From a virus (Duplodnaviria > Caudoviricetes): DNA of 54,613 nucleotides. A model generated the notes under the pieces. The model had not been told where the DNA came from, searched no databases, and was given only the letters and a program-made list of their open reading frames with translations. The position numbers were made by a program, and so were the translations under genes. The stretch is from positions 1-54,613 of IMG/VR virus record IMGVR_UViG_3300043432_000146; one strand, given 5' to 3'. How positions within the stretch are numbered: the first letter of the stretch is position 1; every line of letters begins with the position of its first letter. Below, in pieces: positions 1 to 54,613 of the stretch.

Positions 1-681
1 ATGATTAGCATATATGGTCTCCCAGGATTTTGGCGCTAATTGAACTAAAGTAGCTTCTAGGCGTTGGTTTGCCGCAGCCAATGCCGCATCCTCTGCCGCA
101 GCCAATGCTTCAGCCCATGCCGCATTCCTTGCCGCAGCCCATGCCGCACTCCATGCCGCACTCCATGCCGCAGTCCATGCCGCATCCTCTGCCGCAGCCC
201 ATGACTCATCCCCTGCCACAGCCCTTGCCGCAGCCCTTGCCGCAGCCAATGCCGCATCCTCTGCCGCAGCCAATTCAGCATCAGTAGCTTTTCCATCAAT
301 CCATCTACGTTTCACAGCAATAGCTGCTATGCTTCTTGGATCTGGATCAGCCATAGCAGACAATGCTCTTTCAGCCTCATCACAAGCAAATGTATGCAAT
401 GCCTTTGTAGCATCGGCATACCATAGCACCTCACGACGATTGGATACGTATTTGTCAATATCGTGGAGGATTTTTCCACTAGACCTTACTTGGCACACGA
501 GTGGCCCAGGAGCGTATTTCAGTGCATCAAGTGCCATAACGGACCCATGAAATCCAGCCTCGCAAAGCTTCAGTTGACCATCCCACTCATACAACTTACA
601 TTCAAGTTTCTGGCCATCTCTGAGTAGGCCAGTCGATGAAACAAAGTGCCACCCCAGAATGCTAGACTCAATGTCTGCCAT
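1..681 (-). CDS. Paralog A: DUF7666-like N-terminal domain, Imm5-like helical domain and Ala/Trp-rich repeats (partial, runs off window start)
   Basis: Not in the ORF track because there is no stop in the window. Manual translation from ATG at 681: [59 protein letters not shown]...[33 protein letters not shown]...; clearly homologous to 923..1621 and 3380..4033. Confidence 0.85.
   Translation of the reverse strand, partial: MADIESSILGWHFVSSTGLLRDGQKLECKLYEWDGQLKLCEAGFHGSVMALDALKYAPGPLVCQVRSSGKILHDIDKYVSNRREVLWYADATKALHTFACDEAERALSAMADPDPRSIAAIAVKRRWIDGKATDAELAAAEDAALAAARAAARAVAGDESWAAAEDAAWTAAWSAAWSAAWAAARNAAWAEALAAAEDAALAAANQRLEATLVQLAPKSWETIYANH
262..429. repeat. 168-bp exact direct repeat, copy 1 (copy 2 at 3608..3775)
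   Basis: Base-by-base comparison from tgccgcagccaattcagcatc to ggcataccatagcac shows identity at both loci. Confidence 0.9.
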
Positions 682-683
682 GC

Positions 684-881
684 TTATTTCTCCAATTGTT
701 TCAACAGTGCCTCAACCCCTTGATTTTCTATCTGCAAGTCACTACGATTTGGAGTCCTCCTGTGGTGCTGGATTGCTGCAACAGCAGCCCAGTAACCTAG
801 CCCATTTTCACCCTGTTTCAATCTCCTAGTGATGACTTCAATTCGCTGACTTCTGTGGTAACTACGCAGTGACTTTGACAT
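684..881 (-). CDS. hypothetical protein
   Basis: 65-aa ORF with GGGGAA RBS, abuts paralog A. Confidence 0.6.
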   Translation of the reverse strand: MSKSLRSYHRSQRIEVITRRLKQGENGLGYWAAVAAIQHHRRTPNRSDLQIENQGVEALLKQLEK

Positions 882-922
882 TAATTCCCCCTAGCCTTTT
901 ATGGGATCTGATCCCGACATGG

Positions 923-1621
923 TTAGCTAATTCCTGGCATGTATTTCAGGATTGTGGTTTCTAGCACGGCGTTCAGTTTCATGTATGCCGCAGCCCTTGC
1001 CGCCAATGCTGCAGCCCTTGCCGCAGCCCTTGCCGCATCCCTTGCATCCCTTACCGCAGCCCATGCCTCATCCCCTGCCGCAGCCATTGCCGCAGCCCTT
1101 GCCGCATCCAATGCCGCATTCTTTGCATCCTTTGCCGCAGCCATTGCCGCAGCCATACCCGCAGCCCCTGCCGCATTCTTTGCATCCTTTGCCACAGCCA
1201 TTGCCGCAGCCCCTGCCGCAGCCAATTCAGCATCAGTAGCTTTCCCAACAAGCCATTGACGCTTTGTCTCAATAGCATTCCAGAAGCAATCATCAGTCAC
1301 ATCTGTAAGCATCAGGGCTATTTCTGCACACTGACAAGCAAATTCGTGCAGAATGCTAGTAGCATCCAGATAATCAAGCACATTGCGTCTGGTACACACT
1401 AACTTGTCCTTCTTCGCAATCTGCCTACCACTACACTTAACACGGCATACAATTGATCCTGGAGCATACTGCAGTGCATCTAGAATACGCCTAGAAGCGT
1501 GCAGCCCAGACTTACACATGGTAAGTGGTCCACTGTAGGCATATAGCCCCCTATGCAACCTATGGCCATCCCGCAATAGTTCTGAATCTGCAACGAAATG
1601 CCAGGCCAAAATTTGTTTCAT
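923..1621 (-). CDS. Paralog B: DUF7666-like/Imm5-like protein with Ala-rich repeats
   Basis: [42 protein letters not shown] followed by 4-aa Ala repeats. Confidence 0.85.
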
Positions 1622-1640
1622 ACTAGTATACTTCCCTCTG

Positions 1641-1871
1641 TTAAAGCCATAACCATCGACGCTTCGCTACCGACCTTTTTATGGCAGGTTCTATACACCC
1701 AACCGGGCATACTTGCTCGCACTGAGGCTTGCTGAACTTCCCCACACATTCTGTACAAAGCTGTGGATCAATCTTATAATGCCCACCCTCAACAGAAATC
1801 CCATTATTTGGGCATACTGGAAGGCAAACACCACAAGAGATACAATCACGGCTTATGATCTTTAATGCCAT
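1641..1871 (-). CDS. 2[4Fe-4S] ferredoxin (YfhL-like)
   Basis: CISCGVCLPVCP and CTECVG....PQCEQVCP motifs; likely ATG start at 1871 (MALKII) after GGAG. Confidence 0.85.
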   Translation of the reverse strand: MALKIISRDCISCGVCLPVCPNNGISVEGGHYKIDPQLCTECVGKFSKPQCEQVCPVGCIEPAIKRSVAKRRWLWL

Positions 1872-1968
1872 GTCACTCCAGCACAAGCCTTGGGGAGATC
1901 AGCCCAATTCCTGTTGGTCCAGCCACCCTGCTTGCGTAGCACTTGCACCGCCTTGATACATCTCAAGG

Positions 1969-2511
1969 CTAGCCACAATAGACCCTCTCGGACTGACGAC
2001 CATACATCTTCTTAAAATCAGCAACCTTAGCACGAATGGCGTCCTCAGGTTCACCGTCGGACTCCATCTTGCTCACGATGGTAGCGAGTTGTTGGCGATA
2101 AGATTCTGGAAGACGGTCAGTGCTCGTGATCCGGTAACACGGAACAAAGTAGATGTTGTAATAAGGACCAAGCTTTACGGTATGCGAACGAAAAACCTTT
2201 TCAGCAGTTTCTGCCCTAGCAGCAAATTCTGCCCGTGCCTTTTCAGCAGTTTCTGCCCTAGCAGCAAATTCTGCCCGTGCCTTTTCAGCAGTTTCTGCCC
2301 TAGCAGCAAATTCTGCCGCTTTAACCTTTATATCGGTCACAGCTTTATCATTCCAGCGGCCGATCAGTCGTTCACAACCTGGAGTCAACCACGTTATGCT
2401 AACGACCAAAGAAAGTACCAATATTGGCAACCTAAAAACCTTCCAAATAGTGAAGACTGCCATGCCGCCGAACGCCAGTGCAGCAAGTAATTTAGTTGTT
2501 GTTTTTTCCAT
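1969..2511 (-). CDS. membrane protein with 14-aa coiled-coil tandem repeats
   Basis: Two hydrophobic N-terminal segments; (AEFAARAETAEKAR)x3. Confidence 0.7.
   Translation of the reverse strand: MEKTTTKLLAALAFGGMAVFTIWKVFRLPILVLSLVVSITWLTPGCERLIGRWNDKAVTDIKVKAAEFAARAETAEKARAEFAARAETAEKARAEFAARAETAEKVFRSHTVKLGPYYNIYFVPCYRITSTDRLPESYRQQLATIVSKMESDGEPEDAIRAKVADFKKMYGRQSERVYCG
2196..2317. repeat. 42-bp perfect tandem repeat, ~2.9 copies
   Basis: Unit ccttttcagcagtttctgccctagcagcaaattctgcccgtg. Confidence 0.9.
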
Positions 2512-2619
2512 AACCTAGAACTCCTGCAAGATCTTTCAATGCCCCAATCACGATGTCAAGTCCAGCAACGACACGAAACAAATGATGAAAGATGGGCAAG
2601 TTGCGCATGGTTTTGTCTC

Positions 2620-3087
2620 CTAGCGGGATAGGTTTACGGTTGCATTGTAGTTGTAGCAGAGGCCCGATGTGGCAATCTCTGAAAATCTCAATTCCAATCC
2701 TGAGAACTCTCCATTTCTGGCAAGTCTGTAAGTGCCACAACTTGGTTCGTAGTACGAAATCGAGTTACCAAACATCACTGTGCCAGCAGTATCAATTGTG
2801 TATTCCCCTCCTGGACGGCTAAAGTTGCAGCTTCCTCCATATAAGATTGCGGCAATATGGATGCTACTACCAGTCTGGGCGACACTTGTGTTGACGGGGC
2901 ATCGGGTTGAGCGTCCTAGCTCAGGAAACACGAAGGTTGCATTGCCAGAATAGCTCCCAGCCACGTTAGGAATTGGGTTAGTAGGAATCGGTGTGCTTGG
3001 TCCTGTGGGATTACTGCTACCTTTACCCCCGCACGCCAGCATCAAAAGCAGGGACATTGCAACATAACTAGACTTGTGCATCAGCAT
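2620..3087 (-). CDS. predicted lipoprotein
   Basis: Signal peptide with lipobox LLMLA-C-GG, Pro/Ser/Thr linker, beta-rich domain with Cys; AAGGAG RBS. Confidence 0.75.
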   Translation of the reverse strand: MLMHKSSYVAMSLLLMLACGGKGSSNPTGPSTPIPTNPIPNVAGSYSGNATFVFPELGRSTRCPVNTSVAQTGSSIHIAAILYGGSCNFSRPGGEYTIDTAGTVMFGNSISYYEPSCGTYRLARNGEFSGLELRFSEIATSGLCYNYNATVNLSR

Positions 3088-3164
3088 TTTTGACTCCTTT
3101 CAATATCACGCTACAACAGAATTTGGTGATCCAAGGTAGGATTATACCTACAACTCCGCTATGC

Positions 3165-3383
3165 CTAGTCGGTGTTTTGGCAGCTTAAACTACTTGGATC
3201 GTGACTAAATGACGCCTTCAGCAATTGCAACCATTGCCCATCGGCTAATGCAGCCTCATCTCTCATGCCTTTTGATAGATAGGATGCAATCTTGACCACA
3301 CTTGGTTTTCGTAACAGGCAGGCTCCAAGATTAGGATGTTGGCTACATAGGTAGCAATAGCAACTAAAATCAGCAGGGCTCAT
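3165..3383 (-). CDS. hypothetical protein
   Basis: ATGA overlap with the stop of paralog C. Confidence 0.5.
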   Translation of the reverse strand: MSPADFSCYCYLCSQHPNLGACLLRKPSVVKIASYLSKGMRDEAALADGQWLQLLKASFSHDPSSLSCQNTD

Positions 3384-4033
3384 GGTTCAACCTCAATAAA
3401 TTTGGGGGCAAGCTGGTTCAAAGTGGCTTCAAGCCTGATATTTGCCATACCCATTGCCGCAGCCATTGCCGCAGCCCTTGCATCCTCTGCCGCATCCCCT
3501 GCCGCAGCCCATGCTGCAGCCCATGCTGCAGCCCTTGCCACAGCCCCTGCTGCATCCCTTGCCACAGCCCATGCCGCATCCATTGCCACAGCCCATGCCG
3601 CATCCCTTGCCGCAGCCAATTCAGCATCAGTAGCTTTTCCATCAATCCATCTACGTTTCACAGCAATAGCTGCTATGCTTCTTGGATCTGGATCAGCCAT
3701 AGCAGACAATGCTCTTTCAGCCTCATCACAAGCAAATGTATGCAATGCCTTTGTAGCATCGGCATACCATAGCACAGTGCGTTCTGATGCTACTAGCTTA
3801 TCGTCACTCTCCACAATGGCCCCACTGCATCTAACGCGACATACAATAGATCCTGGAGCATATTTCAAGGCATCAAGCGCCCTTATAGATGCATGTAAAC
3901 CAGATACACACATCTTTAGCTCACCAAGATGGTAATAACTTCGTCTAGCAAGGGTCTGCCCATCCCGCAACAAACCAGTATCAGCTACAAAGTGCCATGC
4001 CAGAACGCTGTTACTCTGCTTCTCTGTTAACAT
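3380..4033 (-). CDS. Paralog C: DUF7666-like/Imm5-like protein with Ala/Trp-rich repeats
   Basis: [43 protein letters not shown] repeats. Confidence 0.85.
3608..3775. repeat. 168-bp exact direct repeat, copy 2
   Basis: Identical to 262..429. Confidence 0.9.
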
Positions 4034-4233
4034 GTTGGCCAGTCTCCTTGTAATAGTAAGGCCTCTAACTCCAGGTTTGTCAATGTTTTAAGGTCTTTAT
4101 CAGCAGCAGGCAGATGGGGTAAGCAGTAAGCTAATAACATAAACTTCTGTAACCTCAATGCTTTTTCCTGCTGGTTAGGCAACCAAAGGGAATCAGAAGA
4201 CCAAGGATCATCTGAGATTTGTTTGAAAACCAT
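4027..4233 (-). CDS. hypothetical protein
   Basis: 68-aa ORF, GAGGA RBS; N-terminus KQISDDP resembles KQLPDNP of the adjacent ORF. Confidence 0.55.
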   Translation of the reverse strand: MVFKQISDDPWSSDSLWLPNQQEKALRLQKFMLLAYCLPHLPAADKDLKTLTNLELEALLLQGDWPTC

Positions 4234-4243
4234 TAGCTGTCCT

Positions 4244-4465
4244 CTAGTTAGGATCAGTACGCAACAGCAGTTTCAAAGCTCGACTACAGATCTGCCTATC
4301 ATCCACAGACATGTGATCTGTGTTGGCATGTCTGATTAGATCTACAATCAGAGCCCTTGCGCTCTTAGGTTTGTCCATGAGCTTACCTGATCTCTGCAAC
4401 CAATTGATCCACTCAAGGATCTCAGGATCTGTCATAGGATTATCAGGTAGTTGTTTAGAAATCAT
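4244..4465 (-). CDS. hypothetical protein
   Basis: 73-aa ORF in the leftward gene run. Confidence 0.6.
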   Translation of the reverse strand: MISKQLPDNPMTDPEILEWINWLQRSGKLMDKPKSARALIVDLIRHANTDHMSVDDRQICSRALKLLLRTDPN

Positions 4466-4539
4466 GGCATGTTACCATTTCCATTCATTGTGGATACTTA
4501 GCTGCCGGTCTTTTAGCACTGGCCGGCAAGTGGTCAATC

Positions 4540-4567
4540 ATTATACGTCCGTTCGTCAGATTGACAA
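4540..4567 (-). promoter_or_regulatory. possible sigma70 promoter
   Basis: TTGTCA-16bp-TATAAT upstream of ORF 4465. Confidence 0.4.
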
Positions 4568-4661
4568 TTGAGAACGAGACAGATAAGGCTGGCTAATTTG
4601 TTGGCAGCTACTCACACACCTTATCAGGATGTTTTCGCCCAAGCTAGGCTTGCTTAAGGCC

Positions 4662-4721
4662 AGCATATTACTAATCAGTGTTTTGATTAGTTTCGTCCCA
4701 TTAGGACTCATCAGATATGCT
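4662..4721 (-). ncRNA. type I hammerhead ribozyme
   Basis: Minus strand reads AGCAUAU-CUGAUGA-GUCC UAAUG GGAC-GAAA-CUAAUCA AAACAC UGAUUAG-UA-AUAUGCU: complete conserved core, three perfect stems, GUA cleavage triplet (cut between 4669 and 4668); intergenic and in the sense orientation of flanking genes. Confidence 0.92.
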
Positions 4722-4742
4722 AAACTGAGACCAGACCAAAAT

Positions 4743-5249
4743 CTATCTCCGGTTGAATCCTTTCAGCTTCTCTTTCTGTGGTCTGGATTCGTGTATGATT
4801 GTGCTTTTTAGACCTTTACCAGCATGAGGAGCATAAAGCCCTTTAGTGATTTTAGCAGCCTCGTAATCATCGTTCTTTGGTTGGATTACAGGTTCGTGCA
4901 AGGTTTCAAAAGCACGTCTAAGGTGATTTGACTTGTCTCTCCAAGTAGTGTTGTAGAGTTTATCAAAACACCCTTTACATACTCTACCAGTAATCTTTTT
5001 GGGGAAGTAGTGCTCAGCAGAGGTAGGAACACTAGCAACCGCCCCATCAATAACAAAATGAGTCAGGCTATCTTTTCTCAGTTTGATCCATGAGACAACG
5101 ATACGACCGTAGTGTGAAGTATGAAGATCAACAACAGCCTTACACACCATACAGCCAAGTGTGGTAGGAATGAAGTTATCAATCTTTGTCATGCTCAACA
5201 ATCTACGGGATAAACTCATTAGCAACCTGCCTTGCCTTGCATACTGCAT
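4743..5249 (-). CDS. hypothetical protein with two CxxC pairs (possible Zn-binding)
   Basis: CMVC and CKGC; start codon uncertain. Confidence 0.65.
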   Translation of the reverse strand: MQYARQGRLLMSLSRRLLSMTKIDNFIPTTLGCMVCKAVVDLHTSHYGRIVVSWIKLRKDSLTHFVIDGAVASVPTSAEHYFPKKITGRVCKGCFDKLYNTTWRDKSNHLRRAFETLHEPVIQPKNDDYEAAKITKGLYAPHAGKGLKSTIIHESRPQKEKLKGFNRR

Positions 5250-5311
5250 AACTCACTATGCAATATATACTCTAGCGCCCGACTTCCCGCCGGACCTGCG
5301 CCGACTGGGTG

Positions 5312-5342
5312 ACGATACCACGGCCGGCGGGGGGCGTGTCAA
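5312..5342 (-). promoter_or_regulatory. possible sigma70 promoter
   Basis: TTGACA-19bp-TATCGT with extended -10 TG; spacer is long. Confidence 0.4.
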
Positions 5343-5497
5343 ACGGGTTTTCGGACGGTTCCCAGGATGCCCCCAGGACGGCCCAGGACGGCCCAGGATC
5401 GACGAACGATCGTCGAGGTAGGCTTGCCTACCGGGGATAGCGAAAGTGGTGGCGAAAGCTGGCCGGCCCTAGCAGGCTTGGCGGGAAAAGCTGGCAG

Positions 5498-5539
5498 AAA
5501 AGACAAAAGGCGATACCGGATTGCTCCGATACCGCCTTT
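5498..5539 (-). terminator. rho-independent terminator
   Basis: AAAGGCGGTATCGGA-GCAA-TCCGGTATCGCCTTTTGTCTTTT downstream of ORF 5567..6028. Confidence 0.7.
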
Positions 5540-5566
5540 GCCTTGTGACCGAACCGTATAGAACGT

Positions 5567-6028
5567 CTACGCTTCCAAGCGTTCGACGCCAGCAGATCGC
5601 CCGGATGAACGGCCTACCTTGCCTCCAGACGATTGCTCGACGTTCTTGATCCAGGCGTCGAAACCGTCCAGAACTTCATTTTTGAATTCTTCGAGGTGGA
5701 TCTGGCCTTCGGCGTCGTCCTTGCCTACAGTGATACCTTTCGGCAGGCTGAAACGTTCAAACTTCTGAGCGTATCGGCCATCTGCCCGTTGCTCGATTGT
5801 CCGTTCCATGTAAATGGACGCGGAAATCGTGACCAAATTGCCTAGAACGAAATCGACATGAGCCAATCGCATGTTGCTCTTGGCTTTGTCGTATTTGTCC
5901 TCGTACCACTTGGGATTGGCCACCAGTCGAAAAGTAGGCTTCCCTAGCAGCTTGGCAATCGGGTTGCTCTTTTCCTTCCTCGGTTCGGTCGGTGTTGCCG
6001 CCATCTGTCGCGCGATCTCTCCGGCCAT
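5567..6028 (-). CDS. hypothetical protein (GC-rich codon usage; weakly SpoVG-like pattern)
   Basis: 153-aa ORF with GAGGGTG RBS and its own terminator; fold suggestion is by eye only. Confidence 0.7.
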   Translation of the reverse strand: MAGEIARQMAATPTEPRKEKSNPIAKLLGKPTFRLVANPKWYEDKYDKAKSNMRLAHVDFVLGNLVTISASIYMERTIEQRADGRYAQKFERFSLPKGITVGKDDAEGQIHLEEFKNEVLDGFDAWIKNVEQSSGGKVGRSSGRSAGVERLEA

Positions 6029-6149
6029 GTTGTCACCCTCTGTAGCGTCCCTGGGGACGCGAAACCCGGCCTCGGCATGATTGCCGGCCGGTAACGTGCG
6101 TTCAGCCTACCACAGCGCAGCCTGATGCGGTCAAGCCGGGCCGATTGAT

Positions 6150-6177
6150 TGGATCGTTAGGTTGACTAGGTAGGCAG
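6150..6177. repeat. 28-bp inverted repeat, left arm
   Basis: tggatcgttaggtt-gac-taggtaggcag matches the reverse complement of 6546..6573 at 26/28 positions. Confidence 0.85.
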
Positions 6178-6309
6178 TGCGAAATGAGAATTCAGAGACG
6201 GTCAAAACGATTAGTATCGCCTATGTAGAGGTAATCTTGCTGGCCTCGCCACTCTTGCCAGCGAGCCTTGACGTTGTGCCATACGAGCCTAAGTAGGCTG
6301 AGCATTGGC

Positions 6310-6531
6310 CTAGTCCCGTCTTTTCCAGCTCGGAGAATCTGATGGTTCAGCCGTCCGAATGAAGTCGGCTGTTACCTCTGAAATGGGGATTCGCTCGCCC
6401 ATATCTAGGTCATAGGCGGTTTTGGCTTTAGGTCCACTGACGTATGCGGCATTGCCATACGTTGTGAGGTAGATCCCTTTGCGTAGTCCTTTGGCTGTGG
6501 CATCTAGCTTGTGTTCGGGTGCAAGGTCCAT
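6310..6531 (-). CDS. small hypothetical protein enclosed by the inverted repeats
   Basis: 73-aa ORF with GGAG RBS. Confidence 0.7.
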   Translation of the reverse strand: MDLAPEHKLDATAKGLRKGIYLTTYGNAAYVSGPKAKTAYDLDMGERIPISEVTADFIRTAEPSDSPSWKRRD

Positions 6532-6545
6532 TGTAGACTCCAGTT

Positions 6546-6573
6546 CTGCCTACCTAATGAACCTAACGATCCA
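6546..6573. repeat. 28-bp inverted repeat, right arm
   Basis: ctgcctaccta-atg-aacctaacgatcca. Confidence 0.85.
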
Positions 6574-7282
6574 TTGTCCCCTAGTGCCAGTAACAGCCTA
6601 AGCCTTGCCTGGTCTATGGTTCCCGACAGCCCATTATGTCAAGTGGCGCCGGCTTCCAGCCCCGTCATTTAACAAGCAAACGCGCTGCCATATGACAGAA
6701 GCCGACTTAGACGTAACCAGACCGACTTTATGGGCGCTTTGTCATATCCTGGCATGTCCAGTCTGTTCGATTATGAGACCGCTAACTGATAGGCCAGCTT
6801 AGACTTAGCAGGCATGTCTGATTATGGCACGATGTCCGACCTGGTTGGTCTGGTATATGCTAACCTACTGACTGCTAACGAGATAGCGCCCTGCTACTTT
6901 GATGATGTACTAACCCACTGAGCCATAAGGACTTAGCTGATGTACCCTGTTGTCATATAGAGTACCCCGGGGTCCCCCTCCTGCACACAGATGCACACCC
7001 CAGCCGGGAGGGGTGTCTTCACCAGAAAATTTAAAAAAGTTCAAACTGGCTAAAGTCTTTGTTTGCAGTAGGTTAGAGAGAAATAGTGGATAGGCAGACA
7101 GGTGTCGATAGGCTGAAATATGCCTAAAATCAGGCACTTTTAGGCACTTATTGAATAAGCTAAGCTTATAACCCATTGATTACAATGGTTGTTAGCTTAA
7201 CCTGGTTTTTCTGGGAAGCCAAAGGCGGGGTGTAAGGTAAAGAGTGCTAAAATCTAGATAGATAGATAGCTAACAAGAGTGC

Positions 7283-7357
7283 TAATTTATAGTTTACTGA
7301 CAAATACCCCTTCTATATAGGATCATGAATATGTCAGTAGAAATTTTCCCCACCCTA
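7283..7357 (+). repeat. ~75-bp dispersed hairpin element, copy 1 (origin-like)
   Basis: taatttatagtttACTGACAaataccccttCTATATAGgatcatgaataTGTCAGTagaaattttccccacccta; homologous to 38061..38136 (reverse) and 53784..53858. Confidence 0.85.
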
Positions 7358-7566
7358 GTATGAAAAATTCCCCACTCCCTATTTGCCTTGCCAATCTTGA
7401 CCAGACGATAGGTAGTAGACAGCGGCTATGAGGGCTAGAAATATAAGCATGGTGATAGTATATAACCATAAGCTAGCTGTGTCAAACATACCTATATGCC
7501 AAAATCATGTAATATAGCCTCCATAAGCCTAAAAATGCTGTAAAACAGCTATTAAACAATGACCAC

Positions 7567-7596
7567 TTGACAACTTAGCTATACTTGTGCTATACT
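7567..7596 (+). promoter_or_regulatory. sigma70 promoter for the packaging/structural operon
   Basis: TTGACA-18bp-TATACT with extended -10 TG. Confidence 0.7.
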
Positions 7597-7769
7597 CTGA
7601 ACATACCTTTTAATGATTTATTAACTCATCCAAGACCCACAAAACCGCTTTGTCTTCTATAGCTTACTCCCTCCCCACCAAGCTATATTGAGGCTGACAA
7701 ATGCCAGGTACAATAGCCAAAAGCAGCGGCACCTGGATCCTCTTAATTACTTGATACTAAAGGAATAAT

Positions 7770-7973
7770 ATGGCGCTCCCACAGCGAGAAGGCAGGCCTA
7801 CCCTTAATATTAACCCAGAGGCTAGTACTCCAAATACTGCCTCATGGGATGAGCACTACGATAATGTGGGTGCTAATGAGCTGAATCATCCAGTTCCTGA
7901 GCGGAAGGGCGGTCCAGATGCAAATGGCTGGCTCCATGAAGCTTATGATACAGTCCAAGAAGATGAGGTTTAA
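7770..7973 (+). CDS. hypothetical protein
   Basis: 67 aa, AAGGA RBS. Confidence 0.65.
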   Translation: MALPQREGRPTLNINPEASTPNTASWDEHYDNVGANELNHPVPERKGGPDANGWLHEAYDTVQEDEV

Positions 7974-8071
7974 TGATGGCAACTAGTTTTCCACAGAAAG
8001 ATCGCCCTGAGCTTAGACCAGATGGCAAAGTCCCCAATCCAAAGAAGTCTCAGCCTCAGCCAACTAAGTAG
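7973..8071 (+). CDS. small hypothetical peptide
   Basis: MMATSFPQKDRPELRPDGKVPNPKKSQPQPTK; TAATG overlap, GAGG RBS; N-terminus resembles the preceding ORF (PQREGRPTL). Confidence 0.5.
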   Translation: MMATSFPQKDRPELRPDGKVPNPKKSQPQPTK

Positions 8072-8095
8072 TGAGGCAGAAGGGTTTGACATCTT

Positions 8096-8734
8096 TTGTC
8101 AGAAGCAGATAGCCCGCCTCTCCGCAAAGTTGGACCTGGAAAGCACAAGCTTGGATGTAGGTGCTTTGTCTGCAGCCCACGCCCCAGGGCCTCGAAGGCC
8201 CTCGTTGGACCAGTTAGACCAGATGGGGCAGATGAGAGTTCCGCGCCTACGAAAACAATATTCGTAGATCCTCATGCTCCAGTAATCCACGCTGAGCTAC
8301 CCCTATTCAAACGTAAGGATAATGCTCGCTACTATATTGCTCAGTGGGTAGCGATGCGGCTTAAGAATCCTACGATTACTAACGTAGAGGTTGCGGCGAA
8401 GCTTGGGATTGCTAGGACTACTTTACAGGCTATCATCCGTCAAGCTAAGGATGAGGGCTGGTTGCAGTTTAGTGACCCAATGACTCGCATTGAATACGAG
8501 ATTATCCCTAAGGCAGTCGATAATCTAAATTATTGGTTAGAGAAGCGTGATAAGGTGGCTACCCTAGAAACCATGAAGGGCACGGCATTTAAGGATTACC
8601 AAGCTTATAAGGGTACTGGCGATAATGGTAATACTACTTATCTGGCCCTGAAGATCGAGATGCCGGATGGGGAGGAGGCTCCAAAGGTTATTGAAGGCAA
8701 GATTGTAGGGAAGCCAAAGGAGCTTAAAGAATAG
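8096..8734 (+). CDS. HTH DNA-binding protein, putative terminase small subunit
   Basis: HTH TNVEVAAKLGIARTTLQAII; position upstream of TerL; N-terminal HxxxCxCxxC. Confidence 0.6.
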   Translation: MSEADSPPLRKVGPGKHKLGCRCFVCSPRPRASKALVGPVRPDGADESSAPTKTIFVDPHAPVIHAELPLFKRKDNARYYIAQWVAMRLKNPTITNVEVAAKLGIARTTLQAIIRQAKDEGWLQFSDPMTRIEYEIIPKAVDNLNYWLEKRDKVATLETMKGTAFKDYQAYKGTGDNGNTTYLALKIEMPDGEEAPKVIEGKIVGKPKELKE

Positions 8735-8736
8735 AT

Positions 8737-8958
8737 ATGACCACCAAAACCAATACGCTACCTAATCAGACCGTCGTCGTGCCAACAACTACAGTTCCGG
8801 CTCCCGAACCAAAGCAAACCTGCTGTCCTAGCTGTGGTTATTGCCCTTACTGTGGGCGTGGCTGGTATCGTACAGTTCCTTATTATCCCATCTATCCTAC
8901 TTATCCAACTGGCCCACTGACGCCAATTTGGATAATTAATACCACTACTACTTGCTAG
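8737..8958 (+). CDS. small Cys/Pro/Tyr-rich protein
   Basis: CCPSCGYCPYCG. Confidence 0.6.
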   Translation: MTTKTNTLPNQTVVVPTTTVPAPEPKQTCCPSCGYCPYCGRGWYRTVPYYPIYPTYPTGPLTPIWIINTTTTC

Positions 8959-8960
8959 TC

Positions 8961-9131
8961 ATGCCGATCAGCAAATACTTCAAAGGCTCAGGTGAAAAAG
9001 TCATGCGCTCTATGAAGGAGCGTTATGGCGAAAAGAAGGGTGAGCAAGTCTTCTACGCTACTGCCCACTCGAAGAAGGGTATGACTCCAGCCAAAAAAGC
9101 TGTAAATGGCCTAAAGAAAGCCAAAGACTAA
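8961..9131 (+). CDS. small basic phage protein
   Basis: Manual translation MPISKYFKGSGEKVMRSMKERYGEKKGEQVFYATAHSKKG...; fills the gap in the operon. Confidence 0.75.
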   Translation: MPISKYFKGSGEKVMRSMKERYGEKKGEQVFYATAHSKKGMTPAKKAVNGLKKAKD

Positions 9132-9140
9132 GGAGATAAA

Positions 9141-9365
9141 ATGCCAGTAGATCCAAACCAAGTAATCGATGATTCTGCTACGGTGGCAAAAGCAGCTGCC
9201 TCAGGTGGGAAAGCCTTCTGGAAATCAAAGCGATTCTGGACTAACGTAGTCCTTGTTGGTGGGCATTATCTAGGTTATCTGCCAGCCAATGTAGCGGTCT
9301 ATGTAGGTGCTGCAGCCAATATCTTTCTAGCAGCAGTTTCTGATAAGCCCCTATCTCTAAAGTAA
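9141..9365 (+). CDS. small membrane protein, holin-like
   Basis: KAFWKSKRFWTN motif followed by hydrophobic segments; AAGGAG RBS. Confidence 0.55.
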   Translation: MPVDPNQVIDDSATVAKAAASGGKAFWKSKRFWTNVVLVGGHYLGYLPANVAVYVGAAANIFLAAVSDKPLSLK

Positions 9366-9368
9366 ATC

Positions 9369-9524
9369 ATGGCCGACAGCCCTAGAATACGGCGGCCCTA
9401 TGCTAATATAGGCCCTCCAGGTAAGGAGGAGGCTGATCCAGAATCCGAAACTCCTAAAGGATCACTAGTTAGTAAGGTTTCTAGGGCTGTCATTGCTTTG
9501 AAAAATCTCAGTGGCCAAAAGTAA
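9369..9524 (+). CDS. hypothetical protein
   Basis: 51-aa ORF (MADSPRIRRPY...) abutting the TerL start. Confidence 0.55.
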   Translation: MADSPRIRRPYANIGPPGKEEADPESETPKGSLVSKVSRAVIALKNLSGQK

Positions 9525-10982
9525 ATGGCCAAATGGGTATCCCTTCCAGCAGAACCTCTTCGTTATCAGCCTGAGCAAAAAGCCTTCTGGCAGGCAATCA
9601 AAGATCGTGTCTGCAGGAAATGTAAAACTGAGTTTACTGTAGCAGAAACTAAGTTCCTCTGTCCTAAATGCAGTTCAAAGGGATTTCGGAAGTGGGATCG
9701 TCTTACTATTATTGCTGGTAGACGATTTGGCAAGACCAGGGGGGGCTCTATCGCAGGAGCTTTTGAGGCTACAATCCCAAACTCTCTAGGTTGGGCTTGT
9801 GCTCCATCTAACCAAAAGCTCCATCGTTATGTCATTCCTGCCTTTCAGCAACTCATTCCAGAAGATTGGGTTGCTGATTGGAGCACAGAATATCTAGATC
9901 TACGGTTGAAGAATGGCTCGCTGATCCACTTCCAGACTCTCGAACATCCAGACCAAGGCCGAGGACAGGGCCTAGATTGGTTATGGATTGATGAGGTTTG
10001 TGAGCTAAGCAAGTCCCACTGGGAAGTTATCAGGCCATCATTAGCTGGTGATACAGTAGCTTTCTTTACAACTTCTCCACGCGGTTATGATTGGGTCTAC
10101 GAGGAACTATACAAACCAGCTGAAGACGGTTTACCTGGCTACTGGGGCTGCCACGCTAAAACCTCAGAAAGTGCTAATCCCCGCATCTCTGCTGAGTTCC
10201 TAGCTCGTGAACGTGCTCAGATGTCAGATGCAATGTATCGGCAGGAATATGAGGCAGACTTTGTTATCTTCACAGGTGCAGTTTACGGGGGCCTTGTTGA
10301 TCCACAGATTCTCAGAAGCACCGAAGAAGTCAAAAAACTCATACCAGAATGGCCTGCGGTTGATCCTAGCCGACCAGTGCTTATCGGTATCGATACTGGG
10401 GCAGATCATCCCTTCGGAGCGATCAAGCTAGTCTCCACTGAAGCTGGCTTGATTGCGGTTGGTGAATATCTAGAGCGTAACCGCCCATTTATCCAACATG
10501 CCAGCTCCCTGAAGATGATGGCTGGCTATAGTCCAGTCAAGTGGGCTATCAATAAGAATGAGCGTCAACAAACTATAGAGCTTGCCCAGCACGGGATCTT
10601 TTGTCAGAAGGCGGAGAATGATGTTATTGCCGGCACTGAACGGGTCAAAAGTTGGCTCCATGCTAAGCAGCTTTGGCTTGTAGAGCAAGCATGTCCCCTT
10701 ACTATTAGACAATTAAAAGCTTATCGCTGGGCCGATAATGAGACACGTAAGGAAGAGAAGCGCAGTGAGCGGGTCTTTAAAAAGGATGATGAGCTTCCAG
10801 ATTGCTTAAGATATGCCCTCATGACTTGGCCTATTTTACCAAAGTATGTAGAGCCACAAGACAAGCCCAGAGATATTTCCCACTTACCCTGGGAAGCTAG
10901 AGCTACCATTGAGCGTATGCGTCGAATCGATAAACCCCAGCCTGAGGAGCCGGAAAGCATCACTGGGGACTTTTGGTCATAA
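9525..10982 (+). CDS. terL: terminase large subunit
   Basis: Walker A AGRRFGKT, Walker B LWIDE, TTSP coupling motif, nuclease IGIDTG and DELPDCLRY; N-terminal Zn-ribbon insertion. Confidence 0.95.
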   Translation: MAKWVSLPAEPLRYQPEQKAFWQAIKDRVCRKCKTEFTVAETKFLCPKCSSKGFRKWDRLTIIAGRRFGKTRGGSIAGAFEATIPNSLGWACAPSNQKLHRYVIPAFQQLIPEDWVADWSTEYLDLRLKNGSLIHFQTLEHPDQGRGQGLDWLWIDEVCELSKSHWEVIRPSLAGDTVAFFTTSPRGYDWVYEELYKPAEDGLPGYWGCHAKTSESANPRISAEFLARERAQMSDAMYRQEYEADFVIFTGAVYGGLVDPQILRSTEEVKKLIPEWPAVDPSRPVLIGIDTGADHPFGAIKLVSTEAGLIAVGEYLERNRPFIQHASSLKMMAGYSPVKWAINKNERQQTIELAQHGIFCQKAENDVIAGTERVKSWLHAKQLWLVEQACPLTIRQLKAYRWADNETRKEEKRSERVFKKDDELPDCLRYALMTWPILPKYVEPQDKPRDISHLPWEARATIERMRRIDKPQPEEPESITGDFWS

Positions 10983-11010
10983 ATAACCTTACTAGTTGGG
11001 GGATCATCTA

Positions 11011-11352
11011 ATGTGGGTAGCGAATGCAGCTCTATCATGGTTTCAGATCTCCAAAGAAAGCTTTGATGATCTCCGTAAGGAGCTTGCATCCGTTAGAGCT
11101 GAGCGAGATCTCTTCAAAAGCGAGCTTGATAAATCACAGATCCTTTCTGACTGGCTGCGGATTAAGATAAATCAGCTAGAACTAGAGCGCACCAGTCTAC
11201 TAGAGAAAGCCTATAACATTAGAATCCCAGCTCCTGAGCTGGTTCGTCAGCCTCTAGCAGACCCAAGCTTTAATCCTAAGGACTTTAGTTTTGAAGATAT
11301 GGGCGAAGACATGGCTCGGAAAATGGGCTTCCCAGTTTACACAGATAAATAA
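11011..11352 (+). CDS. coiled-coil hypothetical protein
   Basis: Heptad-rich ORF between TerL and portal. Confidence 0.7.
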   Translation: MWVANAALSWFQISKESFDDLRKELASVRAERDLFKSELDKSQILSDWLRIKINQLELERTSLLEKAYNIRIPAPELVRQPLADPSFNPKDFSFEDMGEDMARKMGFPVYTDK

Positions 11353-11367
11353 TATATCTAAACTACA

Positions 11368-13722
11368 TTGCCTGACATAACAGCAGAATCTACTAATACA
11401 GTATTTGGCTCTCAGACTGAGACCCATAGTCTAATAGCAGCTGGGAGTATTCCTTCTGCCTTCCCTACAGTAACCAAGACATCTGAATATGATGCTCAGC
11501 GGTTACTGACAATGTTTGGGGCACTAAAAAGGGAGTCTACCGAATACCGCTGGATCTGGGAACGTGAATGGCTTAGAGATCTATTCTATGTAGCTAATAG
11601 ACAATGGATCTTCTTCCACCCTACTAGACGTGAGTGGATTGACAAAAGATTACAAAAGTGGATTCCTCGGCCAGTTACTAACAAGATGGCAGAGACAGTA
11701 CAGTCCATTAGAACCACGCTTGGTGCGATTAACCTATCTATTACAGCCCGTCCAGTTGGTAGTGATGCACAAGCTATTGCAGCAGCTGAAATTGTAGATC
11801 AGCTTGGTCCTCTGATTCATGAAGAGCATAACATGAATCAAGTAATGAGGGAAGCTGACTTTTGGCTTATCACTTGTGGTAATGCCTGCCTTCAGCTAAG
11901 TTGGGATCGAGATGCCAGATTCAATAGAACTTTTATTCAATCTGAGCAGTGTCCAGCTTGCCAGGGAATTTTTCAGTCCAAAGCTATAATGGATGCTGGT
12001 AATACGTGTCCCCAGTGTGGGGGTCACTTCTTACAGCCAGCTGTAAGCCCTGATGGGCAAAAGATCGGTGAATGGATATCATTTGGAAAGGGCAAAACTA
12101 CTGCTCTAAGTCCATTTGAGTATGCCTTCCCACCAAATATCACTAGATTTGACGATTTACCTTACATAATCCGCCTAAGATGGAGAGATAAACACTGGTT
12201 CGAGGCTAATATGCCTGATCTAGTGCCCAAGCTTACTTGGGAAAAGTCTCCGGCTGATCGGTCGATGCAGATCTTCAAATCCTTAGCCCTAACTAATGAT
12301 GTTGGTACAGGCTCACAGTTCGCGTATCTAGGTGCTGCTGGTGCTCATACAGTAGAGGGCATTACTGAATATGAGCTTTGGCTGCGCCCTACACCAGAAT
12401 TTCCTGAGGGTCTAGTCATGCGAGTGGCCGGGGATCAGAGCCCTCAGCTTATGGTTATGCCTGAGGAGGGCTTACCAGGGCCTATTCCATACAAAGACAT
12501 CGAAGGTAATCCATTATTCCCCTTCCTACATGCTCAATATGAACATCTAGGTGGCCGATTGTATGGCCGATCTGCAGTTTCACCACTAATCCAGAAGCAA
12601 GATCAGCTAAATCAGCTAGATTCGCTTATCCAGCTCATTGTCCAGCGCATGGCAAACCCAATTTGGTTGATTCCAGAAGGGGCCGGCATTGATCAATTCA
12701 CAGGTGAACCTGGGCTAGTCATGAAGTGGAATCCAATGGCTGCAAATGGGCAGGGCAAACCAGAGCGAATTCCTGGCGAAGAGGTTCCTAATTCTCTCTA
12801 TCAGCTGCGTAGCCAGATCCTAAAAGATATTGAGGAGATGGCTGGTACCTACGACATCATCAAGGGCCAAAAGCCTGCTGGTGTTGAGGCTTTCTCTGCC
12901 CTCCAGCTCTTAGTTGAACGCTCACAGAGTCGATTTACCTCCGTTTTCCAGGCCAGAGGGGAGATGTATCGTAACTGGGCCTCCCTTGCGGTAGAAATGG
13001 AGCGTCAATTCGGCCCACATACACGAACCTGGGTCGTTATTGGGGCTAATCGAGGCTATACCTTTAGACATTTTGAGAATGCTCAGCTACAGGGGCAGGT
13101 TTCCATCCAAATCGAAGATGGAAGTAACATGCCGAAGACAGCCTTAGGCAAAAGGGCCTCTATTGAGCAGGCAAATCAGCTTGGTCTACTAGATCCTAAC
13201 GACCCAGACCAGAAATACGCCCTACTGAGTAACTTTGGTCTATCTGATCTAGTTCCGGCCCTCGATATTCATGTCCAGGCAGCCCTACAGATCCAAGATA
13301 GCTTTGAAAGGTGGGCTCAGCAGCCTGTTGGCCCCCCACCACTTATCATTAAACCTTGGTTTAGCGGGCCAATTCATCTTAATGAATGTATCAAGTGGTT
13401 AAATACAGATAGAATGCGTGAGCTTGTAGCTAGTAACCCAATGTTTGAGCAGCTGGTTACGGCTTATCTACAGCAGCTTCAGATAATGGCTATGCCGCCC
13501 CCTATGTCGGCCCCCGGACCTGAAGGTCCTGGTGCTGCAGGTGGCGGACAGGCCCTGCGGAATAGTAATAAAGAATTCCTGCAACGTCATCGCCAGTACG
13601 TCGTCGCGGCCGGTGGCGGACAGGCCCTGCGGAATAGTAATAAAGAATCCGGTAGTCCCAAAACCGTTCCTAGAGGTAATGCTACTCGACCAAATGAAGG
13701 CCCACAGATGGGTCCTGTCTAA
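11368..13722 (+). CDS. portal protein
   Basis: 784 aa after TerL; YGRSAVSPLIQKQDQLNQLDS and ANPIWLIP portal-like segments; Pro/Gly-rich C-terminus. Confidence 0.9.
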   Translation: MPDITAESTNTVFGSQTETHSLIAAGSIPSAFPTVTKTSEYDAQRLLTMFGALKRESTEYRWIWEREWLRDLFYVANRQWIFFHPTRREWIDKRLQKWIPRPVTNKMAETVQSIRTTLGAINLSITARPVGSDAQAIAAAEIVDQLGPLIHEEHNMNQVMREADFWLITCGNACLQLSWDRDARFNRTFIQSEQCPACQGIFQSKAIMDAGNTCPQCGGHFLQPAVSPDGQKIGEWISFGKGKTTALSPFEYAFPPNITRFDDLPYIIRLRWRDKHWFEANMPDLVPKLTWEKSPADRSMQIFKSLALTNDVGTGSQFAYLGAAGAHTVEGITEYELWLRPTPEFPEGLVMRVAGDQSPQLMVMPEEGLPGPIPYKDIEGNPLFPFLHAQYEHLGGRLYGRSAVSPLIQKQDQLNQLDSLIQLIVQRMANPIWLIPEGAGIDQFTGEPGLVMKWNPMAANGQGKPERIPGEEVPNSLYQLRSQILKDIEEMAGTYDIIKGQKPAGVEAFSALQLLVERSQSRFTSVFQARGEMYRNWASLAVEMERQFGPHTRTWVVIGANRGYTFRHFENAQLQGQVSIQIEDGSNMPKTALGKRASIEQANQLGLLDPNDPDQKYALLSNFGLSDLVPALDIHVQAALQIQDSFERWAQQPVGPPPLIIKPWFSGPIHLNECIKWLNTDRMRELVASNPMFEQLVTAYLQQLQIMAMPPPMSAPGPEGPGAAGGGQALRNSNKEFLQRHRQYVVAAGGGQALRNSNKESGSPKTVPRGNATRPNEGPQMGPV
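13540..13648. repeat. 37-bp direct repeat / 35-bp unique spacer / 37-bp direct repeat inside the portal gene (CRISPR-like geometry)
   Basis: ggtggcggacaggccctgcggaatagtaataaagaat at 13540..13576 and 13612..13648; spacer tcctgcaacgtcatcgccagtacgtcgtcgcggcc. Confidence 0.85.
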
Positions 13723-13825
13723 GTCCTTCACAGCCTAGATAGGCTTTATATAATCAGCTTACTGATCGTAGAAGGAAGTAAGCGTCTCAACGCGGAACTG
13801 ACCGCGAAACCAAAGGTGAGAGCTA

Positions 13826-14659
13826 ATGGCAGACACAAACGTAACCGCTCCGTCCTCAGAACCAACGCCAGCTCCAGCGACATCGGGGCAACCCGCTGCT
13901 ACAGCCACAGCGATACCACAGGCTGCCGCTCCGCAGTCAGCGACGCCGACTGCTCCGCAGGCACCAGCGACATCAGGTGCGCCTGAAGGATGGGTTCCAT
14001 CGTATAGGATTCGGGAAAGTAGGGAAGCAGCTATCCGGGAAGCAAATGCTGAGTTTGCCCGCCGGGAAGCTGAATATAAATCTCAACTATCACAAGTCCA
14101 GTCCCAACTTCATGCACTCGTAGGCGTCCAGCCACCACAGGATCCAGAGGTATCAGCAGTTCGTAATCAGTTTGCTAAGCTCTATCCGAACTTGGCCAAA
14201 CTTGAAGAAAGAGCTGAAGATGTCTTCGGAGTTCTTGAACGTGCTGGTGATTTAGAATCGCAGACTGAGCACTACTGGCGAGAGTATGGACGACAGTCAA
14301 TGAATAGGCTTTTTGAGCATGCCAACCAATCGTTAGGTTCACCGCTAACTGACGAGGGTAAGCGTGCTCTCCATGCTTCATTCACAGGCTTCGTTACTTC
14401 GTCGCCAGAATTGGCAGAACGCTATGCTAATGATCCAACACTAGTAGAGGACTTCTGGAAACTGTTCTCGTCCAGCTTTGTTGATCCAGTTCGTAGGACA
14501 GCAGCTACAGGTATTCAGGGTAGAGCAACGACAATTGCTGCTACTCCTCAGGACACTCCATCTGGAGCACCAAGAATCCCTGGAGCACCAAAACCTGCTG
14601 ATCTTGATGAACGAGTCTCCCAGGCTTGGGCAGCGTACAACGCAACAGCTAAGCCCTAG
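13826..14659 (+). CDS. scaffolding protein
   Basis: Between portal and MCP; low-complexity N-terminus, WVPSYRIRE motif, coiled coil. Confidence 0.8.
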   Translation: MADTNVTAPSSEPTPAPATSGQPAATATAIPQAAAPQSATPTAPQAPATSGAPEGWVPSYRIRESREAAIREANAEFARREAEYKSQLSQVQSQLHALVGVQPPQDPEVSAVRNQFAKLYPNLAKLEERAEDVFGVLERAGDLESQTEHYWREYGRQSMNRLFEHANQSLGSPLTDEGKRALHASFTGFVTSSPELAERYANDPTLVEDFWKLFSSSFVDPVRRTAATGIQGRATTIAATPQDTPSGAPRIPGAPKPADLDERVSQAWAAYNATAKP

Positions 14660-14692
14660 CTATAACCAGCTAGGCTAAGGTGATAAATAACT

Positions 14693-15994
14693 ATGGCCGG
14701 TGCTGATAAACAGGCTCTTGATGCCATCTTCAAGGAAGTTTTTGAGGAAGGTGTAGCAGAAGGGGTCAATAACAAAAATCCTCTACGGGACATGATCAAG
14801 ACTGAGCGTGTTCCTTTTAGGGGTCGGGAGATTGTGCGTCTTGCACATACTACCCGTAACGTATCTCCCATGTTCGTTGGAGAAGACTCAGAGTTTGCGG
14901 ATGCTGGAAATCAGGGCTATTCGCGGATGTTCGTAGATCAGCGAAAGCTGATGTCACGTCTTCGACTGACCTGGGAGGTCATGCAGGACTCTACATCAAA
15001 CGAGGGCGCATTTATCTCTGCTCGTAAGAGTGAGATGCAGTACCTTATCGATGATATGGCTCGCCGGGATGAGTATGCACTCAACTCGGATGGTCGCGGA
15101 GTTCTTGCTACCTACTCGTCTGCTTCAGGTGCTGTTGTTACAGTAGCCAATCCAGGCGGGATTACCAATACCAACTTTGGCAACCGATTCATCTCTCCTG
15201 GTATGTTTGTTGCAGCAGTAGATCCTCTAACTGGGGCACTGCGTACATCCATTCGGAAGGTTATCTCGGTAGCCAATGGTGGAGGTACCTTCACTGCAGA
15301 TTCTTCAACCTTTACTGGTTGGACTGCCAATGATTATATCGTTCAGGCTGCTAATTCAGGTGTTACTGACGTGCTCTCAACTTCCTATGAGCATGCTTGG
15401 TGGGGCCTAATGGCGCTTGTTGATGATGGTACCTATCGTGCAAGCTACTATGGTTTGGACCGTACAGCTGTTCCAGCCTATAGCTCGTATGTAACCGCCA
15501 GCACTGGAGCCCTATCTACCGATCTCATTCAGCGGGTATCGGATATCGTAGACCAGAAGTTGAATGGTAAGATTAGTAATATAATCTGCCATCACAGCAC
15601 CCGTCGATTGATTATCCAGCTTACTGATGCTGATCGTCGGTATATGGGAGCTTCGTTGCTTCGTCCAGATCCAGGAACCGTAGCGTTCAAGCAGGGAGAC
15701 GTACCATTCGGTGACGTTCCTGTTCGAGCCCTCCGAGACTTCCCACTAGACGTTCTCATGTTCCTCGACCTTAACAACGCTGGTTTCAGGGAGTATGTCT
15801 CTGAACCCGGTAAGTGGGTTGATGAGGATGGATCTGTTCTGTGGCGTGTCGGAACCGGCACGGCTGGCCGGGATGCTTTCGAGGCTTGGTATAGAATGCG
15901 TAAGCAGTACTTTCTTGAGTACCCAGCATTCTGTGCCAGACTTGATGGTGTAACTGGTCAAGCACTTGCTGTGGTTCGTGCTGCTGGATCATAA
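14693..15994 (+). CDS. major capsid protein
   Basis: 433 aa after scaffold, followed by a terminator; capsid-like N-terminus ALDAIFKEVF...NNKNPL. Confidence 0.88.
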   Translation: MAGADKQALDAIFKEVFEEGVAEGVNNKNPLRDMIKTERVPFRGREIVRLAHTTRNVSPMFVGEDSEFADAGNQGYSRMFVDQRKLMSRLRLTWEVMQDSTSNEGAFISARKSEMQYLIDDMARRDEYALNSDGRGVLATYSSASGAVVTVANPGGITNTNFGNRFISPGMFVAAVDPLTGALRTSIRKVISVANGGGTFTADSSTFTGWTANDYIVQAANSGVTDVLSTSYEHAWWGLMALVDDGTYRASYYGLDRTAVPAYSSYVTASTGALSTDLIQRVSDIVDQKLNGKISNIICHHSTRRLIIQLTDADRRYMGASLLRPDPGTVAFKQGDVPFGDVPVRALRDFPLDVLMFLDLNNAGFREYVSEPGKWVDEDGSVLWRVGTGTAGRDAFEAWYRMRKQYFLEYPAFCARLDGVTGQALAVVRAAGS

Positions 15995-16012
15995 TCGGTG
16001 TAATCGTGTGGT

Positions 16013-16042
16013 GGAGGGCTGGGCTATCCTGGCCCTCCTTTT
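16013..16042 (+). terminator. rho-independent terminator after MCP
   Basis: GGAGGGC...GCCCTCC followed by TTTT. Confidence 0.7.
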
Positions 16043-16069
16043 ATGCGTTCGTATAGGAGATCTTCAGCT

Positions 16070-16432
16070 ATGCAGTATGTGACATTGTTTAATCGTACGT
16101 CAAAACCTTTGATGGGCACATGGGATGGCAGGCGCTATACGCTTGCTCCAGGCAAGAATGCATTTCCTGAAGCGATGGCACTGAAATTTAAGGAGCAGAA
16201 CCCAATTATGGGGTCTGAGGATCCCTACTCCTTAGAGAAGCAATATCTCTGTGGAATTGAAGAGTTTAATGACGACTGCTCACCTGTTGAACAGACAACT
16301 GCTGTTGAGCGGTTTGATCGTAGTAAGCTAACTAATGCCAAACCAGTAGAGCTAATAACAAGTGGTGGGCTGTTCCCGAATGAACGGCATGCAGCTCTTC
16401 CAGCTGTAGACCAGGGCTTTGTTAAGGCGTAA
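16070..16432 (+). CDS. hypothetical virion-module protein
   Basis: Start reassigned to MQYVTLF after AGGAGA. Confidence 0.75.
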   Translation: MQYVTLFNRTSKPLMGTWDGRRYTLAPGKNAFPEAMALKFKEQNPIMGSEDPYSLEKQYLCGIEEFNDDCSPVEQTTAVERFDRSKLTNAKPVELITSGGLFPNERHAALPAVDQGFVKA

Positions 16433-16953
16433 TGCTTAACTATATCGTAGACACAAATCCGTTCAAGCTTGCTGGTCCACCTACATGGTGGCTACGCAAG
16501 CTGTGGGATTTTGATTCCTCACTGGTAGTAGTTCCATCAAGACAGCAGTGTGTCTATAGGCTAGCCCAGCGGCGTAAGCTCAATCTACCTGCACATATTG
16601 TGAATGATGTATTGTTTAAAGAGAGTGATACAAAGCTGCTGGCTAGCTATGGACTTATTCCAGTTACTACCATCCTAGCTACTGCTAATTGGGGCAATCC
16701 ATATCTATTTGAAGAGTTGAGGAATCGTGCTCCGTGGCGGTTGGGCGGGGCTGAACTGGTTAATCAACAAATCGAGGAGCAAGAAGCCAAGGATGAGCTT
16801 GATAGGCGTGCTGCTACTGATGAGCGTCTTCATTCTCTAGCTAAAGACAGTTGGGGACTATATAATAAAAAGATCGGAGTACGATCTCATATGTATATTC
16901 CCAAAACAGCCCAGTCTAATAATGGATCAGGGCTACTTCTGAGGGTTAAATAA
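16432..16953 (+). CDS. hypothetical protein
   Basis: 173 aa, TAATG overlap. Confidence 0.75.
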   Translation: MLNYIVDTNPFKLAGPPTWWLRKLWDFDSSLVVVPSRQQCVYRLAQRRKLNLPAHIVNDVLFKESDTKLLASYGLIPVTTILATANWGNPYLFEELRNRAPWRLGGAELVNQQIEEQEAKDELDRRAATDERLHSLAKDSWGLYNKKIGVRSHMYIPKTAQSNNGSGLLLRVK

Positions 16954-17028
16954 TCCTTAGCGTTAACCCCCTCTAACGTGATATGAAGGGGCGCTTTCCT
17001 CAGCGTATGGGGAGCCAGGTAATCTACC

Positions 17029-17511
17029 ATGTCTGCATTAGCAACACAGTCAGCAAATCTAGTAAGACAGAAGCTTTATAATGCTTCTGGTTCACTGGGA
17101 GGCTCTAACACTCGCAGTTCGGCAGTCTTTTATGCTGTCAAGGCTCTATTCCTGCACCTTGCAGCAAATAAGCGGAACCCGGATCTTGAGCTGAAGGTTC
17201 TCACTAACGGAGCAAACGCTACTATTGTTGGTGAGGCTTGCACGCTATGGGCAATTATAGCCAAGAAGGGTACTGTTGCTACAAATGCTTACCTGAAGGT
17301 AAGTAATCATGCAACTCAGGTCCAGGCTGATTCTGATGTTATTTTGGAATCATCCACAGCTGGTGAGGAATTTGTAGTAATCTATCCCGATGGTCATCCT
17401 TTTGGAACTGGAATCACTGCTGGTAGCTATACCGCCTACGACGGCTCGAACGCTACCACACCCAGCACAGCTACCCATAACTTCTATGGATTTTTGATCG
17501 TTGGTGCATAA
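17029..17511 (+). CDS. putative structural/capsid decoration protein
   Basis: Ala/Thr/Gly-rich beta-type C-terminal domain. Confidence 0.65.
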   Translation: MSALATQSANLVRQKLYNASGSLGGSNTRSSAVFYAVKALFLHLAANKRNPDLELKVLTNGANATIVGEACTLWAIIAKKGTVATNAYLKVSNHATQVQADSDVILESSTAGEEFVVIYPDGHPFGTGITAGSYTAYDGSNATTPSTATHNFYGFLIVGA

Positions 17512-17531
17512 TCGGTAACATAATGCTTGGT

Positions 17532-17557
17532 GGAGGGGAGCTAATCCTCTCCTCCTT
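17532..17557 (+). terminator. hairpin resembling the post-MCP terminator
   Basis: GGAGGGGAG...CTCTCCTCC TT; weak U tract. Confidence 0.4.
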
Positions 17558-17571
17558 CAGGATCATTCAAC

Positions 17572-17934
17572 ATGTCACTTAATCCAAATACCTACGTTCG
17601 GAAGCGTGCCCCTAGGCAACAGCCAGTTGCTGTTCTAACAGGATCAGCAGACGCCATTGATATTGCTGTTGGTGATATCTTTGTTCTTAATAGGGATAGC
17701 GCAATTAATTCAGCTACCTTAGCTGATCCAGCTACATCAGACGATGGTAGAGTAATTTGGGTAGTTAATGGAACTACTCAAGCAAATACCATTACTATTA
17801 CTAATGGTCTAGGTGGATCCGGTGGCTCCTATGATACCCTTACATTTACGAACGTCACTGCAGCTAATGTAACACTGCGTGCATATGGCGGCAAATGGTA
17901 TCTTGTTAGCCAGTATCTCACGACAGTTTCATAA
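17572..17934 (+). CDS. putative structural protein (fibre-like beta domain)
   Basis: TLADPATSDDGRVIWVVNGT...VTLRAYGGKWY. Confidence 0.7.
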   Translation: MSLNPNTYVRKRAPRQQPVAVLTGSADAIDIAVGDIFVLNRDSAINSATLADPATSDDGRVIWVVNGTTQANTITITNGLGGSGGSYDTLTFTNVTAANVTLRAYGGKWYLVSQYLTTVS

Positions 17935-17986
17935 CCTCTGAAGCAGGGCAGGGGCTCTGACTTCTTATTGAAAGGAATCCCCTCAA

Positions 17987-19069
17987 ATGGCAACACATTA
18001 CATTCACAAGTTTGGTAGTATTGGTGCTTTCTCAGCAGATTCCCCTAGCCGCCCTAATGCTGGTGGTATCGGGGTTGTTGATGGCGCAGTTTGGGTTAAT
18101 CTTGGTAGTGGGCCTGTTCCGCTGAGTGCTGCAGGATTTGGGCAGAGCGGCGTTGTTCGCTATGTCAATCCGGCTGTCTCTACTGCCTATCAGACCATTG
18201 CTGCAGCTATTGCAGCTTCTAGCCAGGGAGACACTATTCTTATTGCTCCTCTTGAAGCTGAGTCAGCCTCTGGTGATACAGATCCTGATAGCTATGCTGA
18301 AACACTCATTATTCCAGCAGGTTTGGATGGACTATCATTGGTCGGGATTGCTCGCGGACTAACGCAGGGTGGACAGCCACAGATCAAGATTGGAGCTGGT
18401 TCTACTGCGATGATTGAGGTCCAGGCGTTTGGCTGTCTAATTGCAGGTCTGACAATCAATGGTGCAGGCTCGACAGGTGGTGGTATCAAGATCACATCTA
18501 ATGGCAGTACCCAGGATGCTGGTGGCCTAGTTATTGCAGGTAATCACTTCAAGAACTGTAAAGGTTCAGCATCAGCTCAGGATGCAGCAGCTATCTTCTG
18601 GAGCACGAATGGTGCATCTTGGTATCCAATGATTGTTGGCAATAACTTCTTTGATTGCCGTATTGGTGTACTTCTACCAGGAACTGGCATTGATAGGCCC
18701 AAGGATGTCAAGATCATTGGTAATAGGTTCTATTCCAGTGCTAATACCACAGTAGATTGCGATATCCTGCTCTCAGGTGGATCTGGTGTTAATGGCCTAG
18801 TCATTGACCGTAACGTCTTTGGTACTGTTGATGTTCCAGCCTATGCTACTGGCACAGTTACACAGCGGTATTTGGATCTTACCAACTGCACGAATGGTAT
18901 TCTAAGTAACAACGTGTTCGCATGCTTGGTTGGCCCTACTGGTCAGACTGAGGTTACTTTTGGTGCAGCTGGAACAGCAGCTAAAGTTCCAACCACAGTA
19001 AGAATGGCTGCTAATGCAGGTGAAGCTGCAGCAGCAACTGGCTCAGAACTATACGCAGGTAGAACGTAA
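17987..19069 (+). CDS. right-handed beta-helix (pectate-lyase-like) tailspike/depolymerase
   Basis: YQTIAAAIAASSQGDTILI and repeated I.GN.F motifs. Confidence 0.75.
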   Translation: MATHYIHKFGSIGAFSADSPSRPNAGGIGVVDGAVWVNLGSGPVPLSAAGFGQSGVVRYVNPAVSTAYQTIAAAIAASSQGDTILIAPLEAESASGDTDPDSYAETLIIPAGLDGLSLVGIARGLTQGGQPQIKIGAGSTAMIEVQAFGCLIAGLTINGAGSTGGGIKITSNGSTQDAGGLVIAGNHFKNCKGSASAQDAAAIFWSTNGASWYPMIVGNNFFDCRIGVLLPGTGIDRPKDVKIIGNRFYSSANTTVDCDILLSGGSGVNGLVIDRNVFGTVDVPAYATGTVTQRYLDLTNCTNGILSNNVFACLVGPTGQTEVTFGAAGTAAKVPTTVRMAANAGEAAAATGSELYAGRT

Positions 19070-19123
19070 TAGCTAATTATGGGGAGCCCTAGCAATGGGG
19101 CTCTCCTGCCATCAAGGAGCCGT

Positions 19124-19288
19124 ATGCCTATAGATCGTGTATCGCTCGAAGCCGACCTTGCCAACCTTAAAGAAACTCGGGACCAGCTTATTGCTAATGT
19201 TAATGCTACTGTTGGGGCTATTCAGTATATAGAAAAAAAGCTTCAAGAACCAGCTGGTTATGAATCTGCTACTGAAATAAAGGACTAA
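19124..19288 (+). CDS. small coiled-coil protein (possible fibre chaperone)
   Basis: Start MPIDRVS after AAGGAG. Confidence 0.65.
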   Translation: MPIDRVSLEADLANLKETRDQLIANVNATVGAIQYIEKKLQEPAGYESATEIKD

Positions 19289-19291
19289 CTT

Positions 19292-19666
19292 ATGATGGGT
19301 GACTACACTCGTAGACGGGTCATCTATCAGGATGCTAGCACAACCGCTGATTTTGCTGCAACTGATGGAAATACAACCCTCATAACGGGTAAAACAGGCC
19401 GCACGATTTATGTGCAGCGAATTATTGTGACTATCAAAACGAGTGCAGCACAGGCCATTACTTTTGAGGATTCTGCATCTACGCCAGTATATATAGCTAA
19501 GGTGACTGCAAATCCTGGGGCTGATACTCGGTGGGATTTTGACTTTGGGCCAGAAGGAAAAGCACTGACTTCTGCGAAGAACCTGGCTATGGATATGACT
19601 GCTGGAAATGCTGGTCATGTTGAAGTTTTGGCCTACTTCAAGCCTGATCCTGTTGTTGCTGCATGA
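19292..19666 (+). CDS. putative structural protein
   Basis: 124 aa, beta-rich; similar pattern to the C-terminal part of 20765..21232. Confidence 0.7.
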   Translation: MMGDYTRRRVIYQDASTTADFAATDGNTTLITGKTGRTIYVQRIIVTIKTSAAQAITFEDSASTPVYIAKVTANPGADTRWDFDFGPEGKALTSAKNLAMDMTAGNAGHVEVLAYFKPDPVVAA

Positions 19667-19703
19667 TAGTCGATACTTCATTACTGCATAATAGAGATAA
19701 ATA

Positions 19704-20297
19704 ATGGCAACAACTCCATATTCTACTACTACTGGTGTGGTCTATGTTATTGGATCATTACCAACAACACCAGTCACACTGGGCGGAACTGGTACACAAA
19801 CCCAGTTTACGCAGGGCTCAGTGGTGTTTGCGGGGGCGAATGGCATTTACGCACAGGACAATGCGAATTTTAACTACAACGTGGGAACAGGGGTGCTTGC
19901 GCTCCTCGCGAGCACGGCAGCGGTTCGCCTTGGGGCGGCACCGGCCACGACCGGGCGTTTACAATACTCATATGGTGGGGGCGCCGTCACCCGAAATCGC
20001 ACCAATGACGGGGATGTCGGCATACTAGGAATGGGCGGTTTTGCCGATGATGACTACATTGAGTTCGGCGACAATCAGCAGCACGGCGTCAGTAAGCCGC
20101 TGGGCATTAAATTCTACCCCGGAAGCGCCGCCAAACTCCAGCTTGATACCAACGGTGCCATGACACTCAGCGGCACCCTTGACGCGACTGCATATAAAGT
20201 CGCAACGGTTGCCGGGATTGATGCATCAGTAACTACTGGGAGTTTGGTCGGCAAGACCATGACCTTTAGTAAGGGTATTCTCACTGGGTTCGCATAA
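19704..20297 (+). CDS. tail fibre-like protein
   Basis: PVTLGGTG...GSVVFAG...QDNANF and LQLDTNG fibre motifs; CpG-rich interior. Confidence 0.7.
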   Translation: MATTPYSTTTGVVYVIGSLPTTPVTLGGTGTQTQFTQGSVVFAGANGIYAQDNANFNYNVGTGVLALLASTAAVRLGAAPATTGRLQYSYGGGAVTRNRTNDGDVGILGMGGFADDDYIEFGDNQQHGVSKPLGIKFYPGSAAKLQLDTNGAMTLSGTLDATAYKVATVAGIDASVTTGSLVGKTMTFSKGILTGFA

Positions 20298-20341
20298 GCC
20301 AAAGCTTACAGCTAGGCTTACAGCCAAGGCAAGGGCAGCAT

Positions 20342-20542
20342 ATGGATCGTATCGATACTATTATTGTACAGCCAATTATTACCACCTATGATGATGCTGG
20401 AAAACCAATTCATGAGCGTGCTGGTCAGGCTATGAAGCTGTTTAAAGCTAGCCAGCCGGATGTCTGGGTGTTATGTGATAAGTTGCTAGAAGAGTCCCAA
20501 GCCAACACCGAAGGATATACCGGCACCATTAAAGTAAGTTAA
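20342..20542 (+). CDS. hypothetical protein
   Basis: ORF in operon. Confidence 0.6.
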   Translation: MDRIDTIIVQPIITTYDDAGKPIHERAGQAMKLFKASQPDVWVLCDKLLEESQANTEGYTGTIKVS

Positions 20543-20543
20543 T

Positions 20544-20762
20544 ATGGCTGACTCAGAGTTCTTAATCCAAGTCGTCCATAAAACTACAGGGACAGTAGTA
20601 TCGTGGGAACCTGGCCGCGAAGTAGAGTATCAGTTTGAAACTGAGCTATTAAATCGTGTGGCAGCCAAAGGTGTAGGTATAGCTCGCACAACAACTCATG
20701 TTCTTGATGATGTCCGTACAGCACTTCGTGAGCTATTGTATGATCTAAAACGGCGGGTGTAA
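20544..20762 (+). CDS. hypothetical protein
   Basis: ORF in operon. Confidence 0.65.
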   Translation: MADSEFLIQVVHKTTGTVVSWEPGREVEYQFETELLNRVAAKGVGIARTTTHVLDDVRTALRELLYDLKRRV

Positions 20763-20764
20763 GT

Positions 20765-21232
20765 ATGGCCCAGTGGGAAAATGTTCTCACACGCTATTGG
20801 AATGTTGGAACGCTGAGCTGGGAGCGCGGTCAGCAGCCCCTACTTTCAACTGATACTCTTACAGTTACTGTTCCAGATGCAGCAACACAAACCACCCTTG
20901 CACTGGTTAAAGCCAATACAGATTCCTACAAAGTTATAGCAGCAAGCGGTTCAGTAAATAGTGCTGGAAATAATACCTGCATTACACCAAGTTCAGGAAA
21001 AAGACTACGGCTGTTCTATATCTCATATAATCCATTCCTAGCTGTAGAGGTTGCTTTCAGGTTTGGGGTATCAGGTCCTCTTTTTCTTCGTAGTAAGCTC
21101 ATGGCTGGTGGTGTTATCTCCAAAGATTTTGGAGCTAGCCGCTATCTAGAAGGAGCTATTGACGAGCCATTGATTCTAAATTTAAGTGGTAGTGTTGATA
21201 CTATCTGGAATGCATTTTATATAGAGGTTTAA
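20765..21232 (+). CDS. putative structural protein
   Basis: 155 aa; ITPSSGKRLRL beta domain. Confidence 0.65.
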   Translation: MAQWENVLTRYWNVGTLSWERGQQPLLSTDTLTVTVPDAATQTTLALVKANTDSYKVIAASGSVNSAGNNTCITPSSGKRLRLFYISYNPFLAVEVAFRFGVSGPLFLRSKLMAGGVISKDFGASRYLEGAIDEPLILNLSGSVDTIWNAFYIEV

Positions 21233-21235
21233 TTC

Positions 21236-21661
21236 ATGTCAGCTATTTTTAATGGTAATGTCAGAACACTTACTAATACCTATGCACTCGATGTTGCATT
21301 AGTTGATAGCAATGGTGATCAGCTTACAACTCCGTTTGATGTTAATGTAGCTAATACACCACTAGATGTAAATGTTACAGCATCATATCCAGCTAATTCT
21401 ACTCTAGCATCAGTAACGGTAGCTACTACGAGCATTACGCTAGCAGCTGCTAATGCTAACCGCCGACAATTGCTTCTGTTTAATGATGGTAGTAATGTGG
21501 TCTATGTAGCTTTCGCGGCTACGGCTACTTCTACGGCGTTCTCAGTAAGAATTGCTGCTAATGGCTTCTATGAGACGCCGCTTAATGGCTATACTGGGAT
21601 TGTAACTGCTATCCGAACCTCAGGGTCTGGTGCGGTTAGAGTTACCGAAGTCACTGTATAA
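21236..21661 (+). CDS. putative structural protein
   Basis: LAAANANRRQLLLFNDG...YTGIVTAI pattern seen in small virion proteins. Confidence 0.7.
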   Translation: MSAIFNGNVRTLTNTYALDVALVDSNGDQLTTPFDVNVANTPLDVNVTASYPANSTLASVTVATTSITLAAANANRRQLLLFNDGSNVVYVAFAATATSTAFSVRIAANGFYETPLNGYTGIVTAIRTSGSGAVRVTEVTV

Positions 21662-21672
21662 GGATTGAATAG

Positions 21673-22125
21673 ATGGCTGCCTATGTTAAGTACTTTCAAT
21701 TCGTCGAGGATCTAACACAGAAAGTCCATGACCTATTTGGCACGGCTGGATCTACAGCTGATACCTGTAAAGTCATGCTCTCGAATACAGCTGGTGATGT
21801 GGCTCAGACCTTAGCTACACGTTCTCAGGTTACTGAGATTGCTAATGGTAATGGTTATGCTACTGGTGGAATCTCTATTGCTAATGTAGGTACCAGATCT
21901 TCTGGCACCTTTACAATGCAGGGTTCACAGTGTGTCTGGACTTCGAGTGGTGCTGGCATGGCACAGTTTCGATATGTGATTCTGTATAATGATACACCTA
22001 CTAGTCCCGCTGATCCACTAATTGCCTCCTGGGATTATGGCTCAGGTTTAACCCTCCTTGCTGGTGAAACTTTTACCGTGAAGTTTAATGCTGCTAATCC
22101 TGGTGATGTATTTACACTAGCGTAG
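21673..22125 (+). CDS. putative virion structural protein
   Basis: EIANGNGYATGG, FRYVILYNDT, PLIASWDYGS. Confidence 0.75.
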   Translation: MAAYVKYFQFVEDLTQKVHDLFGTAGSTADTCKVMLSNTAGDVAQTLATRSQVTEIANGNGYATGGISIANVGTRSSGTFTMQGSQCVWTSSGAGMAQFRYVILYNDTPTSPADPLIASWDYGSGLTLLAGETFTVKFNAANPGDVFTLA

Positions 22126-22134
22126 GGGATCGTT

Positions 22135-22290
22135 ATGCCAAATATGTGCTGTGCGGTTTCGGACAACTTAGAACTCCAAACGAGCGAGAAACCAGATCTC
22201 ATCGTCAGGAAGTGTCGTATTTGTGGGCTGCGACATTTTGAACTTTCCATTGATCCCATTAAGTTGGGCTTAAAGGGAGCGAGCTTGTGA
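22135..22290 (+). CDS. small Cys-rich protein
   Basis: Manual: MPNMCCAVSDNLELQTSEKPDLIVRKCRICGLRHFELSIDPIKLGLKGASL; AGGGG RBS, GTGA overlap with next gene. Confidence 0.65.
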   Translation: MPNMCCAVSDNLELQTSEKPDLIVRKCRICGLRHFELSIDPIKLGLKGASL

Positions 22291-23408
22291 TCTTTGAGCG
22301 GTTTACTCATTCCGGTCGTTTAGAGCGATGGCTAGGTACGGATGTGGTTGAACATCTTTCACTGTCTATGAAGGATTGGTATGGGCCACCTATTGCCATT
22401 GGCGGTATACCTGGAAATGTCTGGGCCATGAAGGGTGGGGAGTTTAAGGGCCGTATTGGTGCCGGAGAGATGTCTTCTGCCTTAGATTTTGCCGAACAGC
22501 GTGTTAAACGGATGTGGCATAATACCGTCCATCGCCAGATGCTAACGCTCAATACAGGATTTTCTAGCCTATCTGACCTAATTAGTGAAGCTACAAACGC
22601 TGGCAAACGCTATACCTATCAGTTTCAGAAAGCTGGTCCTACAGGTGTAGCGAATGTCACTAGCTCACTATGGAGATTGGGTAATCAGCCACCTGCTGGG
22701 GCAGCCCCAGCTAACGCAGCAGCAGGTACAGTTTATGTTGACTCTTCTACAGGTGGGTTCCTGTTTACAAACCCAACCAACCCTGACACCCAGCATTTTA
22801 CAGTAGGCTATCCGATAGCTAGTGTGGCAGGTAATACCTTACTTCTTTATGATCTGCTGTTTGGCTGTAACAAAACCATGAACAGTACTGGCACTGAGGC
22901 GGTGACAGGTGTTCCAACACGCTATCAGAATCAGACTGGTGGCACAGCTGACTATATTGGGGGAAATTTTCTGTCAATACATGTGGGTGGAACGGCTTTA
23001 GCTGCCACTGCCCATAACTGGACTGTCTGCACCTATACAGATCAAGATGGTGCAGCCAGTACCTTACCATCGGTCACAGGGGTTAGTAGTGCCATTGTTG
23101 ACCGCCTTGATCAACCAACCAATACCTGGTTCTGTCCTCTAGCGGCCGGAGATGTGGGCATAAAAGCCCTCACACAAATGCAGTGCTCAGCCCTTGTAGC
23201 CACTGGTGTGATCTGGTTTATGATTGGTCATCCTATCTGTTGGATGCCCTGCCCACTTGCAAATATTGTCTGTGTGGCTGATGGGATCAATACTGCTTTT
23301 AACCTGACTAGAATTTTTGATGACGCTTGCCTAGCATTTCTAGAAGTCATAAAGCCCAGTACCACAGCAACCACCTACAATGGTCAGTTTGAAGCCGTAG
23401 CTGGATAG
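22287..23408 (+). CDS. putative virion structural protein
   Basis: 373 aa, Thr/Gly-rich, within the structural operon. Confidence 0.75.
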   Translation: MIFERFTHSGRLERWLGTDVVEHLSLSMKDWYGPPIAIGGIPGNVWAMKGGEFKGRIGAGEMSSALDFAEQRVKRMWHNTVHRQMLTLNTGFSSLSDLISEATNAGKRYTYQFQKAGPTGVANVTSSLWRLGNQPPAGAAPANAAAGTVYVDSSTGGFLFTNPTNPDTQHFTVGYPIASVAGNTLLLYDLLFGCNKTMNSTGTEAVTGVPTRYQNQTGGTADYIGGNFLSIHVGGTALAATAHNWTVCTYTDQDGAASTLPSVTGVSSAIVDRLDQPTNTWFCPLAAGDVGIKALTQMQCSALVATGVIWFMIGHPICWMPCPLANIVCVADGINTAFNLTRIFDDACLAFLEVIKPSTTATTYNGQFEAVAG

Positions 23409-23424
23409 CCTTTCCGACAATCAG

Positions 23425-24210
23425 ATGACCAATGGACGTATTTACTGTACAGGACGAGGACTATTTAGGGCATGCCAGCTACAGTGGGCACCCGCTAGAA
23501 CGTACCATGATCCTAATCCTCCTATCCTGATTGATCCTCAGGGGACCTTTGATTTCCCAGCCTTACCAACAACCTACGTCACAACTGGTGTTGCTACCGG
23601 AACCCTTAGTGATAGGTTACTAGCAGCTAATCCAGGTACGTATACTACTACTGGTATAGCTGCAGATACCCTAGCGGCTAGGATCCTGACCCTAAGCCCA
23701 GGTGCCTACCTCATTACTGGGGTAGATGGGGATCTTAATCGTGGTTATAACTTAGTTTTAGATCCAGGCGTTTATACCACTACAGGTCTAGATGCAAGCC
23801 TAGTAAAAGCCACTGCTGGCTACACTTTAAATGCTGATCCTGGTGCTTACGCTATTTCTGGGGTGATTGCTAGCTTATTTGCGGATCGATTTTTATCTGC
23901 CAACACAGGAATATATCTTATCTCTGGTTCTGCCGCTGACAGCCTGGCTGGTAGAAGTGTAACGGCAGATCCTGGTAGTTACCTAGTTTCCGGCAACGCA
24001 GCATCTGAGCTATTAACCAGACTACTCAGTGCAAATCCTGGTACTTACGCTGTAGCCGGGGTTGATTCTGACCTCAGGCTTAGTGATGTCATCCTACAAG
24101 CCACTCCAGGGGTTTACTTAGTAACTGGAGACTCAGCTAAGGCTATCCTGGAAGTTGATCAGTTCCCTGTTGGTAGTGGTGGGGCTTTTGTTGTAATTAT
24201 AAATGACTGA
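23425..24210 (+). CDS. repeat-containing fibre-like structural protein
   Basis: ~22-aa repeats L.A(N/D)PG.Y.(I/T)(T/S)G. Confidence 0.75.
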   Translation: MTNGRIYCTGRGLFRACQLQWAPARTYHDPNPPILIDPQGTFDFPALPTTYVTTGVATGTLSDRLLAANPGTYTTTGIAADTLAARILTLSPGAYLITGVDGDLNRGYNLVLDPGVYTTTGLDASLVKATAGYTLNADPGAYAISGVIASLFADRFLSANTGIYLISGSAADSLAGRSVTADPGSYLVSGNAASELLTRLLSANPGTYAVAGVDSDLRLSDVILQATPGVYLVTGDSAKAILEVDQFPVGSGGAFVVIIND

Positions 24211-24286
24211 TGCAGGGCTACTTTTCATCACTGTGACCTTCATTATCCTGGTCATTTTAGGGATCCTAGCAGCTTTCTCAAATTAA
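24203..24286 (+). CDS. 27-aa single-TM peptide
   Basis: MTDAGLLFITVTFIILVILGILAAFSN fills the gap between two genes. Confidence 0.45.
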   Translation: MTDAGLLFITVTFIILVILGILAAFSN

Positions 24287-24288
24287 TC

Positions 24289-24999
24289 ATGCCTACCCAA
24301 GTCTCTACCATAGAAACTAAAGTCCGCCAGCGCCTAAATGAGCCAGTAGCTAATTTCTGGTCCTCTGCAGAGATACTTGGAATACTAGATGATGGTATTA
24401 AAGATCTGTGGCGTAGTATTACTGACCTTAAGCAGGAGCATTATTTAGTCGTTAATGATACAGATGTAACTTTTGAAGCTAATACTGATCGCCTAACTGG
24501 CGTGCCTACAAATATTCACAAAATCTATCTCATTGAGGCTAGAGATCTTACAACCAACGGCTCTAATGTAGGTTTAAAGTTTGATCCTCTTGACTATAAC
24601 CATAAGAACTTTCAATTAGCCAGATCCAGAGGAGCTATAGATCCTGCTAATGATACTATTTACTATAGTATATCTGGGGCTGGTGGGCCTGTAGAAGCTC
24701 CCATTATAAGGTGTGCCCCAAAAGTTACCAGTAGGGTAAAGATTACTTTTAGCTACATCCCAACTTTGACATCTATTGCAACTGGTACTGATTTTATTCC
24801 CATTCCTGGGGAAGCAGATGCGGCACTTATAGCTTGGACAGTAGCTTTTGCTAGGGCCAAAGAGACTGATGGGCGTATCCCAGATTCTGGCTGGCTAGCT
24901 GTTTATGCAACAGAAAAACAAGCACTGCTACAGAGTCTAGGCTTGCGGGAGTACCAAGAGCCTCACTATGTTGATGCCGTCTTTCAGGAGTATTGGTAA
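24289..24999 (+). CDS. head-to-tail adaptor
   Basis: VRQRLNEP..NFWSSAEILGILDDG N-terminal motif typical of adaptor proteins. Confidence 0.75.
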   Translation: MPTQVSTIETKVRQRLNEPVANFWSSAEILGILDDGIKDLWRSITDLKQEHYLVVNDTDVTFEANTDRLTGVPTNIHKIYLIEARDLTTNGSNVGLKFDPLDYNHKNFQLARSRGAIDPANDTIYYSISGAGGPVEAPIIRCAPKVTSRVKITFSYIPTLTSIATGTDFIPIPGEADAALIAWTVAFARAKETDGRIPDSGWLAVYATEKQALLQSLGLREYQEPHYVDAVFQEYW

Positions 25000-25000
25000 T

Positions 25001-25270
25001 ATGGTTACATTACAGCAAGCTAAAGACTCTGACTGTGATCCACTAGTTGTTGATAAGTTAGTTACTGCGGCCTTAGATGCTATGGAACGGGCCTCAGATC
25101 CAACTTTTACGACACCCTCAGAAATTGCATCAGCCTCTTTTACCCTCTTAGCTCGTACTCTTCAGGCTATGCGAAGGCTCCAAGCTCCCGAGGATAGATT
25201 TTATAATGCCAAGCAAGTAGCTGCCATTCTTAGTGAGCTGCTTGTTGATTACGGCACAGTTCCTAACTAA
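25001..25270 (+). CDS. hypothetical protein
   Basis: Start at 25001 after AGGAG. Confidence 0.65.
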   Translation: MVTLQQAKDSDCDPLVVDKLVTAALDAMERASDPTFTTPSEIASASFTLLARTLQAMRRLQAPEDRFYNAKQVAAILSELLVDYGTVPN

Positions 25271-25305
25271 ATTTTTAACCTACCATCCAAGGATGATCCA
25301 ATTCT

Positions 25306-25689
25306 ATGTCAGCATCTGTAAATAACCTATCATTGATTATCAATCGGCAGGATTCGAGTGGTACTAACGTAGAGAACCGGATGGTTGGGGCTATTTCTTA
25401 TTCTGGAGCAGCCGGTGAGTTTGATATTCGTCAGGCCCCTGATACTAATCAGCATACACTAGATCTTCCAACTACCACCATTTATCAGATCTATATCAAG
25501 AATACCCACTCTAGTGCAACTCTGACTATTGTAGGGACAGTAACTGGTGGATCATCTCAGACAATATGTAAGCTGCCTCCAGGGGCTATATTTGCATACT
25601 GGACGGCAACGGCCGCTAATGGGTTTACTGATCTTAAGTATACATCAGATACATCAGGTAGTACCTTTGAAATGTTCTTGGGCGGCTAA
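25306..25689 (+). CDS. putative structural protein
   Basis: 127 aa, beta-rich. Confidence 0.7.
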   Translation: MSASVNNLSLIINRQDSSGTNVENRMVGAISYSGAAGEFDIRQAPDTNQHTLDLPTTTIYQIYIKNTHSSATLTIVGTVTGGSSQTICKLPPGAIFAYWTATAANGFTDLKYTSDTSGSTFEMFLGG

Positions 25690-25697
25690 GTAGGAAT

Positions 25698-27347
25698 ATG
25701 GCAAATAAAATCTCTGTCTATTCGTTGGGCCATTCTGGGGTAGTTATTGATAAAAACCCCCTGGAACCTAGTCTGCCTGATGATGCACTACGCACAAGCC
25801 AGAATGCTGTCCATGATCCTACCTTAGAACATGGTGGTGCTCTAGTTAAACGTCAGGGATTTAAGCAGTTCAATCTTCTTAATGCTGGTGGTCCTATTCT
25901 TGGTGGGATCCCAATGGCAGTAGCAGGAACTGGTGGGGCTCCAGCTGGTGGCGGTGGCGGAATGACAGGTGGTGGGACGGGTGGAGGTTCGGGAACAGGT
26001 GGTCCAGGAGAAACAGGTGGTACAGGCGGTGGTCCCCCATCTTATCCTCCTCCAGGCTCTGGTACATTTGGTGGTGGTAGCCTCTTTGGTGGAGCACGCC
26101 TTATAGTCATAGGTAGGACCGACAATACTGAAAACAACTCTGGTGGAACGGGCTGGTATATCACTAGTAAGGGTTTAGCAGATGCTGCTATTGCAGCGAC
26201 ATCACCTGGGCCTCCAGGTGGAGTTTATAGCTATCCTCCAGGTATCGGTGAAACTGGTATGCCATATGGCTTTCCATCTGTTGTTAATACCAATAATGGT
26301 AATTGGCTATACTACGCTGCTGCTCATTATCAACCTACACCTACGGTACAGCCTACCATTAGAAAAACTAATGGAGCTGAGGATCTATTAGTAGCAACTA
26401 TCCCAAGAGAGCTTGCTACTCCTAATGGTTATAGTACGCTAGCATCTATTGATGGAACATCCGGTGGGACGCAGCGATCCAGCATCATTACCATGTTTCT
26501 TGGCCCCGATAAAGTTATTTATGTGGGTGTAAAGGATAAATGGTCAGGCCAGACAACATCTAGCTTCTGTGGAAGGGTCTTTAAGCTCTATCCAGAATCA
26601 GGTGCTTTGGTTCAGATTGCCGGAACACCGCCTATCTACCCAATGCTATCCATTCCCTTTACTCTAGGCTACTTCATTAACCGTCCTTGGTGGTGTTCTT
26701 TTAACGATGTGACAGATACTGGTGCTACAATCAATATGTTTGATGTAGAGCAAAAGCATTGGCTTGTTGATAAAACATTACCAAATGAATATGCTAATGT
26801 GACTTGTGGATTAGCTGCTACACCAAACAATAATCCAGAGTTCAACGGTAGGTTATGGTTTGGAGTTGGTGTGAAGAGTGCTTCTCCCATCTTTGCAAGA
26901 CTTTATTCCCGTGGGCAGACTGCTGGGCCTGGGGATGCCAATGCCTGGTTTGCACATCCACTAGCATCAGGCGGCGCTGCACAGAATCATAACTATTATC
27001 CATCAATGGCGGTATTTGGGGATGCACTGTATGCTTCCTACTACAATCATACCCAGACAGCTAAGATCTATAAGATAACCGCCGATAATCCTGGTGATCA
27101 TGAAAGCACTAGTTTTACATTCTCAACTGTGTTTACCAACTCAGGGGTTACAGATCTGGTACCTTATTGGTTATATGTTGATGATGGCGTACTGTATGCA
27201 TATGGATCATTGGGGGTTGGTAGTGGTAGCAATCATCATGCAATGGTGACTACTGATGGAACCAACTGGACCGACCGAACAGCTAATATTGGGGTGTTTG
27301 CCAACGCCAGCTACCCTATTCCCATATTCTTTGGTCTAGATCAGTAA
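25698..27347 (+). CDS. tail protein: nozzle-like N-terminus, Gly-rich linker, beta-propeller-like domain
   Basis: N-terminal G..D..P..LPDD...SQN....G.LVKRQG motif resembles podovirus stabilisation proteins. Confidence 0.7.
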   Translation: MANKISVYSLGHSGVVIDKNPLEPSLPDDALRTSQNAVHDPTLEHGGALVKRQGFKQFNLLNAGGPILGGIPMAVAGTGGAPAGGGGGMTGGGTGGGSGTGGPGETGGTGGGPPSYPPPGSGTFGGGSLFGGARLIVIGRTDNTENNSGGTGWYITSKGLADAAIAATSPGPPGGVYSYPPGIGETGMPYGFPSVVNTNNGNWLYYAAAHYQPTPTVQPTIRKTNGAEDLLVATIPRELATPNGYSTLASIDGTSGGTQRSSIITMFLGPDKVIYVGVKDKWSGQTTSSFCGRVFKLYPESGALVQIAGTPPIYPMLSIPFTLGYFINRPWWCSFNDVTDTGATINMFDVEQKHWLVDKTLPNEYANVTCGLAATPNNNPEFNGRLWFGVGVKSASPIFARLYSRGQTAGPGDANAWFAHPLASGGAAQNHNYYPSMAVFGDALYASYYNHTQTAKIYKITADNPGDHESTSFTFSTVFTNSGVTDLVPYWLYVDDGVLYAYGSLGVGSGSNHHAMVTTDGTNWTDRTANIGVFANASYPIPIFFGLDQ

Positions 27348-28924
27348 TGGCCTTTACTCTCCTACAGGTTGGTGGAAGCTTAAAATCTGTCAATAGTACT
27401 GGAGGATTATCATCTGCCTTGACCCTTCCGAGTGGTATTACTTTAGCAACCAATAGAGTACCTAGGTTCACTAAGTTTAAGCACTTTGTGGTAGTGGTCA
27501 ATACTCCTACACAGCCCATCTCGGTTGATGATGAAGGAACTGCTAGGCTTCTGGTACCAGCTCCTCCAGTAACTCCGGTTGTACTCTCAGCTGGTGCTAG
27601 TGGAACCTTAACAGGCACATATCTTGCCCTACAGACCTATCTGCTACGAGATTCCTTGGGTAATGTCATTGCTGAATCCGACTACGGCCCAGCTATGTCT
27701 ACATCCGTTGCCATTACTAATAAAAAGCTCAATGCTGCTTTTGGTGTATCATCACAGTCAGTAGATGCAACCAGACTGTATAGAACTGCAACCCTAGGTG
27801 CTACTTATTTTAAGTGGGTTGACGTAGATGGCAATACTTTAACCTCCACAGAGAATGATTCCTCTGATGCATCATTAAGCATTATAGAGAGGCCAGCTCT
27901 AGGATCAGTGCCCGATCTTACTCTTGTTGCTGAGTGGGCTGGGCGGCTCTGGGGCGTGGATCGAGATGATGTAGATGATCTTAGGTTTACTGAGGCCGGA
28001 ACCATGTATGCTTGGTCAGCCCTGAATACCTTACCTATACCACATGTGGGATCTGATGCTGCAGGCATTACCGCCCTCATACCTAGACGGCAGGCTCTTG
28101 GTGTAACACGCCGAGATATGTTTCTCCAGATAACTGGATCTCAGCTATCTAACTTTGCTCCGGTTGTTGTCAGTGGAGGAGAACAACTAGGCTGTGTATC
28201 ACAGGAATCCGTGGTTGTCTATAATGATATTGCATACTTCTTATGGAGAGATGGTGTTTATACTTGGGATTCTACTGGAATTAACAGTATTACTAATGGT
28301 AAGGTTCGCAGCTGGTTTACATCAGATCTATATTTCAATAAAGCCATGTTCTGGAGGGCTTTTGCACAGCTTGATCCATTAAGATTACGTTATAGATTAT
28401 TTCTGGCATCAGTCGGAAGTAGTGTGGTAGACAGGTGGATTGAATATGATCTCAGCACAGGAGCATGGTTTGGTCCACATAAAACCGATGCTTTTACTCC
28501 TACCAGTGCAGTATTGATTGCTGGTACTGATCAACAGCCATATTTCATGATTGGTACTCAAGAAGGCTATCTTTCACAGGAGCAAGACGACAAGAATGAT
28601 TGGGGAATTGCGCCCATTGCATTCAGTGCCAGCACGGTGCGTAGTGACATTAACGAGCCCGATTATGAGAAGTATTTTGGTGAGGTTAGTGTGAATGGAA
28701 AGGCTGCAGCTAGTATCGTGACAGTTACACCATCAGTAGGCGGGATCGATAATGCTACAGCAGGCATCCCATTCAGCTACAATATGGCCAATGGCCGGCA
28801 GCGTTTAGGTAGAATTGGTGTAGGAAAGCAAGCATCACTGCTGTTTGAGAATAATATTATCAATCAAGATGTCACGCTGTATGGGTACGAGATTAATCCC
28901 GTACGTGTGGTAGGACGACGATAA
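27347..28924 (+). CDS. tail stabilisation/nozzle protein (P22 gp10 / T7 gp12-like)
   Basis: WAGRLW, ITALIP, GCVSQESVV, YFLWRDGVY, EKYFGEV motifs. Confidence 0.75.
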   Translation: MAFTLLQVGGSLKSVNSTGGLSSALTLPSGITLATNRVPRFTKFKHFVVVVNTPTQPISVDDEGTARLLVPAPPVTPVVLSAGASGTLTGTYLALQTYLLRDSLGNVIAESDYGPAMSTSVAITNKKLNAAFGVSSQSVDATRLYRTATLGATYFKWVDVDGNTLTSTENDSSDASLSIIERPALGSVPDLTLVAEWAGRLWGVDRDDVDDLRFTEAGTMYAWSALNTLPIPHVGSDAAGITALIPRRQALGVTRRDMFLQITGSQLSNFAPVVVSGGEQLGCVSQESVVVYNDIAYFLWRDGVYTWDSTGINSITNGKVRSWFTSDLYFNKAMFWRAFAQLDPLRLRYRLFLASVGSSVVDRWIEYDLSTGAWFGPHKTDAFTPTSAVLIAGTDQQPYFMIGTQEGYLSQEQDDKNDWGIAPIAFSASTVRSDINEPDYEKYFGEVSVNGKAAASIVTVTPSVGGIDNATAGIPFSYNMANGRQRLGRIGVGKQASLLFENNIINQDVTLYGYEINPVRVVGRR

Positions 28925-28933
28925 GGAGTTTTT

Positions 28934-29623
28934 ATGCCAGGCGCGGGTGTCAGTCTTGGAGGACCAACCAACTGGTGGACACTTCCAGAGTATGGAGGTG
29001 CTCTTCAACGGCTCGAACAACAGGCTCCGTCAGGATATGAATACGATCCAGTCCAGATGAAATATGTACGAACCCCAGCATCCATCGGAGAACGCGCACG
29101 GCAAGCCCTTGAGGGATTGACAGGCGGTGGTAGTGGCGGACTCGGTGGGATCGGCGGCGGCCTCCTTGGCGGCGGCGGAGCTGGAGGTATTGGTGGTGGT
29201 GGTAGTTATGTTTCACCTATCCAACCCCCAGATATGACTTCAGCTAATGCTGCTACCTTTGCTAGAGCTAAGGATAAAGCAGGCCAACTAGCTCGTGCTG
29301 GACTTCAATCCCTTCAGGGTGAGTTAGGGGCTCAAGGTATGCTCGGTGGTGGAGCACAAGCTCAGGCTACTCGGGATATTATTCAAACGGGTATGGGCCA
29401 GGTGGGTGATGTTTCTCGTCAGCAAGCTATTGAAGAAGCAGCACAGAAAGCTAAGTTTGCTGAGTTTGGTTATACTGGTAGTATTACACAGCGTGGTCAG
29501 GATATTCAGCTGGCTGAAGCTCAAGCAAGACTAGCTGCTGAGGAGCGTGCTAGACAATTTGATATGCTGAAGTTAATTTTAAGTGGCTTAGGTGGCGCAA
29601 TGGGTGGTGGTGGTCTGTTCTAA
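28934..29623 (+). CDS. putative DNA ejection/pilot protein
   Basis: Gly/Gln/Ala-rich, ITQRGQDI motif. Confidence 0.65.
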   Translation: MPGAGVSLGGPTNWWTLPEYGGALQRLEQQAPSGYEYDPVQMKYVRTPASIGERARQALEGLTGGGSGGLGGIGGGLLGGGGAGGIGGGGSYVSPIQPPDMTSANAATFARAKDKAGQLARAGLQSLQGELGAQGMLGGGAQAQATRDIIQTGMGQVGDVSRQQAIEEAAQKAKFAEFGYTGSITQRGQDIQLAEAQARLAAEERARQFDMLKLILSGLGGAMGGGGLF

Positions 29624-29629
29624 TTAGTC

Positions 29630-30100
29630 ATGTCATTTACCCCCAGAGCTAAACCATACTTTCTTGACTTTGGAGCCCTAGGATCTCTAGAGGATTTAAA
29701 GTCTAAGCTGCCAGAGCTATTTACTTCAGCTGACTTCATGTTTGAGCAGCTGTATAAGGATCTAGCCAGTGTTGCATCTTCTACTGGTGCAGGTAGTGTT
29801 ACCCATACAACTGGCAATTTAACTGCCAATCAACTAATTATTGGTAACGGATCAGCTGATATTAAAGCATTAGGAGATCTAGGAACCACAACAACAGTAT
29901 TGCACGGTAACGCAGCTGGAGCACCAACTTTTTCAGCAGTAAGCCTCAGTGCAGATGTGACTGGAAACCTCCCTGTGACAAATCTGAATGCTGGAACAGG
30001 TGCCTCATCCAGTACGTTCTGGCGTGGCGATGCTACCTGGGCAGTCCCAGTAGGTATTTCACAGGCCCAGGTTCTTACTAGGGTATTCCTACAAGCATAA
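29630..30100 (+). CDS. tail fibre-related protein
   Basis: [26 protein letters not shown] fibre motif. Confidence 0.7.
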
Positions 30101-30104
30101 TACA

Positions 30105-30452
30105 ATGATCATCCTAGATGCCACAACGAAATCATTAGAGATAAAGCTTGCCGGAGCTATCACAACTAACCAGCTGCCCTGGACAGTTGCTTATATAGAC
30201 TATCTGGATTCAGATCAATCCGTCAGTGATATTGCTGGGAATGATGGGGCGACGAATAACACAACAGCCGTGACGATGGTGGCGGCTCCTGCCGCGAGTC
30301 ATACCCGGCATATCAAGCGTATCACAGTCTGGAACAAGGATACCGCCGCCGTGACGGTTACTCTTCAAGTCAATGACAACGGGACTGCTAGGGAATTGTA
30401 TAAAATCACTCTCGCGGTCGGTGACAATCTGATTGACGATCCGGAATCCTAA
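30105..30452 (+). CDS. tail fibre N-terminal/adaptor module
   Basis: 115 aa, beta-rich; precedes two fibre genes. Confidence 0.65.
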   Translation: MIILDATTKSLEIKLAGAITTNQLPWTVAYIDYLDSDQSVSDIAGNDGATNNTTAVTMVAAPAASHTRHIKRITVWNKDTAAVTVTLQVNDNGTARELYKITLAVGDNLIDDPES

Positions 30453-30454
30453 TC

Positions 30455-31390
30455 ATGCTGTACGTGCTTGATTCTGGCGGGAACCTCAAGCGCAACTCTG
30501 CGTCGCTGCCTGATCCGGTGACCATTCCACACGGAGGCACAGGTGTCACGACGCTGACGAATCACGGTGTCGTTATTGGACAAGCAGCCGCAGCGCTGGT
30601 TGCCAGCAGTGCGGGGACCGCCGGGCAGACGCTCCGCAGTGGTGGTGCCAGCGCCGACCCAGCATTTGCCGCCACGTGGTCCTACGTCTCATCGACCGTT
30701 ACCGGCACGCAAAACAACTATGCCCTTGGGTTCACTGGTGATGGTATAATCAACTGGTCGGGCGCGAGCGATGCCACGTTTACGGGGTTTGCTGCCGGTA
30801 CGACCGGCCAGCACGTCACGGTGAAGAATACCGGCAGTAAGGTCGCTTACTTCACACATAATAGCGGATCGTCGTCGGCCGGCAATAAGCTGTTCAATCT
30901 CGTTACGAGCGGCATCACACCCGTGGCGCCCGGCGGGTTTATTACTTATTTCTATGATGAGACACAATGGCAGATTGTCGATCACGAACAAGGGGCGTGG
31001 ATTACGATTCCCTTTGTGGCGGGTGATTGGATTTGCAGCGGATCGATGACGATCACGATGGATGCAGGTGATGTGCTTACGGATGCCTACCTAATCCAGG
31101 GAAAAACCTTTCACTATTCGTTCTTTTACAATGGTTTTACGTTGGGCGGCACCGCCCATCAACAGGTGAGGCGGCTGGTGCCCAACAATTACACCTTTAC
31201 GGTCTCTGGTACCGGAAGCGGTGGGCCGTTGCGCGTGTATGACAACGGCACGTATCGGATCGGATTTGGATTCGTCTATACGTCAACAGACACGACTCAC
31301 ATGATATTTACGATCTACGATTTGTCGAACTTTGCCTTGTCCACCAATAACAGCGGATTGTTTGGGTTTTTGGAATTTGAAATCGATTGA
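30455..31390 (+). CDS. tail fibre / receptor-binding protein 1
   Basis: VTIPHGGTG, GQTLRSGG..ADPAF motifs. Confidence 0.75.
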   Translation: MLYVLDSGGNLKRNSASLPDPVTIPHGGTGVTTLTNHGVVIGQAAAALVASSAGTAGQTLRSGGASADPAFAATWSYVSSTVTGTQNNYALGFTGDGIINWSGASDATFTGFAAGTTGQHVTVKNTGSKVAYFTHNSGSSSAGNKLFNLVTSGITPVAPGGFITYFYDETQWQIVDHEQGAWITIPFVAGDWICSGSMTITMDAGDVLTDAYLIQGKTFHYSFFYNGFTLGGTAHQQVRRLVPNNYTFTVSGTGSGGPLRVYDNGTYRIGFGFVYTSTDTTHMIFTIYDLSNFALSTNNSGLFGFLEFEID

Positions 31391-31393
31391 TTT

Positions 31394-32392
31394 ATGGCGC
31401 TCTATATCCTTGATGCCAACGGCAATCTCAAAGAAAGCCAAGCCGGGATTTTTCCTACAACGGCCAATCAGGGTGATCTGTTTTACGGATCGGCCACGAA
31501 CACCATTTCGGCCCTAGCTAAGAATGCTTCTAGTACCCGTTACCTCAGCAATACTGGTGGATCGAATAATCCAGCGTGGGCACAAGTGGATCTCTCAAAT
31601 GGTGTCACCGCAAACCTGCCGGTTGGTAATCTTGGCAGTGGCACCAATGCCTCGTCATCGACCTTTTGGCGCGGTGATGCTACCTGGGCAATTCCTGGGG
31701 CCAACGGCGATATGGTCTGGACGGCTTCACGAGTGGGATGGGCTTTTCCATCGGCAGTGCTGGGCGGGGGGATTACGTATCCATTTGCGGGAACAAACTC
31801 CGCACCAGCCGGAATATCTGCCGGATCCGCTAGTGTGCCTGCCATCAACGAGACCGCAACCACAGCCGAAGCTGACGCGAATGGCACAACGACCAACAAT
31901 AATGGCAGCGGCGTCACCGTCATGAACGCCCTCGGTTATGCGGAGTGGAACCCGACGATCACAGTCTATGTGCGAACCGGCACCGATGTCTCTGCACAGC
32001 GTGTATGGGTAGGATTGTTTGGCACGAGTATCAGTACGGCTGGGGTGTATTCATCGGACACGTTGGGATCGATTACCGCCGCCATTACCTTTCGCTATTC
32101 CACCAATGCGGGTGACACTGGGTGGGTGGGGCTGTGCAAGAATGGCGCGGCCAGCCAGACGGTCAGCAGTGTCGTAGCCGCCGTCGCAGCCAATACGGTG
32201 TATAAACTCCGTATCGCAGTCACGGGTACATCATCCGTGAGTTTCACCGTCAATGATGGTACGCCACAGACCGTGGCGGCGACCATTCCCGCCACGTCCA
32301 GGATGGCGCTGCAATTGTTTATTGCGTGTGTCGGATCGCCAGGCACGGCCCAGCACCTCTATTTGCAAAAAGCTTCGTGGGTGACAAACTAG
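31394..32392 (+). CDS. tail fibre / receptor-binding protein 2
   Basis: [19 protein letters not shown]; lectin-like C-terminal domain. Confidence 0.75.
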   Translation: MALYILDANGNLKESQAGIFPTTANQGDLFYGSATNTISALAKNASSTRYLSNTGGSNNPAWAQVDLSNGVTANLPVGNLGSGTNASSSTFWRGDATWAIPGANGDMVWTASRVGWAFPSAVLGGGITYPFAGTNSAPAGISAGSASVPAINETATTAEADANGTTTNNNGSGVTVMNALGYAEWNPTITVYVRTGTDVSAQRVWVGLFGTSISTAGVYSSDTLGSITAAITFRYSTNAGDTGWVGLCKNGAASQTVSSVVAAVAANTVYKLRIAVTGTSSVSFTVNDGTPQTVAATIPATSRMALQLFIACVGSPGTAQHLYLQKASWVTN

Positions 32393-32467
32393 ACATGGTG
32401 TTCTTAGTCCCCCAAGCCGTTGGACAAATCATCCCGGCAATAACTTAATAATCTAGGGAAACATGAT

Positions 32468-32890
32468 ATGGATGACAATCGCAGTGATACAGCTAAACTA
32501 AAAGCTATCTATGCTCTATGGCAACAGTATCCAGGACGTGCGCCAGGTGGATCAGGTCCAACTGGAATAGAATATACATCTTTTATGGGTGGTATGGATC
32601 CCAATATTGCCCAGGAATGGTCTGATATTCTTAACCAGCAAACTGAAGCTCTAAATCTGTCTAATAAGCTGCAGGGCAAACCATCAGTAACTGTCAGGCA
32701 GGCTCCCTTTAGTGAGCGTCATATCCCAGCTATGCGGGGATTACAGGATGCGGGTACGCCTGAGCCTTGGAGCTTAGGTCGAGGTATGGATAATCCTTAC
32801 AGCTCTGCGGAAACTGAGCTGGAAGCAAGAAAAAGACAATCAGTGGGTAATCCAGCTTCCCCGTTCTATAAGCCTGCTCCTTGGAGCTAA
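32468..32890 (+). CDS. hypothetical (internal virion) protein
   Basis: 140-aa ORF before ejection-like genes. Confidence 0.65.
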   Translation: MDDNRSDTAKLKAIYALWQQYPGRAPGGSGPTGIEYTSFMGGMDPNIAQEWSDILNQQTEALNLSNKLQGKPSVTVRQAPFSERHIPAMRGLQDAGTPEPWSLGRGMDNPYSSAETELEARKRQSVGNPASPFYKPAPWS

Positions 32891-32912
32891 TTGAATACGG
32901 ATTGGTATAATT

Positions 32913-33770
32913 ATGGCATACGATAACCTCTCTTCTATCTTAGGTTTGCCACTATCAGGACGCAAGATTATAGACCCTGGTGAGACTGATCCCTATATGG
33001 ATCCTGCTGTCCGCTTAGCTTCTCTAAGAAAGCAGCGAGCTGAGGAACTATCTCGTTATGGTACAGGTCCATCTGCTGCTAAAGAATTATCTTCATTAGA
33101 ACGGGATATTGCTGAAGATCCATATACAGGAACTGCTGCCCATGAAAAAGTAGCTGCTATCCAAGATGCTCTAACCAAAGCTAGTCTATATGAACGCCCA
33201 GAGATTGCAGGCCCCCGCCGAGAACAGCAGGCTTTTGAGCTGAGTAAAGAAGAGGCTCCTGCTAGGATGGCTGGTGAGTATGGAATGAGGCAGGCTGAGG
33301 AAGCTACCAGACGAGCTATGGAAGTAGAACAAGAAAAACAACGGGGTCGCACCACTGCTTATGGTGCTCTTATTGGAGCCTTAGGGGGTGACCTAAAGCC
33401 AGGTGCTCATCTTAGCCTATCTGATGTTGGCAGTGTAACTATCCCTGCCGAGAAGCGAGCTATTGATCCTGGGGTTCTAAATAAGCTAGCGGCAGCTAGA
33501 CAGAACTTGGCAAAAGCCCAACAGCAATCATGGTGGTGGCAGAAAGGTAAAGAGCCAGAGCGTGAGCAGGTTAGACAATTGGTGGCTGGGGCTATTGCTA
33601 ATCATCCTGCTAATGAAGATGTAAAGTGGTTAGCTAGAGATATTCTTACAGATCCTGCTACTAAGAACATGGATATTGATTCGGCACTTGAAGCTAAAGG
33701 CCAGACCCAGCTTACTGATGAGGAACACTCTCATCTTAGTGAATTGTTACAGATCTATAGAGGCTACTAA
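32913..33770 (+). CDS. putative internal virion/ejection protein
   Basis: Helical, Ala/Glu-rich; position. Confidence 0.65.
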   Translation: MAYDNLSSILGLPLSGRKIIDPGETDPYMDPAVRLASLRKQRAEELSRYGTGPSAAKELSSLERDIAEDPYTGTAAHEKVAAIQDALTKASLYERPEIAGPRREQQAFELSKEEAPARMAGEYGMRQAEEATRRAMEVEQEKQRGRTTAYGALIGALGGDLKPGAHLSLSDVGSVTIPAEKRAIDPGVLNKLAAARQNLAKAQQQSWWWQKGKEPEREQVRQLVAGAIANHPANEDVKWLARDILTDPATKNMDIDSALEAKGQTQLTDEEHSHLSELLQIYRGY

Positions 33771-36700
33771 TGCCTGTTATTCGTACTAAACCCACAACAC
33801 CCCCACCAGCAGATATAGATCTAGATCAAACTGCTACTACTGATGAGGCATCTCAACCATCTCTCTATGAGCGGTTGGGCGGACTCCGAGGTATCGGAGC
33901 TGGTGGTATCAGGGGCTTAGCTGGTTTGCTGGGACTAGAGGGTGGCTGGCCGGGTGCAGCTATCGGTGGCGTGGGTGAAGCTGCAGCTGAGCTGGTTGGC
34001 GGAGAACCACTTAGTCTTAGCAGAATTGGTACAGAAGCTGGTATTAGTGCTGTACCTATGGCGAAGATTTTCAAGGCAGGCAGACCTGTTTATTCAGCCG
34101 TTCGTGGCGGTCTGATGGGTGCTGGGAGTGAAGCGGTTAGAGAATTAGCAAAAGGCCAAGAGATAGATCCTAGTGAGATTACTACCAGAGGTTTGACCGC
34201 TGGTGCTTTTGGTGGTTTGCTAGGTCTCATTCCTGGAAAGGCAGCCCCCAGATTTACTACTAAAGAAGAATATGAGAAGTTTAAGGAAGCTGCTGCCAAG
34301 GCTCCCAAACCTACTACATATGAAGTAGAGACTACTACTATCCCTGGTGGTCGAGTACTTACTGGCGGGAAGCTCACCACTAAGCGTGGAGCACCTGTAC
34401 TTACTGGTGCTAAAGTCGGTGTAGGTGACCAGCCTAGACCGATTGTTAGTCCCGGCAAGCGTATAGAGGTTGAGCCCCAACCCTACGAATCAGCCACTCC
34501 CCCAACTGAAGCTAGAGTACCCTATGGTGGCATGCCAACTCCTATGACAGCTCGCAGAGAGAGGCTGGCTGCGAAAGATATTGCTGCTGAAGCCAAAGCT
34601 GCTAGGGAAGCGGCTAAGCGAGCTGAAGAAGCATCCAAGACTGCTCGCATAGAGCAAATGATTGAGAAAGGTAAGTTAGTGCCCGGTAAGCCAGCTATCC
34701 GAGAATCTGTTGCAGCCCGCTTACCTGGAGGAGATCGTCTCAGTGCCACTACACGTTATACTGCTCCTAAAGCTATTGAGGGCAGTAACCGCTCATTAGG
34801 AGAAAAGCTAGCTGATACTCCTGCGGAAGCAAGCAGAGTACAACAGGAAACCCTGCGACCCCCATCAGCTATAGAAACAATCTCAGAGCCCCAGGCCCCC
34901 AAAGCCCATATTGAAGCTCAAGTACCAGCAGAAGCTGATGTAACACCTGATACTACTGCTTACTCATGGGCTAGTGATCCAGTTAGAGCTGCGAGAGCAG
35001 AAGCTATGAAGGTCCAACGGACCCGTAAAGCTACTCTTCCTGCTCAGGGGCTAGCTACAGCTCCAGCAGCTGTTGGTGCAGAGACAGCAGCTCCGACAGC
35101 TACGTATGCAGGCGAATGGGGACTAGGTGGAGGATCTATCTATAACATAGAAGGTGGACCTCTGCATGGATCTACAGTAGGTGCCGAAGACCTTCAAAGG
35201 ATGGGGATTGCTGTTCCAGAGCAGCCAACCCAAGCTCCATCAGCACTAGCCCAATTCTTTAAAACTAGAACTGGAGCTACTGGTAAAGCGTATAGATTAG
35301 CTCAGGAAGCTGAGAAAGCTGGTACTGGTAGTCCTATAGCTACTCAATTAGGTAGAGAGTCAGCTAGAGAGATTCATCTGAGAGAAATTGCAGCTAAGAA
35401 GGGTGCTCAAACAGTAACAGCTGCTGAACCAGCTATTGAGACTGGAGCAAAAGAAACTCCTGATTGGGTAAAAGAACAGCTAAGCATTGTAGATAGGCTC
35501 TCCAAATTAGCGAAAGAAGAATCTGGTGGTATGGATCCCAGACTAGCCATGAGATTAGGTCTGGGGGCTGCTGGAGCTGCTGCTGGAGCTGCGTTTGATC
35601 CGTTTGATGATCCCATAGCTAGTGCAATTGCAGGTGGAGCATTAGGGGCAATATCACCAGATATTATCAATAAACTTGGCTCTATGCGCTCCCCTGATGC
35701 TATTCAGCAAGTTCAAGAAACTACAGGTGAAAATACAAAAAGCATGGCTAGGAAGATCTTTGAATTCCTACCACAGCTGCAGAGATTCAATTATTTGGCA
35801 AGTTGGACTGGTTTGCCTGCTAATGCTCTAGCTGGACCATATGGATCTGCTTTATTTGCCTCTCTTGAGTCTTCTCTAGCTGGTGATCCGAGAGGTACAG
35901 CAGCTCTTAAACATCTTGCTAACCCCATTAACTTCATCAAAGAGCTTAAAGGAGCATGGCCAGAAGCTACTGAGCTGATTGGTAGAGCAGAGGGTAGACC
36001 GCTTGTTGGGCCAGGAGAACACCCAATTACAGCTATTACCAATCATCCTGAAAAGATCACTGAGGTACCTGGTGCTATGATGACTACGGGCGACGTAGCA
36101 GCTCGTAGAATTCTGGAGCGATTTGGGTTTTCTCCTGAGGAAGCTCGGGTAATTACACTTACCTCTGAACCTGAATTGATGCCTTCAGTCGCTCGGTTAG
36201 GTAAGGGTGCTGGCGCTTTAGAACCGCTGGTCCAGCTCATGTTTCCATTCAAGCGGACACCTGTGAATATTTTGGAGCAAGGTATAAAACGGCTTCCAGG
36301 TATTGGTGGATTGGTCCCACAGAATAAGATCGTAGCAGATTCTATGCGATTACGTCTTACCCAGCAAGGTCTTGGGGCTGCTGTAGGAGCTGGTGGCTAT
36401 GCAGTTGGTTCTTCAGTAGATCCTGAAACAGCTAAATGGTTACGTAGATATGTTAGTAACTTTGGTGGTCAGTACAGCCTTCCAGCATCTTTAGGCTTCT
36501 CAGCTGGTCAAGCTGTTCGAGCAGGTAAACCTGCTATCACCGGTGCAATCAAGGAAATCCCCCGCTCATTCCCACTACCTACCACAGAACCTATAACAGA
36601 ATGGGCAAAATTTATAACTGATCCATCAGTAAAAACTATACCTAGAGGAGCTTATCCAGTAGCAGTTAAAGAAGAGCCCAATATTTTGAAAATGTTAGGT

Positions 36701-36775
36701 ATAGGTCAACAAGCTGAGGAAGATCTTTTCGCACCCGCAGAACTTGATAATCTATTTGGACCCCCTCGGAGATAA
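33770..36775 (+). CDS. large internal virion/DNA ejection protein
   Basis: 1001 aa, Gly/Ala-rich hydrophobic segments, MFPFKRTPVNI motif; position at end of virion block. Confidence 0.7.
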   Translation: MPVIRTKPTTPPPADIDLDQTATTDEASQPSLYERLGGLRGIGAGGIRGLAGLLGLEGGWPGAAIGGVGEAAAELVGGEPLSLSRIGTEAGISAVPMAKIFKAGRPVYSAVRGGLMGAGSEAVRELAKGQEIDPSEITTRGLTAGAFGGLLGLIPGKAAPRFTTKEEYEKFKEAAAKAPKPTTYEVETTTIPGGRVLTGGKLTTKRGAPVLTGAKVGVGDQPRPIVSPGKRIEVEPQPYESATPPTEARVPYGGMPTPMTARRERLAAKDIAAEAKAAREAAKRAEEASKTARIEQMIEKGKLVPGKPAIRESVAARLPGGDRLSATTRYTAPKAIEGSNRSLGEKLADTPAEASRVQQETLRPPSAIETISEPQAPKAHIEAQVPAEADVTPDTTAYSWASDPVRAARAEAMKVQRTRKATLPAQGLATAPAAVGAETAAPTATYAGEWGLGGGSIYNIEGGPLHGSTVGAEDLQRMGIAVPEQPTQAPSALAQFFKTRTGATGKAYRLAQEAEKAGTGSPIATQLGRESAREIHLREIAAKKGAQTVTAAEPAIETGAKETPDWVKEQLSIVDRLSKLAKEESGGMDPRLAMRLGLGAAGAAAGAAFDPFDDPIASAIAGGALGAISPDIINKLGSMRSPDAIQQVQETTGENTKSMARKIFEFLPQLQRFNYLASWTGLPANALAGPYGSALFASLESSLAGDPRGTAALKHLANPINFIKELKGAWPEATELIGRAEGRPLVGPGEHPITAITNHPEKITEVPGAMMTTGDVAARRILERFGFSPEEARVITLTSEPELMPSVARLGKGAGALEPLVQLMFPFKRTPVNILEQGIKRLPGIGGLVPQNKIVADSMRLRLTQQGLGAAVGAGGYAVGSSVDPETAKWLRRYVSNFGGQYSLPASLGFSAGQAVRAGKPAITGAIKEIPRSFPLPTTEPITEWAKFITDPSVKTIPRGAYPVAVKEEPNILKMLGIGQQAEEDLFAPAELDNLFGPPRR

Positions 36776-36777
36776 TT

Positions 36778-37005
36778 ATGTTGGATTCGATGACGACAGT
36801 GATTGGTACAGCGGTTCTTGGTATAGCTGGCTGGGCAGTACGTTTAGAGTCCAGGATCAGTGGTCAAGATATCAGGCATCAAGATCTTAAGGAACTTATT
36901 GAGACTAAGTTTAAGGGCGCCGATGATAAGATCGACGCAAAATTTGCTGGTATGGATGCTAGGCTCCAAAGAATTGAACAAGCTTTGAATGGCAAGCTGC
37001 GCTAA
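36778..37005 (+). CDS. holin-like / TM-coiled-coil protein
   Basis: N-terminal TM plus coiled coil directly before the endolysin. Confidence 0.55.
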   Translation: MLDSMTTVIGTAVLGIAGWAVRLESRISGQDIRHQDLKELIETKFKGADDKIDAKFAGMDARLQRIEQALNGKLR

Positions 37006-37016
37006 TCGGAGGTACT

Positions 37017-37490
37017 ATGGCCGACGTAATTGATGATCTCCTGAAACGGGAAGGTGGGTTGGTTGATAATCCTGCTGATAAGGGTGGTAGGACAGCTTAT
37101 GGCATTTCCGAGAAAGCCAACCCAGAGGCTTGGGCTGATGGTAAGGTAACTTCCGAGGAAGCCAAAGCTATATATACAAAGAAGTATATTCAAGGTCCAG
37201 GTTTTGACAAATTGCCTGATAGTAAGCTCAGGACTCAGCTCATAGATTTTGGTGTTAATTCTGGTCCAGGAATAGCTATTATCAGGCTGCAGGAAATCAT
37301 TGGTGTGGAGGCAGATGGAGTTCTTGGTCCTCAGACCGTAGCTGTCCTTAGCAAATTCAATTCTGATGCTGTCAATAATGCCCTGGTCATTGCAAGGATT
37401 AGGATGATCTGCAGAATTGTCAAGAAGAACCCTTCCCAGCTAGCTTTCCTTCTGGGCTGGATAGATAGAGCTTTAAGCTTTTTGGTATAG
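37017..37490 (+). CDS. endolysin, glycoside hydrolase family 108 with peptidoglycan-binding domain
   Basis: REGGLVDNPADKGGRTAYGI, DFGVNSG, DGVLGPQT, FLLGWIDRA. Confidence 0.92.
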   Translation: MADVIDDLLKREGGLVDNPADKGGRTAYGISEKANPEAWADGKVTSEEAKAIYTKKYIQGPGFDKLPDSKLRTQLIDFGVNSGPGIAIIRLQEIIGVEADGVLGPQTVAVLSKFNSDAVNNALVIARIRMICRIVKKNPSQLAFLLGWIDRALSFLV

Positions 37491-37523
37491 GATAGTAAAC
37501 ATTACAGAAATGGAGTAGATGAC

Positions 37524-38024
37524 ATGGCATGGTGGAATGAACCTTTGGTCCCGGAAGCCCCTGTTCGTAGGGCACAGGAAGCTATTGATACACCTACAGT
37601 TGGCAGGCAGCCTTGGGAAGCTCGACTTAGGGGTTTTGGGGCTGGTGCCTTAGAAGGTCTTAGAGGCTTGACTGGTCCTATTGAATTAGCTGGTATAGCT
37701 GGATTAGGTCTTGGTGGTGTAGCTGCACTACGGGGAGCTGGGGAAGCTGCAGAGATGGCCCCAGCAGTGGCCAGTAGGATGTCTGAGCTTATCCAGGGTG
37801 GCCAACAGGCCAGGACAGCAGCTAGGATGGCCGAGCTGATTAAAAGTGCTCCTAAGGCCATTCAGGGCCTTTCTGACCTATCTGTAGTAGAGCCTGCAGC
37901 TGAAGTTGGTCAAGTAGCCCCATCAGCCGGTGAGGTTACTGATATCCTCAGCTCTCTCCAGGGCCGCCTAGGACAGCTTCCTCAGGCCCGGTTCCCTAAG
38001 GGTCTACCTGGGCGGGTTAGATAA
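37524..38024 (+). CDS. hypothetical Gly/Ala-rich protein (virion-like)
   Basis: RGFGAGALEGLRGL resembles the N-terminus of 33770..36775. Confidence 0.6.
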   Translation: MAWWNEPLVPEAPVRRAQEAIDTPTVGRQPWEARLRGFGAGALEGLRGLTGPIELAGIAGLGLGGVAALRGAGEAAEMAPAVASRMSELIQGGQQARTAARMAELIKSAPKAIQGLSDLSVVEPAAEVGQVAPSAGEVTDILSSLQGRLGQLPQARFPKGLPGRVR

Positions 38025-38032
38025 CCTCCGGG

Positions 38033-38045
38033 CCCCCCCCCCCCC
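38033..38045. repeat. C13 homopolymer
   Basis: 13 consecutive C, intergenic. Confidence 0.8.
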
Positions 38046-38060
38046 ATGAGTACTAGGCAG

Positions 38061-38136
38061 TAGGGTGACAAAAATTGTCACTGACATATTCGTTTCCCTA
38101 TATAGAGGGGGTATTTGTCAGTAAAACATAAATTAA
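38061..38136 (-). repeat. ~75-bp dispersed hairpin element, copy 2 (inverted)
   Basis: Reverse complement: ttaatttatgttttACTGACAaataccccctCTATATAGggaaacgaataTGTCAGTgacaatttttgtcacccta. Confidence 0.85.
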
Positions 38137-38173
38137 CCGGTATTTTAGACCATCTTTTATCTATAAGATAACT

Positions 38174-38377
38174 ATGGCTACTCCCATTTTTGGCCTAAAG
38201 AAAGCAGCTCCTGAAAAGCAGACTAAAGTTAGTCAGGAAGCAGCTCGCTATGATCCACCAGAAAAAGGCCCTTTTAAATGCTCCACTTGTGAATACTTTA
38301 TGGCTCCAGATGCCTGTAAAATAATCGAAGGTGAGGTAGCAGCTGAAGGTTGTTGTGCCTTGTGGGAGAAAAAATAA
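38174..38377 (+). CDS. HiPIP-like [4Fe-4S] protein
   Basis: Y.....G..CSTC.YF.APDACKIIEGEVAAEGCCALW matches the Cys spacing of small high-potential iron-sulfur proteins. Confidence 0.7.
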   Translation: MATPIFGLKKAAPEKQTKVSQEAARYDPPEKGPFKCSTCEYFMAPDACKIIEGEVAAEGCCALWEKK

Positions 38378-38378
38378 G

Positions 38379-38984
38379 ATGCTAATTCTAGTTAGACATG
38401 GCATTACTGCCTATAATGATAATAGTGGTACAGGTCAGCACAATGCTGAAAAATTCAGGGGCTGGCTACCTATTCCTCAAACCCTAGAGGGTATGAAGGC
38501 CAGCAGAGAAACTGCAGAAGCTCTCGGTTTGGTCGAGGATGTTACTGCCCTCTATGCTTCTGATGTAGTACGAGCTGTCCAGTCTGCTGAAGAAATCGCC
38601 CAAGTGCTAAGCCTAGAAATCCAGCCTAAAGAAGAACTTAGAGACTGGAATCTAGGTATTTATGTAGGTCAGAAGGTCAACGATGTCCTTGATGAAGTAC
38701 TCGCCCACATTGACAATCCCAATAAAGTAGTCAAAGGTGGAGAATCCTATCAGACCTTCCTAGATCGGGCAGTACCATTCATTAAGGAGCTTGTAGAAAG
38801 CAGTGATCTCTGTATCGCTGTAAGTCATGCCAGAATCTGTGGCTTGGTCAAAGCTTTATCTATCAATAAAGGCAAACATCCCGACACAGCTACTTTAAAG
38901 AAAAAATCTCCTATAGGCCCATCTGGTGTAATGATGGTTGACAAAAACTGGGCTATCCGCTTCCTGACCAACCTTGACAAATAG
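38379..38984 (+). CDS. histidine phosphatase (phosphoglycerate mutase family)
   Basis: LVRHG, RAVQSA, GGES, VSHA motifs; start reassigned to 38379. Confidence 0.9.
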   Translation: MLILVRHGITAYNDNSGTGQHNAEKFRGWLPIPQTLEGMKASRETAEALGLVEDVTALYASDVVRAVQSAEEIAQVLSLEIQPKEELRDWNLGIYVGQKVNDVLDEVLAHIDNPNKVVKGGESYQTFLDRAVPFIKELVESSDLCIAVSHARICGLVKALSINKGKHPDTATLKKKSPIGPSGVMMVDKNWAIRFLTNLDK

Positions 38985-39003
38985 GAGCTAGATGTGGTAT
39001 CCT
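38974..39003 (+). promoter_or_regulatory. sigma70 promoter
   Basis: TTGACA-18bp-TATCCT with extended -10 TG. Confidence 0.6.
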
Positions 39004-39046
39004 ATCTACTCTCCACCATATAAACTTAATAACCAAAAGGAGCTTC

Positions 39047-39814
39047 ATGGAGAAATTTGCAGCCCTGTTTGACACCCACTTTGGTTATGAACGGCGGAAT
39101 GGCCATAAAGTTCCCCTACATGATGAAAAAGCTATTCAAGTTGCCCTGAAATTTATGGCCGATTTTAAGCCCGATCACACAATTCTAGGGGGAGATATTC
39201 TAGATTGTGGGATGATTTCTCATCATAATCACGGTAAACCTGGAGCAGTAGAGGGATTTCGTCTACTTGGCGATGCTAAAGAATGCAGAAAGGTTATCAT
39301 TGAGCCTGTCGAAGCAGCCACAAAAAAGTCCCTTACCTATATTGTTGGAAACCATGAAGATTGGCTTACAGATTTAGTTGAGCAGATTCCAGCTTTGGAG
39401 GGAATCATTGATGTTAGAGCTGTACTGAATCTCTCGCAGAGATGGAAGATCATTCCACAGGGTGAATCACATAGGTTAGGCAAGCTTGTTTTTATTCATG
39501 GTGATCAAATTAAAGGCGGTGAGCATTGTGCAAAATGGGCCACAGCTGCTTTTGAAGCCAATGTGCGATTTGGCCATCACCATACCTATCAGACTTTTAC
39601 CAAGACATCAGCACTTGAATCCAACGGTCATACAGGAATCGCTGTTCCTTGCCTCTGCAAAAAAAATCCAAAGTATGGTGGGGGCTCCCCGAACCGCTGG
39701 ATGCAGGGCTTCCTTTGGGGCTACGTTGGTGGGCCAGAAAATCGGTTCAATGACTATGTATCGATAATCATCAACGGCACTGCCATCATTAACGGCAAGA
39801 TCTATTCAGTGTAA
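39047..39814 (+). CDS. calcineurin-like metallophosphoesterase
   Basis: DTH, GDILD, GNHE, HGD, GHHH motifs. Confidence 0.92.
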   Translation: MEKFAALFDTHFGYERRNGHKVPLHDEKAIQVALKFMADFKPDHTILGGDILDCGMISHHNHGKPGAVEGFRLLGDAKECRKVIIEPVEAATKKSLTYIVGNHEDWLTDLVEQIPALEGIIDVRAVLNLSQRWKIIPQGESHRLGKLVFIHGDQIKGGEHCAKWATAAFEANVRFGHHHTYQTFTKTSALESNGHTGIAVPCLCKKNPKYGGGSPNRWMQGFLWGYVGGPENRFNDYVSIIINGTAIINGKIYSV

Positions 39815-39835
39815 GAATCTTTACTGGGTGATATT

Positions 39836-40141
39836 ATGGCTGTCAAACCCATTCTAGCTTGTATAGTATGGGACGACGCTCACGGCGCTTCAGAAATGTT
39901 TGATAGTAAGGATGTAGATCATAAACCATACCGCTTTACAAGTGTTGGTTTCTTAGTAAGATCAGACGAAATTGGAGTATCCTTAGCAGGTGAAATCGGT
40001 GAAGACGGGCGCTACAGGGATCATACTTTCATTCCTAGGGTTATGGTTGTGGACGAGTGGATTATTGGCCCACTCACCAAACCCAGACGTAAGAAATCTA
40101 AGATCAACCCCACAGCAGATCCTAAACCACAAGCCAATTGA
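39836..40141 (+). CDS. phage hypothetical protein
   Basis: VWDDAH...SVGFL...IPR motif. Confidence 0.75.
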   Translation: MAVKPILACIVWDDAHGASEMFDSKDVDHKPYRFTSVGFLVRSDEIGVSLAGEIGEDGRYRDHTFIPRVMVVDEWIIGPLTKPRRKKSKINPTADPKPQAN

Positions 40142-40472
40142 GCTTAGTGTCTATCCTACTTTTGGCTCAGAACATTACCGCATTGTCAAGTTACGCCTAG
40201 AGCCAGATCCTAAAATTGCTGTTTACTGTGTCCAATGGGTTTGGATAGGTTATGGTGATTTCACCCCAGACACTGATAATCCCAGAGTATGGCAAGGCAT
40301 TAGTTCGGCCATAGCTTCTATGACCTGCAGAGATTATAGTATCAACGATCTCCCAACCAGCCAACTCATTTGGACTAATTTAATGTCAGGAGACTATCAA
40401 GCTTTGGTCCAGATCTACTTCAGAGATGGTTCTTATTCCTATTCCTCACCAATTCCCTTTCAAGTTCAGTAG
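39990..40472 (+). CDS. hypothetical protein (start uncertain)
   Basis: Fills 40141-40472; overlaps the previous ORF if the full start is used. Confidence 0.5.
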   Translation: MKSVKTGATGIILSFLGLWLWTSGLLAHSPNPDVRNLRSTPQQILNHKPIELSVYPTFGSEHYRIVKLRLEPDPKIAVYCVQWVWIGYGDFTPDTDNPRVWQGISSAIASMTCRDYSINDLPTSQLIWTNLMSGDYQALVQIYFRDGSYSYSSPIPFQVQ

Positions 40473-40532
40473 ACCCACTAAACTTTAGGCACTTCCCAAG
40501 TGCCGATGGATGCTCATCCAGGGATCCCACCA

Positions 40533-41207
40533 ATGAAACGCTTTATATCTGCTGTTATTCTAGCTACAATTCTTCTTATTCCATCATCAGCTACTACAGC
40601 TAATAGCTATAATTATCCCATAGCTTCTGTTAGGGCTCTGTGGGCTGTGGAAATAAATGAAAACACAGGAGAGCAGGGTTATCAGCAGATCTGTACAGTA
40701 AACTCAATTAATGAGGATATTGGCCTGTGGCTTACTGCTGCTCATTGTACTGAGCTTGGTACTGTCTATGTAGAGCAGCCTAAAGATGGTACAGAAGCTA
40801 TCTTTCATGAAGCTAAAGTAACTTACAAAGATACACCTAATGATATTGCCGTCCTTCTCACACCCACTCTAAGGGTAGTATCTTTTAAGATAGCTGGTAA
40901 ATCTCCTAATACGGGTGATCATATCAGGGTCTATGGTTATCCTCTAGGCTTACAAACTATCCAGCTATTCCAAGGCAATATTGCTTCCTTAAAGACACAC
41001 ATCCTATTTGGTGCAGATGATTATGGCTACCGTATGATGTTTGATATGACCGTTTGTGGTGGGAATAGTGGTAGTGCAGTCCTAAGTGATACTGGTGAGG
41101 TAATCAGTGTACTTCAATTAGGCTTCGGAAGGCCGTGTGCATCCTACTCTGGTGGTGTAATGTATGATGCAATGGTAGAATCAGTAGGTAAGTTCTTCAA
41201 AAAGTAA
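40533..41207 (+). CDS. secreted trypsin-like serine protease
   Basis: Signal peptide MKRFISAVILA; catalytic triad TAAHC, NDIAVL, GGNSGS. Confidence 0.9.
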   Translation: MKRFISAVILATILLIPSSATTANSYNYPIASVRALWAVEINENTGEQGYQQICTVNSINEDIGLWLTAAHCTELGTVYVEQPKDGTEAIFHEAKVTYKDTPNDIAVLLTPTLRVVSFKIAGKSPNTGDHIRVYGYPLGLQTIQLFQGNIASLKTHILFGADDYGYRMMFDMTVCGGNSGSAVLSDTGEVISVLQLGFGRPCASYSGGVMYDAMVESVGKFFKK

Positions 41208-41235
41208 GTAATATACTAATAATCCCAGATACACC

Positions 41236-41317
41236 AAACCCCTATCAGGAATCAAAAGTATTCCTGGGTGTGATTTCTCATACCCCAAGATGATTTTAAT
41301 CTAGGTAGGGGTTTTTT
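41236..41317. terminator. four-way-junction structure / terminator between convergent operons
   Basis: Outer stem aaacccctat/gtaggggttt enclosing three hairpins, followed by a T tract. Confidence 0.6.
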
Positions 41318-41322
41318 ATTGC

Positions 41323-41523
41323 TTATTGACAAGGACCAGGAAGTGCCGTAATAGCTACAGTCCTACCAACCTCTCCAATCACATATACGCAATTCGGCCC
41401 AGCTTGATAGACATTAAATGGTTTCTCTGTAGCTTGCAGAACTGGCTTACCTGCGCTCCATATACATATCCCCAAACCAACTGCCGCTAGAATACACCAT
41501 ATAGAAATTGCCCATTTATCCAT
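41323..41523 (-). CDS. small membrane protein
   Basis: N-terminal TM segment. Confidence 0.65.
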   Translation of the reverse strand: MDKWAISIWCILAAVGLGICIWSAGKPVLQATEKPFNVYQAGPNCVYVIGEVGRTVAITALPGPCQ

Positions 41524-41977
41524 TACCCTGCTCCTTCAATATCTCAAACAAATAACCATCAATATTAAATCTCAGCGCACACAGAGCCTCTTCAAGAGGC
41601 TCTTTTGCTTTATGGCCATAGCCTCTATGGTGAAGCCACAGGTCCAGCATATGCCTCCAGATTGACTTCATATAGGCATCTTTTGGAATGCCTTTTTGCC
41701 AGTTGTCTGAGGCTCTGAGACCACCATCAGTCTGAATTCTATGCTTAGTCATGTACTCGCAGAATCTAAGCTCAACCAGTGGTGAATTGAATCCTTCAGG
41801 ATCATGCTTGGTTTCATCAGAATCTCTAGTAGCACCAGTCTCAAATTTACGCATATCCGCCGCCTCCGTACTATTCATTATCCCTAAATATGCAGGATAT
41901 TCTGCCTTTACCCATGTTTTCCAGAATGCCACATTCCCATCTTTATCAGGCTCATCCAGAATTTCATACCACCCCAT
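41516..41977 (-). CDS. dATP/dGTP diphosphohydrolase-like protein (DUF5664-type)
   Basis: RKFETGATRD, DNWQKGIP, SIWRH, ALRFN motifs. Confidence 0.75.
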   Translation of the reverse strand: MGWYEILDEPDKDGNVAFWKTWVKAEYPAYLGIMNSTEAADMRKFETGATRDSDETKHDPEGFNSPLVELRFCEYMTKHRIQTDGGLRASDNWQKGIPKDAYMKSIWRHMLDLWLHHRGYGHKAKEPLEEALCALRFNIDGYLFEILKEQGNG

Positions 41978-42558
41978 TACTGATTCCCCAGCCCACCATC
42001 GTTCTGCCCGGCTTCTGCTTTATCTACAGCATCTTTGATTAGCTTAATAGCAGCATCAACACTATCAACCCTGGCAATTCCAGGTAGATAATAGAAAATA
42101 TTCCGCTCCCTAGATCCAACAACAATAGTTGGAATGCCGAGCATATAAGCCAATCCTAACTCTGTAGCCTTACCTTCCGATTTAGCAAGATTTAGGATCA
42201 CAAAGATATTAGATATACTAATGTCATCAATGTCATTCATAGCCTGTCGCATGAGTTCTTGCTCATCATCAGGCCCATGTGTCCCATCCAAATATCTTTG
42301 ACTTAATCCAGGCTCACAATACCTAGTAATCCAGTTAGCGGTAACTTCCAGCCCTGCTGCTTCAAAAGCCTCTTTAGCTACTAGGGCCTCAGGTTTATTT
42401 ATCCACGGTGCAGCAATATAGCATTTAGTGGCCATTCGTTTGGTCCCCTCTGTCATGTGATCTAGTCTGCGTTGCTGACTTTTACTCATCTGCTTTGCAG
42501 CCCGCTTTTTATTATTAGCTCTTCCCATAGACATCACCATTCTTCTTAAGAGCTTCAT
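41977..42558 (-). CDS. nucleoside 2-deoxyribosyltransferase-like protein
   Basis: YIAAPW, DIDDI, GKATELGLA motifs; true start probably 42528 or 42435. Confidence 0.75.
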   Translation of the reverse strand: MKLLRRMVMSMGRANNKKRAAKQMSKSQQRRLDHMTEGTKRMATKCYIAAPWINKPEALVAKEAFEAAGLEVTANWITRYCEPGLSQRYLDGTHGPDDEQELMRQAMNDIDDISISNIFVILNLAKSEGKATELGLAYMLGIPTIVVGSRERNIFYYLPGIARVDSVDAAIKLIKDAVDKAEAGQNDGGLGNQ

Positions 42559-42775
42559 CCTCGTATGGATTAACTATCCTCCTGACAAACTCTAGTTTAG
42601 CACCTTCTAGTGCCCCCAGAATATCATTGATAATCTGATAGGTTAGCTTACCCTTATCACCTATACAAAATAGCATATACTTTTTAAGACAGTTAGTTAT
42701 TGCAAAGTTCAGCTCTCCAGAGGTAATGGGCAATTTTCTAGCTATAGCTCGTTTGCCAGGATCAATATACGGCAT
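42515..42775 (-). CDS. conserved phage protein (DUF6899-like)
   Basis: MPYI, GELNFAIT, GALEGAKLEFVRR..PYED. Confidence 0.75.
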   Translation of the reverse strand: MPYIDPGKRAIARKLPITSGELNFAITNCLKKYMLFCIGDKGKLTYQIINDILGALEGAKLEFVRRIVNPYEDEALKKNGDVYGKS

Positions 42776-42776
42776 C

Positions 42777-42935
42777 CTATCCTCTCATCTTTAACAGGCC
42801 AGCAGTTAGAATAATAGCTCCAAACCAATACAGCATCCGACCAACCGAATCATTGCCCCTTAGCTCCTGGCATACATAATAGATAAATATCCCAGAATTC
42901 ATCACCAATGGTGCCCACTCAATTCTCCACTTCAT
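42777..42935 (-). CDS. small two-TM protein
   Basis: Manual: MKWRIEWAPLVMNSGIFIYY...MLYWFGAIILTAGLLKMRG; ATGA overlap with the polymerase stop. Confidence 0.6.
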   Translation of the reverse strand: MKWRIEWAPLVMNSGIFIYYVCQELRGNDSVGRMLYWFGAIILTAGLLKMRG

Positions 42936-45754
42936 TTCATTTCACCCCATCTATAGCCTTTCTTATCCTCTGTAAGAATATTCAGGCATTCACCCATCTT
43001 ATAACTTGCTGGTAGCCTAAGCTCAGGAATGGATTTTTCCATCTCTTCCCGGACAATCGGGCTAACTCTATCTACTTCAGCCTCAGGAACCTCACAAAAA
43101 ATTTCATCATGTATCTGTAACCGCATATACTGCCCAGCTTCTTCAAATCTATTGAAGTAAAGCCTAAGGATTGCCTCCTTAATAATCCCTGCTGCTGTGC
43201 TCTGTGGTAGAAAGGCAATCAGCCTGTTAGCATCCTGCCCAGGCTCCTTCTTCCACTTCCCGCCTTCTTTCTTATAATCAAACGGCCTAAAGAACCTATG
43301 CACATAGCCAAATGGATTCCTAAGATAGCCGTCCTTTTCTACCTGATACATCAAGGTCCAGTGCCAGCGCCTAATCTCTGGGAATAGATCGAAGTAGATC
43401 CCCATAATTTTGGCCACTTTAGCTACTGGATATTCTATACCAGTCTCTTCAAAGATCTTCTCTGCTGCACCCTTTGGGCTTTGGAAAAAATTTCCAGCGT
43501 GGATTAAATGCTTATACAAATTATTCCGCTCAGCCTTAAACTCTGCCTTAATAGCAGCTAAATGACTAGTTAGTTTGGCATCATCCCAACTTACCAATGG
43601 AAGATCATTAGCACTAACTCTACCATCTAGCTCATGTAGAGCATAAGCAGTATAGTACGAATGGACATCTATCTTTGCTAATCTGATATAGTTAGGGGCT
43701 AAAGCAAAATAACCAGTAAGCACTGCCTCTATTCCAGAATAATCACAGGCCAGGAAGATCTGCCCCGGCCCAGCAATAATCAAATTCCTAATAATAGTAG
43801 CTAGATCATCTTTACCTTTTGGTCTTGGTAGGTTTTGGAGGTTAGGGTGCTGACTAGCTAATCTCAGCGTAGAGGGGTTGTGCGAAAATTGGGTATGGAT
43901 CCTACCATCAGCAGCAATATCCATCCCACCTTTGATCTTTCCACCTAGCTGCGTAATACCTATATAGGTTCCGAGCAGTTTCTGAACTTCTCTGTGCTTC
44001 AGGATCAATGGATATAAGGAATCATTCGGGTACTGCTTAACCAATCTCACTATAGCCTTAGCATCAAATGTCGTCTTCTGCTCTTTCCAATCGACAATAG
44101 ACCTATGTTGAACCGCCCCCTGATACATAGATAAACCAAGCTTACTGGCTTTAAAGTCCAACTGCTTAGCCCATACTTTAACCATCTCTTCAACCGTAAT
44201 TACAGCAGCCTCAGCACATACTTTATCTAACCCTGCAGCTATCTGCTTCTTGCTGGCTGGCTTAAAATGACTTTTATGGGGATTTGATATTCTACAAAGG
44301 CTACACCGCTTAACTGGCATAGATCGTTCAACCTGGGCCATATTAAGAGCTTTTGCAGCCTCTTCTAGTTCGATCCCATCTAGCCCTTTAAGTTCCTTAG
44401 GCAGCTTCTTGTAGATCTTCAGTCGTCGGGCAGCATCGGGAACTACTGCAGCCATATCATACGTAATTTTATTGAGTATATTGCTAAGCTTACTCTCAGC
44501 TGCATTACGCATTTCTTCATCCCTTAGCACACCCATCTCACTCATATAACTAAGGGCTCTATTTAGCTTTACTACATGATTTTCATAGACCTTCCAGAGA
44601 TCATTAGCTTTGAGATCCCTCCTAATACCTAATACATTCCTCAGTGCCATGTCAGCATCCTTGGCATTGTAATAGGCGGGCCGCTCATCGCTCAAATGCT
44701 TCCACATACTGGTATTATGGACATACCACGGTGTCACAAACCCCAAACCCTTATCTAGTGCAGAGTTAAGAACGTGCCACATGATCATCCCATCCAGTAA
44801 ATCTCCATTTATGGGCATCTGGGCTCTGATTCGAGGATCATCATATTGGTAATTGTTCCATCCACACTTTTCATGTGGTGAAGCAAACAAACTCTCAATC
44901 ATTGGGATGTATGGAGCTGTCCAGGGAACACTAACCGCAATTCCAGGTGCATACGAGAATGAGCACCTTAGAATCGTATAATCTCCATCATCCTCTTTAG
45001 CAGCTTCTTCCTCATCTTGCCCCTGCTTATGTGGTGTCTCAATATCATAAGACAGGATTGCTTCAGTATTTTCATGCAGATAGTGTAGGCAAGCCTTGAC
45101 CCACTCCAGAAATCTTTCTGGTGCTGGATCTTCTAAATACTTTGAGTCATCCAACTTAAGCCCCTGCTCAGCAATCTCCAAAGCCCGCTTGAAAATGAAT
45201 TGTAGAATTGGAACCCGGCTATGTTGTCCTCTCATTAGAAAGCTAGGATGTTCAGCTGCCATCACCCAGCAGTTATATCTATCACTCCATAGCGGATAGC
45301 CCAGATAGTCATAGCGAAAGATCTGGTTCTTACTCTCAATCCCCATGATTCGCTTAAATGCTATTTTTCCCAGCGCCAAGATAATCAGATGCTTCCCAAA
45401 CTGTCTAGCTCTATTTTGCATATCTGCAATGGTAGCATCTAGTAGGGGAGCACAATATGTGACAACATCCTGCTCATAACTTGCCCCAGCCAATACGTTC
45501 TTTGGAGGTCTACACGATAGACAATTATGGATCCTAAATCCTTCCCGATCTATTCCTGCCCGAGCCAACTGCGACCATAGATAGTGTCCAGCCTTACCAA
45601 TAAGTGGTAAGCCGTCCTGAGCCTCATGCTCCCCGGCAGCTTCAGCTACAACCAGCACTCCATTAGTACCAGATCCCGAAGCAGGCACATATCCTGATGA
45701 TCCCCATGACCATCCAAAACATCCATGACAATGTGGAGGCTTAGCTAAGCTCAT
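42932..45754 (-). CDS. polA: family A DNA polymerase with N-terminal uracil-DNA glycosylase-like (family 4, Fe-S) domain and 3'-5' exonuclease
   Basis: UDG: CHGC, VAEAAGEHE, CRPP, HPSF. Exo: YDIET, YDD, YNAKD. Pol motifs A (DYSGIE), B (R..LYKHLIHAGNF) and C (QIHDE). Confidence 0.93.
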   Translation of the reverse strand: MSLAKPPHCHGCFGWSWGSSGYVPASGSGTNGVLVVAEAAGEHEAQDGLPLIGKAGHYLWSQLARAGIDREGFRIHNCLSCRPPKNVLAGASYEQDVVTYCAPLLDATIADMQNRARQFGKHLIILALGKIAFKRIMGIESKNQIFRYDYLGYPLWSDRYNCWVMAAEHPSFLMRGQHSRVPILQFIFKRALEIAEQGLKLDDSKYLEDPAPERFLEWVKACLHYLHENTEAILSYDIETPHKQGQDEEEAAKEDDGDYTILRCSFSYAPGIAVSVPWTAPYIPMIESLFASPHEKCGWNNYQYDDPRIRAQMPINGDLLDGMIMWHVLNSALDKGLGFVTPWYVHNTSMWKHLSDERPAYYNAKDADMALRNVLGIRRDLKANDLWKVYENHVVKLNRALSYMSEMGVLRDEEMRNAAESKLSNILNKITYDMAAVVPDAARRLKIYKKLPKELKGLDGIELEEAAKALNMAQVERSMPVKRCSLCRISNPHKSHFKPASKKQIAAGLDKVCAEAAVITVEEMVKVWAKQLDFKASKLGLSMYQGAVQHRSIVDWKEQKTTFDAKAIVRLVKQYPNDSLYPLILKHREVQKLLGTYIGITQLGGKIKGGMDIAADGRIHTQFSHNPSTLRLASQHPNLQNLPRPKGKDDLATIIRNLIIAGPGQIFLACDYSGIEAVLTGYFALAPNYIRLAKIDVHSYYTAYALHELDGRVSANDLPLVSWDDAKLTSHLAAIKAEFKAERNNLYKHLIHAGNFFQSPKGAAEKIFEETGIEYPVAKVAKIMGIYFDLFPEIRRWHWTLMYQVEKDGYLRNPFGYVHRFFRPFDYKKEGGKWKKEPGQDANRLIAFLPQSTAAGIIKEAILRLYFNRFEEAGQYMRLQIHDEIFCEVPEAEVDRVSPIVREEMEKSIPELRLPASYKMGECLNILTEDKKGYRWGEMK

Positions 45755-45755
45755 T

Positions 45756-45935
45756 CTATAGGCACTCAGCAATTAGTTTAATCAATTCGCTTGCAGTGCT
45801 GAACTCTAAAAATGATGTAACAGCAGTCTGCAGATCATTCATAACTCTCTCTCGATATTCCATGATTGACTCATCATCTGTTTCTCTATACAGATCATCA
45901 GGCTCTTCTATGAGCCTTGAATTATCATACCCCAT
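45756..45935 (-). CDS. small acidic protein
   Basis: MGYDNSRL start after GGAGG. Confidence 0.6.
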   Translation of the reverse strand: MGYDNSRLIEEPDDLYRETDDESIMEYRERVMNDLQTAVTSFLEFSTASELIKLIAECL

Positions 45936-46420
45936 CAATGCCTCCAGTCCCATACTTCATAACCACCCGTAATATACGATGTATAAAGCAATAATGCACA
46001 ATCCTTGGGATAAGGCGCTGTTTCACCTGTAAATGTAAGCCTACCATTTAAAAATAGTACATGAGCTTTCCCATCTACCCAGTTCCTCCACCAATTAGCC
46101 CCAACTCCTGCTGGAACTAACATAGCGATTTTAGCTGGGCAGACAACCTCGGCCCGTGATTCCTCCCAAGCCTTCTTTACCCAAGGATTGATCTGTGCAA
46201 ACGGTGGATTAAGCCAGCACCACCCATTCATACCCCGCCAGCATTGTTTGAGACTATCTTTTTCTTCATCCCACCAGTAAGCTGCTTGAGCATTTGTAGC
46301 ATCAGCAGCTAGATCTATAGCAAACCTATCAACAGCAAGCCGCTTTAGCACTGCTTTAATAAGCACAGCTGGCGTCTGATAATCCTGCTTACTACGTCCG
46401 GGCTTCTGTATGGGGGCCAT
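45935..46420 (-). CDS. phage N6-adenine DNA methyltransferase
   Basis: YQTP, IDLAA, WLNPPF, GRLTF motifs. Confidence 0.88.
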   Translation of the reverse strand: MAPIQKPGRSKQDYQTPAVLIKAVLKRLAVDRFAIDLAADATNAQAAYWWDEEKDSLKQCWRGMNGWCWLNPPFAQINPWVKKAWEESRAEVVCPAKIAMLVPAGVGANWWRNWVDGKAHVLFLNGRLTFTGETAPYPKDCALLLYTSYITGGYEVWDWRH

Positions 46421-46438
46421 TGGTATACTAATAACCTT

Positions 46439-46681
46439 TCAATTCATCTTACTCTTATCAGTCGGCGAATCAAGTAGCATACACACAAACCTGCTAACTT
46501 CCTTTACACCATTACCTAGTTCCTCTGCTGACAAATCGGGCTTCTGAATAGCCAGTACCATCGTCAGCAAAGCCATTACCACATGGCTCTCTCTAATCCC
46601 ATCAATAGCCGGTTCGATTTTTTCAATCACATCAAAAATCTCTTGTGAACTTGCTGTAGCCTCAGTAATAATAGCTGACAT
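46439..46681 (-). CDS. hypothetical protein
   Basis: 80 aa, GGAG RBS. Confidence 0.7.
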   Translation of the reverse strand: MSAIITEATASSQEIFDVIEKIEPAIDGIRESHVVMALLTMVLAIQKPDLSAEELGNGVKEVSRFVCMLLDSPTDKSKMN

Positions 46682-46708
46682 GATAGCTCCAAGGAAGGAT
46701 GATCATTT

Positions 46709-46836
46709 AAGACTAGCCAGAGGAGGCTAAAAATGCACCCAGGGAGGGTGATCAGCCCTCCCCAGTTCCCCTGTCATAAAATCTCTGCTGCCCAGGAGCA
46801 AAGCTTAGCAGAGAATCTAGGCCCTAGATGTGTCTT
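46709..46836 (-). ncRNA. candidate multi-hairpin structured RNA
   Basis: aagac/gtctt closing stem enclosing four hairpins in an intergenic gap. Confidence 0.4.
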
Positions 46837-46842
46837 GTAGTC

Positions 46843-47418
46843 TTAGTTGCTGGCTGGAACAAATCTAATAATCTCAGCTCGTGCCCATATACGCACTGGA
46901 TTGCCTTGTTCATCCTTGTCTGTAGGATCCAATACATACTGTTGGTGCCCACCATTACCGTCTGATGGAAAGTTTTTCATCCCCTTAATGGTGAACCCAG
47001 TATTCTTATTATAAGCACGCCAATCAAGCTCTACAGTATAGACCTTATTGGCTGTCTGCTCTACAGCGTCTGCTTGTGCTTGTGGATCTCCCCCGATCTT
47101 ATTTGAGTAGCCAGTAGCTCGGAGATAATCTCCCAGCTGACTAACACTCATTCCCCCACGCTTGAAAGGCTTTGCACTGACCTTGGTATACTTCAGTGTG
47201 AATCCTTCATTGCTGGGTCCCACGACTGTCGGATCAATCTGTGCGCTGAGGAATCCAGCCTTAGTCGCACCAAACGACGTTGATGGAAAGGATTCCGGCG
47301 CTCGTACTGTATATCGTCCTGCCTTTGGTAGTGCCTGCCCTTCCTTAGCATCTGCGTAGATGTCCAAATCCAATGGTTCTGCAGGAAGAAGTCCGTTGAG
47401 TGAGCTTAGATCTGCCAT
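46843..47418 (-). CDS. putative single-stranded DNA-binding protein
   Basis: LPKAGRYTV motif; directly downstream of the Sak4-like ATPase; strong AAGGAG RBS. Confidence 0.55.
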   Translation of the reverse strand: MADLSSLNGLLPAEPLDLDIYADAKEGQALPKAGRYTVRAPESFPSTSFGATKAGFLSAQIDPTVVGPSNEGFTLKYTKVSAKPFKRGGMSVSQLGDYLRATGYSNKIGGDPQAQADAVEQTANKVYTVELDWRAYNKNTGFTIKGMKNFPSDGNGGHQQYVLDPTDKDEQGNPVRIWARAEIIRFVPASN

Positions 47419-47430
47419 TTTTCTCTCCTT

Positions 47431-48315
47431 TTAGTTTGCTTGTGCCAACCGCTGTTTAATCTTTTCAATTGCTACACTGTGCCCTCCCTCAATCATTTGC
47501 AGTGCTTTAACGATAGAAGCTGGTTCGATAAGGTTTTGGGCTGGTGCAGGTGCATCCAGTGGTAATCTAGTATTACCTAATCCGGCAGCATTCCCAGCCC
47601 CCACATCCACATGATTTCCCAAATACAACACATGCCTTTCAGGCTTGCCTGCCTGTGCTGGCAAAACATCAATCCTAAAAACCAGATTAAACCACCTAGG
47701 AACCTCAGCGGTTAGGGCCTTACCAATAACATCAGGCCCCAAGATCTTACCTGCTGCAGTAGTATCTTCATCCTTGCTCACACTAGATGTCCACAAGATG
47801 AACGGAGCACTTAGCTTTTGTGATTCCCATACCTCTTCAGTAATCCTGTTTTGGGCAATTCCAAACATAGCCATATTGCTGCCACTAATCTTCAGTGACT
47901 CTCCATCGCCAGTAACAGTAAATGAGATATTAGCTCCACCCCCAATGTTAATATTCTGTGCTGCCTTCTGAGCCATATTCGTCATCAAAGCCTCAGCAAT
48001 AGCCCTGAGACTTTCAAAGGCAAACATGCCAATATTATCATTCTTCCCTGGCACCCACTTTCCACTGCTATCCCTGACATATCCCCTAACAGCCTTATTG
48101 AGAAAGATCCAAGGATCAGTAGTTCCCATCTCTACTGGCTCTATGATGCCCAGATCAATGTAGGGCCTGATGGTATCAGTGCCGCCCTTATCAGCCGTAT
48201 AAAGACGAGTATTCTTTTTCTCAGTCTTCTTGACATATTCAGCTAGCTCCCCGATTTGGGCAGTCTTGCCGCTGTTCGTTCTGCCATATAGCAGGATAGT
48301 TCTTTTATTAGCCAT
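47431..48315 (-). CDS. AAA_24 / Sak4-like ATPase
   Basis: LLYGRTNSGKT, FAFESL, GPDVIGKAL...VPRWFN. Confidence 0.8.
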   Translation of the reverse strand: MANKRTILLYGRTNSGKTAQIGELAEYVKKTEKKNTRLYTADKGGTDTIRPYIDLGIIEPVEMGTTDPWIFLNKAVRGYVRDSSGKWVPGKNDNIGMFAFESLRAIAEALMTNMAQKAAQNINIGGGANISFTVTGDGESLKISGSNMAMFGIAQNRITEEVWESQKLSAPFILWTSSVSKDEDTTAAGKILGPDVIGKALTAEVPRWFNLVFRIDVLPAQAGKPERHVLYLGNHVDVGAGNAAGLGNTRLPLDAPAPAQNLIEPASIVKALQMIEGGHSVAIEKIKQRLAQAN

Positions 48316-48475
48316 TATTTTCCTTTAGCCTTACTAAACCAGAATGTTCATCTCCATCGGAGGCATCTCCTAACATAAACCACAACCACCAGCAGCCAGG
48401 ACACGCTGTCCGTGGTTGTCGATGAAATTTATATTTCTGGTGCTTTGTGCAATAGTAATACCACTTCCCCATCAT
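48308..48475 (-). CDS. small Cys/His protein
   Basis: Manual: MMGKWYYYCTKHQKYKFHRQPRTACPGCWWLW... Confidence 0.6.
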   Translation of the reverse strand: MMGKWYYYCTKHQKYKFHRQPRTACPGCWWLWFMLGDASDGDEHSGLVRLKENNG

Positions 48476-48714
48476 TATGCTCCTTCAGCTTCAACCTCTA
48501 GAATCCCAAGGGGCGTAACCTCAACAGTCCCCACACCCTCAACAAAACTCAGACAATCAGCAAACTTATCATATAGATGTTCAGGCTTGGTTTTGCTGTT
48601 TTCCTCAAGCTCTACAGAGATAAGGAAACCATATTCGATCAGCTTGCCGCCAGGATGCTCGGCTTGCAACATGGAAACCTCGTTAGATTGGTTGGGATGA
48701 TGGTAGGATAGCAT
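48475..48714 (-). CDS. hypothetical protein
   Basis: ORF in operon. Confidence 0.6.
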   Translation of the reverse strand: MLSYHHPNQSNEVSMLQAEHPGGKLIEYGFLISVELEENSKTKPEHLYDKFADCLSFVEGVGTVEVTPLGILEVEAEGA

Positions 48715-48717
48715 ACT

Positions 48718-49008
48718 TCAAGCTCGCTTGTCAAGCATGACACCCTCAGGGTTTGCTTTAGGATCAAGTTTAGCGGCCAACTCATCATCCTTGTCAAATA
48801 TAGAATCAACCACATTGGCGATAACTTCAATGGCATCTACATAATAGGTCAATTTACCCCCTATTCGGTGATGTCTACTACCATATTGTATGTCCACAAT
48901 AAGCTGCCCAGGTTCAAGATCTGGGGCCGCAGGCATAAGATAATTAAGTCTATCCTTGCTCATTTTTACTGGCCTTTCGGTCAACAACATCCCAGTTTCC
49001 ACTAGCAA
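48718..49008 (-). CDS. hypothetical protein
   Basis: ORF in operon; start uncertain. Confidence 0.6.
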   Translation of the reverse strand: MLVETGMLLTERPVKMSKDRLNYLMPAAPDLEPGQLIVDIQYGSRHHRIGGKLTYYVDAIEVIANVVDSIFDKDDELAAKLDPKANPEGVMLDKRA

Positions 49009-49222
49009 ATTGCCAATATAATTTATCTAATTCTCCAACATATTCCTTAGTTAGGCGATCCTCCAGCTTGCCCTCATGCAAATAGTCCCCAAGACCATCT
49101 AATAATGACATAACAATCTCAGTAGGCATTCGGCTCATTTTGCACCTGCTTATATTTATACAAATATCTATCAAAATCCTGCTCTCTCCAGCACTGAGGA
49201 CAACAATATTCTGGCACACCAT
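48950..49222 (-). CDS. hypothetical protein
   Basis: ORF in operon; likely start MSRMP. Confidence 0.5.
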   Translation of the reverse strand: MVCQNIVVLSAGESRILIDICINISRCKMSRMPTEIVMSLLDGLGDYLHEGKLEDRLTKEYVGELDKLYWQFASGNWDVVDRKASKNEQG

Positions 49223-49294
49223 TTATATATACGGTAACTACTCTGCAGCGATCTCTTTCTCTGTCACAATAGGCACATACATGCTTTCCGGGTT

Positions 49295-49504
49295 TCATGA
49301 CTGATCATCGCCCCCTTGAAGAGATTTACCACAGTATGGGCACGTACTAACCTCAGCTAGAAGCACTGCAAAGGGCTTATTTATAGTCATCTGCTCGCAG
49401 GTATGAATTGGCAGCTTCTGGAAAGCAATTCCTTCATTTTGAGCACGAAGGTTGGCCTTAGATCTAGCCTTTAGATCAGCCCACTTATGGATCTTCATGC
49501 CCAC
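49295..49504 (-). CDS. small Zn-ribbon protein
   Basis: HTC...CPYCG. Confidence 0.6.
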   Translation of the reverse strand: MGMKIHKWADLKARSKANLRAQNEGIAFQKLPIHTCEQMTINKPFAVLLAEVSTCPYCGKSLQGGDDQS

Positions 49505-49800
49505 CCCCGTAATAGTTGCTTGGTTGAAGTAACATAAACCTCTATGCGTTGATTCCAGGAAATTGCTCCAGGTGGAAATGGTGGGTTAGCCATAAATTTA
49601 GCAATTAACTGTTCAGCTTGCTTAACTGTTTTAACCCGCTTACACTGGATACAAACCATAGGAGCATTGGCCCTTGCACAGTACAGATCATAGGGACCAT
49701 GACTTCCAGCTGCCCTAGTTACGGTATAACCCATGCCTTTCCATGCCTTAGCCCTTTCATACTCGAACCTACGCCCAGACAAGTATCTTTTATTAGGCAT
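49495..49800 (-). CDS. Holliday junction resolvase (Hjc-like PD-(D/E)XK)
   Basis: GRRFEYE, GYTVTRAAGSHGPYDL, IQCK; start MPNKRY. Confidence 0.8.
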   Translation of the reverse strand: MPNKRYLSGRRFEYERAKAWKGMGYTVTRAAGSHGPYDLYCARANAPMVCIQCKRVKTVKQAEQLIAKFMANPPFPPGAISWNQRIEVYVTSTKQLLRGWA

Positions 49801-50914
49801 CCAATAGCTCCTTCTCCATCTGATGGTTAGGCACCCTCCACGCAAATCCATGCTCTAGTGGCTTATCTACCCCACCATGACAGAGCATCCTATACGGACA
49901 GCCATGCCCAAACGATGGTTGACACTGCTCAAAATTCTGATTATAAGCACTATTGAGCAACGCTGTTTTATCCTCTTCGTCCTCAACCATCTTCAGTAGT
50001 TCATTAGCTAGCTCTATTTCCTGCTCCCTACCTACTCTCTGCTTGAAAAAACTATCAACAAGATCATCCCTGACAAATATCGGTGGTGTCTGTGGAAACT
50101 GTTCAGCTAATACATTTTCGGGCATTCCCTCTACCCATGTCTTGACACCACCATCCAATTCCCAGGTAGGAACCCGTTTGAACCCTGATCTATACTCATA
50201 GGTAGTTTCTGAACTAGAGAATGGTGGTGTACCGCTTCTATGATATGCATAGCAGAATGGGGATGACTGCTTACCATAGCTTTGGAAACCTTTGTATAAT
50301 CCCTGAATCACAACCCCAGTAACCTTCTCTCCAGTGGTTGCTTCAATAGCTCTAATACTAGAATGAACTTGCACAGCAGTATTCCAGCTATTCACCCATT
50401 CTTCTCTTTTGCTAGAAGTGGATTTATATTCGATATAGAAGCAATTACCTTCATTATCTTTAACTACTAAATCTGGCCGAGACATAAAAATCATGTTATC
50501 ATGCTTATAGATCATTTCTTGCTCTATAGCCACAATTGTAGGATACTGAGTCATAAGCTTAGGCCATACGAACTTATAGAATCCTCTTAGTAACCCCTCA
50601 ACAAGAGTTGCTTGTTCATTAGCAAAATGTACAGCTTCAGCCTCTACCTCTCCAGTAAGATCAGTAAGTAGGGCCTGAACCATTTGCTGTCTGCCGGCTG
50701 TGGCTAACGCATTTATATCCACCGCTCCATGAGTATGCTGATAAGCAATACCAGCCAAGCCATCGTGAATAGCAGTGCCCATATACAGTTCAAGAGCAGT
50801 GTTATCAGGGACGATGCCCCTTCCTTCGTACTCATACTCATAGTACCGCCTGCGCTCACATCTCCAGTCGGTAATAGCTCTGCTACGGTCATGTAAAATA
50901 ATAATCTTACCCAT
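49793..50914 (-). CDS. Cas4/RecB-like PD-(D/E)XK exonuclease with Fe-S cysteines
   Basis: N-terminal C, GTAIH, RPDLV, IEYKS, C-terminal C..CPY..LC. Confidence 0.85.
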   Translation of the reverse strand: MGKIIILHDRSRAITDWRCERRRYYEYEYEGRGIVPDNTALELYMGTAIHDGLAGIAYQHTHGAVDINALATAGRQQMVQALLTDLTGEVEAEAVHFANEQATLVEGLLRGFYKFVWPKLMTQYPTIVAIEQEMIYKHDNMIFMSRPDLVVKDNEGNCFYIEYKSTSSKREEWVNSWNTAVQVHSSIRAIEATTGEKVTGVVIQGLYKGFQSYGKQSSPFCYAYHRSGTPPFSSSETTYEYRSGFKRVPTWELDGGVKTWVEGMPENVLAEQFPQTPPIFVRDDLVDSFFKQRVGREQEIELANELLKMVEDEEDKTALLNSAYNQNFEQCQPSFGHGCPYRMLCHGGVDKPLEHGFAWRVPNHQMEKELLDA

Positions 50915-51075
50915 GCTCTATCACCTTGTTCGTAAGTATAAAGTCATTGCAACAAAACCAACAATGAAACCAATTAAAAAGTAAATCATATATGGCTCGC
51001 CTCCTTCATATGGGTTTCTTCTCTGTAATGGCTTGCTTCCTTATCGTGGGTTTCTCCTTTTTCTTGGCTCGCTCA

Positions 51076-51273
51076 CTACATTCTTCTTCCCTCATTTTTA
51101 ACCAATCGAGCGTGTCTTGGCAAAGTGTATCTGTTCTCCGTTCGTAAGCACGCATTTGATTTTGCACTTTGATCATAAACTTCATATTTGCATACTAGGT
51201 AGTAGGTCAATCTACCTAATATAAATCCAGCTATACAACAGGGTAAATAAACTCCCAGCAGCTTCATAATCAT
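51076..51273 (-). CDS. small membrane protein
   Basis: N-terminal TM; ATGA overlap. Confidence 0.5.
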   Translation of the reverse strand: MIMKLLGVYLPCCIAGFILGRLTYYLVCKYEVYDQSAKSNACLRTENRYTLPRHARLVKNEGRRM

Positions 51274-52508
51274 TGTCTAATCCTTACTATGCAATTAGGA
51301 TCATCTCCGCGCTGATAGACCCTTAGTAGATCCTGTGTTTCAAGATCTTGTCTATGTCTATATGGGCCAGCAAGATGACACGCCACTGGAACTGAGGCAA
51401 CCCCTGCATTCCATGATCTTGCAGCATCCAATTCGGCCCCCTCAAACAGGGTAGAGTTCTTCCCATGCACACTATGAAAGGTAGCTCCAGCAATGAGCAA
51501 TACTGCTCCAGCGGCTGAATCATAAGCATGGACTAGGGATGAATCTTTATCAGGAAAGCGGGTGTTCTCATCTGCATGGATTGGTAGATGGAACAGATCA
51601 GCTATCTCCATCCCATTATGCCCGGCTTTCCGCCACCACTCGAAAGCATCATTAGTATGGAACTCTGCCCAACCATCACCCCAGACAGGAGTTACCGGAT
51701 CTTGCTGACTACCATTACTACCATGTGAGCTTAATACCCCAGCACAAGGCTGGAATGGTGCTGTATTGATATTATTTGCTGCCTGATCGTTCTCATTTAC
51801 CAATGATAACAAGACATTTGTAGAGCCCTGCACAGCCGCACACAATCTAGTCCAGTGCTCTGATGTAAAGCCCCAGGTATAGGCTCCCGTATATGCTGTG
51901 AGATTAACATAGAAACTATATCGCTTAGCTAAAAGCAGAAACTCTGACAATCTGCTATAAAGATCTGGATGCTGACTAAGGAGCAAGGTACCAATCCCAT
52001 ATTGACTGAGATCATATTGGGTCCACACCCGCAAGCTATTGAATCCCAAGCTCTTACGCTGTTGCAGGATTGGATCAATATATTCCCCGGACAGGAATCT
52101 ATTGTAGAGATTGAAGTCACTGGTTTCATTGAGAAAAAATGGAGCACCCGCCTGTGTAAAGAATTGTCCCTGTACCCGCAATGGCGGTAAGGGTGGGATG
52201 ATGGGCTTCATCTTGATAAAATAATCACAGGAGCCATCTGCAATAGTTTGCAGGTCAAACTGCTGTTCAAATGGTTCAAATCCAGCTGCTGTTATCTTTA
52301 TGATGTAGATCCCAGCAGGTAAAATACTATAAGTATAGCCATCCTCCCCAGTAAATGTAGGTGTATCACCATTTACACTAATTGCATACTTTCCAGGTGG
52401 TGAAACATGGGGAGCAAAGCAGGCTTGCTTTGGTGGCTCCGGGGGCGGAATGGGCGGATTGCAACCCCATATGACTGGTAACAGCAATAGCCCCAATAAC
52501 TTTTTCAT
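51270..52508 (-). CDS. lipoprotein with Ig-like domain and clan GH-A (GH5-like) glycoside hydrolase domain
   Basis: MKKLLGLLLLPVIWG-C lipobox; GFNSLRVW, LVNE (acid/base), ADE (nucleophile). Confidence 0.7.
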   Translation of the reverse strand: MKKLLGLLLLPVIWGCNPPIPPPEPPKQACFAPHVSPPGKYAISVNGDTPTFTGEDGYTYSILPAGIYIIKITAAGFEPFEQQFDLQTIADGSCDYFIKMKPIIPPLPPLRVQGQFFTQAGAPFFLNETSDFNLYNRFLSGEYIDPILQQRKSLGFNSLRVWTQYDLSQYGIGTLLLSQHPDLYSRLSEFLLLAKRYSFYVNLTAYTGAYTWGFTSEHWTRLCAAVQGSTNVLLSLVNENDQAANNINTAPFQPCAGVLSSHGSNGSQQDPVTPVWGDGWAEFHTNDAFEWWRKAGHNGMEIADLFHLPIHADENTRFPDKDSSLVHAYDSAAGAVLLIAGATFHSVHGKNSTLFEGAELDAARSWNAGVASVPVACHLAGPYRHRQDLETQDLLRVYQRGDDPNCIVRIRQ

Positions 52509-52623
52509 AGCAGGGTTCTCCGAGAAGTGAGGGAAAACATAAAAATAAGTGAAGTGCATATAAGGACTATTAGCACTAGTCTGCCTGCCTTTCGTTGGGT
52601 TGGGTTGTGGGTTTGAGGATGCT

Positions 52624-52653
52624 AGAATAACATACTCCCTAGCGTCTTGTCAA
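52624..52653 (-). promoter_or_regulatory. leftward sigma70 promoter for the replication operon
   Basis: TTGACA-18bp-TATTCT with extended -10 TG. Confidence 0.65.
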
Positions 52654-52656
52654 GCC

Positions 52657-52686
52657 TTGACAGATTGTGGTCTGATATGCTACACT
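52657..52686 (+). promoter_or_regulatory. rightward sigma70 promoter for the helicase gene
   Basis: TTGACA-18bp-TACACT with extended -10 TG. Confidence 0.65.
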
Positions 52687-52764
52687 GCTCCACCTCCAAA
52701 TCTAAAAATCTTAAAGCTTGTGCCCTAGGACCTATGGGCTAGCGGTCAACGATAAGGGCCGTAG

Positions 52765-53766
52765 ATGACCATTCCAGGTATTCCTATACCTAAGCTTGAA
52801 GAATTAGCAATTCTTATCAATGCTCCAGTAGAAGAGGGTCCGCCCGATATTGTCCCTGGCCTCCTGCCTAGGCGAGGTGAATTAGTCATAGCAGGAGAAA
52901 CCAACATTGGTAAGAGCACTATAGCCCTAGAGATGTGTGCTTCCCTGATCAATAATACCCCATTGTGGGGTGAGCTGAAACCCACAATCCAAGCTAAGCG
53001 CATCCTCTATATTCTGGGTGAACACTATAATGGTGTCATCCAGGGGCTCTGGAAGAAGCTCGGCTGGTCAATGCCTGACACCAATCCCATCTATCTTCTT
53101 GGGCCAGCACAACTTAGATATGACAAATGGGTAGTCACTCAAGGCAAAATCAACCAAGTTGCTGCTGACAAACTAACCGCATGGGCGGAGGGCTCTGACC
53201 TTATAATCTTTGATCCTCTTTCTGCCTTCATCACAGGTATTGATGCTGAAAATGATAACGTCCAAATGAGGCATGTTTTAGACACCATGAGCCTTGTAGC
53301 TCAGCGGGTAGGCGCTGCTTGCCTAGTCCTAGCCCATCTCGGCAAACCAAACATCGACAGAAACGGCCAGGAGCACACCCGTAAAGCCTACGCTATCCGT
53401 GGTGCCTCAGCCATCGAGGATGCTGCCACCAACATCTTTTATATGGGCAGGGCTGGAGGCCAGTCGGCTGCGGCTCAGGGAGCTGATAGTGTCTATGAGC
53501 TACGGTTGCGGAAATACAAGGGGCCAGCACCAGAGTCCTATAGACTCCTAAGAGATCCCAGTACCAACCGCCACACACTTCTTGGCAATAGGCCATTTGT
53601 TGAAGTTCAGAGACTAGACACACAAGCCAAAGTAGCTAGATTACAGGCTAGCTGTGGGATGTCACTGTCTGAGGCTGCTAGGGCTATAGCCGCAATTCAA
53701 GGGGTTACTGAACGCACAATATGGAGGCACCTAGGCAATGAAGATGGGTTAGTAGAGCCCCATTAA
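52765..53766 (+). CDS. RepA-like (AAA_25) helicase with C-terminal HTH
   Basis: AGETNIGKST, LIIFDPL, ENDN, LAHLGK, IRGASAI; HTH SLSEAARAIAAIQGVTERTIWRHL. Confidence 0.88.
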   Translation: MTIPGIPIPKLEELAILINAPVEEGPPDIVPGLLPRRGELVIAGETNIGKSTIALEMCASLINNTPLWGELKPTIQAKRILYILGEHYNGVIQGLWKKLGWSMPDTNPIYLLGPAQLRYDKWVVTQGKINQVAADKLTAWAEGSDLIIFDPLSAFITGIDAENDNVQMRHVLDTMSLVAQRVGAACLVLAHLGKPNIDRNGQEHTRKAYAIRGASAIEDAATNIFYMGRAGGQSAAAQGADSVYELRLRKYKGPAPESYRLLRDPSTNRHTLLGNRPFVEVQRLDTQAKVARLQASCGMSLSEAARAIAAIQGVTERTIWRHLGNEDGLVEPH

Positions 53767-53783
53767 GAGCCCTAACGGTTATG

Positions 53784-53858
53784 TTAATTTATACTTTACT
53801 GACATATTCCCCTTCTATATAGGATCATGAATTTGTCAGTAACAATTTTTGTCACCCC
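53784..53858 (+). repeat. ~75-bp dispersed hairpin element, copy 3
   Basis: ttaatttatactttACTGACAtattccccttCTATATAGgatcatgaattTGTCAGTaacaatttttgtcacccc, 17 bp after the helicase stop. Confidence 0.85.
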
Positions 53859-53910
53859 AAAGGTGTATACAACGGTATACAGTGTATACTTAGTATACAC
53901 TCTTGCATGC

Positions 53911-53982
53911 CTAGAATGGTATATCATCTTCATTGATGGGCAAGGTAGGCAATCCTGCATATAACTTTGGTTCTTTCCTCAT
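53911..53982 (-). CDS. 23-aa peptide ending EDDIPF (SSB C-terminal-like motif)
   Basis: Manual: MRKEPKLYAGLPTLPINEDDIPF; AGGAAG upstream; may be the 3' part of a frameshifted ORF starting at 54016. Confidence 0.45.
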   Translation of the reverse strand: MRKEPKLYAGLPTLPINEDDIPF

Positions 53983-54078
53983 AATTCTTCCTAATTCTAT
54001 CAGGATGTGAAGGCATTATTTAGTCTCCATTTCATTATGCTTGTTGAGCCTCTATAACTACCACTATTTATTAGCCCA

Positions 54079-54222
54079 CTACCTCAATAGTTGCTTAAGA
54101 TACTCAGCAGCCTTAACTACTTCAGGATCAAGATCCTTGCCTACAATCGGGAGTGGGCAAAGGATATAGTTAACTACAGCTTTAAGAGCGTGATACAGTC
54201 CAGGATCAAGTATAGTTAGCAT
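54079..54222 (-). CDS. small hypothetical protein
   Basis: Manual 47 aa MLTILDPGLYHALK...; GAGGAG RBS. Confidence 0.55.
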   Translation of the reverse strand: MLTILDPGLYHALKAVVNYILCPLPIVGKDLDPEVVKAAEYLKQLLR

Positions 54223-54435
54223 TTATTCCTCCTCTTTTTCCCACCCACGACAACACCCATCACAACCATGCATGAAGGCATACTCTCCATAAATCTCAGC
54301 ATGATTGACATGCCCTACAGTATGCCCAACCCCATGCTCACAGTGTCTTTCTAGTCTTCCATCTTCCCGAATAAGATCGGCCTTTAGCTTTTTCACTTTT
54401 TCTTGGAGTGGTCTACTCATTTGGTCTGTATTCAT
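54223..54435 (-). CDS. small His/Cys-rich phage protein
   Basis: ERHCEHGVGH...HGCDGCC. Confidence 0.7.
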   Translation of the reverse strand: MNTDQMSRPLQEKVKKLKADLIREDGRLERHCEHGVGHTVGHVNHAEIYGEYAFMHGCDGCCRGWEKEEE

Positions 54436-54611
54436 AGATCTACCCAATTACCATTCTCATCCCTATAAATCACCCGCTTGCAACCGGCTACAAGCTGCTG
54501 ACATTCCAAGCATGGCCTTGAATTAATGGTCTTTCCATTACGCCTCCGTCTAGACGCGACATACAGTGTTGATCTGCCAACCCTATTTCTATTAGCCCTA
54601 GACATACAATG
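54432..54611 (-). CDS. cytidine/dCMP deaminase-like protein, C-terminal part (5' end off window)
   Basis: Manual: HCMSRANRNRVGRSTLYVASRRRRNGKTINSRPCLECQQLVAGCKRVIYRD..; STLYV, PCxxC and RVIY fit the deaminase fold; HAE motif not visible. Confidence 0.65.
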   Translation of the reverse strand, partial: HCMSRANRNRVGRSTLYVASRRRRNGKTINSRPCLECQQLVAGCKRVIYRDENGNWVDL

Positions 54612-54613
54612 AG

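Follow-up and report, generated by a model that had tools for sequence, protein, structure and literature searches.

A type I hammerhead ribozyme motif behind a 168-aa gene in the leftward arm of an uncultured freshwater tailed phage

Hundreds of bacterial hammerhead ribozymes, covering all three topologies and in many cases lying near prophage genes, were described by Perreault 2011 (PMC3088659). That paper also describes clusters of hammerheads that flank single genes, together with the cleavage of native polycistronic transcripts of ~2 kb in vitro and, for one triple arrangement, in E. coli; it proposes that long phage transcripts are processed in this way into gene- or operon-length mRNAs (PMC3088659). 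In total RNA of Desulfovibrio vulgaris, cyPhyRNA-seq has detected that three type II hammerheads located close to phage-like genes cleave themselves (PMC8782182), and a 2019 review states that the purpose of these ribozymes is still to be defined (PMC6765202). The motif considered here resembles the hammerheads of Perreault 2011 in its core, its three-helix junction, its place between co-oriented small phage genes and the transcript cutting proposed for it. Unlike the type II motifs and multi-ribozyme clusters emphasized in that paper (PMC3088659), it is of type I and occurs once in 54.6 kb.

The DNA analyzed, called the window in what follows, is a whole IMG/VR record, linear and 54,613 bases long, with an estimated completeness of 73%. 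Near-identical DNA occurs only in DNA sequencing runs from freshwater and freshwater sediment, and the source is an uncultured freshwater tailed phage. The genes for the large terminase (9525-10982) and the portal (11368-13722) are followed by a long series of plus-strand ORFs, and all long ORFs to the left of ~7470 lie on the minus strand, in a run from ~7470 to 1. Two promoter-like sites point outward, 7485 to 7457 on the minus strand and 7567 to 7596 on the plus strand. Because of this run and these sites, "leftward operon" is a fair name for the gene layout, and leftward transcription would be expected from the minus-strand ORFs together with the promoter-like site at 7485 to 7457. A previous interpretation, made from the letters of the DNA and called here the sequence-only reading, had placed the motif in an early leftward operon; the layout (ORF run, promoter-like site) bears out the direction, and the timing is presumed. 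The 54,613-base window contains no tRNA or tmRNA gene, and a blastn search of 3300-6100 against phage records returned a single, uninformative match of 90 nt.

A complete type I hammerhead had been claimed at 4662-4721 on the minus strand, and all of its claimed elements are present by sequence, by descriptor and by the covariance model R1 (Table 1). Stem I joins A4721-U4715 with A4668-U4662 in 7 Watson-Crick pairs and can be extended by U4722.G4661 and U4723.G4660. Stem II joins G4707-C4704 with G4698-C4695 (4 pairs) and adds U4703.G4699, after which the loop is AAU, and stem III joins A4691-A4684 with U4677-U4670 in 8 pairs, including A15.1-U16.1, around a 6-nt loop. The three paired helices (I, 7+2 pairs; II, 4+1; III, 8) enclose a core that is unmutated by the criteria given in Perreault 2011 (C3 U4 G5 A6 N7 G8 A9, G12 A13 A14, A15.1, U16.1, H17; PMC3088659). 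The topology is type I, since stem I is the open helix and stems II and III are closed by loops. The cleavage triplet is GUA, with the predicted cut between 4669 and 4668. The motif lies on the same strand as its flanking genes, and the distance of about 20 nt that had been given from the 4743 stop is confirmed as 21 nt between the TAG stop of the 168-aa ORF (4745-4743) and A4721.

Table 1. Positions in the window of the ribozyme elements and of the features that surround them
Feature	Positions	Strand	Basis or remark
Type I hammerhead motif	4662..4721 (4660-4723 including two G.U pairs)	-	Sequence reading, descriptor, R1, fold
Stem I 5' strand AGCAUAU	4715..4721	-	Pairs with 4662-4668
Core C3-A9 CUGAUGA	4708..4714	-	Fits the core consensus of Perreault 2011 (PMC3088659)
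Stem II and loop II GUCC-UAAUG-GGAC	4695..4707	-	Sequence reading
Core G12 A13 A14 A15.1 = GAAA	4691..4694	-	Sequence reading
Stem III hairpin CUAAUCA-AAACAC-UGAUUAG	4671..4690	-	Sequence reading, fold
U16.1 (4670), A17 (4669); predicted scissile bond 4669/4668	4668..4670	-	Hammerhead numbering
Stem I 3' strand AUAUGCU; predicted 5'-OH start of the downstream RNA	4662..4668	-	Expected from hammerhead chemistry
168-aa ORF with two CxxC motifs	4743..5249	-	No Pfam/PHROG family
Terminator-like hairpin upstream of the 168-aa ORF	5506..5539	-	15 pairs, then a T-rich tail
Promoter-like site TTGTCA-16-TATAAT, 11/12	4540..4567	-	~95 nt downstream of the ribozyme
Next ORF, 73 aa	4244..4465	-	Starts 196 nt after the ribozyme; no family match
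83-aa ORF overlapping the 73-aa ORF	4320-4571	+	Pfam scan; no family match
Three DUF7666 paralogs with Ala/Trp-rich C-terminal repeats	1-681, 923-1621, 3380-4033	-	Pfam

GUC is the usual triplet, and cleavage at GUA is somewhat poorer. For fast cleavage at cellular Mg2+, a tertiary contact between stem I and loop II is needed. In the window motif an A is present at -7 but is paired with U, and the helix of stem I continues beyond it; no pseudoknot or other contact between stem I and loop II can be assigned there from the sequence. Because stem I is continuous over 7+2 pairs, this contact may differ or be missing.

A relaxed type I descriptor, with at least 4, 3 and 3 pairs in stems I, II and III, finds exactly one site on the two strands of the window, namely the motif at 4662-4721, and a broader descriptor (types I, II and III, any N7) again returns it as the sole site. 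Across 2000 dinucleotide-preserving shuffles of the whole window, the relaxed descriptor found 3 sites in total, and sites with at least 4 pairs in stem II, 6 in stem III and 6 in stem I numbered 0 in the 2000 shuffles. The hammerhead three-way junction is the minimum-energy fold in four of five nested contexts (64, 86, 106, 181 and 261 nt) and lies within 0.1 kcal/mol of it in the fifth. R1, built without the window from an alignment (A1) of 71 other viral-contig type I hammerheads among the matches listed, aligns over its full length (1-58) to 4723 to 4660 with 50.1 bits (E 3e-13), its sole match in 54.6 kb, although the pattern that collected its seed rows had been taken from the core and stem II of the window motif. 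The motif at 4662-4721 is very probably a real hammerhead motif of the phage class. A circular-RNA, or retrozyme-like, reading was rejected: it needs two ribozymes, and the window holds one hammerhead of any type.

The Rfam search for hammerheads that the sequence-only reading had proposed gave no match in the whole window at gathering thresholds, and the threshold of RF00163 (Hammerhead_1), with which the motif has the type I topology and the core in common, was not reached. In E-value mode, RF00008 scores 26.2 bits (cut-off 48.5) in the wrong topology, and RAGATH-1-hammerhead (RF03152) gives a sub-threshold match of 20.2 bits (cut-off 56.3) in the right one; this alignment runs over stems I-III but covers model positions 26-77 only, and the window motif is not a member of that family. 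As a control, 10 other viral loci (L006, L009, L014, L015, L027, L036, L055, L059, L075 and L122) were searched with Rfam 15 at gathering thresholds, and one of their 15 type I hammerheads defined by descriptor reaches RF00163 (36.1 bits, cut-off 34). As the other 14 sister motifs were also missed, the miss at gathering thresholds says little against the motif. For the same reason, and because its own score stays below the RF00163 threshold, the motif is filed under the hammerhead ribozyme class and not under that family.

Viral contigs hold many comparable motifs. A pattern defined by sequence alone, CUGAUGA followed by stem II GUCC/GGAC around a loop of 3-9 nt and by GAAAC, matched at least 118 stretches, and the 132 cores among the matches listed divide into 94 of type I, 32 of type III and 6 of neither. 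Since 126 of these 132 cores, which were found by sequence, complete a hammerhead fold, they argue for a large natural class without circularity. The pair counts of A1 (98.8% paired over 71 rows from the matches listed) are of another kind, because the rows were picked for pairing and any covariation in them is circular. Extended from the core and stem II into the first part of stem III, the exact pattern of the window motif had 0 matches in viral contigs. Under stricter settings the matches listed contain 79 type I motifs, with 6 pairs in stem I in 58, 5 in 13, 7 in 7 and 8 in 1. The 5' base flanking stem I (-7) is A in 47 of the 71 distinct motifs with full flanks among the matches listed, and is mostly unpaired.

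The window motif is like the A1 class in having A at -7, in its stem III hairpin and in its place after a same-strand ORF, and its stem II and loop II are identical over 13 letters to those of the L075 hammerhead. In contrast to the class, as judged from the matches listed, it has a stem I of 7+2 pairs, where 6 is the mode, and GUA, not GUC, as its triplet. Some members of the class occur in groups: L059 (1892-6179) and L119 each have five type I hammerheads within a few kb, in arrays between small genes. The L027 region 12433-13736 has an array of five tRNA genes, preceded at ~330 nt by a type I hammerhead.

The position of the class relative to stop codons is more regular than chance placement. 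In a count that used no gene caller, the stop of a long upstream frame (60 or more open codons, with the stop from 6 nt before to 10 nt after the start of stem I) abuts or overlaps 38 of 71 type I hammerheads among the matches listed, vs 4.7% of 1420 random places. Of these stops, again among the matches listed, 9 are the UGA within CUGAUGA and 8 are a UAA located where stem I ends. With a crude ORF picker, 35 of the 71 class members among the matches listed have a same-strand upstream ORF, with a median gap of 0 nt (quartiles, -6 and 89.5 nt), and 30 have a same-strand downstream ORF, at a median of 41 nt; 25 overlap a called ORF, and those calls may be spurious. This placement supports the type I hammerhead as part of the 3' end of the upstream gene. 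A1 class members often overlap the stop, whereas the window motif begins 21 nt past it, a looser version of the class layout. Titles and abstract starts yielded no report of stop codons embedded in phage hammerheads, a pattern that the supplement of Perreault 2011 may contain, and a literature search on the combination of self-cleaving hammerheads with Caudoviricetes found nothing.

A query with the terminase returned 20 related viral loci (58-96% identity), nine of which extend 5 kb or more upstream of the terminase gene. A hammerhead of any type is present in one of these nine assessable relatives, L122, whose terminase is 68% identical. The L122 hammerhead is of type I (52.7 bits) and lies on the strand opposite the terminase gene, ~6 kb upstream of it; its triplet is GUA, its 6-pair stem I is flanked by A and A, and the sequences of its stems I and III are unrelated to those in the window. 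It is located downstream of homologues of the window ORFs 6310-6531 and 5567-6028, at a non-homologous junction, its immediate neighbours not being homologous to those of the window motif. The closest relative, L120 (96%), ends inside its homologue of 5567-6028, before the ribozyme site, and was left out of the count. A predicted ribozyme thus recurs in the leftward arm of this phage group at different junctions, in agreement with the remark in Perreault 2011 that the identities of flanking genes are inconstant (PMC3088659). Near the L122 hammerhead, a tRNA gene (L122:2008-2082, minus) lies ~700 nt upstream, and a 17-codon CxxC frame (L122:1295-1348, minus) ends at the UGA of its CUGAUGA, probably by coincidence.

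At loci with homologues of the 168-aa gene, a hammerhead was found in 0 of the 3 that could be assessed (L121, L133 and L140). In L140 the next ORF directly follows the homologue, and L141, which ends too soon, was left out of the count. As the hammerhead is sporadic among the relatives, the ribozyme is not tied to the 168-aa gene. Closer to the window itself, X3 contigs, from a run of a different sample, cover 4543-4801 with zero differences. One X4 contig covering 4663-4814 has A for G at 4699 (minus), which turns the U.G pair of stem II into U-A; at a depth of 3.9 this change may be an error.

The 168-aa ORF itself has weak relatives in L121 and L133 (tblastn ~5e-10) and in the metagenome contigs L140 and L141 (48% and 45% identity), and is for this reason taken as a real gene; its protein has no relative in the viral-contig search and none by tblastn against 50,697 phage records. 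Four copies of TCCTGGG, 10 nt apart (5361-5400, minus), sit in a non-coding stretch of 60-65% G+C (5250-5500) between the hairpin at 5539 to 5506 and the 168-aa ORF, and could be iterons or operators. On the other side of the gene, the minus strand carries no terminator-like site between 4743 and 4466. The evidence for a promoter at 4567 to 4540 is weak, because 3300-7600 holds 5 such sites vs 5.3 expected from shuffles. The AUG of CUGAUGA opens a 51-aa ORF (4556-4711), which lacks a family match and was treated as spurious.

Pfam was scanned with 19 proteins (14 ORFs of the window arm, the plus-strand ORF 8096-8734 and four L122 ORFs). The sequence-only reading had described a downstream cluster of paralogs and a ferredoxin. 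The paralogs are the three DUF7666 proteins, one of which also has a weak Imm-5-like match below the cut-off; none of the 14 arm ORFs matched a ferredoxin family in Pfam, and the ferredoxin is not supported. In the 180-aa ORF at 1969-2511 (minus), which has no family match, a hydrophobic segment at the N terminus is followed by a tandem repeat of three units (AEFAARAETAEKAR).

The locus as a whole is probably best explained by a genuine type I hammerhead that cleaves a polycistronic leftward transcript behind the 168-aa gene, and as to its role, we lean towards mRNA 3'-end formation or operon processing. RNA polymerase would read leftward through the 168-aa ORF; folding of the three-way junction and self-cleavage after A4669 would follow immediately upon synthesis of the 3' strand of stem I (4668-4662). 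Cleavage by a hammerhead gives an upstream product ending in a 2',3'-cyclic phosphate and a downstream product beginning with a 5'-OH; where the motif is of type I, stems II and III stay with the former, and of the ribozyme the latter carries the 3' strand of stem I alone. The upstream mRNA would accordingly retain nearly all of the ribozyme, with hairpins II and III forming a structured 3' end that terminates in a 2',3'-cyclic phosphate, and the downstream RNA would begin with a 5'-OH at A4668. The cut would detach a downstream block, made up of the 73-aa ORF, the 68-aa ORF and the DUF7666 paralogs, from the message of the 168-aa gene; this block may also use its own promoter at 4567 to 4540. 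We infer minus-strand transcription, cleavage in vivo and any effect on the stability or expression of the mRNA. That cleavage takes the place of a terminator for the 168-aa mRNA, as first suggested, is consistent with the stretch free of terminator-like sites from 4743 to 4466 and with the stops of 38 of the 71 class members among the matches listed, the cleavage itself being a prediction. Counted against this explanation are the atypical stem I, the GUA triplet and a motif that is not conserved with its neighbours, as well as the hairpin at 5539 to 5506 and the promoter-like site at 4567 to 4540, both of which bear on read-through across the ribozyme.

The ribozyme might instead serve the downstream RNA, trimming read-through to a defined 5'-OH leader and so insulating the block of the 73-aa ORF and the DUF7666 paralogs, which would then be expressed alike from upstream read-through or from its own promoter. 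Such a role would suit a type I hammerhead, of which only 7 nt remain on the downstream product; it would also suit the class median of 41 nt to a same-strand downstream ORF (n=30, among the matches listed) and the halovirus transcript reported in Perreault 2011, whose 5' end lies within 3 nt of a hammerhead cut site (PMC3088659). In the window, however, the next minus-strand ORF is 196 nt off with a promoter-like site in between, and the class members among the matches listed hug the upstream stop, not the downstream start, which makes this role rather unlikely. The same non-random position relative to stop codons (among the matches listed) speaks against a neutral or selfish passenger, that is, an active or once-active hammerhead that arrived with a gene cassette and has no selected role. 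The intact core and helices also oppose that reading, as do the unchanged motif in the contig from the other sample and the pairing retained in the one variant seen. What a passenger would explain well is the sporadic distribution (among assessable loci, 1 of 9 terminase relatives and 0 of 3 with a homologue of the 168-aa gene), with L122 flanking genes unrelated to those of the window and with flanking gene identities that are inconstant in Perreault 2011 (PMC3088659); we consider it improbable.

It is very improbable that the motif is a chance look-alike or an inactive hammerhead-like sequence. Equally strong sites were found in 0 of 2000 shuffles and R1 returns an E-value of 3e-13, and the scores below Rfam gathering level, which would otherwise point to a look-alike, are shared by 14 of the 15 descriptor-defined type I hammerheads in the 10 viral loci. 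The atypically long and continuous stem I would fit an inactive sequence, and Perreault 2011 includes some inactive hammerhead-like RNAs (PMC3088659). The preferred reading remains that of a genuine hammerhead which would act on the transcript of the 168-aa gene.

The motif is an ordinary new example, hammerheads being common in phages and known there since 2011. Its practical value is modest and lies in a clean single-copy layout of gene, ribozyme, promoter-like site and next gene. For annotation pipelines it matters that the Rfam gathering cut-offs miss most phage type I hammerheads (14 of 15 in the control). For the biology of these viruses, it adds a well-formed example to a class whose role in phages remains undefined. 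Tentatively, phage type I hammerheads may form a general, terminator-independent 3'-end module fused to the stop of the gene that they serve, the message keeping the ribozyme as a protective 3' end with a cyclic phosphate; here, such a module would act as an insulator between the 168-aa gene and a DUF7666 block that has a promoter of its own. The class-wide embedding of stop codons is the sole point here that possibly deserves separate study.

What the first reader, a model, noticed from the sequence alone, without database searches (positions are those of the whole stretch)
13540..13648. CRISPR-like repeat-spacer-repeat embedded in frame in the portal gene: candidate ectopic spacer acquisition into a phage
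Seen: an exact 37-bp duplication flanks a unique 35-bp segment. The 72-bp addition keeps the frame, giving GGGQALRNSNKE twice. The insert has 6 CpG in 35 bp, unlike the surrounding DNA, and I did not notice it elsewhere in the window. The repeat has a central dyad (CAGG-C-CCTG). Established: Cas1-Cas2 integrates ~30-40-bp prespacers and duplicates a repeat-length target, occasionally off-target, whereas slippage gives tandem copies with no foreign spacer. Inference: a host adaptation complex wrote a spacer into the disordered portal tail and it survived because it is in frame, or this is a cryptic mini-array hidden in a coding sequence. No cas1/cas2 is present in the window.
Basis: partly seen in the sequence, partly recalled or inferred. 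Interest (0 to 1): 0.82.

Follow-up and report, generated by a model that had tools for sequence, protein, structure and literature searches.

The report
Foreign 35-base insert in phage portal
A freshwater phage carries a real, recent, in-frame 72-base insertion in the floppy tail of its portal gene, made of 35 bases of foreign DNA plus a 37-base copy of the target, which has the shape of a CRISPR spacer insertion gone astray, though the enzyme that made it cannot yet be named.

Summary
An exact 37-nt repeat (13540-13576, 13612-13648) flanks a unique 35-mer (13577-13611) in frame in the C-terminal tail of a P22-like portal gene.

It is a secondary insertion:
- 24 of 24 viral and 12 of 12 metagenomic relatives whose portal reaches its stop have one motif and no insert.
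- So do 120 of 120 database homologues examined.
- The nearest relative (87% DNA identity) differs by one clean gap.

It is not an assembly chimera. Independent k=31 contigs of three runs, from two samples and two studies, hold the insert joined to the repeat.

The 35-mer is compositionally foreign: 66% GC and 6 CpG, against 47% GC and CpG o/e 0.55. I found no template for it anywhere.

There is no support for a working mini-array. The repeat is native portal sequence, with no Rfam repeat match, no fold and no promoter.

Mechanism is inferred. A single off-target Cas1-Cas2 integration fits the geometry best (about 0.4). Break repair or template switching with captured filler is nearly as likely (about 0.33). 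The host is unknown, so the decisive comparison with host repeat and spacer lengths could not be made.

The parts
11368..13722 (+). Portal gene (784-aa ORF from TTG at 11368; gene callers behind the ESM Atlas start it at M49, position 11512)
   Evidence: ORF. Pfam P22_portal E 9.6e-14. 60-93% identical to 23 aligned relatives. Atlas start.
13492..13539 (+). Pro/Gly-rich linker of the portal tail, length-variable among relatives; its last 6 nt (13534-13539, Ala-Ala) resemble the last 6 nt of the insert
   Evidence: Alignment of tails. Extended 43-nt repeat at 95%. Chance of 4 or more of 6 matches is 0.048.
13540..13576 (+). Repeat copy 1 (37 nt, exact), coding GGGQALRNSNKE, the conserved tail motif of this portal family
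   Evidence: Motif conserved in all relatives.
13577..13611 (+). Unique 35-nt insert, GC- and CpG-rich, coding (F)LQRHRQYVVAA in frame; source unknown
   Evidence: No match. Absent from every relative.
13612..13648 (+). Repeat copy 2 (37 nt, identical to copy 1)
   Evidence: A contig of run X3 runs from the insert through this copy into downstream phage DNA without a difference.
13649..13722 (+). Conserved end of the portal tail (SGSPKTVPRGN...GPQMGPV) and stop codon, kept in frame by the 72-nt insertion

Best explanation
The feature is a real, recent, lineage-specific 72-nt insertion in the unstructured Pro/Gly-rich C-terminal tail of the portal protein of an apparently virulent freshwater phage. 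It consists of 35 nt of foreign DNA flanked by an exact 37-nt duplication of the target.

Most likely mechanism (inferred, not shown): a host Cas1-Cas2 adaptation complex loaded with a 35-nt prespacer attacked replicating phage DNA instead of a CRISPR repeat. Its two strand-transfer reactions were set about one repeat length (37 nt) apart. Gap filling then duplicated the 37 nt between them.

The product survived for three reasons. 72 nt keeps the frame. The insert has no stop codon. The site lies in a tail that tolerates length changes.

It now simply encodes a portal with the conserved motif AAGGGQALRNSNKE twice, separated by a 10-aa linker. I do not think it works as a CRISPR array. The two 37-nt direct repeats should make it prone to precise loss by recombination.
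For: Shown:
- Exact 37/35/37 architecture with sharp borders.
- Empty site in every relative: 24 of 24, 12 of 12 and 120 of 120.
- It is the only indel in the whole portal gene against the nearest relative.
- The two copies are 37 of 37 identical, while the nearest relative's homologue is 32 of 37, so the event is young.
- The insert is a compositional outlier.
- It has no template in the window, at the DNA level or the six-frame peptide level.
- It has no template in five relatives' records, two of them complete genomes.
- Both junctions are present in independent contigs of runs X1 and X2. Run X3, from another sample and study, has a contig running insert, repeat 2, downstream phage DNA.
- The repeat-to-insert depth ratio is 2.2 and 2.1, as expected for one insert between two copies.
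- The tail has no predicted secondary structure and low pLDDT after residue 710, and its linker varies in length among relatives.

From the literature (passages read):
- Cas1-Cas2 integrates spacers at non-CRISPR sites in vivo in E. coli (PMC7054753; bioRxiv 10.1101/148544, both citing Nivala 2018).
- It also does so in vitro with P. furiosus proteins (PMC6698737).

Recalled, not tested here:
- Repeats of 36-37 nt with spacers of about 35 nt are common in several CRISPR types.
- No known transposase gives a 37-nt target duplication.
Against: - No host, no cas genes and no CRISPR array are known for this phage. The duplication and insert lengths could not be compared with any host repeat or spacer length.
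- No source, and so no PAM, was found for the 35-mer.
- The repeat resembles no Rfam CRISPR repeat family and has no dyad of note.
- The last 6 nt of the insert match the 6 nt upstream of repeat 1 at 4 of 6 places (p about 0.05). A homology-guided joining would explain this; an integrase would not.
- No second event of this kind exists in 518,012 bases of this phage group.
- The phage group shows no tyrosine integrase and no prophage relatives. The integration intermediate would therefore have had to be repaired and packaged within a lytic cycle.
- The finding was picked because it looks like CRISPR, which weakens the argument from geometry.
Confidence: 0.4

Rival explanations
1. Break repair or replication template switching. 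Either two phage genome copies broken 37 nt apart were joined through a captured scrap of foreign DNA, or a stalled polymerase copied 35 nt from another molecule and re-primed 37 nt upstream. The CRISPR-like sizes are then a coincidence, and selection only demanded an in-frame, stop-free product.
For: - The phage replicates with its own family-A polymerase and carries a Sak4-like annealing protein and a PD-(D/E)XK nuclease, so recombination intermediates are plentiful.
- The linker next to the site is indel-prone among relatives.
- The end of the insert matches the upstream flank of repeat 1 at 4 of 6 places, as imperfect microhomology would.
- No CRISPR-specific feature was found.
Against: - It needs two rare things at once: a duplication and the capture of foreign filler.
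- Templated fillers are usually copied from nearby DNA (recalled). No template exists in the window or in five relatives' records.
- The 3'-terminal base of the supposed microhomology is a mismatch.
- The sizes fall squarely in the CRISPR range without any reason.
Confidence: 0.33
2. Assembly or sequencing artefact. In this reading the loop repeat-insert-repeat does not exist in one phage molecule. One version is a de Bruijn walk from the phage into a host CRISPR array, where the 37-mer is a spacer and the 35-mer a CRISPR repeat.
For: - The window is a metagenome-assembled viral contig.
- k=31 contigs cannot by themselves bridge a 37-nt repeat in runs X1 and X2.
- The depths in X1 do not add up: flanks 244 and 210, repeat 169, insert 77.
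Against: - The only contigs that touch the repeat in X1 and X2 are phage upstream, phage downstream and the insert contig. None was laid only in part and there were no loose ends, so no other molecule enters or leaves the repeat.
- The insert contig runs 30 nt into the repeat on both sides without branching, unlike a CRISPR repeat that meets many spacers.
- X3, from another sample and study, has one contig running insert, whole repeat 2, then 226 nt of downstream phage DNA, with 0 differences.
- The 35-mer is not a repeat in any of 185,579 species' genomes, nor in viral or metagenome contigs, nor an Rfam CRISPR repeat.
Confidence: 0.05
3. A working virus-borne mini-CRISPR array or repeat decoy hidden in the portal gene, read by host Cas proteins to attack a competitor or to soak up Cas proteins.
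For: - Repeat-spacer-repeat shape.
- Viruses are known to carry mini-arrays and solitary repeats (passages of PMC8616872; search listings of PMC6858448 and PMC10651486).
Against: - In known cases the repeats match the host's CRISPR repeats and sit behind promoters (PMC8616872 passages).
- Here the repeat is native portal coding sequence shared with relatives that have one copy.
- No Rfam repeat family match, no fold, no promoter upstream, no target found for the 'spacer'.
Confidence: 0.03
4. Ordinary old tandem duplication of a 24-codon unit whose first part has since diverged.
For: - The protein repeat extends to 14 aa, with synonymous differences in the two Ala codons.
Against: - 37 of 37 identity in the repeat, against 10 of 35 identity (my hand count) between the insert and the 35 nt upstream of repeat 1.
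- Tandem Repeats Finder reports nothing here.
- No relative has a second copy.
Confidence: 0.02

Closest known systems
Non-canonical (off-target) spacer integration by Cas1-Cas2, 'neo-CRISPR' loci (Nivala, Shipman and Church 2018; paper not held, known here from citing passages in PMC7054753, PMC6698737 and bioRxiv 10.1101/148544)
   Same: A spacer-sized foreign DNA sits between two exact copies of a repeat-sized stretch of the target, at a place that was not a CRISPR array before. The site is empty in relatives.
   Different: The described events lie in a bacterial chromosome or in plasmids in vitro, under over-produced Cas1-Cas2. This one lies in a structural gene of an apparently virulent phage, in nature, in frame, and inherited across samples. 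Here the enzyme, the host and the spacer source are all unknown.
Virus-borne mini-CRISPR arrays and solitary repeat units (Medvedeva 2019, PMC6858448; Faure 2019; Camara-Wilpert 2023, PMC10651486; reviewed in PMC8616872)
   Same: One spacer between two repeats in a viral genome without cas genes.
   Different: In those, the repeats are identical or near-identical to host CRISPR repeats, lie between genes behind promoters, and the spacers often target rival viruses. Here the repeat is the phage's own conserved coding sequence, and nothing suggests expression as crRNA.
Target-site duplications of transposable elements and casposons
   Same: Direct duplication of the target flanking inserted DNA, which implies staggered cuts and gap filling.
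   Different: Known duplications are 2-15 bp (recalled). The insert carries terminal inverted repeats and usually a transposase. Here the duplication is 37 nt, and the insert is 35 nt with no inverted repeat.
Indels by slippage or illegitimate recombination in disordered protein tails
   Same: In-frame length change in a Pro/Gly-rich, length-variable tail.
   Different: Slippage copies local sequence only. Here half of the added DNA is foreign in composition and has no local template.

Membership tests
Product of off-target Cas1-Cas2 spacer integration | Inserted DNA flanked by an exact direct duplication of the target, with the site empty in the ancestor | tested here: met
   37-nt exact duplication. 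One copy and no insert in 24 of 24, 12 of 12 and 120 of 120 relatives. Clean gap against the nearest relative.
Product of off-target Cas1-Cas2 spacer integration | Duplication length equals the repeat length, and insert length the spacer length, of the CRISPR system of the cell in which it happened | not testable with these tools
   Host unknown. No prophage relatives in genome contigs, and no kin drawn for a virus record. That 37 and 35 nt lie in the usual range is recalled, not tested.
Product of off-target Cas1-Cas2 spacer integration | Insert derives from a protospacer in foreign or host DNA, with the system's PAM beside it | tested here: inconclusive
   Composition is foreign. There was no exact match in viral, genome or metagenome contigs, and only chance-level blastn hits (E of 1 or more) in phages and plasmids, none in E. 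coli genomes.
Product of off-target Cas1-Cas2 spacer integration | Target shares sequence features with the host's repeat or leader-repeat junction | not testable with these tools
   Host repeat unknown. No Rfam CRISPR-repeat family matches 13300-13900 at E up to 10.
CRISPR array / virus-borne mini-array | [quoted passage not shown] | tested here: not met
   The repeat codes the portal family's conserved motif and is 32 of 37 identical to the single copy in the nearest relative. No Rfam match.
CRISPR array / virus-borne mini-array | Leader or promoter upstream; lies outside genes | tested here: not met
   Lies inside the portal ORF. The only promoter-like site in 13000-14000 is downstream, at 13727-13754.
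CRISPR array / virus-borne mini-array | cas genes nearby or in the same genome | tested here: not met
   No Cas1 or Cas2 match in the window. No Cas1 in five relatives' records. The window is only 73% of a genome.
Tandem duplication by slippage | Whole unit repeated head to tail, with all added DNA homologous to adjacent DNA | tested here: not met
   Insert is 10 of 35 identical to the 35 nt upstream (hand count). Longest exact match elsewhere in the window is 11 nt, as in shuffles. TRF is silent here.
Transposable element insertion or footprint | Short target duplication (2-15 bp), terminal inverted repeats | tested here: not met
   Duplication is 37 nt. 0 inverted repeats in 13000-14200.
P22-like portal protein (PF16510) | Match to the family profile above the curated cut-off | tested here: met
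   51.2 bits against a cut-off of 26.1, E 9.6e-14. The gene lies between the large terminase and the capsid gene.

The most novel reading that the evidence does not exclude
A host CRISPR adaptation complex wrote a spacer into the genome of the virus it was meant to record. The virus survived, kept the scar in its portal gene and spread with it to at least two sampled sites. Phage genomes would then hold fossils of Cas1-Cas2 activity. Their geometry (37-nt duplication, 35-nt insert) would report the CRISPR type of an unknown host.
Probability: 0.4. Interest if true: 0.8.

Novelty: new variant of a known kind. Interest (0 to 1): 0.5.

Why it matters
Off-target spacer integration has been shown in over-expressing E. 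coli and in vitro. In nature, the passages I read cite only circumstantial evidence for it.

A clean natural case inside a phage gene would show three things. The adaptation machinery acts on replicating viral DNA. Such events can be inherited. Scars of this shape could be mined from viral metagenomes to link phages with the CRISPR type of their hosts.

If the rival explanation is right instead, the case is still useful. It is a well-documented example of a phage capturing foreign filler DNA together with a target duplication, which is rarely described. It would also warn that CRISPR-like geometry alone is not proof.

Either way, the portal tail of this large uncultured phage family tolerates a 24-aa insertion and a doubled copy of its most conserved motif.

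Tried and rejected
**Source of the 35-mer: nothing found.**
- Exact scans of viral contigs, genome contigs and metagenome contigs gave 0 hits.
- Up to 3 mismatches in five relatives' records gave 0 of 5.
- blastn against phages and plasmids gave only hits with E of 1 or more. blastn against E. coli genomes gave nothing.
- Local DNA alignment and longest exact match within the window were no better than shuffles.
- Six-frame peptide comparison with the window and five relatives' records scored 32, against 31-41 in 40 shuffles.

**Closer relatives.**
- The exact 37-mer occurs in no other viral contig.
- megablast of the portal gene against isolated phages found nothing. tblastn found only 23-30% identical portals.

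**Host.**
- No prophage relatives in genome contigs.
- The protein atlas gave only viral clusters.

**Other events of the same kind.**
- None in the window.
- None in 518,012 bases of the window plus relatives. That scan covered the window, five full records and 33 of the other 35 L003-L041 loci as fetched. L001 and L002 were not scanned separately, because they lie inside the window and G001.

**Structure.**
- AlphaFold2 of the monomer with 24 sequences was poor overall (mean pLDDT 52, pTM 0.39). I use it only for the absence of predicted structure after residue 710. I made no fold search.

**Reads.**
- Run X4 laid nothing. This says nothing either way.
- Only 41% of run X3 was read.
- An uninserted allele can be neither shown nor excluded from k=31 contigs.
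- The insert-to-flank depth is 0.31-0.37 in X1 and 0.76-0.82 in X2. In X1 the repeat node (169) is shallower than the flanks (244, 210), which no mixture explains. I leave this unexplained.

**Considered and rejected.**
- The 35-mer as a CRISPR repeat reached by an assembly walk: see the rivals.
- Transposon footprint, intron or intein remnant: wrong sizes and no ends.
- A Cas4-like role for the PD-(D/E)XK nuclease: no NCBIfam match.

- Nivala 2018 is not held. I know it only from citing passages and from recall.
- Supplements were not opened.
Full report
**What is there.**
The window is a 54.6-kb metagenome-assembled virus record, linear and estimated 73% complete. Its genes, by window position:
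- 9525-10982: large terminase.
- 11368-13722: a 784-aa portal, Pfam P22_portal E 9.6e-14.
- 14693-15994: a capsid-family protein.
- 37017 onward: an endolysin.
- Minus strand: a family-A DNA polymerase fused to a UDG-like domain, a methyltransferase, a Sak4-like annealing protein and a PD-(D/E)XK nuclease.

Near the end of the portal gene an exact 37-nt string occurs twice, at 13540-13576 and 13612-13648. The two copies are separated by 35 nt that occur nowhere else in the window, even with 3 mismatches. No shuffle of the window gave two copies. The added 72 nt keep the frame, and the protein reads AAGGGQALRNSNKE, FLQRHRQYVV, AAGGGQALRNSNKE. One addition: the 6 nt before each copy agree at 4 of 6 places, with both differences at third codon positions.

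**It is a secondary, lineage-specific insertion.**
- Viral relatives: of 27 related viral loci, 24 reach the portal stop codon. All 24 have one copy of the motif and no insert. The three others are cut off before the tail.
- Metagenome relatives: of 13 loci, 12 reach the stop, and all 12 have one copy.
- Database homologues: a search of 5.8 billion proteins with the C-terminal 225 residues gave 294 hits at E of 1e-10 or better. I examined the 120 listed. None has two motifs or any internal repeat of 6 aa or more in its last 160 residues. Of these, 112 match my strict pattern once, and 8 carry one variant motif that the pattern missed.
- These three sets overlap.
- The nearest relative (L002) is 87.4% identical in DNA over the portal gene. 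It differs by a single gap run, at this site.
- The two copies are 37 of 37 identical, while L002's homologue shares 32 of 37. The event is therefore much younger than that split.
- An old diverged duplication is excluded. The insert is 10 of 35 identical to the 35 nt upstream of copy 1 (hand count), and Tandem Repeats Finder is silent here.

**It is not an assembly chimera.**
Contigs built by another pipeline at k=31 from public runs were laid on 13200-14000. Runs X1 and X2 come from one sample, which may be the source of the window.
- In X1 and X2 the only contigs touching the region are four:
  - the upstream phage contig, ending 30 nt into the repeat;
  - a 37-nt contig of the repeat;
  - a 95-nt contig made of 30 nt of repeat, the 35-mer and 30 nt of repeat;
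  - the downstream phage contig, starting 30 nt before the end of the repeat.
- Nothing was laid only in part, and there were no loose ends. So nothing but phage DNA and the insert enters or leaves the repeat.
- In X3 (another sample and study, 81% of the sampled words) one 318-nt contig runs from 13557 through the insert and the whole second copy to 13874, without a difference.
- The repeat-to-insert depth ratio is 2.2 (X1) and 2.1 (X2), as one insert between two copies predicts.

I also tested the reverse idea, that the 35-mer is a host CRISPR repeat and the 37-mer a spacer reached by a graph walk. The insert contig does not branch at its ends. The 35-mer occurs in none of the three large collections and matches no Rfam family.

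The depths leave a puzzle. The insert is at 0.31-0.37 of the flanks in X1 and at 0.76-0.82 in X2. In X1 the repeat itself (169) is shallower than the flanks (244, 210). An uninserted allele may coexist, but contigs cannot tell.

**The insert is foreign in composition and has no known source.**
- It is 66% GC with 6 CpG. The window is 47% GC with CpG observed/expected 0.545, and 171 of 54,578 35-mers reach 6 CpG.
- Its best exact match elsewhere in the window is 11 nt, and its best local alignment scores 12. Both are as in shuffles.
- Its six reading frames find nothing above shuffles in the window or in five relatives' records, two of them complete genomes.
- All collection searches were negative or at chance level.

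**It does not look like a working array.**
- The repeat is the portal family's own conserved tail motif.
- It folds no better than shuffles on either strand, as does the whole 109-nt unit.
- There is no Rfam CRISPR repeat match at E up to 10.
- There is no promoter-like site upstream within the gene.
- There is no Cas1 or Cas2 in the window, and no Cas1 in five relatives' records.
- There is no other repeat-insert-repeat in 518,012 bases of this phage group.

**Why it is tolerated.**
The site lies after the last predicted helix (residues 691-708). The segment 711-784 has no predicted secondary structure and pLDDT of 29-39. The whole model is poor, with mean pLDDT 52. The tail is 32% Pro plus Gly. 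The linker just upstream varies in length among relatives.

**Mechanism (inferred).**
A target duplication around inserted DNA implies either staggered strand breaks with gap filling, or re-copying of the target.

Reading 1: off-target integration by a host Cas1-Cas2 complex.
- It is the one known reaction that by itself gives a repeat-sized duplication around a spacer-sized foreign fragment.
- Off-target integration is documented in vivo and in vitro (passages of PMC7054753, bioRxiv 10.1101/148544 and PMC6698737).
- That 37 and 35 nt are usual repeat and spacer sizes is my recollection.

Against reading 1.
- There is no host, no PAM and no similarity to any known repeat.
- The 4-of-6 match between the insert's end and the upstream flank (p about 0.05) would be explained by homology-guided joining, not by an integrase.
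- The phage looks virulent: no tyrosine integrase in the window or in five relatives, and no prophage relatives.
- The finding was selected for looking like CRISPR.

Reading 2: end joining or template switching with captured filler.
- It is helped by the phage's own polymerase and annealing or nuclease proteins.
- It needs two coincidences and a foreign template.

My odds: 0.4 for reading 1, 0.33 for reading 2, 0.05 for an artefact, 0.03 for a working mini-array, 0.02 for an old duplication. The rest goes to something not thought of.

**Comparison with what is known.**
- It works like a 'neo-CRISPR' off-target event. Membership cannot be granted, because the defining comparison with the host system could not be made.
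- It fails the tests for a virus-borne mini-array (the repeat is not CRISPR-derived, it lies inside a gene, and it has no promoter).
- It also fails the tests for slippage and for a transposon.
- My three literature searches listed no report of a spacer-like integration into a phage structural gene. The searches cover open-access papers and bioRxiv only.

**Verdict.**
Interest is moderate (0.5), and would rise to about 0.8 if the host's CRISPR geometry matches.

Noticed in passing
window 1-681 (-, open end), 923-1621 (-), 3380-4033 (-): Three paralogous ORFs carry long arrays of a 12-nt tandem repeat coding Ala-rich repeats ([14 protein letters not shown]...). ORF 923-1621 has an N-terminal DUF7666 domain. 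Function unknown.
   Followed up: partly
window 2196-2317, inside ORF 1969-2511 (-): Perfect 42-nt tandem repeat, 2.9 copies. It codes ARAEFAARAETAEK three times in a small protein with a hydrophobic N-terminus.
   Followed up: partly
window 42932-45772 (-): Family-A DNA polymerase fused to an N-terminal family-4 uracil-DNA-glycosylase-like domain. There is also a weak sub-threshold hit to the DpoZ model.
   Followed up: no
whole window: CpG is depleted to 0.545 of expectation at 47% GC. This may reflect avoidance of host restriction or a host trait.
   Followed up: no
window 11368-13722 (portal), residues 195-217 and 725-784: This portal family has four invariant cysteines (C195, C198, C214, C217) forming a zinc-ribbon-like insert. 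It also has a conserved C-terminal motif GGxxAMxNSNxxSG...PxGN...GP after a length-variable Pro/Gly linker. The role of the tail motif is unknown.
   Followed up: partly
window 47431-48315 (-) and 49793-50914 (-): Sak4-like single-strand annealing protein and a PD-(D/E)XK nuclease, a likely phage recombination pair. The nuclease matches no NCBIfam model, Cas4 included.
   Followed up: partly
window 13200-14000 in runs X1 and X2: Contig depths do not balance in X1: flanks 244 and 210, repeat 169, insert 77. They roughly balance in X2: 75 and 70, 119, 57. Both runs come from the same sample.
   Followed up: no
G005 (record of L025) 42197 and 42402: A 19-nt exact direct repeat 205 nt apart. It was the only other spaced exact repeat found in the relatives.
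   Followed up: no
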